Shown here: piece after piece, positions 1-64,000 of the stretch
How positions within the stretch are numbered: position 1 is the first letter of the stretch
Layout of the letters: the number at the start of each line of letters is the position of its first letter
Assembly: GCF_050920415.1 (NCBI RefSeq)
Contig: NZ_CP169309.1
Direction: 5' to 3' (one strand)
From: Escherichia coli
Lineage (GTDB): Bacteria; Pseudomonadota; Gammaproteobacteria; Enterobacterales; Enterobacteriaceae
DNA length: 64,000 nucleotides
Notes under the pieces: model-generated
Told to the model about the DNA's origin: nothing
The model's database searches: none
The model's input: the letters and a program-made list of their open reading frames with translations, nothing else
Translations under genes and position numbers: made by a program

Positions 1-2
1 CG

Positions 3-1061
3 AGTGATGATGCATCCGGCTATCTGGATTTTTTCAAAGGCGAGATAGGAAAAACCCATCTGGCTCAGGAGCTGTGGACGCAGATTGATAACGGTCAGCT
101 GGCGCCTGATCTGGCTGAAATCAGGACGTCCATTACGGATGTCAGCAATGAAATCACACAGACCGTCAATAAGAAACTGGAAGACCAGAGTGCGGCAATT
201 CAGCAGATACAGAAGGTTCAGGTTGATACAAATAATAACCTGAACAGCATGTGGGCTGTGAAGCTGCAGCAGATGCAGGACGGACGCCTTTATATCGCGG
301 GTATTGGTGCCGGTATTGAGAACACCCCTGACGGCATGCAGAGTCAGGTGCTGCTGGCGGCGGACAGGATTGCGATGGTTAATCCTGCGAATGGCAACAC
401 AAAACCGATGTTTGTTGGTCAGGGCGATCAGATATTCATGAACGACGTGTTCCTGAAGCGCCTGACGGCCCCCACCATTACCAGCGGCGGCAATCCCCCG
501 GCCTTTTCCCTGACACCGGACGGAAAGCTGACGGCTAAAAATGCGGATATCAGTGGCAGTGTGAATGCGAACTCCGGGACGCTCAACAACGTCACGATTA
601 ATGAGAACTGTCAGATTAAGGGGAAACTGTCAGCCAATCAGATTGAAGGCGATATTGTCAAAACAGTGGGTAAGGCTTTCCCGCGGGACTCCCGGGCACC
701 GGAGCGGTGGCCATCAGGGACCATTACCGTCAGGATTTATGACGATCAGCCTTTTGACAGGCAAATTGTTATTCCAGCGGTGGCATTCTGCGGCGCTAAA
801 CATGAGCGGGAGAATAACGATATTTATTCGTCATGCCGCCTGATAGTGAAGAAAAATGGTGCTGAAATTTATAACCGTACCGCGCTGGATAATACGCTGA
901 TTTACAGTGGTGTTATTGATATGCCAGCTGGTCACGGCCACATGACGCTGGAGTTTTCGGTGTCAGCATGGCTGGTAAATGACTGGTATCCCACAGCAAG
1001 TATCAGCGATTTGCTGGTTGTGGTGATGAAGAAAGCCACCGCAGGCATCAGTATCAGCTGA
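3..1061 (+). CDS. Phage host-specificity / central tail fibre protein J, C-terminal part (5' end cut by window edge)
   Basis: Frame is open from position 3 to the stop at 1061; the translation resembles the lambda gpJ C-terminal region as recalled, and lom follows as in lambda. Confidence 0.8.
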
Positions 1062-1127
1062 ATTTTATAACCCCAATACGGGCGCCAGAAATGGCGCTTT
1101 TTTATTGCAGAAAAGCGAGAGGTAATT

Positions 1128-1727
1128 ATGCGTAAATTATGTGCTGTTATTCTGTCTGCAGTAGTCTGGCTGGTCGCCGCTGGTACGCCAGCGAGTGCAG
1201 CAGAGCATCAGTCCACACTAAGCGGCGGGTATCTTCAGTCCCATACTGATATGCCCGGAAACGATGACCTGAAGGGCATTAACGTGAAATACCGTTATGA
1301 ATTTACGGACACGCTGGGGCTGATTACGTCATTCAGTTATGCCAACGCTGAAGATGAGCAAAAAACGCATTACAGCGATACCCGCTGGCATGAAGATTCC
1401 GTGCGTAACCGCTGGTTCAGCGTGATGGCGGGGCCGTCTGTGCGCGTGAATGAATGGTTCAGCGCGTATGCGATGGCGGGTATGGCTTACAGCCGTGTTT
1501 CGACTTTCTCCGGAGATTATATCCGCGTAACTGACAACAAGGGGAAAAAGCACGATGTGCTGACCGGAAGTGATGACGGTCGCCACAGCAACACGTCTCT
1601 GGCGTGGGGGGCTGGCGTGCAGTTTAACCCGACCGAATCCGTGGCCATTGATATTGCTTATGAAGGCTCCGGCAGTGGTGACTGGCGCATTGACGGTTTC
1701 ATCGTGGGTGTCGGTTATAAATTCTGA
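1128..1727 (+). CDS. lom: Lom/Ail-family outer membrane beta-barrel protein (phage-encoded)
   Basis: 199 aa ORF with a signal peptide ([24 protein letters not shown]), aromatic C-terminus (GYKF), Shine-Dalgarno GAGAGG upstream, and position after J as in lambda. Confidence 0.85.
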
Positions 1728-1754
1728 TTAGCCAGGTAACACAGTGTTATGACA

Positions 1755-1781
1755 GCCCGCCGGGTTCAGGCGGGCTTTTTT
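1755..1781 (+). terminator. Rho-independent terminator after lom
   Basis: GC hairpin gcccgcc-gggttca-ggcgggc followed by a T-run. Confidence 0.6.
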
Positions 1782-1792
1782 GTGGGGTGAAT

Positions 1793-3883
1793 ATGGCAGT
1801 AAAGATTTCAGGTGTCCTGAAGGACGGAGCGGGTGAGCCTGTCGTAAACTGTGCGATTGAATTGCGTGCCAGAAGAACCAGTCCGACAGTTGTGGTTAAT
1901 ATTGTGGCAACCTGTCTTACGGGAAGTGATGGTGGGTATACTATTAATGCTGAGCCGGGATTTTATGATGTATTTTTGTCCCGCTCAGGGCATCCTCCTG
2001 TAAAGGCGGGGGAAATTTATGTTGCACCGACAGATGAGCCGGATACGCTGAATGCTTTTCTGGATGCACCAAAGGAGGGTGATTTACGCCCTGAGGTAAT
2101 GAAGCGTTTTGAGGAAATGATAAATACCGTTTTTCGCTTGTCTGAGCAGGTGGTCAGTGACAGGGAGAGAGCAGAAACAGCTGCTGATGATGCAATCAAT
2201 GCAGCAACATCTGCGGCGGTTAGTAAGGATGAGGCAGAAGAGCTAAAAAATCAGACACAGCAGAGCGCCGAAGCTGCAGCCGGAAACGCACAGCAGACGG
2301 CACAGGATGTGACGACAACCGCAACGGCCCGTGATGATGCGGAACGTTTTGCGGGTGAGGCAGAAAACAGCGCACAGTCATCAGGCACATCGCGGGATGA
2401 ATCAGTCGATGCCGCCGAACGTGCCCGCCTTTATCATAATGCCGCATCATCAGCTGCAACCAGCGCGGAAAATGCAGCAAATGCTGCACTCGGGCATGAA
2501 AATAACGCTGCCGAATACGCCCGACAGGCTAAAGACAGCCAGGATGCAGGTGCAGACAATGCGCAGGAAGCGAAACAGTACAGGGATGAGGCGCAGCAGA
2601 TAGTTGATGACCTGAATGCAACAAATGCCAGCACGACAGAAAAAGGTCTGGTGCAACTGTGTAGTGATACGGACAACGACAGCGATGAACTGGCTGCCAC
2701 GCCAAAGGCTGTCAAAGCCGTCATGGACGAAACGAAAACAAAAGCGCCACTGGACAGCCCGGCCTTCACCGGCACCCCAACCACCCCAACCCCACCGGAT
2801 GATGCCGCCGGTCTGGAAGCAGCGAACGCAGCGTTTGTGCGCAAACTGCTTGCTGCGCTGGTTGGCTCATCGCCGGAAGTTCTGGACACCCTGAACGAGC
2901 TGGCAGCGGCGCTGGGCAATGACCCGAACTTTGCGACGACAATCACAAACGCGCTGGCAGGCAAACAACCGCTTAATGACGTCTTAACGGCAATCAGCGC
3001 ACTGACGCAACGGGCAGATAATCTTCTGTACTTCAATACGGACGGGAATGCCTCACTGTCTCCGCTGTCAGAGAAGGCCCGCGCATTACTGGCGCATGAC
3101 ACGGCTGAAGCCATGCGCACGGAGCTTGAGCTGAACGCGGCTGCGACGATGGAACCCCAGAGTGATATCCGTGACCGCACACCGGGCAGGCTGGCCCTGT
3201 CCGGGATGTATGGGTTTGGACAGGCATTCACCAGCGCCGAAGCTCTGTCATTTAACGGACAGGCTGATTTCGTTATATGGCTGCAGACAGTCACCCCGGG
3301 GCGTTATGCGGTCAGTATTGCGGACTCCTCCACGCTGCTGAAGGGGACCACGAAATTTAACGGTATCATTGATGTGATGTGGTCACCGTCTGATAACGAC
3401 GAATCAGACACGGCGCGTAAATTCAAAACGCTGCTGTACTACAACCAGTATTACGAGGATGAGCACAGCATACATTGTATGCGTTATCGCTACAGTGGTA
3501 ACAGCTGGAATGCAACATCAAGCCTTATTGTGTATGACGGCAACTCCCTGGCATATCTGATGTCCTCAACCGCCGGTAATGGTCCGTTCTCATATTACAA
3601 ATACCCGGCCGTCGGTGTGCCGATAATGGCGGTATATCAGGGAGAAAGTTTTGGTGAAAATGCTTCTCTGGGACTCGGTGATACTGTGCCGGGTTCCCGT
3701 CTTGGTCCTCTGGCCATGAGTGCACAGGTTAGTGATACAGGGACATACGCATCCTCACCGCAGGTTGTGATTGGCGGTGCCGGTGAATACAACTTCCCCG
3801 GTCGTTACACGGCGCTTTCGGGCCTGGGTAACAATTATGGTACTCAGCGTGGCTTTATCGGTCTTTTTGTACGCATTGAGTAA
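1793..3883 (+). CDS. stf: Side tail fibre protein Stf (intact, about 696 aa)
   Basis: N-terminus MAVKISGVLKDG matches the lambda Stf start as recalled; Ala/Glu-rich repetitive middle region; divergent C-terminal receptor-binding part. Confidence 0.8.
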   Translation: MAVKISGVLKDGAGEPVVNCAIELRARRTSPTVVVNIVATCLTGSDGGYTINAEPGFYDVFLSRSGHPPVKAGEIYVAPTDEPDTLNAFLDAPKEGDLRPEVMKRFEEMINTVFRLSEQVVSDRERAETAADDAINAATSAAVSKDEAEELKNQTQQSAEAAAGNAQQTAQDVTTTATARDDAERFAGEAENSAQSSGTSRDESVDAAERARLYHNAASSAATSAENAANAALGHENNAAEYARQAKDSQDAGADNAQEAKQYRDEAQQIVDDLNATNASTTEKGLVQLCSDTDNDSDELAATPKAVKAVMDETKTKAPLDSPAFTGTPTTPTPPDDAAGLEAANAAFVRKLLAALVGSSPEVLDTLNELAAALGNDPNFATTITNALAGKQPLNDVLTAISALTQRADNLLYFNTDGNASLSPLSEKARALLAHDTAEAMRTELELNAAATMEPQSDIRDRTPGRLALSGMYGFGQAFTSAEALSFNGQADFVIWLQTVTPGRYAVSIADSSTLLKGTTKFNGIIDVMWSPSDNDESDTARKFKTLLYYNQYYEDEHSIHCMRYRYSGNSWNATSSLIVYDGNSLAYLMSSTAGNGPFSYYKYPAVGVPIMAVYQGESFGENASLGLGDTVPGSRLGPLAMSAQVSDTGTYASSPQVVIGGAGEYNFPGRYTALSGLGNNYGTQRGFIGLFVRIE

Positions 3884-3897
3884 TGAGGAAATCAGGC

Positions 3898-4470
3898 ATG
3901 AAAATCAGAGCGGTGAAAGGCATCAGAAACGCACATTATCTTGAAAATGGTGCGGTTGACTGCGAGGTGTTATTTGAAGGTGAAACGGAGTTCGCCCTGT
4001 ATACTGCCATACAGGATGATATGGCCCCGACAGGCCAGCATGTCTGGCAGGAGCTGCAAAGCGGGAAATGGGGCGAAATCGCCCCGTTCACCGTCACGCC
4101 GGAACTTATTGCAGCGGCAAAGGATGCCAAAAGGCGGGAAATTGAGGCATGGCGCGACAGTCAGGAAAACGTTGAGTTTATTTTCACGTTTGATGGCCGT
4201 CGTTTTGATGGCGGAAAAACCTCGCAGTCACGCCTTGCGCCCGTGGTTGCAACAGCGCAGGCCGGACTGCTTCCGGAGGGTTTTTTCTGGACTGATGCGG
4301 ATAATAACAACGTCGTACTGACCAGGGAGAAACTTATTGCGCTGAACGATGCCATGATGGTGGCCATGGTGGCGGAGGGCTTTAAAATCCACGAACGCCA
4401 GCGCGAGATGAAGGAACAACTGAATAATCTGAATGACTTGGCTTCAATTCGAGCGCTTGACGTTACGTAA
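3898..4470 (+). CDS. Putative tail fibre assembly/chaperone protein (Tfa-like by position; sequence diverged from lambda Tfa)
   Basis: About 190 aa ORF immediately after stf, with a TAATGA stop/start overlap at 3881-3885 and a GAGGA ribosome-binding site before the ATG at 3898; assignment is by position and size only. Confidence 0.45.
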   Translation: MKIRAVKGIRNAHYLENGAVDCEVLFEGETEFALYTAIQDDMAPTGQHVWQELQSGKWGEIAPFTVTPELIAAAKDAKRREIEAWRDSQENVEFIFTFDGRRFDGGKTSQSRLAPVVATAQAGLLPEGFFWTDADNNNVVLTREKLIALNDAMMVAMVAEGFKIHERQREMKEQLNNLNDLASIRALDVT

Positions 4471-4489
4471 TAAAAATCACTGATATGCC

Positions 4490-4620
4490 AGCCCCTTGTA
4501 AAGATATTGATCAGGGTTGTTTTGATGTGAATTAGATTTACATGGGGTGCTTTGGGGCATGTATGGGACAGAAATGTCTGTTTTGGGACATTTTGGGGCA
4601 TGGTTGGGACACTATAACAC
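4490..4620. repeat. Cluster of short direct repeats (tggggcatg x2, tgggaca x3) near the prophage end; possible integrase arm-type sites
   Basis: Repeated motifs visible at 4541-4612 between tfa and the yecE junction. Confidence 0.3.
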
Positions 4621-4713
4621 ATACGAACTTAACCGAATTTCGTATGGTGTTAATTTTTAACGTGTTGAATACACTAGAGAAAGCGAATGCTCTTGGGCGT
4701 TCTTTAGTGATTT

Positions 4714-4824
4714 TTAAAATAGTCCTGTCATGCAGTTAAAGTGGCGGGCATACTCTTCAAGGCTGGTGATCCCCAACCGCACCCATTTAGGATGCGACCA
4801 TTGTGGCAGACCGATGTAAATCAT
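4714..4824 (-). pseudogene. yecE: yecE 5' fragment (DUF72 protein) truncated by prophage integration
   Basis: Minus-strand ATG at 4824 overlaps the yecD stop (ATGA); translation [31 protein letters not shown] then runs into unrelated sequence and stops at 4714. Confidence 0.55.
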
Positions 4825-5387
4825 AATGCGTTGAGGATCTCTTCCACACTGCGCACACGGGCGATGCGTGGGTAGATATGGTTGATGCTGTTATTATGCT
4901 GCTCAGCGCTGGCGGCGCTGCAGGCGTCTTCGGCAATCACCAGATTAAAACCAAGTTCCCAGGCATTGCGGGCGGTGGATTCAACACCGATATTGGTCGA
5001 GATCCCACATAATACTATTGTATCGATACCCCGGCGGCGTAATTGCAACTCCAGATCCGTACCGTAAAACGCACCCCATTGACGTTTGATGATTTCAATA
5101 TCGCTGTCTGTTGCACCCAATGCAGCAGGATGTTGCCACCAATTTTCGGGCAACACTTTAGCGGGGGAGGGGGCATCAACCGGCTGTTTTAATGCTTCGG
5201 CGTAATCGGTAGACCAACCAACGCGCACCAGAAACACGGGCTGACCGTTCGCGCGAAATTTCGCCGCCAGCTTCCCTGCTCGATTAACCACCTCATCGGC
5301 AGTATGAGGACCACCGGCAAAAGGTAAGATGCCTTCTTGTAAGTCAATTACCACCAGCGCAGTGGTATTAGCATTCAGTTCAAGCAT
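4821..5387 (-). CDS. yecD: Isochorismatase-family hydrolase YecD
   Basis: 188 aa ORF recognised as E. coli YecD; position next to aspS. Confidence 0.9.
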
Positions 5388-5696
5388 ATTGTCTCCTGAT
5401 AAAACAAAATCGTGCCTCTCACCTTAATGCGATTAGCCGATGGCGGAACGACAATTTTTGTTAATTTTTATGAGTTCGGGCAACACCTTTATAGCAAACT
5501 GGCGTAGAGTCTGATTTCAGGCCCGATATAAAGTGGTAACGAGGCGTTCCAGCGCGGGCCAGGCTCTTACGGTGCGGCAGAATTTCCAGTATAATAGCCG
5601 CCTTTTTTCATTCAGTTGTGACATACAGCTAACGCTGCGACTTGGTCACCTGCGCAGCAGGGGGCATCCGCCGGCAGCTAAGTTAAGGGATATCTC

Positions 5697-7469
5697 ATGC
5701 GTACAGAATATTGTGGACAGCTCCGTTTGTCCCACGTGGGGCAGCAGGTGACTCTGTGTGGTTGGGTCAACCGTCGTCGTGATCTTGGTAGCCTGATCTT
5801 CATCGATATGCGCGACCGCGAAGGTATCGTGCAGGTATTTTTCGATCCGGATCGTGCGGACGCGTTAAAGCTGGCCTCTGAACTGCGTAATGAGTTCTGC
5901 ATTCAGGTCACGGGCACCGTACGTGCGCGTGACGAAAAAAATATCAACCGCGATATGGCGACCGGCGAAATCGAAGTGCTGGCCTCCTCGCTGACCATCA
6001 TCAACCGCGCAGACGTTCTGCCGCTTGACTCTAACCACGTCAACACCGAAGAAGCGCGTCTGAAATACCGCTACCTCGACCTGCGTCGCCCGGAAATGGC
6101 TCAGCGCCTGAAAACCCGCGCTAAAATCACCAGCCTGGTGCGCCGTTTTATGGATGACCACGGCTTCCTTGACATCGAAACTCCGATGCTGACCAAAGCC
6201 ACGCCGGAAGGCGCACGTGACTACCTGGTGCCTTCTCGTGTGCACAAAGGGAAATTCTACGCACTGCCGCAGTCTCCGCAGCTGTTCAAACAGCTGCTGA
6301 TGATGTCCGGTTTTGACCGCTACTATCAGATTGTAAAATGCTTCCGTGACGAAGACCTGCGTGCTGATCGTCAGCCTGAATTCACCCAGATCGATGTGGA
6401 AACCTCTTTCATGACCGCGCCGCAAGTGCGTGAAGTGATGGAAGCGCTGGTACGCCATTTGTGGCTGGAAGTGAAGGGCGTGGATCTCGGTGATTTCCCT
6501 GTAATGACCTTTGCGGAAGCAGAACGCCGTTATGGTTCTGATAAACCGGATCTGCGTAACCCGATGGAACTGACTGACGTTGCCGATCTGCTGAAATCCG
6601 TTGAGTTCGCGGTATTCGCAGGTCCGGCGAACGATCCGAAAGGCCGCGTTGCTGCTCTGCGTGTTCCGGGTGGCGCATCGCTGACCCGTAAGCAGATCGA
6701 CGAATACGGTAACTTCGTTAAAATCTACGGCGCGAAAGGTCTGGCGTACATCAAAGTTAACGAACGTGCGAAAGGTCTGGAAGGTATCAACAGCCCGGTA
6801 GCGAAGTTCCTCAACGCTGAAATCATCGAAGCCATCCTGGATCGTACTGCCGCGCAAGATGGCGATATGATTTTCTTCGGTGCTGATAACAAGAAAATTG
6901 TTGCCGACGCGATGGGCGCATTGCGTCTGAAAGTGGGTAAAGACCTTGGTCTGACCGACGAAAGCAAATGGGCACCGCTATGGGTTATCGACTTCCCGAT
7001 GTTTGAAGACGACGGTGAAGGCGGCCTGACGGCAATGCACCATCCGTTCACCTCACCGAAAGATATGACGGCGGCAGAGTTGAAAGCTGCACCGGAAAAT
7101 GCGGTGGCGAACGCTTACGATATGGTCATCAATGGTTACGAAGTGGGCGGTGGTTCTGTGCGTATCCATAATGGGGATATGCAGCAGACGGTGTTTGGTA
7201 TTCTGGGGATCAACGAAGAGGAACAGCGCGAGAAATTCGGCTTCCTGCTCGACGCCCTGAAATACGGTACTCCGCCGCACGCAGGTCTGGCATTCGGTCT
7301 TGACCGTCTGACCATGCTGCTGACCGGTACCGACAACATCCGTGACGTTATCGCCTTCCCGAAAACCACGGCGGCAGCGTGTCTGATGACCGAAGCGCCA
7401 AGCTTTGCTAACCCGACTGCTCTGTCCGAGCTGAGCATTCAGGTTGTGAAGAAGGCAGAGAATAATTGA
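5697..7469 (+). CDS. aspS: Aspartyl-tRNA synthetase
   Basis: 590 aa ORF with class II aaRS motifs, recognised as AspRS. Confidence 0.97.
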
Positions 7470-7470
7470 T

Positions 7471-7914
7471 ATGACTTATAAGCGTCCCGTTTCTATTCTG
7501 GTGGTTATTTATGCGCAAGATACGAAACGGGTGCTGATGTTACAGCGGCGTGATGATCCCGATTTCTGGCAGTCAGTAACCGGCAGTGTGGAAGAGGGGG
7601 AAACCGCGCCGCAAGCCGCCATGCGCGAAGTAAAGGAAGAGGTCACCATTGATGTTGTCGCTGAACAACTGACCTTAATTGACTGTCAGCGCACGGTGGA
7701 GTTTGAAATTTTTTCACATTTACGTCATCGCTATGCGCCGGGCGTAACGCGTAATACGGAATCTTGGTTCTGTCTTGCACTCCCGCACGAGCGCCAGATC
7801 GTTTTCACTGAACATCTGGCCTACAAGTGGCTTGATGCGCATGCTGCGGCGGCGCTCACAAAGTCATGGAGCAACCGGCAGGCGATTGAACAGTTTGTAA
7901 TTAACGCTGCCTGA
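7471..7914 (+). CDS. nudB: Dihydroneopterin triphosphate pyrophosphatase (Nudix)
   Basis: Nudix box [21 protein letters not shown]; position after aspS; exact start codon uncertain. Confidence 0.9.
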
Positions 7915-7942
7915 ACAGGCAGGGCTATCTGGAGATATTTTT

Positions 7943-8683
7943 ATGGCAGGTCATAGTAAATGGGCCAACACCAGACATCGTAAAGCTGCGCAGGATGCTA
8001 AGCGCGGTAAAATCTTCACTAAAATCATTCGTGAGCTGGTAACCGCGGCTAAGTTGGGCGGTGGCGATCCGGATGCTAACCCGCGTCTGCGAGCAGCTAT
8101 TGATAAAGCACTGTCTAACAACATGACCCGAGACACCCTGAACCGCGCAATTGCCCGTGGTGTGGGTGGTGATGATGATGCAAACATGGAAACCATCATC
8201 TACGAAGGTTACGGTCCTGGCGGCACGGCAATCATGATTGAATGTCTGTCTGATAACCGCAACCGTACCGTTGCTGAAGTGCGTCACGCATTCAGCAAAT
8301 GTGGCGGTAACCTCGGTACTGATGGTTCCGTAGCCTATCTGTTCAGCAAAAAAGGCGTGATCTCCTTTGAGAAAGGCGATGAAGACACCATCATGGAAGC
8401 AGCTCTGGAAGCTGGTGCTGAAGATGTTGTGACCTATGATGATGGCGCGATTGACGTCTACACTGCATGGGAGGAAATGGGCAAAGTACGCGACGCTCTG
8501 GAAGCTGCAGGTCTGAAAGCAGACAGCGCGGAAGTTTCCATGATCCCGTCCACCAAAGCTGATATGGATGCAGAAACCGCACCGAAACTGATGCGTCTGA
8601 TCGATATGCTGGAAGATTGCGACGACGTGCAGGAAGTCTACCATAACGGTGAAATCTCTGATGAGGTTGCAGCGACTCTCTGA
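7943..8683 (+). CDS. yebC: YebC/PmpR-family transcriptional regulator
   Basis: 246 aa [26 protein letters not shown], recognised as YebC. Confidence 0.95.
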
Positions 8684-8717
8684 TGAGGCCTGCTAAACAG
8701 CAAAACGGAGACGCGTG

Positions 8718-9239
8718 ATGGCTATTATTCTCGGCATTGACCCGGGTTCGCGCGTGACCGGCTATGGCGTCATCCGCCAGGTGGGCAGGCAGCTGTCCTA
8801 CCTGGGTAGCGGATGTATACGCACCAAAGTAGATGATTTACCGTCTCGTCTTAAGCTCATCTATGCGGGCGTGACGGAAATCATCACCCAGTTCCAGCCT
8901 GATTATTTCGCCATTGAACAAGTCTTTATGGCTAAAAATGCCGACTCGGCCCTGAAGCTGGGGCAGGCGCGTGGCGTCGCGATTGTGGCGGCGGTGAATC
9001 AGGAATTACCGGTATTTGAATACGCGGCACGTCAGGTAAAGCAAACGGTGGTAGGTATTGGTAGTGCCGAAAAAAGCCAGGTGCAGCATATGGTTCGCAC
9101 CTTGCTGAAACTCCCCGCTAATCCGCAGGCGGATGCCGCTGATGCGCTGGCAATTGCCATCACCCACTGCCACGTTAGTCAGAATGCGATGCAGATGAGC
9201 GAATCGCGGCTGAACCTGGCGAGAGGGCGACTGCGTTAA
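8718..9239 (+). CDS. ruvC: Holliday junction resolvase RuvC
   Basis: N-terminus [18 protein letters not shown]; start taken at the ATG at 8718. Confidence 0.95.
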
Positions 9240-9240
9240 G

Positions 9241-9843
9241 TTATACCGCCTCGGTCAATTCAGGCTGAGGCGTTTCTACTCCCTCCGCATGAATCAACAC
9301 CAAACCCGGATGATGCCACAAACTGGCTGGTGTTACGGTTTTACGCTCCCACGGAATCGAACCTAAAAACCAGAATTTCCAGAAAGTGAGTTTTGCGTTC
9401 GGATTGCTATTTAGCAGTTCTCCAAACGTCTCTATTTCACCCACCGGAATACATAACGCCTCTTTATAAATATCAAAAACGAATTTTGAGCAGAACTGGC
9501 GGGAAGATTCGTATTTAAAGCCGGTGTGGTAGAGCTTATGCAACCGTCCGGGGACCTTTTCGACCAGAGCAAGTTTTTGCTCTGCGGTTAAACCTCCTGC
9601 GAGGCGGCGAACACCGTAGCGTTGATCGGTCGACCGTTCAATAAATCGTGACAAAGTTGTGATTGTGGAGAGCGGAACTCGACTCTCCGCAACCAGGTAA
9701 TCATCACCGTCATGTCCGATGATTATCCCCACATGGTTGCTCCAGCATTTCGAGGCTGCAGAGATTTGCCCAAACAGGCGAGCACCGATGCAGGTAAAAA
9801 CAATATCACCGGTTTCATATTTAACTGGGTAATTTATTTTCAC
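9241..9843 (-). CDS. yebB: YebB (DUF830, permuted papain-like fold family)
   Basis: 200 aa ORF recognised as YebB; convergent with ruvC. Confidence 0.88.
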
Positions 9844-9936
9844 TATATCAATCCATTATTTATATATAAAACAGCATCTATCTTTCGTGATGGTAAAGCA
9901 TTAGCATTGTATTGTAATCATGACAAGGAATGTTTT

Positions 9937-10575
9937 ATGCGGTTATTTATTAATGTGATAATTATAGTTTCGATCAGTCAATGCGTGAATGTATTTGCTC
10001 AAGATAATGTCATTCGCTATCCCTGGCGATATGGACGTATTTCTTTAAATGAGAATAATGAGTTTGTGCCTCAAATTATTCATATGCGTGATGATATCTA
10101 CGGCGTGGGTGAAGCTGGTGCAAGCCTTAACGATGCGAGAATGGCGCAAAGTGGTGTCACCGTGAGGCTTAGCGTTATACAGCAGGGGCAGGTGGTGAAT
10201 GCTTTACTGGATTTCTACAATAGCAATAATCAACCTGCTTATATATTTGAAGGTGGTTTGATGCCTTGCAATAAAGCCTTTGACATCACAACAAGCAACA
10301 TTGTCCTTGATGGGATGTGTGGAATTTATGATGGGGTCGATGGCTGGCAAGTTATTCCTGCGGGTGAGCATTATAAAGAATCGTTTTCACTCACTCAGGC
10401 TTTTGAATTCTTGCCGGGAAAACATCATTATAAAATTAATGCCGGAAGTTTTATCATCAGAGTCGGGGATGATATTTTTGCAAGAGAAGATGCCGAAAGC
10501 ATTCTTTTTGATTTGATTAACTGGCGATATGGCTATGTGCAAAAAGTTATGAAAGGGTGTCGAAGGGGGATTTGA
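9937..10575 (+). CDS. Hypothetical secreted protein (212 aa, low-GC islet)
   Basis: ATG at 9937 with AAGGAA ribosome-binding site 7 nt upstream; predicted signal peptide MRLFINVIIIVSISQCVNVFA; low-GC coding sequence (about 40% by eye); no family recognised. Confidence 0.6.
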   Translation: MRLFINVIIIVSISQCVNVFAQDNVIRYPWRYGRISLNENNEFVPQIIHMRDDIYGVGEAGASLNDARMAQSGVTVRLSVIQQGQVVNALLDFYNSNNQPAYIFEGGLMPCNKAFDITTSNIVLDGMCGIYDGVDGWQVIPAGEHYKESFSLTQAFEFLPGKHHYKINAGSFIIRVGDDIFAREDAESILFDLINWRYGYVQKVMKGCRRGI

Positions 10576-10760
10576 TGGCAGGATATTATGCTCTGTATGA
10601 ATACTCAGGCGCTGACATAATTGATGAGTATGATATTTACTCAAACCAGGTCTCGATTGATCTTAATGGTGACGAGTTAGCGCATACGGAGTCATATCAG
10701 TGGCGTATTGATAGTGGAATGATCCCGCAAAAATTCAGCGTTCAGGGACTCGCTGAATGA
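10575..10760 (+). CDS. Hypothetical small acidic protein (61 aa), translationally coupled to the upstream gene
   Basis: TGATG stop/start overlap at 10573-10577 and a purine-rich ribosome-binding site (AAGGGGGA); Asp/Glu-rich composition. Confidence 0.45.
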   Translation: MAGYYALYEYSGADIIDEYDIYSNQVSIDLNGDELAHTESYQWRIDSGMIPQKFSVQGLAE

Positions 10761-10797
10761 TTAGTCCTCTACCTGCTTGCCAGATACAGAGGCGCGG

Positions 10798-26048: not shown

Positions 26049-26690
26049 ATGAAAAACTGGAAAACAAGTGCAGAATCAATCCTCACCACCGGCCCGGTTG
26101 TACCGGTTATCGTGGTAAAAAAACTGGAACACGCGGTGCCGATGGCAAAAGCGTTGGTTTCTGGTGGGGTGCGCGTTCTGGAAGTGACTCTGCGTACCGA
26201 GTGTGCAGTTGACGCTATCCGTGCTATCGCCAAAGAAGTGCCTGAAGCGATTGTGGGTGCCGGTACGGTGCTGAATCCACAGCAGCTTGCAGAAGTCACC
26301 GAAGCGGGTGCACAGTTCGCAATTAGCCCGGGTCTTACCGAGCCGCTGCTGAAAGCTGCTACCGAAGGGACTATTCCTCTGATTCCGGGGATCAGCACTG
26401 TTTCCGAACTGATGCTGGGTATGGACTACGGTTTGAAAGAGTTCAAATTCTTCCCGGCTGAAGCTAACGGCGGCGTGAAAGCCCTGCAGGCGATCGCGGG
26501 TCCGTTCTCCCAGGTCCGTTTCTGCCCGACAGGTGGTATTTCTCCGGCTAACTACCGTGACTACCTGGCGCTGAAAAGCGTGCTCTGCATCGGTGGTTCC
26601 TGGCTGGTTCCGGCAGATGCGCTGGAAGCGGGCGATTACGACCGCATTACTAAGCTGGCGCGTGAAGCTGTAGAAGGCGCTAAGCTATAA
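26049..26690 (+). CDS. eda: KDPG / KHG aldolase
   Basis: 213 aa recognised as Eda. Confidence 0.97.
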
Positions 26691-26698
26691 AAGTCAAA

Positions 26699-26726
26699 AT
26701 GCCCGATCGTGAATCGGGCATTTTTG
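26699..26726. terminator. Bidirectional rho-independent terminator between the convergent eda and purT
   Basis: Hairpin atgcccgat-cgtga-atcgggcat flanked by an A-run and a T-run. Confidence 0.65.
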
Positions 26727-26744
26727 TAGCGTTTTTCGCCGGGG

Positions 26745-27923
26745 TTAAGCTTGTACTTTTACCTGTGCTGCGGCGTGCTTTGCGCGCTCAATCGCTTCAT
26801 CAACACTCTCAGCGGTCGCCAGCGCTACACCCAGACGACGGCTGCCATCAATTTCCGGCTTACCAAATAAACGAATCTGCAAACCTGCCCCTACGGCATT
26901 CTGCACATTATCAAACGTGACATTCTGACTGGTCAGTTGTGGCAGGATAACGGCAGAAGCTGCAGGGCCATACTGGCGGATCCCGCCAACCGGAAGTCCG
27001 AGGAAAGCACGCACATGCAGGGCAAATTCCGAGAGATCCTGAGAAATTAACGTCACCATCCCGGTGTCATGCGGGCGAGGGGAGACCTCACTGAAAATCA
27101 CCTCATCACCACAGACAAACAGCTCGACACCAAACAGACCATAACCGCCCAGTGCCAGTACTACTTTGCGGGCAATCTCCTGCGCACGTTTCAGAGCCAG
27201 CTGACTCATTTGCTGCGGTTGCCAGGATTCACGATAGTCGCCATCTTCCTGGCGATGACCTACCGGTGCACAGAAATGGACGCCATCCACTGCGCTGACG
27301 GTTAGCAGGGTAATTTCGAAGTCAAACTTAACGACGCCTTCAACAATCACGCGGCCCGCTCCGGCGCGTCCACCTTGCTGAGCGTATTCCCACGCATGTG
27401 TAAGCTGCTCGGCGGAACGAATAAACGTCTGCCCTTTGCCGGAAGAGCTCATTACCGGTTTAACTATGCAGGGATAGCCAATAGCGGCAACTGCTTCGCG
27501 GAAAAGACTTTCACTATCGGCAAAACGATAAGTTGAAGTGGGTAGCTGCAGTTCTTCTGCCGCCAGGCGACGGATACCCTCGCGATTCATCGTTAATTTC
27601 GTTGCGCGAGCGCAGGGGACAACATTCCGTCCTTCCTTTTCAAGCTGGATCAGCATATCGGTGGCAATAGCTTCGATCTCCGGCACGATATAATGTGGTT
27701 TTTCCAGTTCAACCACACGGCGTAATGCATCACCATCAAGCATATTAATGACATGGGAGCGATGCGCGACATGCATGGCTGGTGCGTCGGCATAGCGATC
27801 GACGGCAATCACCTCGACACCGAGACGCTGACACTCGATGGCCACTTCTTTACCCAGTTCACCGGAGCCTAATAACATCACGCGAGTTGCTGCCGGACGC
27901 AGCGCAGTGCCTAATAACGTCAT
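26745..27923 (-). CDS. purT: Formate-dependent GAR transformylase PurT
   Basis: 392 aa ATP-grasp protein recognised as PurT. Confidence 0.95.
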
Positions 27924-27960
27924 AACGAATATCCCCTGATTAATTCCGCGCGCAGTATAA

Positions 27961-27978
27961 ACGAAAACGTTTGCGCGT
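27961..27978. promoter_or_regulatory. Putative PurR box upstream of purT
   Basis: acgaaaacgtttgcgcgt is close to the palindromic PUR box ACGCAAACGTTTGCGT, 38 bp upstream of the purT start. Confidence 0.55.
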
Positions 27979-28020
27979 GTCTTTATTGTTGATGTTGATT
28001 TCCCAATCGAGAAGAAATAT

Positions 28021-28040
28021 ACTGTATAAAATCACAGTTA
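28021..28040 (+). promoter_or_regulatory. LexA (SOS) box upstream of yebG
   Basis: actgtataaaatcacagtta fits CTGT-N8-ACAG. Confidence 0.7.
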
Positions 28041-28056
28041 TTATGAGAGGCTGCAA

Positions 28057-28347
28057 ATGGCGGTTGAAGTTAAATACGTAGTCATTCGTGAGGGCGAAGA
28101 GAAAATGTCGTTTACCAGCAAAAAGGAAGCCGATGCTTATGACAAAATGCTTGATACGGCGGATCTGCTTGACACCTGGCTGACAAATTCTCCAGTGCAA
28201 ATGGAAGACGAGCAACGTGAAGCCCTTTCGCTATGGCTGGCAGAACAAAAAGATGTGCTGAGCACCATTCTGAAAACCGGCAAATTACCGTCCCCACAGG
28301 TCGTCGGTGCTGAATCCGAAGAGGAAGATACCTCACACGCGGCCTAA
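28057..28347 (+). CDS. yebG: SOS-inducible protein YebG
   Basis: 96 aa ORF recognised as YebG, with a LexA box upstream. Confidence 0.9.
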   Translation: MAVEVKYVVIREGEEKMSFTSKKEADAYDKMLDTADLLDTWLTNSPVQMEDEQREALSLWLAEQKDVLSTILKTGKLPSPQVVGAESEEEDTSHAA

Positions 28348-28365
28348 AGCAACTTGCGCTCCTGA

Positions 28366-28770
<405 letters not shown>

Positions 28771-28792
28771 TGGCCTCTGATAATTCGATTGA

Positions 28793-28882
28793 CCGTCGGC
28801 GGATGCGGCGCGAGTGCCTGGTCCGCCCTACAAGGCACCTCAATCGTAGGCCTGGGAAGACGCAACAGCGTCGCATCGGGCA
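28793..28882. repeat. BIME: two REP-like palindromes after yebF
   Basis: REP-type palindromes at about 28793-28840 and 28846-28882 (gtaggcctgggaagacgcaacagcgtcgcatcgggc). Confidence 0.5.
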
Positions 28883-29096
28883 ATCAGCATCAAACAATGC
28901 CACTCAAAACGTCAAATTACGTTCACCTAAAATACCCTTATCACCTGATATACAGTGAACACCTTACCTGGCGCGAATTTCTTTGAATAACGGCCTGCCG
29001 ACCCGCTTATTTGCGCATCTTTTGTCTCGATATACATTTTCTGACATCCTCATCCGCTATGCTACAGGCACTAAAAATGGTTATTGAGGAGCAAAT

Positions 29097-29756
29097 ATGG
29101 CTAACTGGTTAAATCAACTGCAATCCCTGCTTGGGCAAAGCAGTTCTTCTACCTCCTCGTCTGCGGATCAGGGATTGGGCAAACTTTTAGTGCCTGGCGC
29201 ATTAGGCGGACTGGCTGGGCTGCTGGTCGCAAATAAATCAGCACGTAAACTTCTTACGAAATATGGCACCAACGCGTTGCTGCTTGGCGGCGGAGCGGTA
29301 GCGGGTACGGTGCTGTGGAATAAATACAAAGATAAAATTCGCGCGGCGCATCAGGACGAACCGCAGTTTGGCGCGCAAAGTACGCCGCTGGATGAGCGTA
29401 CGGCACGTTTGATCCTTGCGCTGGTCTTTGCCGCTAAAAGTGATGGTCATATTGATGCCAAAGAACGTGCGGCAATCGACCAGCAATTGCGTGAAGCCGG
29501 CGTGGAAGAGCAGGGGCGTGTACTCATTGAGCAGGCAATAGAACAACCGCTGGATCCACAACGCCTGGCTACCGGGGTTCGTAATGAAGAAGAGGCGCTG
29601 GAAATCTATTTCCTGAGCTGCGCGGCTATTGATATTGACCATTTTATGGAACGCAGTTACCTGAATGCCCTGGGTGACGCGCTGAAAATCCCCCAGGATG
29701 TTCGTGAAGGTATTGAACGCGATCTCGAACAGCAAAAACGTACTTTGGCGGAATAA
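29097..29756 (+). CDS. yebE: Inner membrane protein YebE (DUF533)
   Basis: 219 aa ORF recognised as YebE. Confidence 0.9.
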
Positions 29757-29937
29757 TTCCGCTCTCTGGATAGCCTGAAGTTGACTATTTCGGGCTATCC
29801 AGAACCGCACAGCCATTTGAGCAGGCTGATTTTCTCTGTCTGCATAACATTCGATATCCGCGCCATTACCTGTCATCATCTAAGCAATGACTCCCCTGTT
29901 TCGCTTGCATCCCCGGTGAGTTTTGCCACCCTTATAA

Positions 29938-32684
<2,747 letters not shown>

Positions 32685-32707
32685 GGCATGCTCCAGGCCG
32701 AAAAAGC

Positions 32708-33364
32708 CTAGCGTAATGGAATGATATCGCCTTGCCAACCCTGTGATGAACGCTGACCGACTAACAATAATGAACCACGATCGGCGCGAACGATGAGACG
32801 ACCATGTTCATCCCATAGTGCACTGTTACCACGGGCATTTGCCATCAGCACGGCAATTGAGTACTGATGTGAAAAAAATTGTAAGCGGCGGGTCGACGCC
32901 AGCAGGTCGGGTTCCCCCAGACATTGCCCTGTCGTAAATAGTGAACAGGTCGGATCCATATCCATACCTTGCGGTTGTTCATCGACCACCGTGATGGTTC
33001 TGGAACGACGGCCCAGACATGCACCATGACTCTGATGGTAGATCCCTGGCGTTTTTCGCCACGGTGCGAACACCGCAATTCCACGAATAAAGCGATCGTT
33101 ATATTCAACGGGAAGGCCGGCAATGATGGTCATTCGCCAGGTCGTTGCAGCATAACAAAGCGGGTCTAACAGCGAGAGATCGGGTGGGGCAGGAAGGGCA
33201 CGTCGCGAATAATCACACCCCAGTAAAGAAAGCGATGGAAAAACTAACAGCTGACATTGTTGCCTGGCGGCGGCCCTCACAAACTCCAGATGATGAGCTA
33301 CCTGTTCAGTCAGTGAGGTTGTACGAGGCTCATATTGCGCTGCTGCGACTTTCCAGAACGACAT
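32708..33364 (-). CDS. yobB: Carbon-nitrogen hydrolase family protein YobB
   Basis: 218 aa ORF recognised as YobB. Confidence 0.85.
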   Translation of the reverse strand: MSFWKVAAAQYEPRTTSLTEQVAHHLEFVRAAARQQCQLLVFPSLSLLGCDYSRRALPAPPDLSLLDPLCYAATTWRMTIIAGLPVEYNDRFIRGIAVFAPWRKTPGIYHQSHGACLGRRSRTITVVDEQPQGMDMDPTCSLFTTGQCLGEPDLLASTRRLQFFSHQYSIAVLMANARGNSALWDEHGRLIVRADRGSLLLVGQRSSQGWQGDIIPLR

Positions 33365-33465
33365 AATGACTTCCTTTTCAAAATGACTGTAAATTATGGG
33401 TGCGGTTTAGAAAATACTCATAATTTAGCAGGCGTTATGTAAGAAAGTGTAACTCTGTATAAGTT

Positions 33466-33696
33466 TTATTTAAGTTTGGGCTCGTAAGGTAAACGTGACA
33501 GATTGACCGAAGCCAAACGGTGGGCGATAAGCCGCTCGCGAAACCAGCTGCGCAAATGTTCAGGCTGTTCACGTTCAACCGCTTCAGCGATCACCGGCAT
33601 ATTGTAGCGTTCTTTAAATGCCACCCCGGCTGCCGCCAAATCGACATTCACTTTATCCATTTCTGTTTGATCCAGTTTAGCCAGATTCTTCAGCAT
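33466..33696 (-). CDS. holE: DNA polymerase III theta subunit
   Basis: 76 aa from [31 protein letters not shown]. Confidence 0.85.
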
Positions 33697-33834
33697 TCTT
33701 AATCTCCTCATCATTCGCGGGCAAAAGTTACTAAGAGTGAGCCTGGATGGCAAGCCGGAATTGATGATCCTCGACTCAGACATTAGACAAGGTTATGCTC
33801 TGTAAAAAAGTTATTACAAAAAGGAATAGATAAT

Positions 33835-34209
33835 ATGACTTCAACTGCACGCTCCTTTCGCTACGCGCTGGCAATCCTGACCACTACGTTGGTGACACCT
33901 TCCGTCTGGGCACATGCGCATTTAACGCATCAGTATCCTGCGGCAAACGCGCAAGTGACAGCTGCCCCGCAGGCAATCACTTTAAACTTCTCGGAAGGCG
34001 TTGAAACAGGATTCAGTGGTGCAAAAATCACGGGGCCAAAAAACGAAAATATTAAAACATTACCGGCGAAGCGGAATGAGCAGGACCAAAAGCAACTGAT
34101 TGTTCCACTGGCCGATTCGCTGAAACCCGGAACCTACACCGTTGACTGGCATGTTGTTTCGGTGGACGGGCATAAAACGAAAGGGCACTACACCTTTAGC
34201 GTGAAATAA
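33835..34209 (+). CDS. yobA: CopC-like periplasmic copper-binding protein YobA
   Basis: 124 aa with signal peptide; CopC family. Confidence 0.9.
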   Translation: MTSTARSFRYALAILTTTLVTPSVWAHAHLTHQYPAANAQVTAAPQAITLNFSEGVETGFSGAKITGPKNENIKTLPAKRNEQDQKQLIVPLADSLKPGTYTVDWHVVSVDGHKTKGHYTFSVK

Positions 34210-34212
34210 ATC

Positions 34213-35085
34213 ATGCTGGCGTTTACCTGGATCGCGCTGCGATTTATCCATTTCACCTCGCTGATGCTGGTTTTTGGCTTCGCAATGTACGGTGCCTGGC
34301 TGGCCCCCTTAACGATTCGTCGCTTGCTGACGAAGCGTTTTCTGCGTTTACAACAGCACGCTGCCGTCTGGAGTTTGATCAGTGCCACTGCAATGCTCGC
34401 CGTTCAGGGCGGGTTGATGGGAACGGGATGGTCAGATGTATTTTCGCCAAACATTTGGCAGGCTGTTTTGCAAACGCAGTTTGGTGGCGTCTGGTTATGG
34501 CAAATTGTTCTCGCCCTCGTAACGTTGATCGTCGCCCTTATGCAACCGCGGAATATGCCACGTTTGCTGTTTATGCTCACTACCGCGCAATTTATTCTGC
34601 TGGCGGGAGTCGGGCATGCGACGCTGAATGAAGGGGTAACGGCGAAAATCCATCAGACTAATCACGCGATTCACCTGATCTGTGCGGCGGCGTGGTTTGG
34701 AGGATTACTTCCGGTGCTCTGGTGTATGCAACTCATCAAAGGCCGTTGGCGACACCAGGCTATTCAGGCGCTGATGCGTTTTTCCTGGTGCGGGCATTTT
34801 GCGGTGATCGGCGTACTGGCAAGCGGCGTGCTTAATGCATTGTTGATTACCAGATTTCCCCCCACGCTTACGACTTACTGGGGCCAACTCTTATTGCTCA
34901 AAGCCATCCTGGTGATGATTATGGTGGTCATCGCGCTGGCTAATCGTTATGTTCTTGTACCGCGCATGAGGCAGGATGAAAATCGTGCGGCTCCCTGGTT
35001 TGTGTGGATGACTAAACTCGAATGGGCGATAGGTGCGGTAGTGCTGGTGATCATCAGCCTGCTTGCGACTCTCGAACCTTTTTGA
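34213..35085 (+). CDS. yebZ: CopD-like inner membrane protein YebZ
   Basis: 290 aa polytopic membrane protein immediately after yobA. Confidence 0.9.
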   Translation: MLAFTWIALRFIHFTSLMLVFGFAMYGAWLAPLTIRRLLTKRFLRLQQHAAVWSLISATAMLAVQGGLMGTGWSDVFSPNIWQAVLQTQFGGVWLWQIVLALVTLIVALMQPRNMPRLLFMLTTAQFILLAGVGHATLNEGVTAKIHQTNHAIHLICAAAWFGGLLPVLWCMQLIKGRWRHQAIQALMRFSWCGHFAVIGVLASGVLNALLITRFPPTLTTYWGQLLLLKAILVMIMVVIALANRYVLVPRMRQDENRAAPWFVWMTKLEWAIGAVVLVIISLLATLEPF

Positions 35086-35097
35086 TGGATTACGAAA

Positions 35098-35439
35098 ATG
35101 ATGAAAAAAAGTATTCTGGCGTTTCTGTTACTCACCAGTTCTGCAGCGGCGCTGGCGGCACCGCAGGTGATTACCGTCAGTCGTTTTGAAGTGGGTAAAG
35201 ACAAATGGGCATTTAACCGCGAAGAGGTGATGCTGACATGCCGACCGGGCCATGCGTTGTATGTTATTAATCCGAGTACCCTCGTGCAGTATCCTTTGAA
35301 CGATATCGCACAAAAGGAAGTCGCCAGCGGGAAGACCAATGCCCAGCCCATTTCGGTGATTCAGATTGATGATCCTAACAATCCAGGTGAAAAAATGAGT
35401 CTGGCACCGTTTATAGAGCGAGCTGAAAAACTCTGTTAA
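35098..35439 (+). CDS. yebY: Periplasmic protein YebY (DUF2511)
   Basis: 113 aa with signal peptide; third gene of the yobA-yebZ-yebY cluster. Confidence 0.85.
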
Positions 35440-35467
35440 TTACCTAAAATAGCCTTTTGATTTCCAA

Positions 35468-35510
35468 TAAAAAACCGCCTCAGTTCTTTCACCAGAACAG
35501 GCGGTTTTTA
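35468..35510. terminator. Bidirectional rho-independent terminator (yebY on plus strand, RyeA on minus strand)
   Basis: Hairpin ccgcct...aggcgg flanked by an A-run and a T-run. Confidence 0.6.
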
Positions 35511-35750
35511 ACATTTAAGCTGATGACCACCACGCTTTTTATTGACCATTTTGCACGCAAACTGGAAAACCTGGCGTCGTCATCTATTCTTAAAGGGCAA
35601 GGCAACTAAGCCTGCATTAATGCCAACTTTTAGCGCACGGCTCTCTCCCAAGAGCCATTTCCCTGGACCGAATACAGGAATCGTGTTCGGTCTCTTTTTA
35701 TCTGTTAAAAGCCAGAAGCATTCCCTTCGCTGACTTTATAGTCAACCATA
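35470..35750 (-). ncRNA. ryeA: sRNA RyeA (SraC), antisense to SdsR
   Basis: Known antisense partner of SdsR in the pphA-yebY intergenic region; ends are approximate. Confidence 0.4.
35598..35700 (+). ncRNA. sdsR: sRNA SdsR (RyeB), RpoS-dependent
   Basis: Sequence gcaaggcaactaagcctgcattaatgcc ... ggaccgaatacaggaatcgtgttcggtctcttttt matches SdsR as recalled, with terminator hairpin and T-run at 35666-35699. Confidence 0.75.
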
Positions 35751-35833
35751 ACACACACTCTACTGTCTGAGTCCAGCGTTTTTTAACATTCTTGTTAAGA
35801 TTATGTGATCTTTAGCGCGGGAGGAAAATATTG

Positions 35834-36490
35834 ATGAAACAGCCTGCGCCCGTTTATCAGAGAATTGCGGGTCATCAATGGCGACATATCTGGCTTTCAG
35901 GTGATATACACGGATGTCTTGAGCAGTTGCGCCGCAAATTATGGCATTGTCGTTTTGATCCGTGGCGAGATTTACTTATCTCAGTGGGAGACGTTATCGA
36001 TCGTGGGCCGCAAAGTTTACGCTGTCTGCAGTTACTGGATCAACGTTGGGTTCGTGCGGTAAGAGGCAATCATGAACAGATGGCGATGGATGCGCTGGCA
36101 TCCCAGCAGATGTCTTTGTGGTTGATGAATGGCGGCGACTGGTTTATTGCGCTGGCAGATAATCAACAGAAACAAGCGAAAACGGCGCTGGAAAAATGTC
36201 AGTATTTGCCCTTTATTCTTGAAGTACACAGTCGCACCGGCAAACATGTTATTGCCCATGCCGATTATCCGGATGATGTTTATGAATGGCAAAAGGACGT
36301 CGATTTGCATCAGGTCTTGTGGAGCCGCTCACGATTACGTGAAGGCCAAAAAGGGCAGGGAATTACAGGTGCTGATCATTTCTGGTTTGGTCATACACCG
36401 TTGCGCCATCGCGTGGATATTGGCAACCTACATTATATTGATACCGGTGCTGTCTTTGGGGGAGAACTGACTCTTGTGCAATTGCAATAA
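35834..36490 (+). CDS. pphA: Serine/threonine protein phosphatase 1
   Basis: 218 aa metallophosphatase (GDIHGC, GDVIDRG, RGNHE). Confidence 0.9.
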   Translation: MKQPAPVYQRIAGHQWRHIWLSGDIHGCLEQLRRKLWHCRFDPWRDLLISVGDVIDRGPQSLRCLQLLDQRWVRAVRGNHEQMAMDALASQQMSLWLMNGGDWFIALADNQQKQAKTALEKCQYLPFILEVHSRTGKHVIAHADYPDDVYEWQKDVDLHQVLWSRSRLREGQKGQGITGADHFWFGHTPLRHRVDIGNLHYIDTGAVFGGELTLVQLQ

Positions 36491-36682
36491 TTAAAAATCA
36501 CCGTACTCCTGTGCAGGTCGCCAGAAACCATCTATAAAATCCTCAATCGGAAAACAACCGCCATGGCGGATCCGTTGATCGCTCATAGAATAAAGACACT
36601 GTTGTTCCGTGTTGTAGACATCCACAACAATATCTTCACAACCGCCATCCAGGTAGCAAACAAAAAGTACCAGCGCGAACAT
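36491..36682 (-). CDS. yebW: Small protein YebW
   Basis: 63 aa from MFALVLFVCYLDGG; the listed ORF extends upstream in frame. Confidence 0.7.
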   Translation of the reverse strand: MFALVLFVCYLDGGCEDIVVDVYNTEQQCLYSMSDQRIRHGGCFPIEDFIDGFWRPAQEYGDF

Positions 36683-36786
36683 TTCATCCCCGAAGTGTGG
36701 TGCCGTACCGTTAAGTTTAGGAGAGATTTTACAACGGGGGAATAACCAGGACAAATAACCCGCCATGCCGACGGGTTCTTTTTGGA

Positions 36787-37023
36787 TCAGGCAAGACGCA
36801 TAATCCAGGCATCAGATTGTTGATCGTAACGGGTACGGTAAAGGACAGAGTGTTCGCCATTTAGCAGGGCAGGGATACTGGTTTCAGCATCCCAGGCATC
36901 CAGTTGCATACATAAATCGGGGTCTGATTTACAAGGAATGGTTAACGTTCGATCACCCGGCGATTCGCCGTGTAATTCGCCGTCGTCGATTTCAAAAGCG
37001 CCTATGCGCACACTGGTTTTCAT
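36787..37023 (-). CDS. yebV: Small protein YebV
   Basis: 78 aa from MKTSVRIGAFEIDD. Confidence 0.75.
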   Translation of the reverse strand: MKTSVRIGAFEIDDGELHGESPGDRTLTIPCKSDPDLCMQLDAWDAETSIPALLNGEHSVLYRTRYDQQSDAWIMRLA

Positions 37024-37140
37024 CTTCGTGCTCTCCATTTAGCTGCCGGTTGTGGTACGACCAGTCCGATCGCACCATTTTTCAGCCTAGTTGAGGCAGC
37101 CGAATGTGCCAGTCAAAAAGTGCGCTTTTTTTGTGCGCTG

Positions 37141-38586
37141 TCAGGCGTTACCTGTAAAAAGTTTCCCGTCCCGCACCAGTTCACGCGGGTAGCTGTTTTT
37201 CAGTCGCGAACCAATCCGTTTGGCTAAACCAATCGGCTGATGCTGGAAAGTAACCAATACATCATCCGCTACTGGCGCGGCTTGCGGGTAAACATCGCGC
37301 CCGCGATACCATTCTTCCGCTTCCTGCGGTGTCAGTTCAAAAGCGTTCACATTGTCGGGGGAGGCAAGGGCAATAACCGCTTCATGCTGCCAGCGATAAC
37401 CTTTATTATGTGTTTCGGCAAGTTTAATCCCCAACCGAGAAAATCGGACTTTACCGATCAAGGCTTCAATGCCCACCGGGAACAACCACAGTTCTTTGTC
37501 GCGTTGCCAGAGTCGCAGGTTTCCATCCCAGTTTAAGCCAACACTTGCAGCCGCCTGACGAATTTGACCGGCTTCGCGATCTTTCACCGGGCTAAACGGA
37601 AAATTGCCCACTTTGTATTTTGGGGCGGGTAAGACGGGGATCGCCTGAGTTTTACGCAGACGAGCAACGAAGAAGCCTTCGCAGTCGTAAATTTGTGGGA
37701 AAACATGCAAAAAGCCTTCTTCGGTCAGCGCCTTATTTGCACCAGGGAAGAGATCGCCAAGCGGTAAAAACTCTACTGCGTCGGGGTAAGTCTCTTTCAG
37801 CCACCGGCAGACGGCTTCATTTTCTTCCTGGTTTAAGGTACAGGTCGAGTAAACCAGCGTACCGCCAAGGCGTAATGCATGAAAGGCGCTGTCGATCAGT
37901 TCCCGTTGGGTAGCTGCGATTTCCTGATTGCTTTCTGGTGACCAGTTTTTTAGCGCATCGGGATCTTTACGCACCACGCCTTCACCGGAGCAGGGAGCGT
38001 CCAGCAAAATGGCATCGAACATTTCTGGCACTGCCGCACCAAATACACGGCCATCAAAATGCGTGAGCGCAACATTACGGATGCCACAGCGGCTGATATT
38101 GGCATGTAACACTTTTACCCGACTGGCGGAAAACTCATTGGCAAGGATCGCCCCTTCGTTATTCATCCGCGCGGCAATTTGCGTCGTTTTGGAGCCGGGC
38201 GCGGCAGCGACATCCATCACCCGCTGTGGTGCATTACCGTCAGCAAACAAGGCGGCGACGGGCAACATTGAACTGGCTTCCTGAATATAAAACAGGCCAC
38301 TTAAATGCTCGGCGGTACTACCCAATGGCAAGGCATCTTCATCGTTGCGTTCAATCCAGAAACCTTCTTCACACCACGGAATTGGCGTAAGCGTCCAGCC
38401 ATAAGGGGCGGTTAATTGCAGGAAATCAGCAACGGAGATTTTCAGCGTATTAACGCGAATACTACGGCGCAACGGGCGCTGACAGGCGGCAAGAAAATCA
38501 TCAAATGAGAGCGTCGAAGGCATTGCTTCGCGCATTTGTGTCAGAAAGGCGTCCGGGAAATAAACGGTGTGTTGGGCCACGAGCAT
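37141..38586 (-). CDS. rsmF: 16S rRNA m5C1407 methyltransferase RsmF (YebU)
   Basis: About 480 aa NOL1/NOP2/Sun-family methyltransferase. Confidence 0.93.
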
Positions 38587-38659
38587 GTACCACTGGCAAA
38601 AAAACAGGCGCGCAGTTTAGCATAAACGCTCCGGCGCAGGCACGCCGGAGCAGTGGGCA

Positions 38660-41293
38660 TTATTTGGGAAGCGCTGTTCCCCATTCACGCCACTCTTTCG
38701 GTTCACTTTCCTGCAACAGGAAGTGCTTGCCTTCCTGGGCTTTCGGTGCCAGCGGCGTACCCGGAGGCGTAGCGAAGGCGATGCCGCCACGGATAAACTG
38801 GTTAAAGGTGCCGGTTTTCACGACGCCGCCCGTCAGACCAAAGTCCAGACTGTAACCCGATGCCAACCAGAAGACGGAATTGTTACGCACCAGGTGTTGA
38901 TAGCGTTTACTGATGCGCATCGCAATCATCACGCGATCTGACAATGTCCCCAGCGTCATTCCGGTAACCGTACCGACTTCCAGACCACGGAACAGCACAG
39001 GCGTACCGATGCCTAACGAACCGGCTTCCGGCGCTTCAACAATAATGCTTAAGCCATCCAGGTAACGCGAATCAGTTATGGTGGCCTCTTGTAATTCAAA
39101 GTCGCGGCGAGGATTGCCCCGGCCTGGTTCGACGTTGATATACGGCTGGAGGATAGTATCAAGATGCTCAACGCCAGCTGCCGAAATTTGCGGTGTGACC
39201 ACTGAGAAGCGTGTACCACCGCGTGCAAAGGTCTGGACATATTCCGGATAGAGTACCGCCTTTGCCTGTACTTCATTGCGCGCGGTAATCAGATCCAGCG
39301 TCTGGATTTGCCCGATATCAATACCGAGATAGCGAATTGGCATCCCGACCGCCAGTTTTCCGGCATCGAAAGCGTGAAGCGTAATTTGCCCGCCAACCGC
39401 ACGGGCCGCTGTTTCGGAAGCATACAGAATACGCTTGTCGCCTTTACGCTGACTGGCGCTGGCACCGCTGAGGTTATCGAAGCTAATAGCTCCCTTTAAT
39501 GCTCTGGAGAGCGGGGATGCCTGTACAGTCAGACCACTACCATTTAGCTGAACTTTCGCCCCACCTTCTGCCCAGAACACGCTGTTGCTGGTCAGAAGGT
39601 TGCGATACTCCGGCTTAATATGCAGATCGATATCAAACGCGTTAGCTCGCGGACGCACAGTAATAACTTCACCAACTTCAAATTTACGGTACAGTACTAC
39701 CGATCCTGCCTGCACATCTGGCAATGTCTCTGCACTCAAACTCACGGTTGTGGTGGGCAAATCGCTAAGGCTGTTCTCCAGTGCTTTTTCCAGATTGGCA
39801 TACAGTGGATAGCTGGCTTTCATCTCGCCTTTATCGCCTGGCAGAATACGTATCCCGCCGTTAATCCATTCTGAGGCGCTGGCACCGAGAAATTCAACGC
39901 CATCCAGCCCCACCTTCACGTCGACACGGCTGTTGACGACAAATTTGCTATCGCCTTTTACCAGTTCGCGATGCTGAGGCTCGATGGCGACGGTAAAGGT
40001 GACGCCTTTGCTGGTGAGTTTACGATCAATAACCTGGCCTACCTGCACGCCGTGAAGAATGAGCGGCTGACCAGCATCAATGCCGTAACTTTCTGGTGCT
40101 GTCAGGGTCAGCGTCAGAACATCTGGCTCATGGAGTAGGGCTTTTTCGCCAGGAACAACAATAAACTCTTTACGTGGCTCACCGTCGCCCGGCACCAACT
40201 CGAAGGTTTTGCCGGTCAGCAAGGCACTGAGATTAGCATCGCTAAGGGATAATTTTGGATTACGTAATTCGATGCGGGTATTTTCCCGTAACAGCGTGAC
40301 GACGCTGGGATCAACGGTCATTTCCCCAGTGACTTTACCACCAGGATTTAAATCCAGTTTAGTCAGCTGTCCGACTTCCAGCCCCTGATACATTAACGGC
40401 GTCGAGTCGGCGGTTAATCCGGCCCCACTCGGCAGTTCCAGTTTTATTATTACGCCACGCTGGCTGTGGGCGAGATCTTCATACAGACCAAAGGTATCTT
40501 CCGCCTCGGCAGGTTTCGACTCTTCAGGTGAATCGAAGGCAATCGCACCGTTAACCAGTGCCGCCAGACTTTCCAGTTTCACCTTCGCGCCACTGATACT
40601 GACGTTGGCATCAACGCCGGAAACGTTCCAGAAACGGCTACCTTTTTTCACCAGATCGGTAAAACGCCGCTCGATCAGGACATCAATCACCACGCCTTGC
40701 TTATTGGGATTGATGGCATAGTCGTAGACTTTACCCACCGGGATCTTACGGAAATATACCAATGAACCACTGTTCAGTGAACCGAGATCGGGGGCTTGCA
40801 GGTGGATCATCAGATCGCCATTATCCAGCCGATACTTCGGTTGGGTATCGAGTGCGACAAAGTGATCCTGCTCTTTACCTTTACCCGGCATCATGCCGAT
40901 ATAGTTACCCCCGACGAGGGCGTCCAGCCCGGAGACACCTGCCAACGAGGCTTTTGGCGTCACCAGCCAGAACTGTGTCTCCTCGCGCAGCGCATCTTTC
41001 ATATCGGACTTGATGCTGACTTTGACTTCAATCTTACGAAGATCGTCGCTCAGGCTGATATCCTGCACTGTTCCGACCTCAACGCCCTGATAACGAACAG
41101 GTGTGCGGCCCGGGACGATACCGTCCGCCGACATAAAGTCGATGGTGACGGTATTACCCCGATCCTGATAACTGTCCCAAATCAGCCAACCGGCAATCAT
41201 AAGCGCGATGAACGGCAGCAGCCAGAAAGGTGAGATACGGCGTTTATTTTTAATCTGCGCTTCAGTCGTCGAAGCGGGCGTTTCCTGACTCAT
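38660..41293 (-). CDS. letB: Multi-MCE-domain lipid transport protein LetB (YebT)
   Basis: 877 aa from [39 protein letters not shown]; N-terminal TM helix followed by repeated MCE domains. Confidence 0.93.
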
Positions 41294-42545
41294 GTGCATC
41301 CCAAAGTAAGCGGCTGTCCAGCCATTCCACAGCAAGAATAGTCAAAATTACCGCTGCGCCGAAATAAAACGCAGCCGGTCCCATAGTAAAAGCGAGGATC
41401 TGATCGCGATTAATTAGCGACATGGTTAAAGATATGACAAACAGGTCGAGCATCGACCAGCGACCGATCCAGGTCACCATCCGCAGTAACAGAATCCGTG
41501 TGCGTAAACCTTGCTGGCATTTAAAATGAATGCTCAACAGTAAAGTGAACATGACGATCACTTTGGTAAATGGCACCAGAATACTGGCGATAAACACGAT
41601 TCCGGCGACCGCAATGTTGCTACTTGCCAGCGACATAATCCCGGAAAGAATCGTATCTTCCTGCCGGCCACCATTCAGATAAATGATAGAAATAGGTAAC
41701 AGGTTGGCAGGTAACAACAACACGATTGATGCTAACAGCGCCGCCCAGCACTTTTGCAGACTATGACGGCGACGCAGGCGTAGCGGGATATGGCAACGCG
41801 GGCAGCGACCACGCTGATCGGGATAGCCGGTAAAATGGCATCCCAGGCAGACACGAAGTTTCTCGTCCCTACGCGTAGCGGGGCGCTGTGGATAAAATCG
41901 CGCCCACAGTTCCTCGACATTAAGATGTGACAACGTCACCGTGGTCAATATCACTAATGCAACAAAAGAGAACAGACCAATACCCGCCTGAATGTGCGCA
42001 TAATCCTGCACCTTTATAGAAGCAACGCCAATACCGACCAGATAGATGTCCAGCATCACCCACTCTTTCAATCGCTCAAGCATCAGCAGTACCGGGCGTA
42101 GATTCATTCCCAGTCGGTTACCAAACCATAAATAAGCTATGGAGGTCACCAGAATAAGGGGGGCACCAATAACGCAAAAAAAGACCATCGCCCCCGTTAT
42201 TGCATCGCCCTGTTTGGTCATTTGCCAGATGCCTTGCATGACATTGGCGTCAATACGAATACCTAACAGCCAGATATGCAACAGCGGTTCGCCCCAGGCA
42301 AACGGCATCAGCAACAGCATGGTGAATGCCATTGCTGCCAGGCGCGTTAGCGACCAGTCGCGCCCGTCACGAATTTTTGCCTGACAGCGCGGACAATAGG
42401 CACTTTGATGAGAGTTTATCTCGGGTAGGCTAAACAGCATGTCACATTGCGGGCAACGTTGGTAATCACCACGCGGCAGTTCCTCGCCAATTGCCCTCAC
42501 TGTTATCTTTTTTGTCGGCGTAATTTGTGGTGTGTTAAGAGCCAT
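41262..42545 (-). CDS. letA: Inner membrane protein LetA (YebS), PqiA family
   Basis: 427 aa with zinc-ribbon-like CxxC pairs and multiple TM helices; its 3' end overlaps the letB start. Confidence 0.9.
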
Positions 42546-42674
42546 GACGTGCCAAATGTAATAAGAATTAACATTAATCTTAACCCATGATGGGAATGAT
42601 CTTGAGCATTAACGCATTTAATGCTTATTTTAATAGGCTGGCAGTTCCAGGTAAGACAACCAAGTGATTATATA

Positions 42675-43172
42675 ATGAACAAAACAGAATTTTACGCGGA
42701 TTTAAACCGTGACTTTAACGCGCTGATGGCGGGAGAAACCAGTTTTCTGGCAACGCTTGCTAACACCAGTGCGTTGTTATATGAGCGTCTCACTGACGTA
42801 AACTGGGCAGGTTTTTATTTACTTGAGGACGAGACGTTGGTTCTCGGACCGTTTCAGGGCAAAATTGCTTGTGTACGCATCCCCGTCGGGCGCGGTGTGT
42901 GTGGCACTGCAGTTGCCCGTAATGAAGTGCAGCGAATCGAGGATGTTCACGCTTTTGACGGACATATTGCCTGTGATGCAGCAAGTAATTCTGAAATTGT
43001 CCTGCCGCTGGTGGTGAAAAATCAGATTATTGGTGTTCTCGATATCGACAGTACCGTCTTCGGTCGCTTTACAGACGAGGACGAGCAGGGCTTACGTCAG
43101 CTTGTGGCACAGCTTGAAAAGGTGCTTGCAATGACGGATTACAAAAAATTCTTTGCGAGCGTCGCAGGATAA
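42675..43172 (+). CDS. msrC: Free methionine-(R)-sulfoxide reductase (GAF domain)
   Basis: 165 aa from MNKTEFYADLNRDFNALMAGE. Confidence 0.88.
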   Translation: MNKTEFYADLNRDFNALMAGETSFLATLANTSALLYERLTDVNWAGFYLLEDETLVLGPFQGKIACVRIPVGRGVCGTAVARNEVQRIEDVHAFDGHIACDAASNSEIVLPLVVKNQIIGVLDIDSTVFGRFTDEDEQGLRQLVAQLEKVLAMTDYKKFFASVAG

Positions 43173-43268
43173 TCAACGGATAACGTAGCATTTACTGATG
43201 GCGTCATTATAATGACGCCTGTTCATGCCTGCGCTTGTTGGCTACGTCCGTTGTAATCAGGAAATTTC

Positions 43269-43967
43269 ATGGAAAATCAACCTAAGTTGAATAGCAGTAA
43301 AGAAGTAATCGCGTTTCTGGCCGAACGTTTTCCCCACTGTTTCAGTGCGGAAGGTGAAGCGCGTCCGCTGAAAATCGGTATTTTTCAGGATTTGGTCGAT
43401 CGTGTTGCCGGGGAAATGAACCTGAGCAAAACGCAATTGCGATCCGCTTTACGTCTCTATACCTCGAGCTGGCGTTACCTTTACGGTGTTAAACCCGGCG
43501 CAACGCGTGTCGATCTTGACGGCAACCCATGCGGTGAGCTGGACGAGCAACATGTAGAGCATGCTCGCAAGCAGCTTGAAGAAGCGAAAGCACGTGTTCA
43601 AGCACAGCGTGCTGAGCAGCAAGCGAAAAAACGCGAAGCTGCCACAGCTGCTGGTGAGAAAGAAGACGCACCGCGCCGTGAACGCAAGCCACGTTCGACC
43701 ACGCCACGCCGCAAAGAAGGCGCTGAGCGTAAACCACGTGCGCAAAAGCCGGTAGAGAAAGCGCCAAAAACAGCAAAAGCACCTCGCGAAGAACAGCACA
43801 CCCCAGTTTCCGACATTTCAGCTCTGACTGTCGGACAAGCCCTGAAGGTGAAAGCGGGTCAAAACGCGATGGATGCCACCGTATTAGAAATCACCAAAGA
43901 CGGCGTCCGCGTCCAACTGAATTCGGGTATGTCTTTGATTGTGCGCGCAGAACACCTGGTGTTCTGA
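43269..43967 (+). CDS. proQ: RNA chaperone ProQ
   Basis: 232 aa with FinO-like N-domain, basic linker and C-terminal domain. Confidence 0.95.
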
Positions 43968-43986
43968 AACGGAGGCCGGGCCAGGC

Positions 43987-46035
43987 ATGAACATGTTTTT
44001 TAGGCTTACCGCGTTAGCTGGCCTGCTTGCAATAGCAGGCCAGACCTTCGCTGTAGAAGATATCACGCGTGCTGATCAAATTCCGGTGTTAAAGGAAGAG
44101 ACGCAGCATGCGACGGTGAGTGAGCGCGTAACGTCGCGCTTCACCCGTTCTCATTATCGCCAGTTCGACCTCGATCAGGCATTTTCGGCTAAAATCTTTG
44201 ACCGCTACCTTAATCTGCTCGATTACAGCCACAACGTGCTGCTGGCAAGCGATGTTGAACAGTTCGCAAAAAAGAAAACCGAGTTGGGTGATGAACTGCG
44301 TTCAGGCAAACTCGACGTTTTCTACGATCTCTACAATTTGGCGCAAAAGCGCCGTTTTGAACGTTACCAGTACGCTTTGTCGGTACTGGAAAAGCCGATG
44401 GATTTTACCGGCAACGACACTTATAACCTTGACCGCAGCAAAGCTCCATGGCCGAAAAACGAGGCTGAGTTGAACGCGCTGTGGGACAGTAAAGTCAAAT
44501 TCGACGAGTTAAGCCTGAAGCTGACAGGAAAAACGGATAAAGAAATTCGTGAAACCCTGACTCGCCGCTACAAATTTGCCATTCGTCGTCTGGCGCAAAC
44601 CAACAGCGAAGATGTTTTCTCGCTGGCAATGACGGCGTTTGCTCGTGAAATAGACCCGCATACCAACTATCTTTCCCCGCGTAATACCGAACAGTTCAAC
44701 ACTGAAATGAGTTTGTCGCTGGAAGGTATTGGCGCAGTGCTGCAAATGGATGATGACTACACCGTTATCAATTCGATGGTGGCAGGTGGCCCGGCAGCGA
44801 AGAGTAAAGCTATCAGCGTTGGTGACAAAATTGTCGGTGTTGGTCAAACAGGCAAGCCGATGGTTGACGTGATTGGCTGGCGTCTTGATGACGTGGTTGC
44901 CTTAATTAAAGGGCCGAAGGGCAGTAAAGTTCGTCTGGAAATTTTACCTGCCGGTAAAGGGACCAAGACCCGTACTGTAACGTTGACCCGTGAACGTATT
45001 CGCCTCGAAGACCGCGCGGTTAAAATGTCGGTGAAGACCGTCGGTAAAGAGAAAGTTGGCGTGCTGGATATTCCTGGCTTCTATGTGGGTTTGACAGATG
45101 ATGTCAAAGTACAACTGCAGAAACTGGAAAAACAGAATGTCAGCAGTGTGATCATCGACCTGCGTAGCAATGGCGGTGGGGCGTTGACCGAGGCAGTATC
45201 GCTTTCAGGCCTGTTTATTCCTGCAGGTCCGATTGTTCAGGTTCGTGATAACAACGGTAAAGTTCGTGAAGACAGCGATACCGACGGTCAGGTCTTCTAT
45301 AAAGGCCCGCTGGTGGTGCTGGTTGACCGCTTTAGTGCTTCGGCTTCAGAAATCTTTGCTGCGGCAATGCAGGATTACGGTCGTGCGCTGGTTGTGGGTG
45401 AACCGACATTTGGTAAAGGCACTGTCCAGCAGTACCGTTCATTGAACCGTATTTACGATCAGATGTTACGTCCTGAATGGCCAGCTTTGGGTTCTGTTCA
45501 ATACACGATCCAGAAATTCTATCGCGTTAACGGCGGCAGTACGCAACGTAAGGGCGTAACGCCAGACATCATCATGCCGACAGGTAATGAAGAAACGGAA
45601 ACGGGAGAGAAATTTGAAGATAACGCGCTGCCGTGGGATAGCATTGATGCTGCAACCTATGTGAAATCAGGCGATTTAACGGCCTTTGAACCGGAGTTGC
45701 TGAAGGCGCATAATGCGCGTATCGCGAAAGATCCTGAGTTCCAGAACATCATGAAGGATATCGCGCGCTTCAACGCCATGAAGGACAAGCGCAATATCGT
45801 TTCTCTGAATTACGCGGTGCGTGAGAAAGAGAATAATGAAGATGATGCGACGCGTCTGGCGCGTTTGAACGAACGCTTTAAACGCGAAGGTAAACCGGAG
45901 TTGAAGAAGCTGGATGATCTACCGAAAGATTACCAGGAACCGGATCCTTATCTGGATGAGACGGTGAATATCGCACTCGATTTGGCGAAGCTTGAAAAAG
46001 CCAGACCCGCGGAACAACCCGCTCCCGTCAAGTAA
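43987..46035 (+). CDS. prc: Tail-specific periplasmic protease Prc (Tsp)
   Basis: 682 aa from MNMFFRLTALAGLLAIAGQTFA; PDZ and S41 peptidase regions. Confidence 0.95.
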   Translation: MNMFFRLTALAGLLAIAGQTFAVEDITRADQIPVLKEETQHATVSERVTSRFTRSHYRQFDLDQAFSAKIFDRYLNLLDYSHNVLLASDVEQFAKKKTELGDELRSGKLDVFYDLYNLAQKRRFERYQYALSVLEKPMDFTGNDTYNLDRSKAPWPKNEAELNALWDSKVKFDELSLKLTGKTDKEIRETLTRRYKFAIRRLAQTNSEDVFSLAMTAFAREIDPHTNYLSPRNTEQFNTEMSLSLEGIGAVLQMDDDYTVINSMVAGGPAAKSKAISVGDKIVGVGQTGKPMVDVIGWRLDDVVALIKGPKGSKVRLEILPAGKGTKTRTVTLTRERIRLEDRAVKMSVKTVGKEKVGVLDIPGFYVGLTDDVKVQLQKLEKQNVSSVIIDLRSNGGGALTEAVSLSGLFIPAGPIVQVRDNNGKVREDSDTDGQVFYKGPLVVLVDRFSASASEIFAAAMQDYGRALVVGEPTFGKGTVQQYRSLNRIYDQMLRPEWPALGSVQYTIQKFYRVNGGSTQRKGVTPDIIMPTGNEETETGEKFEDNALPWDSIDAATYVKSGDLTAFEPELLKAHNARIAKDPEFQNIMKDIARFNAMKDKRNIVSLNYAVREKENNEDDATRLARLNERFKREGKPELKKLDDLPKDYQEPDPYLDETVNIALDLAKLEKARPAEQPAPVK

Positions 46036-46040
46036 CATCA

Positions 46041-46070
46041 ATCAGGCACAAGAAATTGTGCCTGATTTTT
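46041..46070 (+). terminator. Rho-independent terminator after prc
   Basis: Hairpin atcaggcaca-agaaattg-tgcctgat followed by TTTTTT. Confidence 0.55.
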
Positions 46071-46226
46071 TAACAGCGGCAAGATGCCGTAAATCAGATG
46101 CTACAAAATGTAAAGTTGTGTCTTTCTGGTGACTTACGCACTATCCAGACTTGAAAATAGTCGCGTAACCCATACGATGTGGGTATCGCATATTGCGTTT
46201 TGTTAAACTGAGGTAAAAAGAAAATT

Positions 46227-47108
46227 ATGATGCGAATCGCGCTCTTCCTGCTAACGAACCTGGCCGTAATGGTCGTTTTCGGGCTGGTACTGAGCCTGAC
46301 AGGGATACAGTCGAGCAGCGTTCAGGGGCTGATGATCATGGCCTTGCTGTTCGGTTTTGGTGGTTCCTTCGTTTCGCTTCTGATGTCCAAATGGATGGCA
46401 TTACGATCTGTTGGCGGGGAAGTGATCGAGCAACCGCGTAACGAAAGGGAACGTTGGCTGGTCAATACTGTAGCAACCCAGGCTCGTCAGGCGGGGATCG
46501 CTATGCCGCAAGTGGCTATCTACCATGCGCCGGACATCAACGCTTTTGCAACCGGTGCGCGCCGTGATGCCTCTCTGGTTGCTGTCAGCACCGGTTTGCT
46601 GCAGAACATGAGCCCGGATGAAGCTGAGGCGGTAATTGCTCACGAAATCAGTCACATCGCCAATGGTGATATGGTCACCATGACGCTGATTCAGGGCGTG
46701 GTGAACACCTTCGTTATCTTTATTTCACGTATTCTGGCGCAGTTGGCTGCTGGCTTCATGGGCGGTAACCGTGACGAAGGTGAAGAGAGCAACGGCAACC
46801 CACTGATCTACTTTGCCGTCGCGACGGTGCTGGAACTGGTGTTTGGTATTCTGGCGAGCATTATCACCATGTGGTTCTCGCGTCACCGTGAATTCCACGC
46901 CGATGCGGGTTCAGCAAAACTGGTTGGTCGTGAGAAAATGATTGCCGCGCTGCAACGCCTGAAAACCAGCTATGAACCACAAGAAGCAACCAGCATGATG
47001 GCTTTCTGTATTAACGGGAAGTCGAAATCGCTCAGTGAGTTGTTCATGACTCACCCGCCGCTGGATAAACGTATTGAAGCTCTGCGTACGGGTGAATACC
47101 TGAAGTAA
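46227..47108 (+). CDS. htpX: Membrane zinc metalloprotease HtpX
   Basis: 293 aa with the HEISH zinc-binding motif. Confidence 0.95.
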
Positions 47109-47127
47109 TATGAAGTAAATACTAAAA

Positions 47128-47155
47128 AGCGCGTCCTGATCGACGCGCTTTTTTT
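47128..47155. terminator. Bidirectional terminator between the convergent htpX and yebQ
   Basis: Hairpin agcgcgtc-ctgat-cgacgcgct flanked by an A-run and a T-run. Confidence 0.55.
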
Positions 47156-48527
47156 ATGCCCTGGATCGTGGCTGGGTAATACGTAAGCCACTGACACAGG
47201 CAGCAATCACTGCCAGAATAGCCGCAGCCATCAGCGAGACGTGTGTACCATTATCACCAAACTGATTTAGCATCAGCGCCACCAGCGCCGCGCCACTACT
47301 CTGACCCAATAGACGAGCCGTCCCTAACATGCCACTGGCCCCACCGCTACGTTCGCGCGGAGCGGAGGTAATAATGGTGTGGTTATTGGGTGACTGGAAT
47401 AAGCCAAATCCAGCGCCACATAAGATCATCGGCCAGATAATATTGATATCCGCAGGTGACGCGGGCAGCAGAACCAGGGAAAAAAGCCCCGCAGCCATGA
47501 TGAACAACCCTAAAGCACCCAGCAATCCTGCATGTACGCGTTCAATCAAATAGCCTGCCAGCGGAGCCATCACCATTGTTGCTAACGGCCACGGTGTCAG
47601 AAGTAAACCTGTTTCGACTTCACTACGCCCGAGCACGGTTTGCAGGTAAAAGGGCAGGGAAACCATTGCCAGCATTTGTGCGCAGAAAGAGCAAACAGAT
47701 GTGCAAATAGAAAGTGAAAACAGCGGGATACGCAGTAAATCCACCGGTAGCAGCGGTACGGGAAGAGAAAGCTGGCGGCGAATAAAGAAAATACCAACGA
47801 CAACCATTACCACCAGTTCCGCGCCAATTAACGTCAGCGATTGCCCCTGAGCGAAACCACTCAATGCAGTAATAAGCAGGCCGAAGGTTAACGCGTTCAT
47901 CACGGCGCTGGGCAGGTCGAAACGGGGTTTACTGGCACGAGAGCCATTGGGTGGCAGAAAACGCATGGCCAGAAGCAGGGCGATAATACCCAACGGTACG
48001 TTGATTAAAAATAACCATTTCCAGGATGCGATGGAGAGGATTGCTGCAGCAATTGTCGGCCCGGCAGCAGAAGAGACGGCAACAATAAACGAGTTTATGC
48101 CCATCCCTCTACCCAGAAAACGTTGTGGATAGATCAGGCGGATAAGTGCGGTATTAACGCTCATCAACGCTGCACCGCCGAAACCTTGTATGACACGCGC
48201 AAGGGTGAGCATTTGTAGCGAATCAGAAAGGGCACAGAACAGTGAAGACAACAGAAAAACGACCAGACCGCATTTATAAATACGTCGATAGCCAAACATA
48301 TCGCCCAGAAACGAAAACGAGAGCAGGGAGATGACAATGGCGATTTGATAGGCGTTCACTACCCAGATGGAACTGGCCGGTGTGGCATGAAGGTCTGTGG
48401 CGATTGTTGGCAAGGCGACGTTGGCGATTGCGCCGTCAAGCACAGCCATCGAAATACCAATCACAATGGTTAATATCGCACCGTATCGCTGGGGCAACGG
48501 CAGGCCGTCGGCCTGAACTTTTGGCAT
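47154..48527 (-). CDS. yebQ: MFS transporter YebQ
   Basis: 457 aa from MPKVQADGLPLPQRYG; the listed ORF has an upstream extension. Confidence 0.88.
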   Translation of the reverse strand: MPKVQADGLPLPQRYGAILTIVIGISMAVLDGAIANVALPTIATDLHATPASSIWVVNAYQIAIVISLLSFSFLGDMFGYRRIYKCGLVVFLLSSLFCALSDSLQMLTLARVIQGFGGAALMSVNTALIRLIYPQRFLGRGMGINSFIVAVSSAAGPTIAAAILSIASWKWLFLINVPLGIIALLLAMRFLPPNGSRASKPRFDLPSAVMNALTFGLLITALSGFAQGQSLTLIGAELVVMVVVGIFFIRRQLSLPVPLLPVDLLRIPLFSLSICTSVCSFCAQMLAMVSLPFYLQTVLGRSEVETGLLLTPWPLATMVMAPLAGYLIERVHAGLLGALGLFIMAAGLFSLVLLPASPADINIIWPMILCGAGFGLFQSPNNHTIITSAPRERSGGASGMLGTARLLGQSSGAALVALMLNQFGDNGTHVSLMAAAILAVIAACVSGLRITQPRSRA

Positions 48528-48703
48528 AGGAATTTTATATCTTTGGTGAATAATCAACAGGGGTAAGATTCTAGCACTGATATTCACGGTGGATGTCGCA
48601 GAATTGTAACTAACCGGCAAAAGATGGATTGCGACCACCCAGGTGCGAAATTATAATAAAAAGCAGTTCTGATTTTTATAAAACACTCGCAATGAGGTGA
48701 TAA

Positions 48704-49495
48704 ATGGCTAACGCAGATCTGGATAAACAGCCTGATTCTGTATCTTCCGTGCTGAAAGTTTTTGGCATTTTGCAGGCGCTGGGTGAAGAGCGCGAAATAG
48801 GGATAACCGAGCTGTCGCAGCGCGTCATGATGTCAAAAAGCACCGTTTATCGCTTTTTACAGACCATGAAAACCTTGGGTTATGTGGCGCAGGAAGGGGA
48901 GTCGGAGAAATATTCGCTGACCCTGAAATTGTTTGAACTGGGCGCTCGTGCGTTACAAAACGTCGATTTAATTCGTAGTGCAGATATCCAGATGCGTGAG
49001 ATCTCCCGCCTGACCAAAGAAACGATCCACCTCGGTGCTCTGGACGAAGACAGTATTGTTTACATCCACAAAATTGACTCTATGTACAATTTGCGCATGT
49101 ATTCACGGATTGGGCGTCGTAATCCGCTGTACAGCACCGCGATTGGTAAGGTACTGCTGGCATGGCGCGATCGCGATGAAGTGAAGCAAATTCTTGAGGG
49201 CGTGGAGTATAAACGCAGTACCGAACGGACCATCACCAGTACAGAAGCGTTATTACCCGTTCTGGACCAGGTGCGCGAGCAGGGGTATGGCGAAGATAAC
49301 GAAGAGCAGGAAGAAGGACTGCGTTGCATTGCGGTTCCGGTATTTGATCGCTTTGGCGTGGTCATTGCCGGTCTGAGCATCTCCTTCCCGACGTTGCGTT
49401 TCTCTGAAGAGCGTTTACAGGAATATGTCGCAATGTTGCATACCGCGGCGCGCAAAATTTCTGCACAAATGGGTTATCACGACTATCCGTTCTGA
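48704..49495 (+). CDS. kdgR: IclR-family transcriptional regulator KdgR
   Basis: 263 aa ORF recognised as KdgR. Confidence 0.93.
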   Translation: MANADLDKQPDSVSSVLKVFGILQALGEEREIGITELSQRVMMSKSTVYRFLQTMKTLGYVAQEGESEKYSLTLKLFELGARALQNVDLIRSADIQMREISRLTKETIHLGALDEDSIVYIHKIDSMYNLRMYSRIGRRNPLYSTAIGKVLLAWRDRDEVKQILEGVEYKRSTERTITSTEALLPVLDQVREQGYGEDNEEQEEGLRCIAVPVFDRFGVVIAGLSISFPTLRFSEERLQEYVAMLHTAARKISAQMGYHDYPF

Positions 49496-49638
49496 TGAGA
49501 GTAAGAACCTGTCTGAATATCAAACAGACAGGTTCTTTATTTAGCATGAGAAAAATAAAGTTGAAGGTGGCGTTATATTAAACGCACTTGCGATAAGAAT
49601 ATTTTACTTATGAGTGAGAATCTGGTTATTTATTACCC

Positions 49639-49878
49639 TTAACCATTATCGACCACAATATTGCTTTTACGTAACAACGGGCAATCTGTTATCCCCAGAA
49701 AACCACTTTTAGTGTGCAGGTATTGTACCGTGCTGGTGCCTCTGGCGGTCAGATAGGTACATTGCAAACCTAATCCCGCGGCATTCTCTTTGCTTCCAAT
49801 CAAAACGCCATATCCGCTGAGTAATAATCCTATCCATACCAGTGCTATCAGCATAGCTGTGCGAATGATGAATCGCAT
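49639..49878 (-). CDS. yobH: Small membrane protein YobH
   Basis: 79 aa with an N-terminal hydrophobic segment. Confidence 0.7.
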   Translation of the reverse strand: MRFIIRTAMLIALVWIGLLLSGYGVLIGSKENAAGLGLQCTYLTARGTSTVQYLHTKSGFLGITDCPLLRKSNIVVDNG

Positions 49879-50035
49879 TACAACCTCTTCTCTTTTTATG
49901 TTCGCTTAATCGTAGCGGCAATATGCGCTGAAGCAAGCGACTCATTCTGAAAAAGCACGAATATCGACATAGTTAGGCGCTGTTTAACTAACACATGCTA
50001 GTTTAATGACATAAGGTAGGTGAAACGGAGATTGG

Positions 50036-50179
50036 AGTGAAAAAGTTTCGATGGGTCGTTCTGGTTGTCGTGGTGTTGGCTTGCTTGCTGCTTTGGGCGC
50101 AGGTATTCAACATGATGTGCGATCAGGATGTACAATTTTTCAGCGGAATTTGTGCCATTAACCAGTTTATCCCGTGGTG
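50036..50179 (+). CDS. mgrB: Small membrane protein MgrB (PhoQ feedback inhibitor)
   Basis: GTG start at 50036; translation [47 protein letters not shown] (47 aa); too short for the ORF track. Confidence 0.8.
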
Positions 50180-50254
50180 ATATCATTTTTTCAGCACTAG
50201 ATTTTCTTCCTCTCCAGCAGTGGTAGAATAGCGCCTCTACTCAGAGGTGGTGAA

Positions 50255-50542
50255 ATGAACGAAGTTGTAAATTCAGGCGTGATGAACATTGCGTCTTTGG
50301 TTGTATCGGTGGTGGTTCTTCTTATCGGGCTCATCTTGTGGTTTTTTATCAATCGTGCCAGTTCACGAACTAACGAACAGATTGAACTGCTTGAGGCGTT
50401 GCTGGATCAGCAAAAACGTCAAAATGCACTGTTACGTCGTTTGTGCGAAGCAAACGAACCTGAGAAAGAAGATAAAAAGACCGTTGAGAGTCAAAAATCG
50501 GTTGAAGACGAAGATATTATTCGTCTGGTCGCCGAACGGTAA
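50255..50542 (+). CDS. yebO: Small membrane protein YebO
   Basis: 95 aa with an N-terminal TM segment. Confidence 0.75.
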   Translation: MNEVVNSGVMNIASLVVSVVVLLIGLILWFFINRASSRTNEQIELLEALLDQQKRQNALLRRLCEANEPEKEDKKTVESQKSVEDEDIIRLVAER

Positions 50543-50557
50543 TCCTTCCTCAATCTT

Positions 50558-50585
50558 GAGTAACCCCGTCGTTGAAGGGTTACTC
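50558..50585 (+). terminator. Rho-independent terminator after yebO
   Basis: Hairpin gagtaaccc-gtcgttgaa-gggttactc. Confidence 0.5.
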
Positions 50586-51211
50586 AATTCATCCTGATTA
50601 TACGCACTGTCATGGTGCAACTGCTTCAAATTAAAACTCTGGTCTGACTTCAAATAATTATCATATTATTTATTTGCGTAACGGGATATCAGAAAAAGAT
50701 ATTTAGCCCATTAATTTATTAGGATGTTTACATCGGATTTGTGATTAAGCGTGTTATTATTTATTAGCGAAACGTTTCTCTCTTGATTTTTTTGCGCATT
50801 CATCAATTTTTCTTATTTTAAATTTACAATACCTTTGGCGATTGACTTCTCTTTGGGGTGATTGATAGCCGTTAACTGACTGTTTTATGAGAAAAAGTGA
50901 TATAACTTTTTATTCATTGCATAGCAGAAAATGTGATATTGCACGCACTATGTAATAACTTCTCCCATTGGCCTGGAACAACTGAACTTATTGAACTATG
51001 TTAGAAAATACGTCAGTTTAAGTATCTGCCTGAACTGGCAAGGTTAAGCACAATGATATATCGGCGCGTATTCCGTTGCATAAGTGTGCAAAAAAAGTGG
51101 AAGACGTATCGAGATTTGTGCGTCTGATCGAGACATGTTTAAAAATGGCTTGCCATAATTAACGTTGTATGTGATAACAGATTTCGGGTTAAACGAGGTA
51201 CAGTTCTGTTT

Positions 51212-51355
51212 ATGTGTGGCATTTTCAGTAAAGAAGTCCTGAGTAAACACGTTGACGTTGAATACCGCTTCTCTGCCGAGCCTTATATTGGTGCCTCATG
51301 CAGTAATGTGTCAGTTTTATCTATGTTATGCCTGCGGGCGAAGAAAACAATCTAA
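51212..51355 (+). CDS. yobF: Small protein YobF (co-transcribed with cspC)
   Basis: Translation [47 protein letters not shown] (47 aa), directly upstream of cspC. Confidence 0.75.
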
Positions 51356-51367
51356 GGAATTTTTCAA

Positions 51368-51577
51368 ATGGCAAAGATTAAAGGTCAGGTTAAGTGGTTC
51401 AACGAGTCTAAAGGTTTTGGCTTCATTACTCCGGCTGATGGCAGCAAAGACGTGTTCGTACACTTCTCCGCTATCCAGGGTAATGGCTTCAAAACTCTGG
51501 CTGAAGGTCAGAACGTTGAGTTCGAAATTCAGGACGGCCAGAAAGGTCCGGCAGCTGTTAACGTAACAGCTATCTGA
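51368..51577 (+). CDS. cspC: Cold-shock-domain protein CspC
   Basis: 69 aa with RNP motifs KGFGFI and VFVHF. Confidence 0.95.
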
Positions 51578-51623
51578 TCGAATCCACTGATCTGAAGTGT
51601 GAATACGCTTCAATCTCGCTATA

Positions 51624-51649
51624 AAGCCTCGTCGAATGCGAGGCTTTTT
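51624..51649 (+). terminator. Rho-independent terminator after cspC
   Basis: Hairpin aagcctcg-tcgaatg-cgaggctt followed by TTTT. Confidence 0.65.
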
Positions 51650-51742
51650 ACTTTGCTTTATCTTCGCTCCTGGCATTCGGATATTTGCCCGCCGCGTGAT
51701 TCGCGTTACACTTGCGGCCTTTAGTATCCTGCCGGAGTTGTC

Positions 51743-52552
51743 ATGTCGTTTTCCTGTCCACTTTGCCATCAGCCTCTTTCGCGTGAAAAAAACAGCTATA
51801 TCTGTCCCCAGCGACATCAGTTTGATATGGCGAAAGAAGGGTATGTCAATCTGCTGCCCGTTCAGCATAAACGGTCTCGTGATCCGGGCGACAGCGCGGA
51901 AATGATGCAAGCACGACGCGCATTCTTAGATGCCGGACATTATCAGCCGCTGCGTGATGCAATTGTTGCCCAACTGCGGGAACAGCTTGATGAAACGGCC
52001 ACGGCGGTGCTGGATATCGGCTGTGGTGAAGGGTATTACACACACGCATTTGCCGATGCGTTGCCCGAAATCACCACGTTTGGTCTGGATGTCTCGAAGG
52101 TGGCGATCAAAGCTGCGGCAAAACGCTATCCGCAGGTCACTTTTTGTGTCGCTTCCAGTCACCGTTTGCCGTTTGCCGATGCCAGCATGAACGCCATTAT
52201 TCGCATCTATGCGCCGTGTAAAGCAGAAGAATTAGCGCGCGTAGTGAAGCCCGGCGGTTGGATCATTACAGCTACGCCGGGACCGCGACATTTGATGGAG
52301 CTGAAGGGGCTGATTTACAATGAAGTACATCTTCATGCACCTCATGCAGAACAGCTGGAAGGTTTTACATTACAGCAGAGTGATGAATTGTGTTATCTGA
52401 TGCGTCTTCGCGGTGATGAGGCCGTCGCGTTATTGCAGATGACGCCGTTTGCCTGGCGTGCGAAGCCAGAAGTCTGGCAAACGCTGGCAGCAAAAGAAGT
52501 GTTTGACTGCCAGACGGACTTTAATATTCACCTCTGGCAGCGCTCTTATTAA
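51743..52552 (+). CDS. rlmA: 23S rRNA m1G745 methyltransferase RlmA
   Basis: 269 aa with N-terminal Cys4 zinc ribbon and SAM motif LDIGCGEG. Confidence 0.93.
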
Positions 52553-53115
52553 CCGTGGTAGTGCGTCCAGAGGATCTGGACGCCGATGCCGATCAGCACC
52601 AACCCGCCGAGAATTTCTGCTTTTTTCCCAATAATTGAGCCGATAAAGCGGCCAACCATCATCCCTAATGTCGACATAATCAAGGTTGCACAACCAATGG
52701 CCAATGCGGTCGCGATAATGTTGACCTGCAGGAAGGCCAGACCAACCCCCACAGCCATCGCATCCAGGCTGGTGGCAATCGCGGTGGTTACCAGTAGCCA
52801 GAAACCGTGTCGACGGCGCGGTTCTTCATCTTCATCATCTGCGCCACGAAAACCCTCAATAATCATTCGCCCGCCGAGGAATATCAGCAGCACAAACGCA
52901 ATCCAGTGGTTCCATTCAAGGACAAACCGGCTGGCTAACATGCCCATTCCCCAGCCGATCAGCGGTGTCAGGGTTTCGACGGCACCAAAAATAAGGCCGG
53001 TTCGCAACGCTTCAGAAAATTTCGGTTTATGGAGGGTGGCACCTTTACCGATTGATGCAGCAAATGCATCCATCGACATACCAAACGCAAGAAGAACAGT
53101 AGCAGTGATATTCAT
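52549..53115 (-). CDS. mntP: Manganese efflux pump MntP (YebN)
   Basis: 188 aa from [25 protein letters not shown]. Confidence 0.9.
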
Positions 53116-53119
53116 GACA

Positions 53120-53330
53120 ACGTCCTGACCGGGGTATCCATAAAACACACCATCGCCCCCAGCAAACATGCATACATGAACAACAAACCGCGATGATTTT
53201 CGCGTTCATGCAGGCATAGCGATTGATGTGCATATGGTCTCGCCTGACTGAAAGTGTTCAGTCCGTACGTGCCACGTTTTGCAACGAGTATGTTGACACG
53301 TACATTTCCGGAATCTGGAAATCGGCTACT
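53120..53330 (-). promoter_or_regulatory. mntP 5' leader, expected to contain the yybP-ykoY Mn2+ riboswitch
   Basis: Long GC-structured untranslated leader between mntP and yobD; the riboswitch assignment is from prior knowledge of mntP regulation, and its boundaries were not verified. Confidence 0.4.
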
Positions 53331-53543
53331 CCCCAAATGAGGGCGCAACATTAACATATTTTTAGAATATAAAACAACTGTTGGGATATATTATTTCAGC
53401 AGTTAATTGATAACGATTTTCATTTAGATTTATATATCAATGAAACGTTAAAATAAATAACAAATAAGGGATGGGATAATATAGCCTAAGCTATGTCTGA
53501 TTATTTAAAATACAGCAAACATAGCTTTGGCTAAATTCATAAC

Positions 53544-54002
53544 TTATTGAGTGGAAACAAGAAGTTTATAAATTTTCTCCAGGTCGTCGATATTTCGAAC
53601 GCGGATTAACAGCCGGCGCTGTTCTAATTGCATCACCAACACGCCATCTTCAGACAAGTTCATCGCTTTAATTCGACTATATTCAATCCAGACATTGGCG
53701 AAGAAAAAACCTTTTTGTTTAAAGATGATCTTCGGAACGCGGATCCAGAATATATAAAAACCCATCAGAGCCAGTGCACTTAATAACCATGTCGTTATTT
53801 GCGCGCCATGATTCGTGACGTTGTTATAGATAAGAATGACAATCAATCCGACGAAGATAACGCTATCGATGCGACCACGCCGGAGCAAAGGAATTGCCAG
53901 CAGAGTGGGGCCGTTGCGGCGGGGCATGATGAACTGATCGTAGATCGCGAAGGTCAGGAGTGCGGCGATAAAAAGAATCAGTACCAGGTCCGTGATTGTC
54001 AT
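53544..54002 (-). CDS. yobD: Inner membrane protein YobD (DUF986)
   Basis: 152 aa ORF recognised as YobD. Confidence 0.85.
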
Positions 54003-54056
54003 TAATCCTCCAGATAAAAAAACGGGGCCAAAAGGCCCCGGTAGTGTACAACAGTC

Positions 54057-54917
54057 TTACAGTCCCAGTAGGCCGCAAGCATAACCCGCGATACCGATGA
54101 CGAAGAAGCCAACGATGATCCACAGCGGATTAACTTTTTTGCGCAGCAGCCACATACAAGCAAAGGTCAGCAGTAGCGGTACCAGGCCCGGCATTAACTG
54201 GTCAAGAATAGTCTGGACAGTGGTAACGTGTTCTTTGCCCGTCTGGTCAGTAATGCGAGAGACAACCAGCGGGATGTTGACATGTGTCCACTTGTTAACC
54301 AATGCCCCCATGACAAACAGGCCGAGAATAGACGCCCCTTCCGTCAGTTTTTGCAGGAAGCCGCCACCCATATCTTTAACGATATCGATACCTTTGGAGT
54401 AACCATACGCTACGCCGTAATAACGGGTTGCCAGACGCACCAGGTTAAACAGGATGAAGAACAGAAGCGGACCTAACAGGCTGCCGCTCATCGCGATACC
54501 GGCACCCAGCGCTGCAAATACCGGACGTACCGTTCCCCAGAAGATCGGGTCGCCCACACCAGCCAGCGGGCCCATCAAACCAACTTTGATACCGTTGATA
54601 GCACCGTCGTCGATCTCTGCGCCATTAGCACGCTGTTCTTCCAGCGCCAGGGTTACGCCGAGAATCGGCGCAGCCACGAACGGCTGGGTGTTAAAGAACT
54701 CCAGGTGACGGCGAATAGCTTGTTTACGAGCTTCGTTGTTCTCAGGGTAGAGGCGACGAATTGCCGGTACCATAGAGAAGCAGAAACCCAGTGCCTGCAT
54801 ACGTTCGAAGTTCCATGAACCCTGGAAGAGGTTAGAACGCAGGAAGACGCCACGAATATCACTTTGAGTGAGTTTTTTCTCGGTGGTAGTTTGAGTTGTA
54901 TCAACCATTTCGCTCAC
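54057..54917 (-). CDS. manZ: Mannose PTS EIID component
   Basis: Recognised as ManZ; start is either the ATG at 54917 or the one at 54908. Confidence 0.93.
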   Translation of the reverse strand: MSEMVDTTQTTTEKKLTQSDIRGVFLRSNLFQGSWNFERMQALGFCFSMVPAIRRLYPENNEARKQAIRRHLEFFNTQPFVAAPILGVTLALEEQRANGAEIDDGAINGIKVGLMGPLAGVGDPIFWGTVRPVFAALGAGIAMSGSLLGPLLFFILFNLVRLATRYYGVAYGYSKGIDIVKDMGGGFLQKLTEGASILGLFVMGALVNKWTHVNIPLVVSRITDQTGKEHVTTVQTILDQLMPGLVPLLLTFACMWLLRKKVNPLWIIVGFFVIGIAGYACGLLGL

Positions 54918-54920
54918 CTG

Positions 54921-55721
54921 TTAGTCCAGTTCGTTATCGAGATCGTTGTTACCAGCTGCCTGAGCAGGCGCACCGGCTACGCGGTTGTATTTCGGGCTAA
55001 GTTGGATGTAGAGCACTGCCATAACAGTACCAATCACACCCAGAGCAACCAGGTTAAAGTTGGTGAATGCTGCGGTTACGAAGCCGAGGTAGAAGAACGG
55101 CATCAGGTAGCCAGCACGCATCATGTTGATAACCATCGCATAACCAACCACCACGATCATGCCACCGGCGATATTCAGACCATTGGTTACCACTTCCGGA
55201 ATCGCATTCAGCATGTTCTGTACTTCGCTGGTACCAACAGACAGCGCAACGATGACGGCTGGAATAGCCACACGCATTGCTTGCAGGAACAGAGAAGAAA
55301 CGTGGATCCAGGAAATCGCTGTCAGGTTGCCGTTATCTGCAGCCTTATCCGCAGCGTGCTGGAAAGCAACGGTAATAGTACGAACGATGATGGTCAGTAC
55401 CTGGCCCGCAGCGGCCAGAGGGATTGCCAGTGCGATACCCGCACCAATGCTCTGATGACCTGCAATAACCAGAATGGTAGAAATGATAGAAGCCAGAGCG
55501 GCGTCAGGCGCAACGGCAGCACCGATGTTCATCCAGCCCAGCGCGATCATTTCCAGCGTACCACCGATAATAATACCGGTTTTCATATCCCCAAGAACGA
55601 TACCCACCAGGGTACACGCGATTAGCGGACGGTGAAACTGAAATTCATCGAGGATTGATCCCATACCTGCGATACAGGCTACGATAAATACCAGCACAAT
55701 TTGAAGAGTGGTAATCTCCAT
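54921..55721 (-). CDS. manY: Mannose PTS EIIC component
   Basis: 266 aa ORF recognised as ManY. Confidence 0.95.
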   Translation of the reverse strand: MEITTLQIVLVFIVACIAGMGSILDEFQFHRPLIACTLVGIVLGDMKTGIIIGGTLEMIALGWMNIGAAVAPDAALASIISTILVIAGHQSIGAGIALAIPLAAAGQVLTIIVRTITVAFQHAADKAADNGNLTAISWIHVSSLFLQAMRVAIPAVIVALSVGTSEVQNMLNAIPEVVTNGLNIAGGMIVVVGYAMVINMMRAGYLMPFFYLGFVTAAFTNFNLVALGVIGTVMAVLYIQLSPKYNRVAGAPAQAAGNNDLDNELD

Positions 55722-55783
55722 TGTACTTCTCCTGTTTACGTAAGACTTAAGTGTGAAAACTGAGTGATAATCAACACAATACG

Positions 55784-56755
55784 TTACTTATCGATTTTGC
55801 TGATCAGATCCATCATTTTCAGTTTCGGATCGGTGGAAACCTTACGGACTTCCAGCTCAATACCGCGCGCATTCAGTTTCTTGAACGCCTCGATATCTTT
55901 TTCATCAACCGAAACCGCGTTATTCACCTGGGTTTTACCCTGACGGAATGCCATACCACCGACGTTAACAGAGGTGATTTTCACGCCGCCTTCAACGAGA
56001 CGCTCAACATCTGTAGGGTTGGTAAATAACAGCATTACGCGTTCGCCAGCATATTTCGGGTTGTTGTAGACGCGAATCATTTTGGCGACATCAACCACGT
56101 GCGCTGTTACGCCCGGAGGTGCAACCTGGGTGAGCAGTGTCTTACGAACGGTATCCGCAGCCACTTCATCACTAACAACAATAATACGGGAGACATTGGT
56201 TTCTTTAGTCCAGCGGGTAGCGACTTGACCGTGAATCAGACGGTCGTCGATACGCGCAAGACCGATGACCATGTAGTCGTTTGGTCCCATTGGTTTTGCC
56301 GGAGTTGGAGCCGTTTTTGGGGCAGCGGCAGCGGGGGCTGGCGCGGCTTTTTCAACCGGTTTGGCTTTCAGTGCTTTCACGCCTTCACGGCCTGTTTCTA
56401 CTGCCAGTGCCACCAGTTCATCAAAGCTTGGGTCATCATCACGGGCCATTAACGTTTCCACGAGCATTGGAATGTTAACGCCTGCAATGACTTCATAATG
56501 CTCTTTGTCGACGACAATGCGGCTGGCAGCATTGAACGGGCTGCCTCCCCATGTATCAACGAGAAACAGCACGCCTTTAGTGGTGTCGAGTTTTGCCAAC
56601 TGAGCGTTATACTTTTCAATCAGCGTTTCGGCATTTTCACCTGGAACGAAATCGATCCAGCCGACGTTTTCCTGCTCGCCTAACAGCATTTCTGCCGTTT
56701 TAAGCAACTGCTCTGCAGCCCAACCATGTGTGCCTATAACAATAGCAATGGTCAC
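55784..56755 (-). CDS. manX: Mannose PTS EIIAB component
   Basis: 323 aa with an Ala/Pro-rich linker between the IIA and IIB domains. Confidence 0.95.
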   Translation of the reverse strand: MTIAIVIGTHGWAAEQLLKTAEMLLGEQENVGWIDFVPGENAETLIEKYNAQLAKLDTTKGVLFLVDTWGGSPFNAASRIVVDKEHYEVIAGVNIPMLVETLMARDDDPSFDELVALAVETGREGVKALKAKPVEKAAPAPAAAAPKTAPTPAKPMGPNDYMVIGLARIDDRLIHGQVATRWTKETNVSRIIVVSDEVAADTVRKTLLTQVAPPGVTAHVVDVAKMIRVYNNPKYAGERVMLLFTNPTDVERLVEGGVKITSVNVGGMAFRQGKTQVNNAVSVDEKDIEAFKKLNARGIELEVRKVSTDPKLKMMDLISKIDK

Positions 56756-57217
56756 TTGCTACCTCCTTTATTATCGTTAACACCTCAACGTGCCAGATGT
56801 ATTTTTGAATCGTCGTCCACAATCGAATCGATTCAGATAAGGGCTACAACCAAAAACCCCTGCGTTTCGCGATTTATTTTAGATATCGAAAAAATTATTT
56901 TATGTGATGAAGATCCGTAATTTAACTTTCGATTAGCAGAAATTTCGAAAGGTAAAATATCCTTGTCACATTCGTTTGCAAAGGAAGGTAAATCTTTGCC
57001 AAATCAGATGTGTCTCTGATATGTTTAACTCCCGTTTAACAACCATGGAGTATAGGGCAGTAGCCCGCAGTATGGATCGTCACCGACGTCATTTCAGCAT
57101 CAGGCCTTTTAACGCCTGCTTTTCTGGCACTTTATGCCGCACCTTTCGTTTGCCTTTTGTCGTTACGCCTGCATTATTTCTGGCGCCGAATAGCTATTCC
57201 TTAAGCAGGAGCTTGTC

Positions 57218-58774
57218 ATGGAATTCTTAATGGACCCCTCAATTTGGGCGGGGCTACTCACGCTTGTTGTTCTCGAAATTGTGCTGGGTATCGATAACCT
57301 GGTCTTCATCGCCATTCTTGCTGACAAACTGCCGCCAAAACAACGCGATAAAGCGCGTTTGCTGGGATTATCACTGGCGCTGATTATGCGTCTGGGGCTG
57401 CTGTCGCTGATTTCATGGATGGTCACGCTGACCAAACCGCTCTTTACCGTCATGGATTTCTCCTTCTCCGGACGCGACCTGATTATGTTGTTCGGGGGGA
57501 TATTCTTGCTGTTCAAAGCAACAACCGAACTGCATGAACGGCTGGAAAACCGCGATCATGATTCCGGCCACGGTAAAGGCTACGCCAGTTTCTGGGTGGT
57601 CGTCACACAGATCGTCATCCTTGACGCCGTCTTCTCGTTGGATGCGGTAATTACGGCAGTAGGGATGGTTAACCATCTACCGGTGATGATGGCGGCGGTG
57701 GTGATTGCGATGGCGGTCATGTTGCTGGCATCGAAACCGCTGACGCGATTTGTTAATCAGCATCCAACGGTGGTGGTGCTCTGTCTGAGCTTCCTGTTAA
57801 TGATTGGTCTGAGTCTGGTGGCAGAAGGTTTCGGTTTCCACATTCCGAAAGGTTACCTGTATGCCGCGATTGGCTTCTCGATCATCATCGAAGTGTTTAA
57901 CCAGATTGCGCGTCGCAACTTTATTCGTCACCAGTCGACTTTGCCGCTGCGTGCGCGTACTGCCGATGCCATCCTGCGTTTGATGGGGGGGAAACGTCAG
58001 GCCAATGTTCAGCACGATGCCGATAACCCGATGCCTATCCCGGTACCGGAAGGTGCGTTTGCCGAAGAAGAACGTTACATGATTAACGGCGTACTGACGC
58101 TGGCGTCGCGTTCTCTGCGCGGGATCATGACGCCGCGCGGTGAAATAAGTTGGGTTGACGCTAATCTCGGGGTGGATGAAATCCGTGAGCAGCTGCTCTC
58201 CTCACCGCACAGTCTGTTCCCGGTATGTCGCGGTGAACTGGATGAAATCATCGGTATCGTACGTGCTAAAGAACTGCTGGTGGCGCTCGAAGAAGGTGTT
58301 GATGTGGCGGCGATTGCTTCGGCGTCTCCGGCGATTATCGTCCCTGAAACCCTTGACCCGATCAACCTACTGGGCGTGCTGCGTCGTGCTCGCGGGAGCT
58401 TCGTTATCGTGACCAACGAGTTTGGTGTGGTACAAGGCCTGGTCACGCCGCTGGATGTGCTGGAAGCCATTGCGGGTGAATTCCCGGACGCTGACGAAAC
58501 GCCGGAAATCATTACCGATGGTGACGGCTGGCTGGTAAAAGGCGGTACAGATTTGCATGCCTTGCAGCAGGCGCTTGATGTTGAGCACCTTGCCGATGAC
58601 GATGATATCGCGACGGTCGCGGGCCTCGTGATCTCGGCAAATGGTCACATTCCCCGTGTGGGCGATGTGATTGATGTAGGGCCACTGCATATCACCATCA
58701 TTGAAGCCAATGATTATCGTGTTGATCTGGTTCGCATTGTTAAAGAGCAACCGGCGCACGATGAAGATGAGTAA
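57218..58774 (+). CDS. yoaE: Membrane protein YoaE (TerC-family + CBS/CorC domains)
   Basis: 518 aa ORF recognised as YoaE. Confidence 0.9.
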
Positions 58775-58777
58775 GCG

Positions 58778-60376
58778 TTAACGTAACGGCATAACGGGCG
58801 TGATATGTCCATTATGCCGGGCGGGCGGCGGTTGGCTGCCCGCCAGCCATTTGGGAAAATCACGTAGCGGCATCGGCTGTGCGTACAAATACCCTTGCAA
58901 AATATGCACGCCATGACGGCGCAAATACTTCGCCTGTTCTTGTGTTTCCACACCCTCCGCCACCAGTTCAATATTCAGTCTTTGCCCCAGTGCGATGATG
59001 ATATCGGTCACCGTCGAGTTAACCGCGTCAGAACCTATAGCTGCGGTAAATGACTTATCAATTTTCAGCACGTCAGGACGTAATGTTTCAAGCCAGGAAA
59101 ATGAACTGTTGCCGGTGCCGAAGTCATCAATCGCCAGTTTGACGTTTTTACGATGCAGCTCGCGGGCAATCCGATAATCAACATCCAGTAAGGCATCGCG
59201 TTCGGTGATTTCGAGGATTAGTTGCTGAATCGGGTGAGCGCTAAACCAGTACTGATTGAGATCTTTTATCAGCACACCACGGCGAAAATGGCTGGGTGCG
59301 ACGTTAATGCCAATATGAAACTGACTACTCATTGGGAAAACATGCCGCTGACGGATGGTTTCTGCCATCACATAGCGGGTCAGTGGCACAATTAAATGAT
59401 GTTCTTCCGCGATAGGAATAAACACATCCGGTGAAATCCAGCCCTGACGTGGATTGTTCCAGCGCAGCAAAATCTCTACACCAATACATTGCTGGCTGCG
59501 CGCATTAAGCAAAGGCTGGCAGAACAATTCGAACTCATGTTGCGCCAGGCCCAGATTGATTTCACGGGAAAAACTCATCCGGTAAGCGGTCGCCAGCCAG
59601 GCGATATAGCTCACAAGTAAACTTAGCAGCACCGCCAGCGGTAATTGTGTTGGAAGATAGTGCCATGCCAGCGCCGTAGCCCCCGGACCATTAACGTTAA
59701 TGGTAAAAGGAAAGCGTTGCGAAGAAACATGATAGTTTTCATTGTCTTCAGGTTGCGGAAGGGAATCTACCAGCCCATTACCATAGAGCAAATGCCGATC
59801 GTCCACCGTCAGGCTGGCGCTACTGATTTGCGGCAGTTGTGGCTCAAGCAGCATTGCCGCCAGTAAGTCGATGTTGATCATCTCCATGACCCCAGCATTG
59901 CTGCTGCCCGCTGCAGGCGTCCATTGAATCAAAACCGGACTGCCTTTAATCAGGGCATGGTCGGTCGTCAGTCGTAAAAGTGGTTGCGGTGCAGGAAGTT
60001 CAGCCAGAATGTCCACGACGGGCACATTGCGATAACCAAAAATGCTGGAGCAATAAAGTGTGCCGTCTTGCACCAGGCCAATGGATCGCACAGTTTGGAG
60101 TTTTGCCGCCTGTTTACGTAATGGCAAATGGGCGACAGAGCAGGGCAGACCAATTAGCGGAAGTAAGACTTCGCTACCTGCCTGTAGGGGAAGCAGTACT
60201 TTATCTAATTCCTCTACAGCGTGATTGGCGAATTGTACTACCCGTTGTTGATTTAAGTTACGCTGTGAAATAAATCGCACGCTCAGGGTCGAAGCGAGCG
60301 TAACGAGTGCGCAAATCGTACAAACAATCATTCGATTACGGCGATAGGTTTTAATGATCCGTTGTGCTTTTTGCAT
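58778..60376 (-). CDS. pdeD: c-di-GMP phosphodiesterase PdeD (YoaD), EAL domain
   Basis: About 532 aa; EAL-domain motifs EILLRW and DDFGTG. Confidence 0.9.
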   Translation of the reverse strand: MQKAQRIIKTYRRNRMIVCTICALVTLASTLSVRFISQRNLNQQRVVQFANHAVEELDKVLLPLQAGSEVLLPLIGLPCSVAHLPLRKQAAKLQTVRSIGLVQDGTLYCSSIFGYRNVPVVDILAELPAPQPLLRLTTDHALIKGSPVLIQWTPAAGSSNAGVMEMINIDLLAAMLLEPQLPQISSASLTVDDRHLLYGNGLVDSLPQPEDNENYHVSSQRFPFTINVNGPGATALAWHYLPTQLPLAVLLSLLVSYIAWLATAYRMSFSREINLGLAQHEFELFCQPLLNARSQQCIGVEILLRWNNPRQGWISPDVFIPIAEEHHLIVPLTRYVMAETIRQRHVFPMSSQFHIGINVAPSHFRRGVLIKDLNQYWFSAHPIQQLILEITERDALLDVDYRIARELHRKNVKLAIDDFGTGNSSFSWLETLRPDVLKIDKSFTAAIGSDAVNSTVTDIIIALGQRLNIELVAEGVETQEQAKYLRRHGVHILQGYLYAQPMPLRDFPKWLAGSQPPPARHNGHITPVMPLR

Positions 60377-60506
60377 GCGGGCCACCCTGTAAGCGTATGG
60401 CGACAAACGCCTGAAGCAACAGTGGAAGTGTAGTGGGGAAAATTACAGCAGACGAGAAAGCAGGGATAAATTCGCCCATCCGTTGCAGATGGGCGAGGAT
60501 AAAGTA

Positions 60507-61871
60507 TTAGTCACACTGGACTTTAATTGCCAGACCACCACGAGACGTTTCGCGGTACTTGGCGTTCATGTCTTTACCGGTTTCGTACATCGTTTCGATG
60601 ACTTTATCCAGCGAGACGCGCGGCGCACTGGTGCGACGCAGGGCCATCCGCGCGGCGTTAATCGCCTTGACTGACGCAATGGCGTTACGTTCAATGCACG
60701 GCACCTGAACTTGCCCTGCAACAGGGTCACAGGTCAGACCGAGGTTGTGCTCCATGCCAATTTCCGCTGCCACACAAACCTGTTCCGGGCTACCGCCCAA
60801 CAGCTCGGCAAGGCCCGCAGCAGCCATTGAACAGGCAACACCCACTTCGCCCTGGCAACCGACTTCCGCACCGGAAATAGAGGCGTTCATTTTATACAGT
60901 GCACCAATCGCGCCCGCAGCCATAAAGTAACGGGTATAGATGTCCGGGCTAACCGATTCAATAAAGTGGTCATAATAAGCCAGCACTGCCGGAACAATGC
61001 CACAAGCACCGTTGGTTGGCGCAGTTACCACACGACCACCGGCGGCGTTTTCTTCGTTAACTGCCAGCGCAAACATGTTTACCCAGTCAATGACATTCAT
61101 CGGATCGTTAGACAGTTTATCGCTGGAAACCAGCATCCGGCGCAGGGCCGACGCACGACGCGGCACGCGCAGCGGGCCTGGCAGTACGCCTTCGGTGTTC
61201 ATCCCGCGATCGATACATGCCTGCATGGTTTGCCAGACATGCGCGAAATACTCGTCGATCTCTTTCTTGCTGTGCAGCGCCAGTTCGTTCTGCATAGCGA
61301 GACCAGACAGCGAATAGCCGGTTTCATTACAGTACGCGAGCAGTTCGGTGGCAGATTTGAACGGATACGGCACGCTCACTTCGTTGGCTGCATCCTGACC
61401 AAAGTGTTCTTCATCGACGATAAAACCGCCGCCGATGGAATAATAAGTTTTGCTGTAGACGACTTCATCGCCGTTATAGGCGTGGATTTGCATACCGTTT
61501 TCATGCAGCGGCAGGTTGCCGTTATGAAAACGCATCCCGTTGTCGCGCGGGAAATCCACTTCATGCCGTCCCTGTGCCAGCAGCAGACGTTCGCGCTCTT
61601 CTACGTCGCGAATAAAACCGGGAATACTGTCGATATCCACGGTGGCAGGTTCGTTACCTGCAAGACCCATAATAATGGCGATATCGGTGTGGTGGCCTTT
61701 ACCCGTCAGCGACAGTGAACCATAAACGTCCACGGCAACGCGAGTAACGCTATCCAGTAAGCCTTTTTCGACCAGATCATCGACGAACTGTTTACCCGCC
61801 TTCATAGGCCCTACGGTATGGGAAGATGAGGGACCAATCCCCACCTTAAACATGTCGAATAGACTAATCAC
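60507..61871 (-). CDS. sdaA: L-serine dehydratase 1
   Basis: 454 aa ORF recognised as SdaA. Confidence 0.95.
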
Positions 61872-62054
61872 GATAATACTCCTGACAAGGTGACTGGACT
61901 TCCAGTAACGAACGAATAACAGCGCATAGTGTAAGAGGGAACGCGGCGACTGGCTTAACTATTCACATGAATTAAACTAATCAAAAACCGCGATTTAACT
62001 AATATTGCGATGATTGTCTCAAGTAGTGTTTTGTAGATGTAAAGATAAGTATAG

Positions 62055-62633
62055 TCAGGGTTTCACACCAATTTGCAGCGCCAGCTCACGAATTATGCCT
62101 GCGGTCATTCCCCATACAAAATACTGTTCATACCAGGACAGCCATACCCGATGTGAATCGCCACGGCGGTAGATATCTAAAGGGTGATAACGACCCAGAT
62201 GTAATGCCTGGGCGAGCGGCATTTCAAACACAGCGGAGACTTCATCTTCACTGGCGCGATACGGCAGATCGGGCGGGATAATGCCGACCACTGGCGTTAC
62301 CTGGTAGCCAGTGACGCTATCGACGGGCGGCAGCACGCCGATAACTTCGACGGCGGAAGGTGGTATAGCAACCTCTTCTTCAGCTTCGCGCAGCGCAGCG
62401 GCGATAACTGACGCGTCCGTATCATCCACTGCGCCGCCTGGAAACGCCACTTGTCCGGCGTGTTTACGCAGATGAATCGAACGCTGAGTCAGCAACAACC
62501 CCGGTTGCGGTCGACGGACGATGGGGATTAACACGGCAGCCTGACGATGATTTAGGGTTTCCCGGTTAATTTGCGGGCGCAAAAGTTGAAAACGCGATAA
62601 AAAATCATCAAGCGTCAGGCTACGGTATTCCAC
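62055..62633 (-). CDS. nudL: CoA pyrophosphatase NudL (Nudix)
   Basis: 192 aa with Nudix box [25 protein letters not shown]. Confidence 0.9.
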
Positions 62634-62636
62634 GTC

Positions 62637-63998
62637 TTACTTCTCCAGTTGGCGTAATATCTTATTAACTTTATCAAAAGTTTCCTGATATTCCGCTTCT
62701 TCCTGGCTATCGGCGACAATTCCACCGCCCGCAGAGCAGTATATTTGTCCGTTAATGGCAGTCAGCGTGCGGATAGTAATGCTGGTATCCATGTTGCCGC
62801 AAAAGCTCAAATAGCCAATGCTGCCGCACCAGGCATTGCGTCGCTGCGGTTCCAGTTCGTCGATAATTTCCATAGCCCGTACTTTCGGTGCTCCAGTTAT
62901 TGAGCCACCAGGAAAAGCTGCGCGCAGCAGATCGCTGGTGTGTAACTGTTCTGGTAGTTGCGCCGTTATGGTGCTGACCAGATGATGCACGGCAGGGAAG
63001 GGTTCCACCACGAACAGCTCTGGTACTTTTACCGAACCTGCTACGGCAACACGACCGATATCATTACGCATTAAATCGACAATCATCAGATTTTCGGCAC
63101 GATCTTTCGCTGAGTTCGCCAGTTTTTCTGCTTGTTTGCTATCTTCCTGAGGATCGGGCAGGCGTGGTAGCGTGCCTTTAATCGGGCGGGTCTGGATTTC
63201 ACTATTATCACAAAGAATAAACCGCTCTGGCGAAAGGCTTAAAATCGCGCCCTGTTCAAGACGTAAAAAAGCGCTAAATGGCGCGCGGTTGGCCTGATTA
63301 AGCTGAAGGAATGCCTGCCATTCATCGCCAGAATAGGTCGCATGGAAACGCTGGGCGAGATTCACCTGATAGCAATCACCGCTGTGCAGATATTCCTGTA
63401 CCTGGCGAAATTTTTCGCCGTACAGCTCGCGGGTCATATTGGATTGCCAGTCGGAAGTGAGCGTGAAATCTTCCTGCGGCGAGAATTGCTGGCTTTCCAG
63501 CCAGGCCCGACGGGCATTGACATCATTATGACTCAGCAAAGAAACTGTTTGACGCTGGTGGTCGACAATGAGCGCCCAGTCGTAGATACCCACAGCCATA
63601 TCCGGCAGAACGATATCTTGCTGCGCAATTTCTGGCAGTGACTCAAAACGGCGGCCCAGATCGTAGCCAAACAACCCCAGCGCGCCGCCCTGAAATGGCA
63701 AATCTTCGTTATGCGCTGGGCGAATGTCTGCGCGATCCAGCACCTGCTGGAGCACCTGTAGCGGGTCATCAGTGGTCGTTGTGCATTTTTCGCTTTCACT
63801 AACAACGGTTTCTTTACCGAAAGTGGTTAAAGTGCAAATCGGCTCGGCGACCACAATATCAAAGCGGCTATATGGATGATCGGCATAGCCGGAGTGTAAA
63901 AGCATCGCCCACGGCAGGTGACTTAAGCGGGAGAAATAAAATTCAGCGGCGTCCTGACGCCAGGGTAAAGTAATCACAGCGGGAGATAACGTCTTCAT
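62637..63998 (-). CDS. pabB: Aminodeoxychorismate synthase component I
   Basis: 453 aa TrpE/PabB-family protein; complete within the window. Confidence 0.95.
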   Translation of the reverse strand: MKTLSPAVITLPWRQDAAEFYFSRLSHLPWAMLLHSGYADHPYSRFDIVVAEPICTLTTFGKETVVSESEKCTTTTDDPLQVLQQVLDRADIRPAHNEDLPFQGGALGLFGYDLGRRFESLPEIAQQDIVLPDMAVGIYDWALIVDHQRQTVSLLSHNDVNARRAWLESQQFSPQEDFTLTSDWQSNMTRELYGEKFRQVQEYLHSGDCYQVNLAQRFHATYSGDEWQAFLQLNQANRAPFSAFLRLEQGAILSLSPERFILCDNSEIQTRPIKGTLPRLPDPQEDSKQAEKLANSAKDRAENLMIVDLMRNDIGRVAVAGSVKVPELFVVEPFPAVHHLVSTITAQLPEQLHTSDLLRAAFPGGSITGAPKVRAMEIIDELEPQRRNAWCGSIGYLSFCGNMDTSITIRTLTAINGQIYCSAGGGIVADSQEEAEYQETFDKVNKILRQLEK

Positions 63999-64000
63999 CA

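Follow-up and report, generated by a model that had tools for sequence, protein, structure and literature searches.

A prophage end in yecE of Escherichia coli: very probably the attR side of a lambda-like phage integrated by a phiP27-type integrase

Introduction

The practical interest of yecE as an integration site stems from its use by Stx phages. A review names the gene among the Stx-phage sites, citing the phiP27 paper (PMC8065619), and in O145:H28 strains it has been found occupied by Stx1a, Stx2a, Stx2d and non-Stx phages (PMC8112680). One occupant is phiP27, whose GenBank record (AJ298298 / NC_003356) lists sheath and baseplate genes together with stx2e, and gives both attL and attR as the 11-bp sequence CACGCAGTTAA, an insertion that falls in yecE codons 28-32. 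The yecE phages of O145:H28 (P12 type, with a 21-bp att; Nakamura et al. 2021, PMC8112680) represent a second group that enters the gene at the same point.

Phage lambda provides the other point of reference. Its right end runs J-lom-stf-tfa-b region-attP, and its integrase and att sites are specific for gal-bio attB rather than for yecE. The lambda att core consists of inverted half-sites around a 7-bp overlap and is accompanied by arm repeats, a layout that is alike in the locus described here.

We have analysed the first part of a 64-kb stretch (64,000 nucleotides) of E. coli NZ_CP169309.1, referred to here as the window, in which all coordinates count from the first base. An original prediction, made from the sequence alone, had placed a lambdoid prophage tail-fibre end in yecE at positions 1-4824 and had named this gene as a site used by some Stx-converting phages; the phiP27 (Stx2e) record, with an att that has the same core, and the two publications cited above bear out the latter point. 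Our analysis indicates that positions 1-4739 are very probably the right (attR) end of a lambda-like, siphovirus-type prophage which was put into yecE by a phiP27-type tyrosine integrase. This is a known kind of feature at a known site, and RefSeq already contains an annotated copy that is essentially identical.

Results and Discussion

Tail genes at the left end of the window

The window opens on the tail genes of a lambda-like phage, all of which have open reading frames within it (Table 1). The product of the 353 J codons corresponds to positions 807-1163, i.e. the last 357, of the 1163-position NCBIfam profile lambda_TipJ (E=5e-169 in a profile search), and the score lies below the cutoff for a full-length protein solely because J is cut by the window edge. 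The gene is annotated as gpJ in related strains. The 5' part of J lies beyond the left edge of the window. Directly 3' of J sits lom, the product of which covers the whole of PHROG 108, 'Lom outer membrane protein' (positions 1-199/199, E=6.6e-106), and which RefSeq calls likewise in the relatives. The stf product covers all of PHROG 2636, 'tail fiber protein' (positions 1-568/568, E=4e-179), and its residues 1-92 match PDB 9e7m, 'Tail fiber protein' (E=4e-21). In the relatives, RefSeq starts this 696-aa protein at the ATG equivalent to 1793 and names it 'prophage tail fiber N-terminal domain-containing protein'. The gene is apparently intact; close DNA matches in sequenced phages end at ~1833. 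The profile matches therefore uphold the lambdoid tail-fibre end that had been proposed for 1-4824, and the C-terminal part of J, lom, an intact stf and a further gene, together running to about 4470, were each found where they had been placed.

The last gene before the attachment arm had been described as tfa-like, and this description holds for one of its two senses. The gene lies directly downstream of stf, which is the usual position of tfa, but where lambda has a Caudo_TAP Tfa gene the window has one whose only Pfam match is DUF4376 (PF14301, E=2e-19, residues 78-185); the product also matches PHROG 1141. Assignment to the lambda Tfa family was rejected, as the Pfam scan returned no Caudo_TAP match. 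BLASTP against an unverified lambda Tfa sequence gave a non-significant E=0.06. The protein is 54% identical (amino acids) to L57 of phiP27, encoded there too by the final gene ahead of attR, which is paired with the tail fibre gene L56 in the same way. In the case of Alteromonas phage V22, gp27, a DUF4376 protein, has been classed by the authors as an intermolecular tail-fibre chaperone of a new type (PMC7289586, PMC10579305), and the window's protein shares with chaperones of this type both the C-terminal DUF4376 domain and the place right after the fibre gene. The label tfa-like is therefore reasonable for the role of the gene but wrong for its family, and by analogy with V22 the product probably serves the fibre as a chaperone or in another accessory role. 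A search for solved structures related by sequence to the DUF4376 protein found none.

Table 1. Features of the prophage end and the adjoining chromosome, in window coordinates
Feature	Position	Strand	Basis or remark
J, C-terminal 353 codons, tail-tip/host-specificity gene	1..1061	+	frame 3 open from base 3, stop 1059-1061
lom, Ail/Lom family outer-membrane beta-barrel protein, 199 aa	1128..1727	+	PHROG 108
stf-like side tail fibre gene, 696 aa	1793..3883	+	ATG 1793; alternative GTG 1787
DUF4376 gene, 190 aa (195 aa from alternative start)	3898..4470	+	alternative ATG 3883
Integrase-distal att arm, 262 bp, AT-rich	4471..4732	.	between last phage gene and core
Five direct TGGGRCA repeats	4553..4611	+	starts 4553, 4564, 4584, 4594, 4605
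Imperfect palindrome CATACGAACTT-n5-AATTTCGTATG	4620..4646	.	repeat search
Conserved 26-bp block TGGGCGTTCTTTAGTGATTTTTAAAA adjoining core	4694..4719	.	IMG/VR and aligned attR arms
yecE 5' stub, 31 native codons (4824-4732), then MTGLF, stop	4714..4824	-	translation
attR core region	4724..4748	.	attB/attR/attL three-way alignment
yecD, intact	4821..5387	-	first chromosomal gene right of prophage

Splitting of yecE at the att core

To the right of the arm, translation of the minus strand gives the native start of yecE at 4824, which overlaps the yecD stop in the sequence ATGA, and a frame that ends at a stop codon at 4716-4714 after five codons (MTGLF) which, like the stop, are read from phage DNA. 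RefSeq treats the same stub in the relatives as an incomplete DUF72 pseudogene. We located the crossover through a three-way alignment of K-12 attB, the attR of the window and the attL of the closest relative (MFDS1022581). The sole block common to all three is TTAACTG on the yecE strand, which is CAGTTAA at 4733-4739 of the window, where it lies between a phage half-site, CCTGTCATG, at 4724-4732 and a host half-site, AGTGGCGGG, at 4740-4748. The attL of MFDS1022581 reads host CCTCCACA, CAGTTAA and phage CATGACGGG, and so the attP rebuilt from the window's arm and the relative's int-side arm is CCTGTCATG-CAGTTAA-CATGACGGG. In a viral contig (L010), the arm, the core and the int-side sequence form a single unbroken stretch, i.e. 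attP, which confirms this reconstruction. By comparison with textbook lambda, the rebuilt attP has the usual layout of a tyrosine-integrase core, with inverted 9-bp half-sites around 7 bp, and we infer that strand exchange takes place inside the 7-bp block.

Three of the points originally predicted for the junction are confirmed by the translation and alignment: the phage is inserted after codon 31, the yecE frame begins at 4824 over the yecD stop and closes at 4714, and the 7-bp block falls inside the estimated interval of 4730-4740. The core lies in yecE codons 29-31. Its 11-mer in the window, CATGCAGTTAA at 4729-4739, agrees with the phiP27 sequence CACGCAGTTAA at 10 of 11 bases and at the same yecE position, the single mismatch being CATG in the window vs CACG in phiP27. 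When the rebuilt attP was searched against a phage collection, phiP27 matched its int side at 98%, with the match starting exactly at the core.

The wider distribution of the junction was examined with a 430-bp query that spans it, which found matches in 5,425 of 5,426 complete E. coli genomes. Most of these align only from 4729-4733 rightwards and have yecE intact there, whereas 317 genomes align over 80% or more of the query, and hence into the phage arm. The attR junctions of O145 (O145:NM) and O103 (O103:H2) strains align to the core of the window. These data bear upon the proposal that yecE was broken by a non-phage event, such as a deletion, an IS element or a rearrangement, and that phage DNA is adjacent by coincidence. 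Nothing specific speaks for this proposal, and we consider it extremely improbable, given that the break is exactly on the att core annotated for phiP27, that the adjoining 190 bp are homologous to the phiP27 attR arm, that O103:H2 strains, O145 strains and many viral contigs have the same junction, and that the reciprocal attL is present in the relatives.

On the preferred explanation of phage integration, attP would recombine with the matching sequence at yecE codons 29-31, splitting the gene into a stub of 31 codons, which in the window is still coupled to yecD, and the remaining 241 codons, which would lie beside int outside it. The relatives match this arrangement, with yecE codons 32-272 beside the integrase some 46 kb away. 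The gene had been described as truncated, and whilst the 31-codon stub is correct, yecE is split in these strains rather than deleted. The statement that the remaining prophage lies outside the window is also true, and its other end would be expected to read CATGAC..GTTAACTG beside yecE codons 32-272. In the attL of MFDS1022581, the yecE frame runs through phage sequence (..HKRPIKISKLVFNTRHVNC) into VEGNTTLY.., and the only canonical start for the remainder is the GTG of native codon 32, which would give an ORF of 241 aa; no Shine-Dalgarno sequence was seen by eye before this GTG in the relative's attL. The RefSeq product for the remainder is 256 aa long with ATT as its first codon. Because the remainder lacks both a canonical start with a ribosome-binding site and the conserved N-terminus, yecE has very probably been inactivated.

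Sequence elements of the attachment arm

The DNA between the last phage gene and the core has a G+C content of 38.5%, vs ~52% on either side. Its part from 4548 to 4732 is homologous to the attR arm of phiP27, and together with the core (window 4548-4739 vs phiP27 42384-42575) the identity is 88% over 192 columns. The five TGGGRCA repeats all have one orientation, are spaced by 11, 20, 10 and 11 bp, and form two 20-bp units, TTTGGGGCATGnnTGGGACA. The exact heptamer TGGGACA occurs three times within 48 bp here vs six times elsewhere in the 64-kb window, counting both strands. The repeats, including both 20-bp units, are kept in the arms of phiP27, O103:H2 and many viral contigs. Two further copies are found in the int-side arm of the relative, within the 3' end of int, and the copies in contig L010 read TGGGGCA in both arms. 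The repeats are probably arm-type sites for the N-terminal domain of the integrase.

Two other elements lie between the repeats and the core. The symmetry of the palindrome is kept in homologous arms by paired changes (CATATGAA..TTCATATG and CACATGAA..TTCATG). The block TGGGCGTTCTTTAGTGATTTTTAAAA is nearly invariant, with exact or one-variable-base matches in 35 IMG/VR loci, and is kept in 5 of 5 attR arms aligned. Both are candidate sites, probably for accessory bending or excision proteins. The IHF consensus is found in the arm just once, at 4658-4670 of the minus strand, and this site is weak, with one mismatch. A perfect match to the IHF consensus WATCARNNNNTTR (AATCAGTAAGTTA) can be made out by eye outside the window, in the relative's int-side arm.

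The arm also holds a small ORF (4542-4739, plus strand, 65 aa), the equivalent of 'L58' in phiP27, whose stop codon is the TAA in the att core. The frame stays open in E. coli-type arms, even in one that is 52% identical, and is shortened to 24-33 codons in 11 of 30 distinct viral-contig arms in which the DNA motifs are retained. A manual count for the window and phiP27 gives 17 differing residues out of 64 vs 23 nucleotide changes, which suggests that there is no constraint at the protein level, and the ORF was rejected as a gene. We take the conservation of the arm, as read from these alignments, to be conservation of DNA sites. A promoter and terminator scan of 3800-5700 gave no excess over shuffled sequence, and tRNA and Rfam scans of 1-4824 found nothing.

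The yecE prophages of related strains

The closest relative, MFDS1022581 (NZ_CP169399.1), is identical to the window over 534-35700 and then again over 35669-60400, and thus has the same stf, DUF4376 gene, arm and yecE stub, with identity from 534 into the chromosome. All 40 SNPs lie at 176-533 in J and the first 171 bases cannot be aligned. Given that the SNPs are confined to 176-533, with none after, we place a recombination breakpoint in J near 533. With J divergent on the 5' side of 533 and not alignable ahead of 172, the window's prophage may differ from that of MFDS1022581 in its left part. The yecE prophage of MFDS1022581 is ~46 kb in length (about 2110150-2156430) and, in the orientation of the window, runs through the yecE remainder, int, xis, early genes, an IS66 insertion and lysis genes, followed by lambda-like head and tail genes, J, lom, stf, the DUF4376 gene and the yecE stub. 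It has decayed, with the tape-measure gene in two partial pieces and frameshifts in J, U and the lysis genes in addition to the IS66 insertion. A second relative, GB089 (NZ_CP013663.1), shows 96.4% identity and has a prophage of the same layout with HK97-like head genes, an IS66 insertion, and intact J and tape-measure genes. The int and xis genes, which are adjacent, are intact in the yecE prophages of the relatives. The type of integrase and the completeness of the window's prophage are inferred from the near-identical relative, and both are to be read as probable in that light.

These prophages raise the question of whether the attR of the window is a fossil, that is, the end of a defective and non-excisable remnant. 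We regard this as a serious possibility whose chances fall a little short of even. The decay in MFDS1022581, a strain with no differences from the window over 534-4739, and the IS66 insertion that GB089 likewise carries, both point in this direction, but J (353 codons), lom, stf and the DUF4376 gene are open in the window, int and xis are intact in the relatives, and GB089 retains intact J and tape-measure genes. Such a reading concerns the present activity of the prophage and not its origin, and is compatible with its having been inserted by a phiP27-type integrase.

The relatives also speak to the cargo of the prophage. The original prediction had left room for stx to the left of the window, and a Stx-converting phage with stx just beyond the edge would be in keeping with a site that houses Stx1a, Stx2a, Stx2d and Stx2e phages, as well as with the Stx-phage-like relics, including a partial DUF1737 gene, in the late region of the relatives' prophage. 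However, of the relatives sharing this tail-fibre end, MFDS1022581 and GB089 were examined, and neither has an annotated stx in its yecE prophage; the interval between the late-regulator region and the lysis genes is filled in the relatives by an IS66 copy, a TerB gene and an IraM gene. We therefore judge a Stx phage to be distinctly unlikely here. Two observations from elsewhere in these genomes can be added: MFDS1022581 carries a Rac-like prophage after yebY whereas the strain of the window does not, and PADLOC gave no matches for three hypothetical ORFs at 9712-11382.

Relation to described phages

The locus resembles each of the described phages in part. It shares with phiP27 the target gene and the attR arm, and the int of the MFDS1022581 prophage is 98% identical (nucleotide) to that of phiP27. 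The fibre and the DUF4376 protein encoded after it are shared as well at low identity, the fibre protein L56 being homologous to the window's stf product in both the N-terminus (32% identical) and the C-terminal domain (28%). Where phiP27 has sheath and baseplate genes, the window has J, lom and stf of lambda type. The combination of a phiP27-like att with lambda-type tail genes therefore argues for a mosaic, in which an integration module of phiP27 type is joined to a lambda-like morphogenesis module. The right end of lambda has the same gene order and the same families of J, Lom and Stf N-terminus, and attR lies beyond the tail-fibre genes in both. In addition to the difference in target, the window lacks the lambda b region, with just 262 bp from the last gene to the core. 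The yecE phages of O145:H28 share the insertion point, with an integrase that is ~71% identical (nucleotide) and an arm that is only ~52% identical outside the core-proximal 45 bp. They also carry T3SS effector or DinI genes beside attR, which the window does not have.

Use of the yecE site

With a query of 240 bp centred on attB, 4,903 of 5,426 complete E. coli genomes were found to have the site unbroken, which leaves ~10% in which it is interrupted, and the strain of the window belongs to this group of sequenced E. coli in which yecE is occupied. The finding has little importance beyond annotation. The anatomy of the att site, namely the 7-bp block, the inverted half-sites, the phased TGGGRCA repeats and the conserved palindrome, could nevertheless be used as a precise marker when yecE occupancy is scored.

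The attR junctions of this phage family, made up of arm, core and yecE 5' stub as seen at 4548-4827, may also be the source of 'attB-in-PP_1', a secondary attachment site found in PPompW prophages of STEC, a suggestion that we consider evenly poised. If it is true, ordinary attR scars would be portable into other phages and could there offer Stx phages a place to land. The published identity of the PPompW copy to the yecE stub is 87%, and we find the copy to be 76% identical to the phage arm across the core as well. Likeness to both stub and arm fits the capture of a whole attR junction, for instance through aberrant excision, rather than of a piece of intact yecE.

The attachment arm and its relatives

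The AT-rich arm and core that close the yecE prophage recur in 35 viral contigs (IMG/VR loci L011-L044, L039 and L041 among them, and also L010). In some of these the arm and core run on into int-side sequence, which is the attP arrangement, and in others into yecE-like sequence of variable divergence. The variable divergence of the yecE-like flanks suggests that yecE may be the target of this integrase family across several enterobacterial hosts. A whole attR-like junction copy was also found at the right end of PPompW, the ompW prophage, in the O145 strain RM12522-C8 (locus L009, 2880-3245). Aligned against window positions 4548-4827, this copy is 87% identical over the yecE 5' stub and 76% identical over the phage arm across the core from it. 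The published origin of 'attB-in-PP_1' is yecE only; given the arm homology in the PPompW copy, the sequence suggests that 'attB-in-PP_1' could be a captured attR junction.

The arm holds a small ORF and is bracketed by an inverted repeat (see table). Counterparts of the ORF stay open even in an arm of 52% identity and are truncated in many others, and we consider the ORF most likely to be a by-product of conserved DNA sites. The inverted repeat around the arm was not seen in phiP27, the Stx2e phage with the same yecE att module.

Features of the att arm and of the neighbouring chromosome
Feature	Position	Strand	Remarks
65-codon ORF, counterpart of phiP27 'L58'	4542-4739	+	its TAA stop codon lies at the end of the att core
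Perfect 11-nt inverted repeat, TAAAAATCACT / AGTGATTTTTA	4471-4481 and 4706-4716		first copy immediately after the DUF4376 stop codon; second within the conserved core-proximal block
Three hypothetical ORFs (287, 61 and 194 aa)	9712-11382		between yebB and ruvA
IS621-family (IS110-like) transposase gene	13449-14429		between ruvB and znuB
SraC/RyeA and SdsR/RyeB sRNA locus	35559-35703		after yebY

Comparison with the closest relative

The window differs from the otherwise identical strain MFDS1022581 at 40 places, every one of them at 176-533 within J, and over bases 1-171 it has no alignment to that strain at all; together this points to a recombination breakpoint inside J. Window positions 1-4167 are 96-97% identical to prophages of other strains, at a different chromosomal position.

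On the chromosomal side, a G-run in the transposase gene (~14187) is one G shorter than in MFDS1022581, which truncates the ORF to 250 aa; the missing base could reflect either a genuine frameshift or an error in sequencing the homopolymer. In the near-identical strain MFDS1022581, the annotation lists the three ORFs between yebB and ruvA as hypothetical proteins, and none of the three matched a PADLOC defence model. At exactly the sRNA locus MFDS1022581 carries a Rac-like prophage of ~42 kb, whereas the window is uninterrupted there and runs straight into the next chromosomal genes.

Follow-up and report, generated by a model that had tools for sequence, protein, structure and literature searches.

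TGGGRCA repeats at the attR edge of a yecE prophage of Escherichia coli: probable arm-type sites of an Arm-DNA-bind_2 integrase

Introduction

Site-specific recombination of lambdoid prophages is best understood for phage lambda, in which five arm-type sites, P1, P2 and P'1-P'3, are bound by the N-terminal domain of the integrase (Int), and in which the excisionase (Xis) acts on X1-X1.5-X2 in a head-to-tail manner. The arm-binding domains of the lambda and Tn916 integrases adopt an AP2-like fold built from three strands plus a helix. Closer to the locus described here are three systems. For the Rac prophage, a study of excision reported that XisR shifts an attR fragment and defined no arm sites (PMC4632033). 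For KplE1 (CPS-53), with IntS and TorI, arm-type P' sites and sites of the directionality factor have been mapped experimentally on the int-proximal arm, where they overlap other functions (PMC2951348). For the Stx phages that integrate into yecE, only the core duplication was defined, and the word 'arm' is absent from that paper (Nakamura et al. 2021, PMC8112680). Our literature search returned no description of a TGGGRCA motif, nor of arm-type sites for yecE, Stx or Rac-type integrases, and the motif appears to be new to the literature.

The locus analysed here lies in a 64-kb stretch of E. coli DNA (the window), at the attR edge of a lambdoid prophage of ~46 kb inserted in yecE. Its layout resembles that of lambda attP. 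The tyrosine integrase is heterobivalent, its arm-binding N-domain being separate; inverted core sites flank a 7-bp overlap; and a short non-core motif is present in either arm. In the P' arm, three sites stand in tandem at about +59..+85 from the core and lie next to or overlap the end of int; the P-arm sites are 125-185 bp from the core, with an IHF-like site in the intervening DNA. Unlike in lambda, the motif is TGGGRCA instead of C/AAGTCACTAT, the N-domain belongs to Pfam Arm-DNA-bind_2 instead of Arm-DNA-bind_1, the P arm carries a contiguous, helically phased run of 5-6 copies where lambda has two at separate places, the int reading frame encloses the P' sites completely, and the excisionase is a DUF1233 protein, not lambda Xis.

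The likeness to Rac IntR/XisR extends to the protein families (Int 45% identical, an Arm-DNA-bind_2-type N-terminus, a DUF1233 Xis) and to the arrangement, with five repeats in tandem in the attR arm and another two to three where int ends in the attL arm, yet the Rac repeat is GGGGCAAA instead of TGGGRCA, and core and host gene differ. The yecE Stx phages share host target and core with our prophage; the integrases are 75% identical and the same TGGGRCA pairs are found in the arms of these phages, but outside the motif and a core-proximal block their arm sequence differs from that of the window. KplE1 is set apart by another integrase lineage and another motif (its P' sites share TAAA), by an arm that is overlapped by the int promoter and not by the int 3' end, and by its target, tRNA-argW.

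Results

The repeats lie in the phage-derived arm of attR

Starting from yecE, the prophage carries int, xis, early, lysis, head and tail genes, J, lom, a tail-fibre gene and tfa; 262 bp of non-coding DNA follow, and then the 5' fragment of yecE and yecD. A sequence-only reading of the window had placed a cluster of direct repeats between tfa and the yecE junction, and this setting is correct, as the DUF4376 gene stops at 4470 and the junction occupies 4733-4739 (Table 1). We defined the core by aligning uninterrupted yecE (attB) with both junctions. The attP reconstructed in this way is GTCATG-CAGTTAA-CATGAC, in which perfect inverted core sites flank the 7-bp overlap, and the 21-bp att published for yecE Stx phages, GTCATGCAGTTAAAGTGGCGG (PMC8112680), corresponds to 4727-4747 of the window. 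Since attB, attL and attR have only CAGTTAA in common, the TGGGRCA repeats must be assigned to the phage P arm, 125-185 bp from the crossover.

Positions on the attL side and in the prophage body are given in coordinates of the source-genome sequence that holds them (L001), most of which lies outside the window. The prophage is defective: IS66 has inserted into it, the tape-measure gene is split, and J, U and several lysis genes are frameshifted; these defects fall at L001 16763-19351 and 34397-45250, in the prophage body and mostly outside the window, in which J ends near 1061. Despite this, int, xis and both att arms look intact. Given the defects, this strain may have ceased to use the TGGGRCA sites. 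The yecE copy at attL (L001 1898-2668) has been annotated as complete, its first ~15 codons being phage-derived (IKISKLVFNTRHVNC...); this hybrid gene has a non-ATG start and overlaps the 3' end of int.

Table 1. Features of the attR region, in window coordinates; distances are from the overlap centre at 4736.
Feature	Position	Strand	Remarks
Tail-fibre assembly gene (DUF4376), last phage gene before the arm	3883-4470	+	Pfam DUF4376, E 1e-19; RefSeq annotation
Lineage-specific spacer between tfa and arm	4471-4550		1/15 columns of 4536-4550 invariant among yecE arms
S0 TGGGGTG, decayed arm-type site	4543-4549	+	10 bp before S1; perfect TGGGGCA at this place in ydfJ-type arms
Conserved P arm of attR, phage-derived side	4551-4732		Homology among yecE prophages
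S1 TGGGGCA, putative Int arm-type site	4553-4559	+	-183..-177
S2 TGGGACA, putative Int arm-type site	4564-4570	+	-172..-166
S3 TGGGACA, putative Int arm-type site	4584-4590	+	-152..-146
S4 TGGGGCA, putative Int arm-type site	4594-4600	+	-142..-136; invariant in 8/8 yecE arms
S5 TGGGACA, putative Int arm-type site	4605-4611	+	-131..-125; invariant in 8/8 yecE arms
Inverted repeat CATACGAA-N11-TTCGTATG	4620-4646		Extends to 4616-4652; 21/28 columns invariant
IHF-like site ATTCAACACGTTA	4658-4670	-	One mismatch from WATCAANNNNTTR
Near-invariant core-proximal block ATGCTCTTGGGCGTTCTTTAGTGATTTTTAAAAT	4687-4720		31/34 columns invariant
yecE 5' fragment at attR	4714-4824	-	ORF reads on into phage DNA, ending in MTGLF and a stop
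Core-type half-site C, GTCATG	4727-4732		In attP, perfect inverted partner of CATGAC across the overlap
7-bp overlap (crossover) CAGTTAA	4733-4739		Only segment common to attB, attL and attR

Five helically phased copies form the densest cluster of the window

All copies that had been claimed within 4541-4612 were recovered from the letters of the window: tggggcatg occurs at 4553-4561 and 4594-4602, and tgggaca at 4564-4570, 4584-4590 and 4605-4611. Merged into the single motif TGGGRCA, they amount to five plus-strand copies within 59 bp (4553-4611), with start-to-start spacings of 11, 20, 10 and 11 bp, that is, near whole helical turns. A repeat search describes the same region as a 20-nt composite unit, TTTGGGGCATGkwTGGGACA, present at 4551-4570 and 4592-4611 with 90% identity.

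Over the whole 64-kb window and both strands, TGGGRCA has 18 matches, a number at chance level. It is their clustering that stands out. A de novo scan, run in 70-bp windows over all 7-mers that have a single transition-degenerate position, returned the TGGGRCA cluster as the maximum of the window, with five copies; of 200 sequences of 64 kb simulated with a first-order Markov model, 198 had a maximum of three, two a maximum of four and none reached five. A looser statistic that admits any 7-mer with at most one mismatch is less decisive, the observed value of five being reached in 4 of 60 simulations. The significance that we would attach to the cluster rests mainly on the comparative sequence data.

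The distal arm is most constrained at the motif positions

Homologues of the arm, fossil copies included, occur in 860 of 5426 complete E. coli genomes. The homology among the yecE prophages examined starts, in each of them, exactly at 4551, with the first repeat unit; upstream of this position the relatives carry unrelated cargo (dinI with a LexA box, eib or nleC), or tfa follows directly. Conservation was tabulated over eight yecE arms, including that of the O104:H4 prophage, whose Xis is identical (same accession) and whose Int is near-identical, with an arm that is only 77% identical. Since the proteins are the same or nearly so, the differences between these two arms sample what the same proteins tolerate.

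Among the eight arms, 28 of the 30 columns at motif positions 1-4, 6 and 7 are invariant, compared with 2 of 5 at motif position 5, 19 of 28 in the spacers within the cluster, 1 of 15 in the pre-arm stretch 4536-4550 and 16 of 40 in the middle of the arm (4647-4686). Overall, 78% of the columns of the cluster are invariant, in arms that are otherwise down to 77% identical. At three homologous sites, motif position 5 is A in some arms and G in others, so that TGGGGCA and TGGGACA represent one site class; a division into two classes, with TGGGGCATG bound by one protein and TGGGACA by another, was ruled out by this A/G swap at homologous sites between lineages. In related yecE prophages, the repeats are therefore not only present at the prophage end but form the best-conserved part of its distal arm, and they recur in the int-proximal arm.

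The same motif occurs in the opposite arm, inside int

When the attR and attL regions are aligned locally, the best match is the TGGGRCA repeat itself, not yecE. The P' arm carries TGGTGAC, TGGGACA and TGGGACA at L001 2687, 2696 and 2707 (2687-2713), at +59..+85 from the core, 9 and 11 bp apart and in the same orientation as in the P arm. All three belong to the 3'-terminal codons of int (...YVPMMSHSHQ...) and are read in two different frames, which indicates that the repeat is a DNA-level feature. In relatives, O104:H4 included, one P' copy is TGGGGCA instead of TGGGACA, and the Int tail has Pro in place of Ser; the C-terminal 'P-x-M-[SP]-H' that is conserved in this integrase clade is probably imposed by the DNA sites. 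The motif, present in both the P and the P' arm, differs from the core sequence GTCATG/CATGAC.

The motif follows the integrase N-domain across lineages

Int (437 aa) combines an N-domain at residues about 5-72, matched by Pfam Arm-DNA-bind_2 (match 7-70, E 9.9e-24), with a phage-integrase catalytic domain. Xis, encoded beside int, is a DUF1233 excisionase of 78 aa. An AF2 model of the N-terminal 100 residues of Int (pLDDT 80.5) shows three strands followed by a long helix; this predicted fold would be consistent, if weakly, with the AP2-like fold of arm-binding domains. A Foldseek search of the N-domain model against the PDB gave no significant match.

TGGGRCA is found in both arms in four integrase lineages that are 60-100% identical, and the lineages with the motif use at least three insertion sites, namely yecE, ydfJ and that of PA12. 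Stx2_EH2201 (Int 75%), integrated in yecE, has three sites in the P arm and two in the P' arm; the short-tailed Stx2 phage PA12 (Int 68%), which uses an attB other than yecE, has four P sites and two P' sites, the latter inside int; and the ydfJ prophages PSS-15 and PSJ-22 have three sites in the P arm. A scan of viral contigs with Int recovered only integrated copies, 96-99% identical, and no free attP of the exact lineage, and the contiguous attP of mEp460 (Int 60%) was taken as a substitute. It carries two P sites and, about 210 bp away at the 3' end of int, two P' sites; its core region resembles ydfJ-type junctions. Rac of K-12 (IntR 45%, N-domain 48%), inserted in ttcA, has a related but shifted motif, GGGGCAAA, with five copies in attR and two to three in attL. 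These tandem repeats lie at about 2305-2360 of the Rac attR sequence (L092) and at about 1473-1497 of the attL sequence (L091), the latter at the end of intR.

With the Int of our prophage as reference, the N-domains of EH2201 and mEp460 are 90% and 81% identical, compared with 75% and 60% for the whole integrase and 47% and 45% for Xis. Given an N-domain conserved at 81-90%, an Xis at 45-47% and several core specificities, the motif tracks the Int N-domain, and neither core specificity nor Xis. It recurs in otherwise unrelated arm sequences of further integrase lineages, and 21 sites yield the consensus t-n-t-W-TGGGRCA-t.

Other elements of the arm and its left flank

Between the cluster and the core, the arm contains further conserved elements (Table 1). 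The inverted repeat has, in its extended form (AACACATACGAA...TTCGTATGGTGTT), a fold z of -3.8, and its T-run is not conserved. Its palindromic half-sites occur as two alleles, CATACG..CGTATG and CATATG..CATATG, in which both half-sites change together, and a dimeric accessory protein is a candidate binder. That the alleles track Xis was ruled out, for the O104:H4 prophage has the other allele with an identical Xis. At the place of the IHF-like site, a sister lineage carries a perfect AATCAAnnnnTTG; the window as a whole contains 58 matches to the IHF consensus against 59.5 expected, so that this site, taken alone, is at chance level and serves only as a positional hint. The core-proximal block is also recognisable in the arms of Stx2_EH2201 and PA12, both with diverged Int and Xis and PA12 with another core.

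Two further inverted matches involve the left flank. The repeat CCCCTTGTAAA / TTTACATGGGG, at 4492-4502 and 4537-4547, is 91% complementary, with 34 nt between its arms, and lies outside the conserved arm; its right arm overlaps S0, and both arms are conserved in ydfJ-type prophages. A perfect 11-nt inverted match, TAAAAATCACT / AGTGATTTTTA, links 4471-4481 in the tfa stop region with 4706-4716 in the core-proximal block. It is A+T-rich and borderline with respect to chance, and its left copy is not conserved in ydfJ-type relatives. We also considered an inverted relic of yecE, given matches of 4471-4560 to the yecE 5' fragment. This was ruled out, as the arms are not collinear, chance alone should yield matches of the 12/14 type in 400 bp, and ydfJ-type prophages have these left-hand sequences without a yecE context.

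Mosaic arms and fossil attR sites

In ydfJ prophages, the region downstream of tfa and the distal arm match 4471-4574 with 86% identity; 4551-4732, in turn, is of the yecE type. Judged from these sequence relationships, the P arm is a mosaic, with the recombinant junction falling within arm sites common to both integrase lineages.

Collinear copies of dinI with its LexA box, P arm, core and yecE 5' fragment are present in phi80, in mEp237 and in the PPompW prophages of O157, O145 and O26. In phi80 (JX871397, L002) the relic occupies 3001-3240, and in the PPompW prophage of O157:H7 (L004) 2501-2673, homologous to 4551/4591-4830 of the window. S3 has been lost from the phi80 and PPompW fossil copies through a 10-bp deletion, and in O157 the sites have decayed. 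The collinear structure suggests that the 'attB-in-PP_1' of the earlier report (PMC8112680) is a captured attR relic and not naive yecE.

Discussion

With this in mind, we consider it likely that the repeats are arm-type sites for the N-domain of Int, located in the distal P arm of the attR of a prophage in yecE. Of the explanations offered by the sequence-only reading, that of integrase arm-type sites at the prophage edge is the one that the sequence comparison supports, with the motif recurring in related prophage ends and in both arms. Indeed, the features by which lambda-type arm sites are recognised at the level of sequence are all found here: the location, the N-domain of the integrase, a motif common to both arms, and a motif that follows the N-domain.

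The geometry of the cluster could also fit the excisionase. Here the repeats would be sites for the DUF1233 Xis, on which a head-to-tail polymer would bend the P arm for excision. All copies lie on one strand with 10-11 bp spacing, as in an Xis microfilament, and a DUF1233 excisionase gene stands beside int in this very prophage; moreover, the Rac homologue XisR shifts an attR fragment in EMSA (PMC4632033). Against this stands the occurrence of the same motif pair in the P' arm, inside int, in every lineage examined, an argument that holds only in part, since the KplE1 directionality factor TorI also has sites on the int-proximal arm (PMC2951348). In addition, the motif is unchanged with Xis only 45-47% identical, compared with 81-90% for the Int N-domain, and the A/G flips at homologous sites leave no distinct TGGGGCATG class on which a second protein might act. 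RDF sites would be expected as repeats confined to the bent arm and covarying with the excisionase, and the TGGGRCA copies do neither. Accessory-factor sites, the other binding-site explanation of the sequence-only reading, are thus less likely than Int sites, given a motif that stays constant and is also present in the P' arm, and we regard Xis binding as an improbable account of the cluster.

It is much harder to see the repeats as a functionless by-product, either of slippage or duplication or of a cargo deletion between tfa and att that left a scar of a b-region. The cargo genes of relatives (dinI, eib, nleC) are indeed absent here between tfa and the arm, the stretch 4471-4574 looks recombinant and ydfJ-type, and the looser repeat statistic was matched in a few simulations (4/60). 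However, the invariance of the cluster (78% of columns) is greatest at the motif-specific positions, and the motif recurs both in the opposite arm and in unrelated arms of four further integrase lineages. Nor does 4551-4612 lend support to the suggested remnant of a deleted b-region, because homology begins exactly at 4551 and the cargo slot lies just outside it. Altogether, an origin without function seems very unlikely.

Equally implausible is a small protein (the 65-aa ORF at 4542-4739, or one from an internal Met at 4563) or a structured RNA: a plus-strand frame is open from ~4551 to the core in 8/8 yecE arms, one identical genome annotates a 'hypothetical protein' under the match, and the plus strand of 4536-4615 folds somewhat better than shuffled sequences (z -2.8), but the variable columns are spread 20/18/20 over codon positions with replacements that are radical in the variable part, conservation is lacking at the start, the 10-bp deletion of the fossil copies breaks the frame, and neither ORF65 nor the minus-strand ORF153 has a Pfam or PHROG family. 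ORF153 was rejected as a gene, as a stop breaks it in the sister lineage, and the stretch does not look like coding sequence, in line with what had been presumed. The only Rfam match was a sub-threshold chance match inside tfa, and 4471-4740 contains no sigma-70 promoter and no intrinsic terminator.

If the repeats are Int arm-type sites, a mechanism can be outlined by analogy with lambda. The catalytic and core-binding domains of the heterobivalent Int would hold the core, GTCATG-CAGTTAA-CATGAC, and its N-domain would grip the TGGGRCA sites, whose distance from the core is 125-185 bp in the P arm and 59-85 bp in the P' arm. IHF and/or Xis would bend the DNA between arm sites and core, such that one Int protomer could bridge the two, and the bridging Int would assemble the intasome for integration or excision. 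With 8-9 sites (5+1 in P, 3 in P'), there are more sites than the four N-domains of an Int tetramer, which suggests that different subsets serve integration and excision. Int binding, the subsets of sites used and the positions of IHF and Xis are what we infer from this comparison. Since the P arm has 5-6 contiguous sites, as opposed to the two separated ones of lambda, the lambda mechanism may not transfer in detail.

A more speculative extension, which we put forward tentatively and hold to be possible rather than likely, is that TGGGRCA constitutes an 'arm code' shared by the whole IntR-like (Arm-DNA-bind_2) clade, whose members differ in core specificity (yecE, ydfJ, the PA12 site) and of which Rac would have a shifted version of the code. 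With a shared code, the arms would be interchangeable modules. [quoted passage not shown] Likewise, the contiguous, phased array of 5-6 sites would assemble Int N-domains in a manner unlike that of the dispersed P1/P2 of lambda.

In summary, the integrase clade to which this prophage belongs mobilises many E. coli prophages, among them Stx1 and Stx2 phages at yecE and Rac of K-12. The general picture of site-specific recombination is unchanged by our analysis, as arm-type sites are an expected part of a lambda-like integration machine and will not surprise a specialist. The arm motif and the anatomy of the site offer targets for mutagenesis of excision and integration and help in reading prophage-in-prophage sites, and an arm that starts at the first TGGGRCA makes the calling of prophage boundaries more precise. 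Thus, the finding is useful for annotating and manipulating a medically relevant clade of prophages.

Follow-up and report, generated by a model that had tools for sequence, protein, structure and literature searches.

The window analysed here, 64,000 nucleotides in all, is a segment of the Escherichia coli chromosome whose first part is the right end of a lambdoid prophage, as supported by gene names from BLAST matches and by matches to RyeA/SdsR. Prophage ORFs encode the C-terminus of a tail tip protein J (249-1061, plus strand) and a Lom/OmpX-like outer membrane protein (1128-1727, plus strand); two others, of 698 and 195 amino acids (within 249-4470, plus strand), had no NCBIfam match and probably encode a tail fibre with its assembly protein. 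After the prophage we take the gene order, from the K-12 map, to be aspS, ruvCAB, znuBCA, lpxM, pykA, hexR, zwf, edd, eda, purT, yebG, yebF, yebE and ptrB, presumably followed by further genes to manXYZ and pabB. Two Rfam matches above gathering score, SraC/RyeA (minus strand) overlapping SdsR/RyeB (plus strand) at 35559-35703 and a cspA-type thermoregulator 5' UTR at 51192-51652 (plus strand), are ordinary for this chromosomal region.

Five REP elements were found in the window, namely the two under study here, S1 and S2, and three others, all carrying the head motif with no or one mismatch and having tails in ...GGCCTAC. S1 is a well formed Y-type REP at 19673-19706 on the minus strand, between lpxM and pykA (minus-strand sequence, 19706-19673, GCCGGATGCGGCGAAAACGCCTCATCCGGCCTAC), with the tail ATCCGGCCTAC at 19683-19673. 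Its single-stranded form is predicted to fold into a strong hairpin of -15.2 kcal/mol (z = -5.7). S2 is a partly decayed Z-type REP at 28846-28881, also on the minus strand and 3' of yebF (minus-strand sequence, 28881-28846, GCCCGATGCGACGCTGTTGCGTCTTCCCAGGCCTAC), with the tail CCCAGGCCTAC at 28856-28846. Directly after the yebF stop codon, S2 and a plus-strand partner REP at 28798-28831 (tail GTCCGCCCTAC at 28821-28831, three mismatches to the IS621 target) are arranged tail-to-tail across a 14-nt linker, and the two make up a BIME-like pair within the spacer between yebF and yebE. The remaining REPs are an occupied Z2-type element on the plus strand at 13222-13256 and one on the minus strand at 14553-14586, which adjoins the right end of an IS621 copy and has the tail ATCCGACCTAC at 14553-14563 (two mismatches).

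REP membership was judged by an imperfect palindrome of ~35 nt with the head GCC(G/T)GATGCG(A/G)CG and a tail ending in CTAC, and both S1 and S2 have these features. They resemble the known REP/BIME family (Y, Z1, Z2) in being such palindromes with the head GCC(G/T)GATGCG and the tail (C/A)GGCCTAC, and in their extragenic position just 3' of stop codons, S1 singly between lpxM and pyk, and S2 after yebF in an inverted pair with 28798-28831. That the family is repetitive was evident from a Y-type REP flank, which matched 148,268 places in 5,425 genomes. S2 differs from the family in having lost most of the lower stem (TTCCCAGGC versus GCCCGATG) and in folding little better than shuffled sequence: with the upper stem alone retained, its predicted fold has -6.1 kcal/mol (z = -1.9), and 9 of 200 shuffles fold equally well, so that in these predictions S2 is marginal or decayed as a REP stem-loop. 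Both elements terminate in GGCCTAC because this is the conserved REP tail. As the initial annotation had proposed, both lie where it placed them and carry the ggcCTac core on the strand opposite to the IS621-occupied REP, the two sequences and the IS621 junctions being confirmed here. The 7-mer as such is not enriched, six copies being present in the window versus 4.4 expected (24 of 100 shuffles reach six), with four of the six in coding sequence; what is non-random about GGCCTAC is its position as the tail of REP-family repeats.

The insertion sequence itself is an IS621-family (IS110) element of 1,279 bp at 13257-14535 on the plus strand, 97.8% identical to canonical IS621, that sits between ruvB and znuB in the Z2-type REP. 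At its left junction, ...CTTATCAGGC-CT is followed by TGTATTATCC (core sequence ATCAGGCCT|TGTATT), the REP providing the left target and core as GCCTGATGCGACGCTGTTCGCGTCTTATCAGGC-CT; at its right junction, ...ACAGTAT-CT|AC (sequence ACAGTATCT|AC), the right target AC occupies 14536-14537. The insertion thus reads LT-CT-RD ... LD-CT-RT (ATCAGGC-CT-TG ... ACAGTAT-CT-AC) and has no inverted repeats. The occupied target is identical to natural target TBL_ATCGGGCCTAC_seq2 of the Durrant supplement, and the RefSeq annotation of this locus in strain MFDS1022581 reads "IS110-like element IS621 family transposase". The bridge RNA region (13271-13448, plus strand, 178 nt) was identified by aligning it with the 177-nt bridge RNA already published, an Rfam scan of the window having matched no bridge-RNA family; 174 positions are identical in a 180-column alignment that includes extra end bases. 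The left target guide with core, AUCGGGCCU (13320-13328, plus strand), and the right target guide GUAG (13348-13351, plus strand) are identical to those published, and the donor loop shows no difference. The target loop differs from the published one at three places, all in its small central hairpin: 13330 (G to A), 13335 (C to T) and 13337 (an extra C). The first converts a G.U pair to A-U and lengthens the stem, with the guides unaffected, and the window and published RNAs are predicted to share one architecture (-64.7 versus -64.5 kcal/mol).

The recombinase gene of this copy (13449-14428, plus strand) is divided into ORFs at 13449-14201 and 14198-14428 by a -1 frameshift, the G-run at 14187-14189 having three G versus four in intact copies (a one-G deletion). 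The product is 250 amino acids ending at 14201 versus 326 when intact, with the other 76 in another frame, so that the window copy lacks the intact recombinase of an autonomous element. DEDD and Transposase_20 domains are both found, the latter (PF02371) being cut at position 52 of its 87-position profile. At the same locus in MFDS1022581 there are four G, the 326-residue protein is intact and PF02371 is complete; the two sequences differ at three positions in 5.3 kb, two of which are homopolymer indels. The frameshift may therefore be genuine or may reflect a sequencing error in the homopolymer, and the window copy may be non-autonomous owing to it. In near-identical strains the junction search matched 10-26 places in each genome, for the most part left ends of IS621 copies elsewhere, and recombinase could thus be provided in trans. 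A subvariant of ~100% identical copies, 1,280 bp when intact, is common to strains MFDS1022581, N96 and RMDEC465; of the other genomes with a ruvB-znuB copy of IS621, most match the junction at only 91%.

A preference of IS621 for REP tails was reportedly described by Choi in 2003. Both REP targeting by IS621 and the mismatch rules of its bridge RNA are already known, the REP tails since 2003 and the RNA-guided basis since 2024. The target loop of IS621 encodes ATCGGGCCTAC, and it recognises the natural target ATCAGGCCTAC by forming an rG:dT pair at position 4 (Durrant 2024, PMC11208160). A genome-wide insertion assay in E. coli BL21(DE3) recovered 173 sites, 144 of them in REPs; 131 of the 173 (129 sites ATCAGGCCTAC and 2 sites ATCGGGCCTAC) received 96.2% of insertions, and the 42 non-cognate sites received 3.8% (PMC11208160). 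Off-target insertions with one or two mismatches occur, and the published screen found mismatch tolerance to be low (PMC11208160). The premise of the initial annotation, RNA-guided targeting that tolerates mismatches, was thus right in kind, with only some tolerance published. It was also reported that GCA after the target favours extended right-guide pairing, linked to the most-used sites (PMC11208160).

For comparison with these rules, every 11-mer of the window with a CT core was scored against the guide AUCGGGC, with either purine allowed at position 4. S1 and S2 are like the natural target ATCAGGCCTAC in the CT core (positions 8-9), the right target AC (positions 10-11), GGC at positions 5-7 and membership of the REP family. 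Neither matches the full seven-base left target: S1 has C at position 4 and S2 has CC rather than AT at positions 1-2. Since the guide G reads the natural A by rG:dT wobble, the C of S1 is a true mismatch, of the rG:dG type and not the tolerated rG:dT, a distinction that the initial annotation had overlooked. Unlike the most-used IS621 sites, both REPs are without the downstream GCA, being flanked by AGT (S1) and GAT (S2). No perfect unoccupied site was found in the window by the CT-core scan. There are two one-mismatch sites, S1 and, at the same rank, ATCTGGCCTAC at 7814-7824 (plus strand), which is outside any REP and within a coding sequence that we take from the K-12 map to be nudB. S2 is among 16 two-mismatch sites. 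A simple calculation gives ~18 sites with two or fewer mismatches as the chance expectation for 128 kb of two-strand sequence, and since the ~16 two-mismatch sites are about the number so expected, S2 by sequence would pair with the guide only as well as coding DNA does at sites that match by chance. Scoring against the 11-mer target, which the initial annotation had put forward as a check, thus left S1 joint-best and S2 without distinction. The site at 7814-7824 was absent from its list.

Occupancy of the two REPs was surveyed by BLAST in 5,426 complete E. coli genomes, with chimeric left junctions of 300 nt, one half of each (150 nt) being flank up to and including ...GGCCT and the other half (150 nt) the left end of the IS. 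The real junction at the ruvB-znuB REP, as positive control, was found in 70 of the 5,426, and junction searches detected ~13,000 IS621 left ends elsewhere. The chimeric-junction search of the same 5,426 genomes found IS621 at S1 (lpxM-pykA) in none and at S2 (yebF-yebE) in none. Sequences diagnostic of such insertions would be, for S1, CGCCTCATCCGGCCTTGTATTATCCCTCC at the left junction and ACAGTATCTACAGTTCAATG at the right and, for S2, GCGTCTTC[CT]CAGGCCTTGTATTATCCCTCC at the left and ACAGTATCTACGATTG[AT]GG at the right. The zero at S1 is unremarkable and is weak evidence against usability, as ~2 occupied genomes are expected per site if ~3% of ~13,000 copies lie on ~150-200 ATCCGGCCTAC sites, and as inheritance is clonal. 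In the part of the Durrant natural-target lists that was accessible, the flanks of S1 and S2 were absent and the ruvB-znuB target was listed.

The two spacers are themselves largely intact. In 5,424 genomes nothing interrupts the S2 spacer; in strain D10 an IS1A lies in it, ~70 bp from the REP (~28924 in window coordinates) and clear of the GGCCTAC tail. The five other strains compared (K-12 W3110, SE15, an O157:H7 strain, HSP60 and D10) all have CTCAGGCCTAC as the S2 11-mer, with a single mismatch at position 1, and this commoner allele, despite its better match to the guide, is likewise unoccupied in the genomes surveyed. REL606, PA45B and strain 774 retain the 11-mer of S1, and the lpxM-pykA spacer is uninterrupted, with the REP kept, in 4,937 genomes. 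In ~488 of the 5,426 this spacer (19583-19713 in the window) is split. Hidden IS621 copies were considered for these, and the two examined, IAI1 and TW10690, contained unrelated DNA with the S1 REP missing. Four genes were seen in the IAI1 island, for a glycoside hydrolase 13, an amidohydrolase, an alpha/beta hydrolase and a Nif3-like protein; the TW10690 spacer holds a GH38 fragment and an IS5-family element.

These spacers also bear on whether S1 is primarily the target of a different element, either a sibling IS110 with the loop ATCCGGCCTAC, a REP-associated tyrosine transposase or an IS1397-type insertion sequence. In the accessible part of the Durrant supplement, 245 natural targets are listed for a sibling with the target loop ATCCGGCCTAC, mostly Y-type REPs, and they include CGCCTCATCCGGCCTAC tails resembling that of S1, which would fit such a role. 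However, the left end of the sibling was found in none of the 5,426 complete E. coli genomes, nor any junction of it with S1, the REP is uninterrupted in all 4,937 genomes that keep S1, and the two examined among the ~488 differing genomes have an island or an IS5 element where the REP is missing. The sibling at S1 was rejected on its absence from complete E. coli genomes, and because of that absence it must reside in other Enterobacteriaceae; use of S1 chiefly by any of these other elements is considered improbable.

How near-cognate sites are used by natural IS621 copies was revealed in part by the survey itself, in which the best partial matches to the S1 chimera were IS621 copies in other Y-type REPs. 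Insertions were found at ATCCGGCCT in the Y-type REP of hypF-norW in 12 genomes and of ppc-argE in at least 2, and at zntA-tusA of RMDEC465 at ATCTGGCCT, of the ATCTGGCCTAC class. The hypF-norW and ppc-argE REPs have the same 11-mer as S1 and the same Y-type architecture, and yet are occupied whereas S1 is occupied in none. Two such copies at ATCCGGCCT in Y-type REPs (L002 and L004) carry a canonical bridge RNA. It could be argued that neither S1 nor S2 is usable at all, any non-wobble mismatch to the left guide abolishing recombination in a REP context, as would be consistent with both being empty in every genome examined and with the low mismatch tolerance of the published screen (PMC11208160). 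The natural copies with canonical bridge RNA at ATCCGGCCT, one such insertion being present in 12 genomes, contradict this for the class to which S1 belongs by its identical 11-mer, and complete unusability of both sites is judged very unlikely.

A scan of metagenomes gave 65 IS621 left junctions representing 31 unique contexts. Of these contexts 18 were ATCAGGCCT versus 2 of ATCCGGCCT (the ATCCGGCCTAC class), with single contexts of ATCCGACCT, ATCGGGCCT, ACCGGGCCT and others, and none of the 31 was mismatched at positions 1 and 2 together. Unoccupied ATCCGGCCTAC and ATCAGGCCTAC contexts numbered 11 each in the same metagenome DNA. From these small samples (31 unique junctions, and 576 kb of partly redundant DNA) we infer that per-site use of the ATCCGGCCTAC class is roughly a tenth or less of that of cognate REPs. 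The IS621 left end had no match in the species-representative genomes scanned. The accessible part of the Durrant supplement has ATCAGGCCTAC in 596 target sequences file-wide, versus 834 targets in the IS621-loop group, and within that group at least 3 targets of ATCCGGCCTAC, with a ceiling of roughly 30 reached by subtraction and extrapolation from one of 13 file parts. In the same accessible part CTCAGGCCTAC is listed once and ATCTGGCCTAC seven times, and the ATCCGACCTAC class is represented by seq833, in addition to the ATCCGACCT junctions in metagenomes. A natural target of the S2 type, CCCAGGCCTAC, was found neither in the genome or metagenome data nor among the Durrant targets in the 200 of 222 supplementary files that were available as text.

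The initial annotation had gone further than candidacy and predicted that both REPs are hotspots for secondary IS621 insertion through mismatch tolerance. The off-target insertions with one or two mismatches in the published assay (PMC11208160), and the natural insertions at the ATCCGGCCTAC, ATCTGGCCTAC and ATCCGACCTAC classes, would be in keeping with such use. Nevertheless, the counts of 0 at S1 and 0 at S2 versus 70 at the perfectly matching REP of the same window, the small non-cognate share of published insertions, the chance-level guide match of S2 and the missing CCCAGGCCTAC target in the files available as text argue strongly against it. The survey of genomes, which the initial annotation had itself proposed, gave the outcome that it had named beforehand as speaking against hotspots, and this reading is now regarded as extremely unlikely. 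As candidate secondary sites the two fare differently: S1 retains that standing, its class being used naturally though rarely, and S2 loses it with two mismatches and a match at chance level.

The preferred reading, to which we assign a probability of roughly 85%, is that S1 and S2 are ordinary REPs that nearly match the IS621 target and that neither is a hotspot, S1 being a rare secondary target at best and S2 a poor one. The target loop of the bridge RNA (AUCGGGC-CU ... GUAG) would have evolved to read the REP tail in its Z2 form, ATCAGGC-CT-AC. With its non-wobble mismatch at position 4, S1 would fall in the class used at the reduced per-site rate given above; with mismatches at positions 1 and 2, S2 would offer the guide only a chance-level match. 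Insertion at S1 would thus be possible but rare, and would place an element in inverted orientation relative to the resident copy, which with its frameshifted recombinase would be mobile only with recombinase from other genomic copies. S1 is accordingly a plausible but rare secondary site, and S2 is no meaningful candidate. The anatomy, mismatch counts, occupancy and class use in this account come from the present analysis; the relative rates and the mechanism we infer, the mechanism from published work. New here is the survey of natural genomes, in which two near-cognate REPs are empty and 70 genomes carry an insertion in a cognate REP at a distance of 5 kb. The survey agrees with the published specificity and suggests a rough natural penalty of ~ten-fold or more for a non-wobble mismatch at position 4, and it indicates that a shared GGCCTAC 7-mer is insufficient as a predictor of insertion sites.

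The changes in the target-loop hairpin of the resident subvariant could conceivably relax specificity at position 4 or in the distal guide, although we hold this to be highly improbable. Were it so, Y-type REPs like S1 would be real secondary targets in this lineage, and inverted IS pairs could drive inversions around ruvAB-znu-pykA. Finally, the flanks used in the survey differ in their conservation. The ruvB 3' end with its REP flank (150 nt) was matched by megablast in 3,258 of the 5,426 genomes, mostly at 80-95% identity, and the pykA and yebF flanks in 5,425; the ruvB-znuB spacer seems to be unusually variable among lineages.

Follow-up and report, generated by a model that had tools for sequence, protein, structure and literature searches.

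The sdsR/ryeA antisense small RNA locus in the yebY-pphA spacer of an Escherichia coli genome

The yebY-pphA spacer

The stretch of Escherichia coli DNA analysed here (64,000 nt of contig NZ_CP169309.1, referred to below as the window) contains a 394 bp non-coding spacer, at positions 35440-35833, that lies between two genes transcribed from the plus strand. The upstream gene (35098..35439) encodes a DUF2511 protein (Pfam, E=8e-45) and is yebY, the name that the same locus carries in an identical strain; it is the last gene of the yobA-yebZ-yebY operon and the upstream neighbour of sdsR. The downstream gene, pphA (35834..36490), encodes the serine/threonine phosphatase PrpA, matches the Pfam family Metallophos (E=1e-14), has its start where it is annotated in K-12 and in the identical strain, and is the downstream partner in the sdsR-pphA transcript. 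A 601-nt query that includes the spacer finds a match in 5425 of 5426 complete E. coli genomes and is 100% identical to E. coli strain 2013C-4282. The PGAP/RefSeq annotation of the latter strain shows yebY and pphA and no RNA gene in the spacer; a preliminary description of this DNA had noted that neither SdsR nor RyeA appears in the ORF track.

The curated record of K-12 MG1655 places two RNA genes between pphA and yebY, ryeA (b4432, 1923066..1923337, plus strand) and sdsR (b4433, 1923104..1923207, minus strand). Base-by-base alignment shows that the spacer of the window is colinear with that of K-12 throughout; the order yobA-yebZ-yebY, sdsR/ryeA, pphA is shared, and both mapped -10 boxes, the start sites and the terminators are present in each. 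The only differences are three substitutions (window versus K-12, C for T at 35723, A for C at 35517 and A for G at 35499) and an A/U-tract that is 1 nt shorter. All four lie within RyeA, outside its overlap with SdsR and off the mapped promoter elements, and the region 35518-35722, which holds the SdsR/RyeA overlap and the sdsR promoter, has no differences at all. The spacer is thus almost certainly the canonical E. coli sdsR/ryeA locus in intact form. As the preliminary description had said, this is a known, textbook locus that is worth annotating, and nothing in it departs from published knowledge. The sequence elements, the identity to K-12, the folds and the conservation described below were established in the present analysis.

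Elsewhere, a scan of the whole window against Rfam shows a match to the cspA thermoregulator at 51192-51652 (plus strand, 135.7 bits, gathering score 78), which spans an ORF of 47 amino acids (51212-51355) and a cold-shock-domain ORF of 69 amino acids (51368-51577). We take these two ORFs to be yobF-cspC, and the match therefore belongs to a cspA paralogue, not to cspA itself.

SdsR and its promoter

The Rfam SdsR_RyeB model (RF00111) matches the plus strand at 35600-35699 over its full length (model positions 1-100; 114.4 bits against a gathering score of 38, E=3e-22), and the K-12 gene b4433 maps by alignment to 35596-35699 with 104 of 104 positions identical. The preliminary description had placed SdsR, including its terminator, on the plus strand at 35598-35700, and its ends agree with these to within 1-4 nt. 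The start mapped in K-12 by primer extension and RACE is 1 nt downstream of the annotated end, corresponding to 35597 here, and the 3' ends mapped there, +100 to +102, correspond to 35696-35698 (PMC6610125); SdsR (RyeB) is accordingly placed at 35597..35698, with a length of about 100-102 nt. Its predicted fold consists of three hairpins (-35.2 kcal/mol, z=-3.8). The gene is at least 99% identical in 5208 of the 5425 E. coli genomes that have the spacer. Its start lies directly downstream of yebY on the same strand (yebY stop at 35439), a position that has been stated to be universal for SdsR (PMC3333887).

The sdsR promoter sequence, TCTATTCTTAA at 35583-35593, is unchanged relative to K-12 and is of the sigma-S type, with a C at -13 and an extended -10 element. 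Its core (35584..35593, plus strand) comprises the C(-13) at 35584, the -10 box TATTCT at 35585-35590 and a TAA extension at 35591-35593. TATTCT is exactly the K-12 sdsR -10 box that is swapped out by primer PM_SdsRR (Choi et al. 2019, PMC6610125), and the C-13 has been described as a conserved element of this promoter (PMC3333887). Purified E-sigma-S made only SdsR, as an RNA of about 100 nt (PMC6610125). Expression of SdsR in stationary phase is RpoS-dependent, and the RNA binds Hfq, in both K-12 and Salmonella (PMC6610125, PMC3333887); by analogy, SdsR of the present strain would be RpoS-dependent and Hfq-bound as well.

The SdsR Rho-independent terminator (35665..35699, plus strand) was recovered by a terminator scan as an 11-bp stem with a 7-nt loop (35665-35693) and a T5 tract at 35695-35699, and it is leaky, with read-through into pphA demonstrated in K-12. 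The authors who mapped the K-12 SdsR 3' end concluded that it arises by Rho-independent termination (PMC6610125). When 111 distinct sequences taken from the matches listed are aligned, compensatory double changes are present at 3 of the 11 pairs of the terminator helix (G-C to C-G or U-A, A-U to G-C, and U-A to A-U or C-G). The invariance of the central SdsR hairpin in the same set is uninformative, since that hairpin belonged to the search pattern.

RyeA and its promoter

On the opposite strand the Rfam SraC_RyeA model (RF00101) matches 35559-35703 over its full length (175.1 bits against a gathering score of 37, E=5e-41). The K-12 ryeA annotation (b4432, 272 nt) maps by alignment to 35737->35467 on the minus strand; it contains sdsR (35596-35699) entirely, and its 3' end consists of a hairpin followed by U6. 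The overlapping antisense pair that had been proposed for this spacer is therefore present as described. The RyeA (SraC) antisense RNA is placed at 35469..35737 (minus strand, about 269 nt), where it spans all of sdsR and its promoter, with its 5' end at 35737 and up to two alternative starts just upstream. The predicted fold has an energy of -92.1 kcal/mol (z=-3.9) and has the terminator hairpin at its end. The comparison with K-12 leaves sdsR without divergence, and ryeA with the three substitutions and a U-tract of 6 instead of 7 Us, which should still be enough.

The ryeA promoter (35745..35753, minus strand) is of the sigma-70 type, with a -10 box TATGGT at 35750->35745 and a TGn extension whose TG is at 35753->35752. 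This extended -10 element (TGtTATGGT, 35753->35745) is identical to that of K-12, lies downstream of the sdsR terminator and is directed at sdsR; the region marked out in the preliminary description, whose right edge is 35750, just takes in the -10 box. Primer PM_RyeAF substitutes ACCATA, which is plus strand 35745-35750 here, and the mutated -10 box abolished RyeA in K-12 (PMC6610125). Three adjacent starts have been mapped for RyeA in K-12, and the annotated 5' end is the one furthest downstream (Choi et al. 2019, PMC6610125). In vitro, ryeA was transcribed only by E-sigma70, and this purified enzyme made only RyeA in quantity, as an RNA of about 270 nt (PMC6610125). The K-12 RyeA 3' RACE ends range from +261 to +270, with +269/+270 in 12 of 20 clones, and were attributed by the authors to Rho-independent termination (PMC6610125). 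When mapped by alignment, +264 to +270 are the K-12 U-tract immediately after the hairpin, and the main ends are its last Us. For K-12, then, RyeA has been demonstrated by primer extension, RACE, Northern blot and in vitro transcription (PMC6610125); its abundance there is reciprocal to that of SdsR, and ryeA-ryeB is the top stationary-phase RNase III double-stranded RNA cluster of that strain (PMC7373196).

The hairpin between yebY and RyeA

Thirty nt past the yebY stop codon lies a symmetric intrinsic terminator of the bidirectional type (35469..35509), in which an interrupted GC-rich hairpin is flanked by A6 and T5. The preliminary description had noted a hairpin at 35475-35505 with A- and T-runs on its two sides, and this is borne out: the A-run (35469-35474) and the T-run (35505-35509) enclose a lower stem made of the 5' arm CCGCCT (35475-35480) and the 3' arm AGGCGG (35499-35504), above which there are a 2-nt bulge, a 5-bp stem (35483-35487/35494-35498) and a loop (35488-35493). 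The outer part forms an 11-nt inverted repeat, 35470-35480 and 35499-35509, that is 100% complementary (AAAAACCGCCT / AGGCGGTTTTT). The hairpin is stable on both strands, with energies of -19.8 kcal/mol on the plus strand (z=-5.4) and -20.8 kcal/mol on the minus strand (z=-3.3), and none of 200 dinucleotide shuffles was as stable on either strand. At 35499, where the hairpin of K-12 has T.G (C.A on the RyeA strand), that of the window has a Watson-Crick pair, so that one pair is gained. The allele of the hairpin region carried by the window (35455-35525, with A at 35499, A at 35517 and A6 rather than A7) is a minority one, carried in exact form by just 55 of 5389 E. coli genomes.

The element was sought in other species by a strict detector that accepts a single hairpin upstream of SdsR with at least 4 A on its left, at least 4 T on its right and an energy of -12 kcal/mol or lower. 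(An earlier cross-genus hairpin picker was dropped; it picked windows with several hairpins and gave noisy counts.) Among the matches listed, the strict detector finds the A-run, hairpin and T-run in 69 of 71 Enterobacteriaceae-type loci and in none of 43 loci of Yersiniaceae, Pectobacteriaceae, Hafniaceae, Erwiniaceae and Shewanella. The hairpin ends 82-87 nt before the SdsR +1 in every case but one, an Intestinirhabdus locus in which the distance is 107 nt. There are 65 distinct sequences among the 69 elements; the outer AAAAACCGC...GCGGTTTTT is similar in them, and the inner stems and loops vary yet pair.

The claim that this one hairpin ends both RyeA and yebY stands for RyeA, on the basis of the K-12 RACE and in vitro results; for yebY the support is comparative. 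Because of its symmetric A6/T5 build, the hairpin very probably also terminates the yobA-yebZ-yebY transcript, giving the predicted yebY mRNA 3' end and shielding yebY from antisense RyeA. An A-tract serves as a U-tract only for a transcript of the opposite strand, and the conservation of the A-tract together with the T-tract therefore supports use in both directions. A-tracts can strengthen forward termination too, and for this reason we rate termination in the yebY direction as probable. The arrangement resembles the bidirectional intrinsic terminators found between convergent units, in that a single GC-rich hairpin flanked by A- and T-tracts lies between the yebY mRNA and RyeA; it differs from them in that published experimental support concerns the RyeA direction only, the yebY direction being predicted from sequence and conservation.

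Termination at the hairpin is probably not absolute. The K-12 ryeA/ryeB double-stranded RNA cluster S-155 (1,921,124-1,921,555) is 432 bp long, longer than RyeA (PMC7373196), and converts to window positions 35273-35703, about 166 nt into yebY, if its coordinates are those of U00096.2. This would mean that some transcription passes the hairpin in at least one direction.

SdsR loci in other taxa

A scan for the SdsR core, with one genome per species, gave at least 120 loci. Among the matches listed, 104 of 120 have a yebY gene in the same orientation 176-247 nt ahead of the SdsR core; most loci in which it was not seen end at the edge of the stored stretch, and five are from Shewanella and have no yebY. 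These five Shewanella loci (L032 9565-9667, L043 9643-9745, L060 6865-6966, L078 2041-2143 and L100 1590-1691) contain full-length SdsR_RyeB matches of 81-87 bits against the gathering score of 38, with compensatory changes in the terminator stem, and show neither a nearby yebY homologue nor a symmetric upstream terminator. Among the species loci in the matches listed, only those of Escherichia have a ryeA promoter sequence of the E. coli type in the place that it has in E. coli.

The SdsR/SraC pair of Salmonella enterica is similar in that SdsR is sigma-S dependent, binds Hfq and lies downstream of yebY, and in that the antisense SraC shares its 3' end (PMC3333887). The Salmonella sraC -10 box is about 35 bp further from sdsR, which results in a longer SraC (PMC3333887), whereas the window has the E. 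coli-type promoter. In some Salmonella serovars, acquired DNA at the ryeB terminator splits the locus; the corresponding site in the window is empty.

Alternative readings of the spacer

The 145-nt RF00101 model consists essentially of the SdsR reverse complement and some 40 further nt, so that a match to it mirrors SdsR conservation; taken alone, such a match is weak and poorly discriminating evidence and no proof of a RyeA gene. It could accordingly be argued that only SdsR is real and that the RyeA signal is its mirror image, with no discrete antisense RNA. This would fit the RF00101 scores of 145-172 bits in Yersinia, Hafnia and Izhakiella and of 51-65 bits in Shewanella (Rfam; L021, L050 and L061 are among these loci), taxa whose sraC has been reported as not conserved, promoter included (PMC3333887), and whose loci lack the symmetric terminator, the ryeA promoter side being kept only within Escherichia. 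It would also fit the poor conservation of sraC, above all of its promoter, which was found in only about half of the enterobacteria examined (Fröhlich et al. 2012, PMC3333887). The window, however, is from E. coli, and the case for RyeA in it rests on a promoter, start and terminator that are identical or nearly identical to those mapped in K-12, where the RNA has been demonstrated; in addition, the K-12 double-stranded RNA data need transcription of both strands. A locus with SdsR and no RyeA is thus very improbable here. The notion that the region encodes small proteins, instead of or besides non-coding RNAs, can be given practically no credence. Open reading frames do exist in the mechanical sense (63 amino acids at 35542-35733 and 50 at 35457-35609 on the plus strand, 38 at 35489-35605 on the minus strand), but all three start with TTG and run through the terminator hairpins, none has a Pfam match, the annotations of K-12 and of the identical strain contain none of them, and the conservation across genera tracks RNA helices with compensatory changes.

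The direction in which the hairpin at 35469-35509 acts deserves more weight. It might terminate yebY only, the RyeA ends being produced by exonucleolytic trimming back to a stable stem, or, in the mirror version, it might terminate RyeA only. The 8 of 20 K-12 RyeA RACE clones (about 40%) that end at +261/+263, on the 3' side of the stem (PMC6610125), are compatible with trimming, and the double-stranded RNA cluster reaches past the hairpin into yebY by our own coordinate conversion. The literature yielded no direct mapping of the yebY 3' end and no terminator for it, and the AZY operon paper mentions none. Purified RNA polymerase nevertheless yields RyeA of about 270 nt in vitro (PMC6610125), the A-run is conserved along with the T-run in the 69 of 71 Enterobacteriaceae-type loci, among the matches listed, and the hairpin is equally stable on either strand. 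We therefore consider a one-way terminator unlikely, and favour a hairpin that acts on both transcripts.

Integration at the sdsR 3' end

The half of the sdsR gene that contains the terminator also contains an unoccupied prophage attachment core (attB), 27 bp at 35674..35700, which overlaps the terminator loop, its 3' arm and the T-tract. In E. coli Z1323CEC0011 (NZ_CP148440.1) sdsR and pphA are separated by a prophage of about 43 kb, whose integrase, excisionase and RecET genes are at the end next to sdsR. The 27-bp core is repeated at both junctions (attL, L003 9376-9402; attR, L005 ~35348-35374), the attL copy being mismatched at the position equivalent to 35685. Of 5426 complete E. coli genomes, 228 share this attL junction, and about 4% have an interrupted spacer; a disruption of this kind is ruled out for the window by its colinear match to K-12 across the spacer. 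In the lysogens sdsR is rebuilt at attL with a 3' end supplied by the phage, and about 43 kb then separate it from the ryeA promoter and pphA. The position of the core in the terminator half of sdsR is like that of other phage att sites at the 3' ends of sRNA and tRNA genes, among them that of PhiW104, which has its att in the last 23 bp of Salmonella ryeB; the window differs from such occupied sites in having no prophage, and integration is seen in other strains and genera.

In about 30 of the 120 loci among the matches listed, a full-length or fragmentary homologue of the Z1323CEC0011 prophage integrase lies on the opposite strand, 69-290 nt past the SdsR terminator (among these loci are L007, L011, L049, L055, L057, L092, L102, L110, L112 and L125, from many genera). 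These genes are of the tyrosine type, point at sdsR and are often preceded by CCGAAAT-like repeats and a second ATTCGGTCTTTT. Since integrases are found beside sdsR in many genera, the 3' end of sdsR seems to serve as a hot spot for integration throughout Enterobacterales. We also note that in E. coli 2017-03-3CC an IS4-family (ISVsa5/IS10-like) element lies in the 5' stem-loop of SdsR and disrupts sdsR (L004 ~6306-7652), with a 9-bp target duplication, AACTAAGCC, that corresponds to window positions 35604-35612.

The yebY-side terminator is conserved at a constant distance from sdsR throughout Enterobacteriaceae, while the RyeA promoter side is not conserved and often replaced by elements with an integrase gene directed at sdsR. 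This raises the idea, which we hold to be speculative and rather doubtful, that antisense transcription through sdsR from any downstream source, be it the native ryeA promoter or the int gene of an island, is a general selected feature. If so, the A-tract of the hairpin would be kept to stop antisense transcription before it reaches yebY, and in lysogens an anti-SdsR RNA derived from the phage would take the place of RyeA. Nothing would change for the window, in which the native E. coli arrangement is present.

Read-through into pphA and proposed working of the locus

In K-12 most pphA transcription comes from the sdsR promoter by read-through, as found with LacZ fusions, primer extension and RNA-seq (PMC6610125), a point that the preliminary description left out. 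The segment from the SdsR terminator to pphA (35700..35833, plus strand), to which these K-12 data apply, has a single difference from K-12, at 35723. With pphA read from the sdsR promoter, the locus is therefore best viewed as an sdsR-pphA unit that is opposed by ryeA. A promoter-like site on the plus strand at 35423-35450 (CTGAAA, 16 nt, TAAAAT), inside the 3' end of yebY, corresponds roughly to the old heat-shock pphA promoter, which had been placed some 180 bp upstream of the sdsR promoter and proved essentially inactive (Choi et al. 2019, PMC6610125). A simple consensus scan for promoters and terminators reported only this site and the SdsR terminator, and missed the sdsR promoter, the ryeA promoter and the yebY/RyeA hairpin; the misses are not counted against these elements, because the promoters, of the sigma-S and extended -10 types, depart from a strict sigma-70 consensus and the hairpin is bulged.

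The positions of the RNA ends, the dependence on sigma factors, the read-through, the interference and the decay by RNase III are carried over from K-12 experiments, and the pair would be expected to behave in the present strain as it does there. On this model, the sigma-S promoter (C at -13, TATTCT) would start SdsR at about 35597 on the plus strand. Most transcripts would stop at the terminator (35696-35698) to give an Hfq-dependent stationary-phase sRNA of about 100 nt, a repressor of such targets as tolC, yhcB and, in Salmonella, ompD, and a fraction would read on to give pphA mRNA. The sigma-70 extended -10 promoter would start RyeA at about 35737-35739 on the minus strand, and this RNA would cross the whole of sdsR and its promoter in antisense orientation and end in the U-tract past the hairpin at 35469-35509. 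In growing cells RyeA would pair with SdsR, the duplex being degraded by RNase III, and convergent RyeA transcription would interfere with the sdsR promoter and so lower pphA as well; in stationary phase SdsR would prevail and RyeA would vanish. For K-12, SdsR and RyeA have been claimed to form an RNA-RNA toxin-antitoxin pair, in which overproduction of SdsR is toxic through repression of yhcB and is neutralised by RyeA (Choi et al.); the likeness of the present pair to that system is one of sequence identity of both partners.

Conclusions

SdsR is a core enterobacterial stress sRNA, and the copy in the window is a standard one from which nothing biologically new follows. The observations on terminator conservation, on the integration site in sdsR and on the SdsR-like genes of Shewanella add detail to published ones and open no new question. 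The automated RefSeq annotation leaves the spacer empty, and entries for sdsR and ryeA would fill it; with both genes annotated there, the mode of transcription of pphA and the conservation of the 394-bp spacer would be explained.

What the first reader, a model, noticed from the sequence alone, without database searches (positions are those of the whole stretch)
41262..41293. 32-nt overlap between the letA 3' end and the letB start
The letB start codon (41293, MSQETPAS...) lies inside the last codons of letA, implying tight translational coupling of this two-gene lipid-transport module. The listed longer ORF, starting 14 codons upstream, is probably not the real start.
Basis: partly seen in the sequence, partly recalled or inferred. 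Interest (0 to 1): 0.15.

Follow-up and report, generated by a model that had tools for sequence, protein, structure and literature searches.

The report
Known 32-nt letA–letB gene overlap
The last 32 bases of the E. coli lipid-transport gene letA really do overlap the start of letB, but this is already annotated and published, and the overlap does not by itself show that translation of the two genes is tightly linked.

Summary
The window is E. coli chromosome. On the minus strand letA (yebS, 42545..41262) ends with TGA at 41264-41262. RefSeq and K-12 MG1655 annotate the same overlap, and a 2026 Nature paper states "overlap by 32 bp" and shows that a refactored, non-overlapping operon works.

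ATG 41293 is present in 81/81 Enterobacteriaceae genomes. It sits at the same offset after LetA's last conserved motif in four distant orthologues, three of which have no alternative start.

- The upstream codon at 41335 is TTG, not ATG. It has no SD and is lost in 3 species.

The overlap encodes only LetA 418-427 and LetB 1-11. LetA 419-427 and LetB 1-13 are unresolved in the cryo-EM structure. Overlap length varies among orthologues (8-56 nt, or a gap) because the LetA tail simply runs on to the first stop.

"Tight translational coupling" is not implied:
- a -32 spacing couples poorly in reporter studies;
- the complex is 6 LetB : 1 LetA;
- the start region is not sequestered in RNA structure.

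Verdict: real, ordinary, already known.

The parts
41262..42545 (-). letA (yebS) coding sequence, 427 aa, stop TGA at 41264-41262
   Evidence: ORF list and translation. NCBIfam TIGR00155 PqiA/YebS family, 701.7 bits against a cut-off of 260. RefSeq annotation of the identical sequence.
38660..41293 (-). letB (yebT) coding sequence from ATG 41293, 877 aa, stop included
   Evidence: Translation. RefSeq and K-12 annotation. PDB 9n8w/9n8x LetB chain of 877 residues begins MSQETPAS.
41262..41293 (-). 32-nt out-of-phase overlap. It encodes LetA H418-D427 plus the stop, and LetB M1-E11 (the last codon only in part).
   Evidence: Near-zero variation at all three codon positions in 81 genomes. LetA 419-427 and LetB 1-13 are unresolved in cryo-EM.
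41291..41293 (-). letB start codon ATG (best-supported start)
   Evidence: ATG in 81/81 genomes. Same offset after LetA's ...RL[LI]W.. motif in distant orthologues L082, L084, L087 and L091. No upstream alternative exists in L082, L084 or L091.
41299..41305 (-). Invariant TTTGGGA at -12..-6. It contains a weak SD-like GGGA (41302-41299) built from LetA's conserved Trp415-Asp416 codons.
   Evidence: Invariant in 81/81. Anti-SD duplex is -4.0 kcal/mol, the best of the candidate starts but reached by about 20% of random positions.
41297..41299 (-). Alternative in-frame ATG (would give MHMSQ..., a 38-nt overlap); probably not the main start
   Evidence: ATG in only 62/81 genomes (17 ACG, 2 ATA), including loss in an E. 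coli-lineage genome, L002. The GGGA abuts it, leaving no spacer.
41333..41335 (-). TTG that opens the longest ORF (891 aa, a 74-nt overlap). It is preceded by an in-frame stop at 41344-41342. Not the real start.
   Evidence: The codon is TTG, not ATG. It is TTT in 3/81 genomes. It has no positioned SD (-3.0 kcal/mol, pairing far upstream). Frequent radical changes in this frame (L/Q, W/L/S, T/I, M/T). No equivalent start exists in L082, L084 or L091.
41262..41345 (-). Zone of suppressed synonymous variation in letA codons 401-427. Read as the letB translation-initiation region plus the dual-coding stretch.
   Evidence: Ten-codon windows of third-position entropy are 0.11-0.36 bits here, against 0.85-1.65 in windows lying within codons 1-390; the intermediate windows decline through 0.90, 0.77 and 0.59. 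A similar, shorter drop occurs at the proQ 3' end upstream of the prc start.

Best explanation
letB is translated from AUG 41293, which lies 29 nt upstream of the letA stop codon in the +1 phase. The product is the 877-residue LetB.

The letB start is fixed immediately after the codons for LetA's last conserved element (...LDSRLLWD). The Trp-Asp codons of that element supply a weak SD-like UGGGA. LetA's frame then runs on into letB until the first out-of-frame stop. This gives a short, disordered LetA tail whose length, and hence the overlap length, differs between lineages.

Shown here: the overlap, the conservation of the start, the dual-coding constraint, and the restriction of the overlap to segments that are unresolved in both proteins.

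Inferred: LetB initiation is mainly de novo, with 30S subunits binding a conserved and reasonably accessible initiation region inside letA. This allows more LetB than LetA, as the 6:1 complex requires. Ribosomes finishing letA contribute at most a modest coupling effect.
For: - Overlap and annotation.
- Published statement of the 32-bp overlap, and a working refactored operon.
- ATG 41293 is invariant in 81/81 genomes, while ATG 41299 is kept in 62/81 and TTG 41335 in 78/81.
- The homologous ATG is at the same offset in four distant orthologues (36-50% LetA identity). Three of them have no upstream start.
- Orthologue overlaps are 56, 38, 38, 11, 8 and 8 nt, plus one 25-nt gap, with non-homologous LetA tails.
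- Synonymous-site entropy collapses in letA codons 401-427.
- LetA A423P occurs in 24/81 genomes and is silent in LetB.
- LetA 419-427 and LetB 1-13 are unresolved in the structure.
- The complex has 6:1 stoichiometry.
- The literature reports poor coupling at large negative spacing.
- No strong local structure (z = -0.53). Opening energy is at the 24th percentile.
Against: - I could not retrieve any direct experimental mapping of the LetB N-terminus or initiation site. Supplement searches found nothing, and two papers were not held.
- The SD-like element is weak, which would fit dependence on coupling.
- Synonymous suppression extends about 50 nt upstream of the ATG. Taken alone, that is also what a TTG-74 start would produce, although the proQ-prc control shows a similar upstream zone.
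- Natural examples of coupling at -38 and -50 nt exist (phage fr and MS2), so coupling at -32 is not excluded.
- LetA and LetB synthesis rates were not obtained.
Confidence: 0.8

Rival explanations
1. Tight translational coupling. Ribosomes terminating at the letA stop move back 29 nt and reinitiate at the letB AUG, so LetB synthesis depends on letA translation.
For: - The genes are co-directional in one operon, with no promoter-like excess between them.
- The SD is weak.
- Phage fr (-38 nt) and MS2 (-50 nt) coat-lysis pairs are coupled at comparable negative spacing.
- Overlaps are frequent among orthologues.
Against: - Coupling is best at -4..+3 nt. It falls faster with larger overlap and was absent at -25 nt in a systematic series.
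- A 6 LetB: 1 LetA complex cannot be supplied by one-for-one reinitiation.
- A non-overlapping refactored operon served as the functional wild-type parent.
- One orthologue has a 25-nt gap, and the paralogue pair pqiA-pqiB has a 4-nt gap.
- No sequestering structure is predicted.
Confidence: 0.2
2. LetB starts at TTG 41335, giving an 891-residue protein and a 74-nt overlap.
For: - It is the longest ORF.
- TTG is kept in 78/81 genomes.
- letA synonymous variation is already suppressed around and upstream of this codon.
Against: - It is TTT in 3 species.
- No start exists upstream of the homologous ATG in L082, L084 or L091, and L082 and L091 have an in-frame stop within 1-4 codons of it.
- No positioned SD.
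- Four of the 14 extension codons show frequent radical changes.
- The upstream conservation is matched by the proQ-prc control.
- A plasmid refactored as two non-overlapping reading frames was the wild-type parent of the mutational scan, and the deposited LetB chain is 877 residues beginning MSQETPAS. I did not check which start the refactored plasmid uses.
Confidence: 0.03
3. LetB starts, wholly or partly, at ATG 41299 (879 residues, MHMSQ...). E. coli would then make this form alone or two N-terminal forms.
For: - It is an ATG in frame only 6 nt upstream.
- It is present in 62/81 genomes.
- Its region is slightly more accessible (11.6th percentile).
Against: - It is lost in 19/81 species through the letA-synonymous GAT>GAC change or through ATA, including an E. 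coli-lineage genome.
- The GGGA abuts the codon, leaving no spacer.
- No equivalent codon is seen at this position in the distant orthologues.
Confidence: 0.07

Closest known systems
E. coli K-12 letA-letB (yebS-yebT, b1833-b1834) as annotated and as described in Nature 2026 (PMC13017536)
   Same: It is the same locus. The region tested was 95-100% identical in 5424 of 5426 complete E. coli genomes. The annotation shows the same 32-nt overlap. The paper states the 32-bp overlap explicitly.
   Different: Nothing material. This window is another E. coli strain.
Canonical translationally coupled pairs with -4/-1 nt spacing (ATGA, TGATG), for example trpE-trpD, or pqiB-pqiC in the paralogous operon
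   Same: Co-directional operon neighbours that encode subunits of one complex, with the stop and start close together.
   Different: The spacing here is -32 nt, outside the -4..+3 window where coupling is efficient. pqiB-pqiC has the classic 4-nt overlap and pqiA-pqiB a 4-nt gap.
Phage fr and MS2 coat-lysis gene pairs (-38 and -50 nt spacing)
   Same: The downstream start is embedded tens of nucleotides inside the 3' end of the upstream gene, in another frame, with a weak initiation signal.
   Different: In the phages the downstream start is silent without coat translation, and in MS2 it is held in RNA structure. Here no sequestering structure is predicted, and the downstream product is needed in six-fold excess.

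Membership tests
PqiA/YebS (LetA) transporter subunit family, TIGR00155 | Full-length match above the curated cut-off | tested here: met
   701.7 bits against a cut-off of 260.35, covering residues 16-417.
LetB (YebT), seven-MCE-domain tunnel protein | Sequence identity to the structurally characterised protein, and an N-terminus matching the deposited chain | tested here: met
   Residues 1-60 match the PDB 9n8w/9n8x chain (877 aa) with one substitution. The alignment starts at MSQETPAS. RefSeq names it yebT/letB.
Genuine dual-coding same-strand gene overlap | Both reading frames are conserved and synonymous variation is suppressed in the shared stretch | tested here: met
   letA third-position entropy is about 0-0.2 bits in the overlap against a mean of 1.19 elsewhere. 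LetB MSQETPAS is nearly invariant. Changes at LetA 426 and LetB 9 co-occur as the shared bases predict.
Termination-reinitiation coupled gene pair | Stop-start spacing within about -4 to +3 nt | tested here: not met
   The spacing is -32 nt. The criterion is taken from the review PMC12548453.
Termination-reinitiation coupled gene pair | Downstream translation depends on translation of the upstream gene | not testable with these tools
   This needs reporter fusions with letA translation blocked. The only indirect data are the 6:1 stoichiometry and the working refactored operon.
RNA-unfolding coupled pair (MS2 coat-lysis type) | The downstream ribosome-binding site is sequestered in stable secondary structure that upstream translation opens | tested here: not met
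   MFE z-score is -0.53 against shuffles. Opening energy of -18..+6 is 6.5 kcal/mol, the 24th percentile of the transcript. The small hairpin at 41324-41311 is absent in L084 and L087.

The most novel reading that the evidence does not exclude
The roughly 85-nt invariant zone at the letA 3' end (41345-41262) may be more than an ordinary ribosome-binding region. It could be a tuned element that sets the 6:1 LetB:LetA synthesis ratio from inside the upstream gene. In E. coli and the 61 other genomes sampled that keep ATG 41299, LetB might also be made as two N-terminal forms (MSQ... and MHMSQ...).
Probability: 0.1. Interest if true: 0.3.

Novelty: already known. Interest (0 to 1): 0.08.

Why it matters
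It matters little beyond correct annotation. The overlap is annotated in RefSeq and stated in the LetAB structure paper, whose authors removed it for their mutational scan.

The check has three practical uses:
- It confirms the 877-residue LetB start.
- It flags that mutations in letA codons 418-427 also change LetB residues 1-11, and that letA-synonymous changes upstream may alter letB initiation.
- It warns against reading a long overlap as evidence of tight coupling, especially for a 1:6 complex.

Tried and rejected
1. Experimental start-site or abundance data for yebT/yebS. Supplement searches of the retapamulin, TRAINSPOTTER, Salmonella proteoform, TetRP, ribosome-signature, Saito 2020 and Mori 2021 papers found nothing or held no files. 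Li 2014, Schmidt 2016 and Nakayama 2017 were not held.

2. A conserved RNA structure explaining the upstream conservation.
- The fold is not better than shuffles, and there is no Rfam match.
- The 8-bp hairpin at 41375-41353 is broken by non-compensated changes in the Enterobacter group.
- The 5-bp hairpin at 41324-41311 is invariant in Enterobacteriaceae and L082 but absent in L084 and L087.
- A possible long-range pairing, TTTTGACT (41347-41340) with AGTCAGGA (41290-41283), has no counterpart in L082. This rests on manual inspection of the sequence.

3. An internal sigma-70 promoter using TTGACT at 41345-41340. No usable -10 element follows it, and the promoter scan found fewer sites than shuffles gave.

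4. A third-frame mini-[14 protein letters not shown] (41325-41290), whose TGA overlaps the letB ATG as ATGA. It carries an internal stop in 19 of 76 distinct junction sequences, so it is not conserved.

5. The idea that upstream synonymous suppression proves a TTG start. The proQ-prc control shows the same kind of zone upstream of an ordinary start.

Full report
**Identity of the locus.** An 801-base stretch around the finding is 100% identical to E. coli strain MFDS1022581. It matches 5424 of 5426 complete E. coli genomes at 95% identity or more. The genes under the match are yebS and yebT, now called letA and letB. They sit in the usual prc-proQ-msrC / letA-letB-rsmF neighbourhood. LetA scores 701.7 bits against the PqiA/YebS family model, whose cut-off is 260. 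The first 60 residues of LetB match the 877-residue chain of the LetAB cryo-EM entries 9n8w/9n8x.

**The observation.** All coordinates below are on the minus strand.
- letA runs 42545..41262 and ends with TGA at 41264-41262.
- The sequence ...TGG GAT GCA CAT GAG TCA GGA AAC GCC CGC TTC GAC GAC TGA contains the letB ATG at 41293-41291, in the +1 phase (cAT Gag).
- The shared stretch is 41262-41293, which is 32 nt.
- RefSeq annotates exactly this overlap in the identical strain and in K-12 MG1655, where letA ends at 1917541 and letB starts at 1917510.
- The coordinates and arithmetic in the finding are correct.

The finding needs two corrections.
- The longest ORF in the letB frame begins with TTG at 41335, not ATG. 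An in-frame TGA lies just upstream at 41344-41342.
- A third candidate was missed: ATG at 41299, giving MHMSQ... and a 38-nt overlap.

**Which start is real: close relatives.** I fetched the locus from 80 other Enterobacteriaceae species with 76-98% LetA identity.
- The ATG at the 41293 position is present in 81 of 81 sequences.
- The 41299 position is ATG in only 62. It is ACG in 17 and ATA in 2, one of the latter being an E. coli-lineage genome.
- The 41335 position is TTG in 78 and TTT in 3.
- The overlap is 32 nt in 77 sequences. It is 44 nt in 4, where the TGA has become GGA and LetA gains four residues.
- In the 14 codons between TTG and ATG, the letB-frame residues change often and radically (L/Q, W/L/S, T/I, M/T/I). 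These changes come from substitutions that are silent in letA.

**Which start is real: distant orthologues.** More distant orthologues (36-50% LetA identity) mostly keep the prc-proQ-letA-letB(-rsmF) order.
- In L082, L084, L087 and L091 the letB ATG lies at the same place as in E. coli: W-x-x-(xAT|G), directly after LetA's ...RL[LI]W motif.
- In L082, L084 and L091 no other start codon exists upstream in that frame. In L082 and L091 an in-frame stop lies 1-4 codons before the ATG.
- The best anti-SD pairing among the candidates belongs to ATG 41293: GGGA at -9..-6, -4.0 kcal/mol. It is weak, because about 20% of random positions do as well.
The real start is 41293, and neither 41335 nor 41299 is the main start.

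**What the overlap is.** The LetA tails after the conserved motif are unrelated in sequence and vary in length among orthologues. Examples are ...[13 protein letters not shown], ...WDSYEETETGRATDGAAQNQT*, ...WKIYDRQQQNAVHSG*, ...WDHYGQ* and ...WMKNERQRRQEPGHP*. The resulting overlaps are 32, 56, 38, 11 and 38 nt.
- Two further orthologues place the ATG later and overlap by 8 nt. One has a 25-nt gap.
- The paralogous E. coli pair pqiA-pqiB has a 4-nt gap, and pqiB-pqiC has the classic 4-nt overlap.
- The LetAB structure paper reports LetA residues 419-427 and LetB residues 1-13 as missing from the density. These are essentially the residues the overlap encodes.
- In 24 of 81 genomes LetA has Pro instead of Ala at position 423. 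That change is silent in LetB.

My reading is that the letB start is fixed just after LetA's last structured element. That element's Trp-Asp codons provide the invariant UUUGGGA. LetA's frame then runs on to the first stop that happens to occur.

**Constraint on the DNA.** In letA codons 1-400 the third-position entropy averages 1.19 bits, and no degenerate site is invariant. Ten-codon windows lying within codons 1-390 range from 0.85 to 1.65 bits; from there they decline through 0.90, 0.77 and 0.59. For codons 401-427 they fall to 0.36, 0.28, 0.14 and 0.11.
- The suppression therefore starts about 50 nt upstream of the letB ATG, not at the overlap boundary.
- I checked whether this points to the TTG start or to a special RNA element. 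The region does not fold better than shuffled sequence (z = -0.53). It has no Rfam match. The local hairpins are either broken or not conserved at distance.
- A control junction in the same genomes, proQ to prc, shows a similar drop in the last ~9 codons of proQ, upstream of an ordinary start.
- I therefore read the upstream zone as an ordinary translation-initiation region embedded in letA. The overlap proper carries initiation-region constraint plus dual coding.

**Translational coupling.**
- The 2025 review by Brown and Wade (PMC12548453) reports that coupling is most efficient at -4 to +3 nt.
- The same review says that increasing overlap lowers efficiency more than increasing separation, and that one systematic series saw none at -25 nt.
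- It also reports exceptions: the phage fr (-38) and MS2 (-50) coat-lysis pairs.
- The complex contains six LetB per LetA, so reinitiation by terminating letA ribosomes alone could not supply enough LetB.
- A plasmid with the two genes refactored as non-overlapping reading frames was the wild-type parent of the functional mutational scan.
- The region -18..+6 around the ATG has an opening energy at the 24th percentile of the transcript, so it is not masked.
- The most likely mechanism is independent initiation at a conserved, accessible site with a weak SD. Upstream translation may give some help. This last step is inference, and I could not retrieve any start-site profiling, N-terminomics or synthesis-rate data for these genes.

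**Novelty.** The feature is already known. [quoted passage not shown] The comparative detail added here is minor: a fixed start, a variable LetA tail, and an overlap confined to unresolved termini. Interest is low.

Noticed in passing
window 41290-41325 (-): A third-frame 11-codon mini-ORF ([11 protein letters not shown]) ends with a TGA that overlaps the letB ATG in the classic ATGA arrangement. It carries an internal stop in 19 of 76 distinct junction sequences from other species, so it is probably fortuitous.
   Followed up: yes
window 38627-38652 (-): A G+C-rich 11-pair hairpin lies directly after the letB stop (38660), before rsmF. It is terminator-like but has a poor T-run (TTTATGCT). 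It could attenuate read-through into rsmF.
   Followed up: no
window 41353-41375 (-), inside letA: A terminator-like 8-pair hairpin, GCTGCG...CGCAGC followed by GGTAATTTTG, lies within the letA coding sequence. In the Enterobacter group the stem is disrupted by uncompensated substitutions, so it is unlikely to be functional.
   Followed up: partly
L012, L029, L031, L062 (Citrobacter spp. and Superficieibacter electus), letA stop: The letA stop TGA has changed to GGA. LetA gains four residues (…GSAD*/…GSAN*) and the overlap grows to 44 nt, without changing the LetB N-terminus beyond residue 11.
   Followed up: partly
L088 (E. coli K-12 1012001-1015459): The paralogous pqiABC operon uses different junctions: a 4-nt gap between pqiA and pqiB, and a 4-nt ATGA-type overlap between pqiB and pqiC. 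The long overlap is therefore specific to the letAB lineage.
   Followed up: partly
window 41311-41324 (-): A small hairpin, UGGCU-GGAC-AGCCG, lies 18-31 nt upstream of the letB ATG. Its stem is invariant and only the loop varies across 81 Enterobacteriaceae. It is identical in the 50%-identity orthologue L082 but absent in L084 and L087. It may be part of the letB initiation region.
   Followed up: partly

Follow-up and report, generated by a model that had tools for sequence, protein, structure and literature searches.

We found that the 669 bp between yebO and yobF in Escherichia coli are probably the tail of yebO followed by several control elements of the yobF-cspC operon, a composite region rather than a single leader. 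This reading builds on the anatomy of the region (hereafter the gap), its conservation, the RNA 3′ ends that map to it, an sRNA pairing site, and a match to a known operator. Read from left to right, the gap would begin with the yebO terminator hairpin, followed by ~175 bp of fast-evolving, AT-rich DNA that is reported to be H-NS-bound and sits in the slot of a hydrolase gene elsewhere, then by a conserved RbsR-type operator of the LacI family with an adjoining conserved block, and then by a CRP-like site. A distal promoter, TGGAAC-17-cTATGTT, would fire from ~51009, mainly in stationary phase as we infer, and much of its transcription would stop at a conserved motif, at position 51087. Two overlapping, near-invariant proximal promoters would start transcripts at ~51164 and ~51185 and supply most of the yobF-cspC mRNA. 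The distal promoter would add a ~203-nt leader, a large share of which would end ~77 nt before the proximal start and give rise to a short RNA. In the 48-nt leader, the Shine-Dalgarno sequence, to which OxyS and CyaR pair, would lie in a weak, U-rich hairpin.

Table 1. Features in and around the yebO-yobF gap, with positions counted along the window, that is, the whole 64-kb stretch of E. coli DNA that was analysed.
Feature	Position	Strand	Details
yebO	50255-50542		upstream neighbour
yebO 3′ UTR and terminator hairpin	50543-50591	+	stem 50556-50566 / 50577-50587
Lineage-specific AT-rich filler	50592-50765		~175 nt, 30% GC; alignable within Escherichia only
Conservation island A	50766-50822
RbsR-type (LacI-family) palindromic operator-like site	50766-50781		AGCGAAACGTTTCTCT; 15/16 match to rbsD operator
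Part of block A adjoining the operator	50782-50822	+	family consensus TTGCC..TGTCATCA..TTTCATTATTTTGGTGCA; possible far-distal promoter
Conservation island (block) B	50906-50947		CRP-like site TGTGATATTGCACGCA at 50932-50947
Conservation island (block) C, distal promoter candidate	50973-51010	+	TGGAAC (50974-50979), 17-nt spacer, C + TATGTT (50997-51002)
Putative ~79-nt stationary-phase RNA or attenuated leader	51009-51087	+	3′ end mapped, 5′ end inferred
Conservation island (motif) D	51078-51090		GCATAAnTGTGCA; contains the 3′ end at 51087
Almost invariant block	51113-51211		last ~100 nt, across Enterobacteriaceae
Proximal promoter region	51113-51163	+	two overlapping promoters
Promoter 1	51130-51159	+	GAGACA (51130-51135)-18-TGcCATAAT (51151-51159); consensus scan
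Promoter 2	51150-51178	+	TTGCCA (51150-51155)-17-GATAAC (51173-51178); overlaps promoter 1; consensus scan
48-nt yobF 5′ UTR	51164-51211	+	hairpin 51181-51186 / 51194-51199; Shine-Dalgarno GAGG 51195-51198
yobF	51212-51355		downstream neighbour
cspC	51368-51577		second gene after the gap

The gap, at 50543-51211, is exactly 669 bp long, being bounded by the last base of the stop codon of yebO (50542) and the first base of the ATG of yobF (51212), and it lies in the gene neighbourhood kdgR, yobH, mgrB, yebO, yobF, cspC, rlmA, mntP. Its GC content was 35.3%, versus 50.2% for the window, making it the most AT-rich segment of its size in the whole 64 kb; equally AT-rich 669-bp segments accounted for 0.17% of all, and each one of them overlapped the gap. 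It was also the largest intergenic gap between core (non-prophage) genes in the annotated 50 kb, and none of the ORFs lying wholly within it exceeded 31 codons. The sequence-only reading had described this stretch as an AT-rich, ORF-free spacer of about 670 bp and had named yobF and cspC as the genes that follow; both the description and the names were correct, and its interpretation of the spacer was supported in part. The gap was present in 5423 of 5426 complete E. coli genomes at 95-100% identity, being identical over its full length in strain MFDS1022581 (100%) and 98.4% identical in K-12. RefSeq carried no annotated feature in the gap, the records of K-12 MG1655 (1907592-1908260) and W3110 included. 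Several RNA polymerase (RpoD) peaks were placed in this "670 bp spacer" by Shimada 2014, who also flagged it as H-NS-bound. Additionally, an RpoN holoenzyme peak has been assigned to the yebO-yobF spacer, at a site that represses the yobF-cspC operon.

A scan for relatives of YebO recovered 80 loci in Enterobacteriaceae, in 77 of which (the window itself counted) yobF-cspC lay downstream of yebO. An alignment of the upstream DNA from these 77 loci exposed a series of conservation islands, A to D, and the almost invariant last block, on a poorly conserved background (Table 1).

The first ~49 nt of the gap belong to the upstream gene, as indicated by a hairpin at 50556-50587 (-15.5 kcal/mol, z = -2.5 on folding) together with the yebO 3′ end mapped by Term-seq. 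The primary end was placed at MG1655 1908212/1908213, corresponding to window positions 50590-50591, in all three growth conditions. Our terminator scan returned no terminator-like site anywhere in the gap, and missed this hairpin since no T-run follows it. At the other end of the gap, the proximal promoter region was near-invariant in the 77 loci, with promoter-like sequence at the aligned position of GATAAC in all 77 and at that of the CATAAT region in 39-54. The pair TTGCCA-17-GATAAC was given for yobF-cspC by Shimada 2014, and a 2026 paper lists two sigma-70 promoters, yobFp1 and yobFp2, cited from databases. Conserved minus-strand promoters were not found in the gap, save for a weak one within the invariant block. 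A single long 5′ UTR, as had been proposed from the letters of the sequence, is thus at odds with both ends of the gap: its first ~49 nt are the 3′ end of yebO, and the best-supported starts lie ~27-48 nt before the yobF ATG.

The length of the 48-nt leader follows from the start of a published Salmonella clone, in that the primer used for yobF::sfgfp (the yobF 5′ UTR clone) begins at GTTGTATGTGATAAC, which corresponds to window position 51164. Using 22-nt local windows for sRNA duplexes (global folding with full-length sRNAs was uninformative), we located the best OxyS duplex of the whole gap at 51179-51200 (-22.8 kcal/mol) and the best CyaR duplex at the same place (-18.2 kcal/mol). Specifically, the invariant sequence GGGTTAAACGAGGT (51186-51199) was complementary to OxyS nt 14-27. 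Both OxyS and CyaR have been published as repressors of yobF, and the pairing site within the last 30 nt of the gap is the one already known, without any difference. Folding of the leader placed AUUUCG opposite CGAGGU, such that the Shine-Dalgarno sequence is covered. Across 48 distinct sequences this hairpin was 93% paired, with one-sided changes only and at a level equal to the shuffle control, and we detected no covariation for it beyond sequence conservation; compensatory changes are absent because the 3′ arm is invariant. The idea of a regulated leader survived for these 48 nt, where OxyS and CyaR do exert post-transcriptional control and a weak hairpin masks the Shine-Dalgarno sequence.

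Like fourU thermometers, the hairpin is weak and sets a U run against the Shine-Dalgarno sequence by means of U-A and U-G pairs, but it comprises only 6 pairs and was no more stable than shuffled sequences (z = 0.63). Heat-shock induction of yobF has been reported to be post-transcriptional, and the leader hairpin is a candidate that may account for this reported induction of YobF. A temperature-responsive leader had been suggested from the sequence, and a sensor of the cspA type was considered separately. The Rfam family RF01766 (cspA thermoregulator) did match 51192-51652, at 135.7 bits and above the gathering score, but the match was carried by the coding sequence of cspC and we rejected it as a thermosensor of the gap. 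With cspC removed (50543-51367), RF01766 gave no match at E ≤ 10, and the same search returned no other Rfam family apart from two chance snoRNA matches. Since the match was lost without cspC, such a temperature-sensing leader is not located in the gap. Direct alignment of the cspA and yobF leaders likewise yielded no convincing similarity. Thus, the likeness to the cspA 5′ UTR thermoregulator is that of a paralogous cold-shock-protein gene, and the difference is that the match lies outside the gap, within the cspC coding sequence.

Upstream of the invariant block, the operator-like site at the start of block A, ~440 nt before yobF, shared 15 of its 16 bases with the rbsD operator as read from MG1655 (AGCGAAACGTTTCTCT versus AGCGAAACGTTTCGCT). 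The sequence GCGAAACGTTTC occurred exactly once in the 64-kb window, at this site, and simple arithmetic gave ~0.05 expected chance matches of this quality per genome. Its 10-bp core, CGAAACGTTT, was exact in 70 of the 77 Enterobacteriaceae loci and was missing in Klebsiella/Raoultella within that set; the distance from core to yobF ATG was 380-470 nt, the sole exception being one locus with 584 nt. Counted by hand against what we take to be the consensus sequences of two other regulators, the site matched Cra at 10/16 and PurR at 10/16, both poorer than RbsR. As in the RbsR operator of rbsDACBK, the left half-site is perfect and the central CG is present. It differs from that operator in two respects: the latter overlaps the promoter that it regulates, whereas ~390 bp separate the gap site from the nearest start with good support, and the right half reads GTTTTT or GTTTTG in the gap sites of most other genera. 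The match to a 16-bp palindrome and its conservation in non-coding DNA suggest that RbsR may bind here. RbsR is reported to control nucleotide-metabolism genes as well.

The segment of block A that adjoins the operator scored as promoter-like (score at least 5, with a -10 near 50812-50814) at the aligned position in 45 of 77 loci, so that ~50826 is a possible start, as is ~50946 at block B. If the main transcript were to begin at ~50826, yobF-cspC would have a ~385-nt 5′ UTR controlled by a LacI-family repressor and by termination at 51087. We regard this as unlikely. The operator and its adjoining block are among the best-conserved distal elements, their spacing to the ATG is held in all loci but one, the Salmonella start discussed below is permitted anywhere from 181 to 390 nt before the ATG, and the Term-seq filter that the 51087 end passed needs merely a start anywhere upstream in the gap. 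However, E. coli, Salmonella, and Citrobacter have CTCTC in place of the -35-like TTGCC found in other genera, and even the best hexamers of block A in E. coli are weak. Conservation is poor between the blocks, where a stretch of 252 nt showed no unusual structure. Moreover, a start at 385 nt would leave the Salmonella cspC transposon just 5 nt inside cspC.

Block B contained the single match in the gap to TGTGA-N6-TCACA with at most two mismatches, TGTGATATTGCACGCA; across the window such matches occurred at chance frequency, without enrichment. Genomic SELEX for CRP lists yobF among the predicted targets. The centre of the site would fall near -69 relative to the distal start and so depart from the phasing that is usual for class I sites. 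From its sequence, the site may be bound by CRP.

A distal promoter for the composite region is best placed at block C, where TGGAAC-17-TATGTT scored 6.1 and the aligned position was promoter-like in 64 of the 77 loci. Its hexamers, 17-nt spacing, and conservation are those of a sigma-70 or sigma-S promoter. A C directly precedes the -10 and AT-rich DNA follows it, and these features are associated with sigma-S promoters. The predicted start, ~51009, lies 203 nt before the yobF ATG; both this position and the identity of the sigma factor are predictions from the promoter model.

Published Salmonella data bear on the position of an upstream start. The coordinates in the Salmonella paper are 1893683 for the SalCom TSS, 1893502 and 1893511 for transposons annotated as "5′ UTR", and 1893137 for a "cspC" transposon. 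Taken together with the geometry of the locus, these coordinates place the TSS 181-390 nt before the ATG, and a 203-nt start fits every one of them, as do other values within 181-390 nt. Equating the TSS with the start of the clone, at 48 nt, would put the tabulated cspC insertion outside cspC; given this clash, one number in Table 1 of that paper is possibly a typo. Apart from the Salmonella coordinates, what speaks against the composite reading is a transcriptional reporter carrying DNA upstream of yobF, which gave no signal in either the wild type or a phoQ-deleted strain under the low-Mg conditions that were tested.

Transcription from within the gap is indicated by an "orphan" 3′ end in the Term-seq data of Adams et al. 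2021 (PMC7815308), at MG1655 1907716(-), that is, window position 51087. It appeared in the LB OD 2.0 sheet only, with 264,852 reads; in the same condition the yebO terminator had 46,490 and the cspC terminator 3,055,420 (PMC7815308). The end was also included in the PMC7815308 table of 3′ ends upstream of ORFs, for which the first upstream feature had to be a dRNA-seq TSS more than 20 nt away. Since the 51087 end passed this filter, a TSS must exist in 50543-51066, so that the gap does give rise to a longer leader, a short RNA, or both. This much of the earlier expectation of a long leader or short RNA was borne out, but not as one leader of ~670 nt. The end is mentioned neither in the main text of PMC7815308 nor in the sRNA literature that we searched. 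It lies 77 nt upstream of the proximal start at 51164 and is followed by an A-tract.

Motif D, in which the end falls, was near-invariant in most of the 69 loci where it could be aligned. Both possible registers of a 4-bp hairpin were ~92-95% paired, no better than in shuffled controls, and the motif exhibited no covariation beyond sequence conservation; because pairing equals that of the shuffled controls, a role as RNA and a role as DNA are indistinguishable here. The putative RNA at 51009-51087 had no stable fold relative to shuffled sequences (z = 0.35), and the candidate RNAs in the gap were generally without unusual structure (z-scores -1.05 to +0.63). In comparison to the short RNAs derived from 5′ UTRs, such as ChiZ and IspZ, the 51087 end comes from the same data set (PMC7815308), belongs to the "orphan" class, and has a TSS upstream. 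It differs in preceding the main promoters instead of following the only one, in having no protecting stem, and in being restricted to OD 2.0.

It is quite unlikely that the gap holds a separate sRNA gene whose stationary-phase product acts in trans and ends at 51087. In favour of such a gene are the abundance and condition specificity of the 3′ end, a TSS before it, and the conservation of both the promoter-like block C and the motif in which the end falls, and functional RNAs derived from 5′ UTRs were found in PMC7815308. However, the end lacks a hairpin with U-tract, the fold of the RNA is no better than shuffled, and there is no conserved seed in its body (51011-51076), given that this part is just 31-48% identical to Salmonella/Citrobacter. 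Nor did the region show an Rfam match, an annotation in K-12, or a mention in the sRNA literature searched. With a body that is unconserved, unstructured, and without a terminator, an independent sRNA is less likely, and the short RNA would more probably be a by-product, or result from attenuation, than regulate in trans. The sequence-only reading had named the gap a candidate site for unannotated sRNAs; a condition-specific 3′ end speaks for that proposal, and the missing terminator, stable fold, conserved body, and Rfam match speak against it.

For the composite region, the 51087 end could arise by attenuation, by processing, or by a collision in which the incoming polymerase meets another one parked at the proximal promoters. 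In the case of collision, the upstream edge of the promoter complex (~-55) would be expected to stall polymerase with a 3′ end near 51090. The further proposal that the distal promoter, possibly dependent on sigma-S and CRP and situated below the RbsR-type operator, provides a second, condition-specific input into CspC whose transcripts are stopped deliberately at GCATAAnTGTGCA, either by an attenuator that CspC/CspE would read or by a roadblock of polymerase on the proximal promoters, is a doubtful one.

The distance between yebO and yobF was bimodal among the Enterobacteriaceae, either 590-760 bp or 1455-1582 bp. In the 32 loci with the long form, all from other genera, a gene for a metallo-beta-lactamase-fold hydrolase of 331-335 aa was located immediately 3′ of yebO, and no remnant of such a gene was detectable in E. 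coli (tblastn best E-value 0.22). Even where the hydrolase gene was present, ~520 bp of non-coding DNA was retained before yobF. Within the filler at 50592-50765, identity to Salmonella/Citrobacter was 0.23-0.56 per 25-nt bin, and the promoter-like matches were not conserved.

It is very unlikely that everything beyond the last ~100 bp is inert, namely a neutral, AT-rich scar of hydrolase-gene loss that is bound by H-NS and whose spurious promoters give rise to transcriptional noise, the RNA with the 51087 end being an example. Divergence is rapid even within the genus, with gap identity among Escherichia species being just 74-78%, consensus promoter matches in the gap were no commoner than in shuffles, IS1 has entered the gap in natural strains, and the H-NS flag would agree with such a state. 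Yet the islands are conserved in long-diverged genera, in fixed order and at similar distances, with or without the hydrolase gene, and genomes with that gene keep the ~520 bp before yobF. A hidden small-protein gene, which had also been suggested for the gap, is extremely unlikely, since, although several ORFs of 12-31 codons are present and three other Escherichia species share an intact one of 22 codons on the minus strand (51013-51081), the latter has no Shine-Dalgarno sequence, no ORF of at least 12 codons is conserved outside Escherichia (a single intact case in Salmonella/Citrobacter being due to chance), none combines an intact frame across genera with a ribosome-binding site, and the curated K-12 record, which includes yobH and ysaE, is blank in the gap.

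Most of the biology of the composite region is already known or ordinary. Our analysis adds three modest, testable items: the RbsR-type operator, the candidate distal promoter, and the 3′ end at 51087. CspC, an RNA chaperone present in abundance, modulates RpoS, PhoP-dependent virulence genes, and succinate use, and the transcriptional setting of its level is poorly described. If the second-input proposal were true, an RNA chaperone that is repeatedly lost in adaptation would be tuned to growth phase and to sugar or nucleoside status. If the distal elements are inert, the region is a well-conserved promoter behind AT-rich filler. Mutants of rbsR and of cspC both arose in one Salmonella screen, and an RbsR-type operator, a distal promoter, and a stop site upstream of yobF-cspC might explain their appearance together.

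Finally, ageing colonies of E. coli and selections in Salmonella both show cspC to be a hotspot for adaptive loss. We noted that the natural strain ABWA45 carries an IS1 insertion within the gap, at ~50930-50940. In strain 361, an IS1-mediated deletion extends from 50610 to past yobF-cspC, paralleling the adaptive loss of cspC in ageing colonies.

Within the coding sequence of yobF, published Term-seq data (Adams et al. 2021; PMC7815308) place a strong RNA 3′ end at window position 51324(+), which corresponds to MG1655 position 1907479 and lies 44 nt upstream of the cspC ATG. In ageing colonies, IS1 insertions have been reported at 1,907,482, just 3 nt from this yobF-internal 3′ end. The Shine-Dalgarno element of yobF, GAGG, is separated from the ATG by 13 nt (window 51195-51214), an unusually long distance. 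According to a preprint, translation efficiency differs genome-wide by over 100-fold, even inside a single operon, and yobF-cspC is an extreme example.

IS1 was also present at the 669-bp yebO-yobF gap (50543-51211) in natural E. coli strains. Specifically, the gap of strain ABWA45 carries the element at approximately window 50930-50940, while that of strain 361 carries it at 50609/50610, with the remainder of the gap missing together with yobF, cspC, rlmA, mntP, yobD, manXYZ, yoaE, and part of pdeD.

In 32 loci, yebO and yobF are separated by a gene for a metallo-beta-lactamase-fold hydrolase (PF12706) of 331-335 aa, including those of Lelliottia, Kosakonia, Buttiauxella, Cedecea, Leclercia, Phytobacter, and some Enterobacter. 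No trace of this gene was found between yebO and yobF in Escherichia, Salmonella, Citrobacter, or Klebsiella. Two short elements of the gap, GATATATC and TTTGTGAT, and the sequence TGTGC, which occurs twice (at 51085 and 51117, a spacing of 32 bp), may be additional protein-binding sites. Further, in the W3110 locus-tag series, Y75_RS09615 is missing from its place between yebO and yobF. Some feature may have been called there and withdrawn afterwards. The cspC gene (51368-51577) is labelled ‘cspE’ by NCBI's pipeline in W3110 and in a strain identical to the window.

Features in the window and in comparison loci (L013, L026)
Feature	Position	Strand	Basis
Prophage adjoining pphA	~14000-35400		Terminase, head, tail, baseplate genes
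Motif TTTGTGAT	50737-50745		Conserved only in Escherichia, Salmonella, Citrobacter
Palindrome GATATATC	51054-51062		Conserved only in Escherichia, Salmonella, Citrobacter
yybP-ykoY Mn2+ riboswitch, upstream of mntP	53246-53342	-	Rfam, 41.9 bits
AT-rich inverted repeat, mntP-yobD gap	53467-53548	both	Several microRNA precursor models, E 0.02-0.9
Hydrolase gene (PF12706)	L013 4308-5303; L026 4310-5317; 30 other loci

Downstream, the yybP-ykoY match scored slightly below the Rfam gathering score of 45, and its alignment left model positions ~97-170, most of the 3′ half, unmatched. The neighboring inverted repeat is probably just a long hairpin. Elsewhere in the window, the tail-fibre and recombinase genes of the prophage are truncated.

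Follow-up and report, generated by a model that had tools for sequence, protein, structure and literature searches.

MntP is the main manganese exporter of Escherichia coli, for which an excess or a shortage of the metal is toxic, and the control region of its gene is a classic example of metal sensing in layers, in which proteins act at the promoter and an RNA sensor and Rho then act in the leader. The closest described system is the 5' untranslated region of mntP (yebN) in strain K-12 (Dambach 2015; Price 2015, PDB 4Y1M; PMC12153347; PMC11647493). This leader has been validated experimentally and its apo crystal structure is available as PDB 4Y1M (PMC12153347). In transcripts of about 205 nt made without manganese, loop L1 and helix P1.1 of the aptamer are disrupted, and P1.1 forms new pairs in the expression platform (PMC12153347). 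Deletion of +1 to +19 abolishes the manganese response, and Rho terminates most transcripts within the leader and the early open reading frame, an effect that manganese partly relieves (PMC11647493). Further upstream, both MntR and Mn-loaded Fur bind at the promoter of mntP and lift repression by H-NS, according to the review PMC8632737, which cites Dambach 2015. Mn2+ binding, the actions of MntR, Fur and H-NS, translational control and the role of Rho are taken from this literature; the sequence elements, the two alternative helices with their covariation and the energy ranking of the folds come from the analysis described here.

We examined the orthologous region in a 64,000-nt stretch of DNA (hereafter the window), which is E. 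coli chromosome. Of 5426 complete E. coli genomes, 5422 gave a match to a 428-bp query from the window, with 100% identity to strain MFDS1022581 and 95-99% identity to most other E. coli. The element in this interval is almost certainly the known mntP Mn2+ riboswitch together with the MntR/Fur-controlled promoter, which makes two layers of manganese control. This control region is already known, and nothing about it is new here save for a detail concerning a heptamer in the platform loop. The flanking genes are the following.

54002..53544, minus strand: yobD, with the RefSeq name and boundaries
52549..53115, minus strand: mntP coding sequence, 188 aa plus stop, with its start codon at 53115..53113

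An initial annotation, made from the sequence, had named these two genes and placed a 428-bp gap between them, and both statements hold. The reading frame at 53115..52552 (minus strand) matches NCBIfam NF008546 ('manganese efflux pump MntP') with 413.5 bits over positions 1-188 of 188, and 54002..53547 (minus strand) matches the DUF986 family, which corresponds to YobD. RefSeq gives the same gene names and boundaries, and the same mntP start, in both K-12 and MFDS1022581, and the gap between the genes is exactly 53116..53543.

The same annotation expected a yybP-ykoY Mn2+ riboswitch on the minus strand within 53116-53400. We scanned 3 kb (52000..55000) against all 4227 families of Rfam 15 with covariance models. 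The family RF00080 (Manganese, yybP-ykoY) ranked first, with a match at 53342..53246 (minus strand) that is significant by E-value (41.9 bits, E = 3e-9), and the aptamer itself was placed at 53340..53231, in the 5' leader of the gene for the Mn2+ exporter identified above by its NF008546 match. Neither the L1 motif (UUGGGGAGUAGCC) nor the L3 motif (GUCAACAUACU) departs from the consensus of the Rfam model. The expected riboswitch hit is thus significant, but it lies below the curated cut-off, as does that of K-12. The gathering score of RF00080 is 45 bits, some 3 bits above the window element, and the riboswitch is missing from the output when the whole window is scanned with the default gathering cut-offs; it appears only when an E-value threshold is used.

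Because the K-12 reference element likewise falls short (41.6 bits), we attribute the shortfall to the model: the score below 45 bits reflects the sensitivity of the model and not the sequence of the window. In the copy of the RF00080 model that we used, the 3' strand of P1 is absent and the 3' region is long and poorly defined. Only 7 of 15 enterobacterial orthologues pass the gathering cut-off, and the K-12 alx leader gave no match to RF00080 at E <= 0.01. The cut-off under-calls this subtype. It passes over both validated E. coli manganese riboswitches, and genome annotations are blank at these sites; the RefSeq records that we inspected have no feature annotated in the mntP leader.

The default scan of the window lists only SraC/RyeA, SdsR/RyeB and the cspA thermoregulator. 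The first two form an overlapping pair of antisense small RNAs at 35559..35703 (SraC/RyeA on the minus strand, 175 bits; SdsR/RyeB on the plus strand, 114 bits). The thermoregulator match (51192..51652, plus strand, 135.7 bits) covers the leader and coding sequence of a 69-aa cold-shock gene at 51368..51577, which is cspC in the K-12 annotation and cspE according to PGAP in MFDS1022581.

The aptamer was mapped by hand, and its fold was predicted as the minimum-free-energy (MFE) structure. Leader positions are numbered from nt 1 = 53340, such that the window position equals 53341 minus the leader position.

53231..53340, minus strand: Mn2+ aptamer, a four-way junction of 110 nt
nt 2-4/108-110 and 6-8/104-106, minus strand: P1.1 of the aptamer fold
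nt 9-14 and 100-103, minus strand: L1 of the aptamer fold
nt 15-17/97-99, minus strand: P1.2 of the aptamer fold
nt 19-24/32-37, minus strand: P2 of the aptamer fold
nt 38-47/67-76, minus strand: P3.1 of the aptamer fold
nt 48-54, minus strand: L3 of the aptamer fold
nt 55-58/63-66, minus strand: P3.2 of the aptamer fold
nt 78-84/89-95, minus strand: P4 of the aptamer fold
53326..53334, minus strand: L1 motif GGGGAGUAG (nt 7-15), which includes A11 and equals the Rfam consensus
53288..53295, minus strand: L3 motif CAACAUAC (nt 46-53), part of the metal-binding core and equal to the Rfam consensus
53231..53237, minus strand: 3' half of the P1.1 switch helix, CCAUAUG (nt 104-110), which follows the conserved GAGA of L1

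The fold is the four-way junction known from the literature, made up of P1 (split by L1 into P1.1 and P1.2), P2, P3 (split by L3) and P4. Its predicted energy is -37.1 kcal/mol, compared with -25.2 +/- 3.3 kcal/mol for shuffled sequences (z = -3.6; none of 200 shuffles was as good), and the MFE structure coincides with the centroid structure. The full leader also folds better than its shuffles (z = -2.9), and together with the covariation these values agree with the description of the leader as structured in the initial annotation.

For comparison among species we fetched 80 loci by way of the MntP protein, a route independent of the RNA; nearly all of them are from Enterobacteriaceae. In an alignment of the 71 distinct orthologous aptamers, 96.4% of cells form standard pairs, as against 26-45% in controls with slid partners. 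Double (compensatory) changes were found in 19 of 36 aptamer pairs, with at least one compensatory pair in every helix and seven in P4. Both conserved loops are present, L1 as GGGGAGUAG ... GAGACC and L3 as CAACAUAC. Seven of the nine columns of the L1 motif are invariant across the 71 orthologues and the other two nearly so; in the L3 motif the corresponding figures are seven of eight, and one. The adenosine of L1 that makes a cross-helix A-minor contact (A11; PMC12153347) is found at 53330, and A48, the first unpaired base of L3, at 53293, both in agreement with the numbering of PMC12153347. Within E. coli, 4601 of 5422 genomes carry an aptamer of 99% identity or more, but only 6 have the entire intergenic region conserved to that degree, and the aptamer thus appears, from sequence comparison, to be under purifying selection. 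Mn2+ binding and raised expression in response are described for K-12 (PMC12153347; PMC11647493), whose aptamer departs from this one at a single base in the P4 loop, and would be expected of the element in the window.

Downstream of the aptamer, the leader continues to the start codon of mntP through a long helix and the ribosome-binding site.

53138..53237, minus strand: platform helix (nt 104-203), pairing 104-108/199-203, 110-117/189-196 and 119-123/184-188, with a variable apex
53128..53134, minus strand: heptamer CCCCGGU next to the ribosome-binding site (nt 207-213), paired with UUGGGG (nt 5-10) in the leader MFE structure
53123..53126, minus strand: Shine-Dalgarno sequence AGGA (nt 215-218), 7 nt before the AUG, read from the sequence

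When the full leader was folded, P1.2, P2, P3 and P4 were retained in the MFE structure but P1.1 was open, and its CCAUA (nt 104-108) instead formed the base of the platform helix by pairing with UAUGG (nt 199-203). The 3' half of P1.1 therefore has two partners, nt 2-8 in the aptamer fold and nt 196-203 in the full-leader MFE structure, and both are conserved. Without ligand, the alternative fold lies 7.1 kcal/mol below the best fold with P1.1 closed (4-12 kcal/mol in 15 orthologues), and the P1.1 3' strand takes the same platform partner in the MFE structures of nearly all 77 orthologues. Across 79 leaders, the platform helices are 97.2% paired (29-52% in slid controls), and 9 of 22 pairs show double changes, such that the alternative partner of the P1.1 3' half is itself a covarying one. 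This alternative fold agrees with the re-pairing reported in PMC12153347 and with the effect of the +1 to +19 deletion in PMC11647493. The energy ranking, as far as the folding model goes, fits a default-off switch whose on-state would need Mn2+-dependent tertiary stabilisation.

The opening of P1.1 also bears on the 5' end of the leader. In the MFE structure UUGGGG (nt 5-10) pairs with CCCCGG (nt 207-212), a segment separated by 2 nt from the Shine-Dalgarno sequence that follows it, and the six core pairs are 100% pairable in 79 sequences; changes in this helix among the 79 sequences are one-sided only, with no double changes. The sequence GGUC(A/U)GGAC at the Shine-Dalgarno site is nearly invariant. 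When ensembles with the aptamer forced closed were compared with unconstrained ensembles for 16 leaders, the accessibility of the Shine-Dalgarno sequence showed no consistent difference, and the ribosome-binding site has likewise been reported to show no clear manganese-dependent change in reactivity (PMC12153347).

Two other ways of masking the Shine-Dalgarno sequence were considered and rejected. A local hairpin between the Shine-Dalgarno sequence and the AUG (nt 213-219/223-229; UCAGGAC-GUU-GUCAUGA, 53113..53129) has a predicted pairing probability of about 0.9 in Escherichia but is only 75% paired among the orthologues, with no double changes and no excess over shuffles; no covariation supports it across Enterobacteriaceae. 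Pairing between the Shine-Dalgarno region and the P4 5' strand, which was suggested by the Rfam alignment of one sequence (L082), is at odds with the free covariation of P4 and the constancy of the Shine-Dalgarno region. In Cedecea sulfonylureivorans (L068) and Enterobacter sp. R1 (L082), the ribosome-binding region within the last 25 nt before the AUG is CCCAACUGAGGCG and not CCCGGUCAGGACG, and CUGAGG is paired with the P4 5' strand (GACUCAG) in the Rfam alignment. This lineage may have another way of masking the Shine-Dalgarno sequence.

The initial annotation described the gap between the genes as having no ORF, which is correct biologically, as no ORF in it is conserved, but not mechanically: a list of ORFs includes frames of 28-81 aa within the gap as well as a 206-aa in-frame extension of mntP. 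Several AUGs are present in the leader, and they share a frame that ends at the UGA of nt 227-229, overlapping the mntP start (AUGA).

53141 (AUG at nt 200), minus strand: short leader ORF of 9 codons, whose UGA overlaps the mntP AUG
53153 (AUG at nt 188), minus strand: short leader ORF of 13 codons, whose UGA overlaps the mntP AUG

It might be argued from this arrangement that the leader acts through a translated upstream ORF, as a leader peptide or by translational coupling, either instead of the riboswitch or besides it. Among the leader AUGs, only that at nt 200 is invariant, being present in all 79 sequences, and gene callers often begin MntP inside the leader or platform, which gives predictions of 199, 200 or 239 aa. 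However, the invariant AUG lies 26 nt from the mntP AUG in 36 sequences, 27 nt in 20 and 28 nt in 22, and these differences among genera place it out of frame, in frame or in a frame that runs off. As the frame is not kept between genera, we rejected a conserved upstream ORF. The conservation of the AUG is instead explained by the UAUGG:CCAUA pairing, substitutions track base-pair covariation and not codon patterns, and the leader is treated as untranslated in PMC11647493. Control through a translated leader ORF thus seems highly improbable. With respect to the database predictions, an in-frame GUG at 53148 accounts for the frequent database entries for an MntP of 199 aa, and those of 200 and 239 aa are found in Enterobacter.

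The apex of the platform helix varies even within Escherichia.

53193..53204, minus strand: CGCGAAAAUCAU, an insert of 12 nt in the platform apex that the window shares with K-12

This insert is absent from five other Escherichia genomes (L003-L007, including E. albertii and E. whittamii). In the lineage of the window it forms a terminator-like hairpin at 53204..53189 (CGCG-AAAATCAT-CGCG, followed by GTTTGTTGTT), whose stem is weaker in K-12. The leader could on this basis be taken for a riboswitch of the Bacillus or Lactococcus style that controls an intrinsic terminator, with a hairpin CGCG-AAAAUCAU-CGCG plus GUUUGUUGUU at 53204..53179, and this is indeed the sole terminator-like site in the region (0.5 are expected by chance). 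Nevertheless, its stem has only 5 pairs, belongs to an insert in a variable apex that other Escherichia lack, is outside the MFE structure and lies far from the P1.1 switch; the K-12 version is weaker still, and the literature describes translational control and Rho in place of intrinsic termination. Control by an intrinsic terminator is therefore extremely improbable.

With regard to the promoter, the initial annotation had mentioned MntR and Fur sites in addition to the riboswitch, and sequences resembling both were found upstream of the aptamer.

53519..53536, minus strand: MntR-type operator 1, ATTTAGC-CAAA-GCTATGT, with two mismatches to ACATAGCNNNNGCTATGT
53479..53496, minus strand: MntR-type operator 2, ACATAGC-TTAG-GCTATAT, with one mismatch to the mntH-derived pattern
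53409..53427, minus strand: Fur-like box CTAAATGAAAATCGTTATC, matching 14 of 19 positions of the Fur consensus GATAATGATAATCATTATC
53372..53377, minus strand: candidate -35 element TTGTTT, hand-picked from the sequence
53348..53356, minus strand: candidate extended -10 element TG-T-TAATGT, also hand-picked (TAAGGT in K-12)
53340, minus strand: probable transcription start (nt 1), giving a 225-nt 5' untranslated region

The two boxes at 53536..53519 and 53496..53479 fit the MntR palindrome ACATAGC-N4-GCTATGT with two mismatches and one, respectively, and closely resemble AAACATAGCAAAGGCTATGTTT upstream of K-12 mntH, which we take to be the mntH MntR operator (Patzer and Hantke 2001). Operator 1 begins 8 nt past the yobD stop, and its right half is identical to the K-12 mntH box; together the two operators make up a 22-nt inverted repeat (I1). 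Relative to the aptamer start, most of about 75 species have a box of the operator 1 type near -196, and operator 2 is kept at about -155 in nearly all of them; in these boxes the half-sites are conserved but the 4-nt spacers vary. Since matches to the bare pattern in the 64 kb are within what chance would give (4 found, 2.4 expected), the assignment draws its weight from conservation and context. The Fur-like box, at 53427..53409, has a match of 14 out of 19 in very AT-rich DNA, where a consensus match alone is weak; when 78 sequences were scanned with up to 6 mismatches allowed, roughly 70 of them had a box at about -87.

The DNA upstream of nt 1 has a GC content of only 21-29%, and a consensus scan of the region for sigma-70 promoters found none. 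This lack of a consensus promoter fits a promoter that depends on activators and is silenced by H-NS. The position of the candidate -10 element fits a transcription start near 53340, and with this start the positions of A11, A48 and nt 110 match the numbering of PMC12153347.

As the region immediately follows yobD and shares its strand, its structure might alternatively belong to the 3' UTR or terminator of yobD, or to an independent small RNA, and have no relation to mntP. The palindromic segment 53467..53548 gave weak matches to miRNA models, but the palindromes in question are the two MntR operators. No terminator-like site was found between yobD and 53340, the structured RNA starts 200 nt past yobD and reaches the ribosome-binding site of mntP, and the element accompanies mntP in all 77 usable loci. 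We accordingly assign a vanishingly small probability to an element unrelated to mntP. The individual matches to mir-282, mir-355 and other miRNA families (53466..53548, both strands) were discarded as spurious products of the palindromic sequence in the two MntR boxes. Separately, the interval between yobD and the mntP promoter (53341..53546) has no terminator-like site, and read-through from yobD into the leader is therefore possible.

Taken together with the literature, these elements indicate how mntP is most probably controlled by manganese at two successive layers. In the first, two MntR operators and a Fur-like box lie upstream of an AT-rich, non-consensus promoter, where Mn-bound MntR and Fur, as reported, would bind and relieve silencing by H-NS. 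In the second, nt 1-110 of the 225-nt leader form the yybP-ykoY four-way-junction aptamer. Without Mn2+, the UAUGG at the platform base would capture the CCAUA of the P1.1 3' half, and the freed UUGGGG would then pair with CCCCGG to give a compact ribosome landing site and low translation; the untranslated leader RNA would in turn be exposed to Rho-dependent termination. Mn2+ would reverse the platform fold and thereby allow more of the MntP exporter to be made. In this scheme, we infer the exact mode by which the ribosome-binding site is occluded.

One feature of the platform loop suggests a possible addition to this scheme.

53157..53163, minus strand: platform-loop heptamer GCUGGGG (nt 178-184), which is ACUGGGG in most genera

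This heptamer is nearly invariant despite its position in an apical loop, and it is complementary to the CCCCGGU of nt 207-213 (99.3% of cells pairable). In Cedecea (L068) and Enterobacter sp. R1 (L082), CCCCAAC replaces the usual tail and GUUGGGG the usual loop sequence, which amounts to two compensatory pairs. These are the two most divergent sequences and represent a single lineage, which provides the only comparative support for pairing between loop and tail; a protein search for more distant MntP orthologues returned only relatives with at least 85% identity, which added no diversity for this comparison. It is conceivable, although we consider it rather unlikely, that CCCCGGU is contested by two G-rich strands, namely the freed 5' strand of P1.1/L1, in line with the kind of model already published, and the loop sequence (A/G)CUGGGG. 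The pairing of loop and tail would be a pseudoknot that looks sterically feasible only when the platform base is open, as in the Mn-bound state. The platform was described in 2025 as a 'single helix', and the pairing between loop and tail was not included in that description. If true, such a pairing could explain both the conservation of the loop and the lack of a simple manganese-dependent change at the ribosome-binding site in probing experiments. The complementarity of these heptamers is the sole unreported detail here, and we offer it as a hypothesis and not as a finding.

The locus can finally be set against the described systems in turn. The K-12 mntP leader is orthologous and has the same flanking genes; it is identical to that of the window at 109 of 110 positions in the aptamer and at 219 of 225 in the leader, and the two share the four-way junction, L1, L3, the P1.1 switch, the platform helix and the ribosome-binding site. 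All six leader substitutions are structure-neutral. The one in the aptamer is a base of the P4 loop (53256), and the others are three bases of the platform apex, a change of the U115-A191 pair to U115-G191 and one base in the spacer between the Shine-Dalgarno sequence and the AUG. The apex bases give the window a neater CGCG hairpin and U-rich run, and in the promoter the candidate -10 element is TAATGT in the window and TAAGGT in K-12.

Among other yybP-ykoY riboswitches, we compared those of L. lactis yoaB, B. subtilis yybP/ykoY and X. oryzae. The L. lactis and B. subtilis elements work with an intrinsic terminator, whereas mntP has a long helix that ends at the ribosome-binding site, with translational and Rho-dependent control. 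The Mn2+/pH riboswitch of E. coli alx (PRE) belongs to the same family in the same organism, with an L1-type GGGGAGUA and a 3' strand GUGAGACC. Like that of mntP, it lies upstream of a manganese exporter gene and exerts translational control, but it differs in lacking P2 (and thus forming a three-way junction), in its L3, in having an intrinsic terminator and in responding to alkaline pH (PMC12153347).

At the level of the promoter, E. coli mntH has the same type of palindromic MntR box (AAACATAGC-AAAG-GCTATGTTT) together with a Fur box. The mntH boxes lie just upstream of the start codon and, according to the literature, repress transcription, whereas the two MntR boxes of mntP are found some 140-196 bp before the start and have an activating role, reportedly through relief of H-NS repression (PMC8632737).
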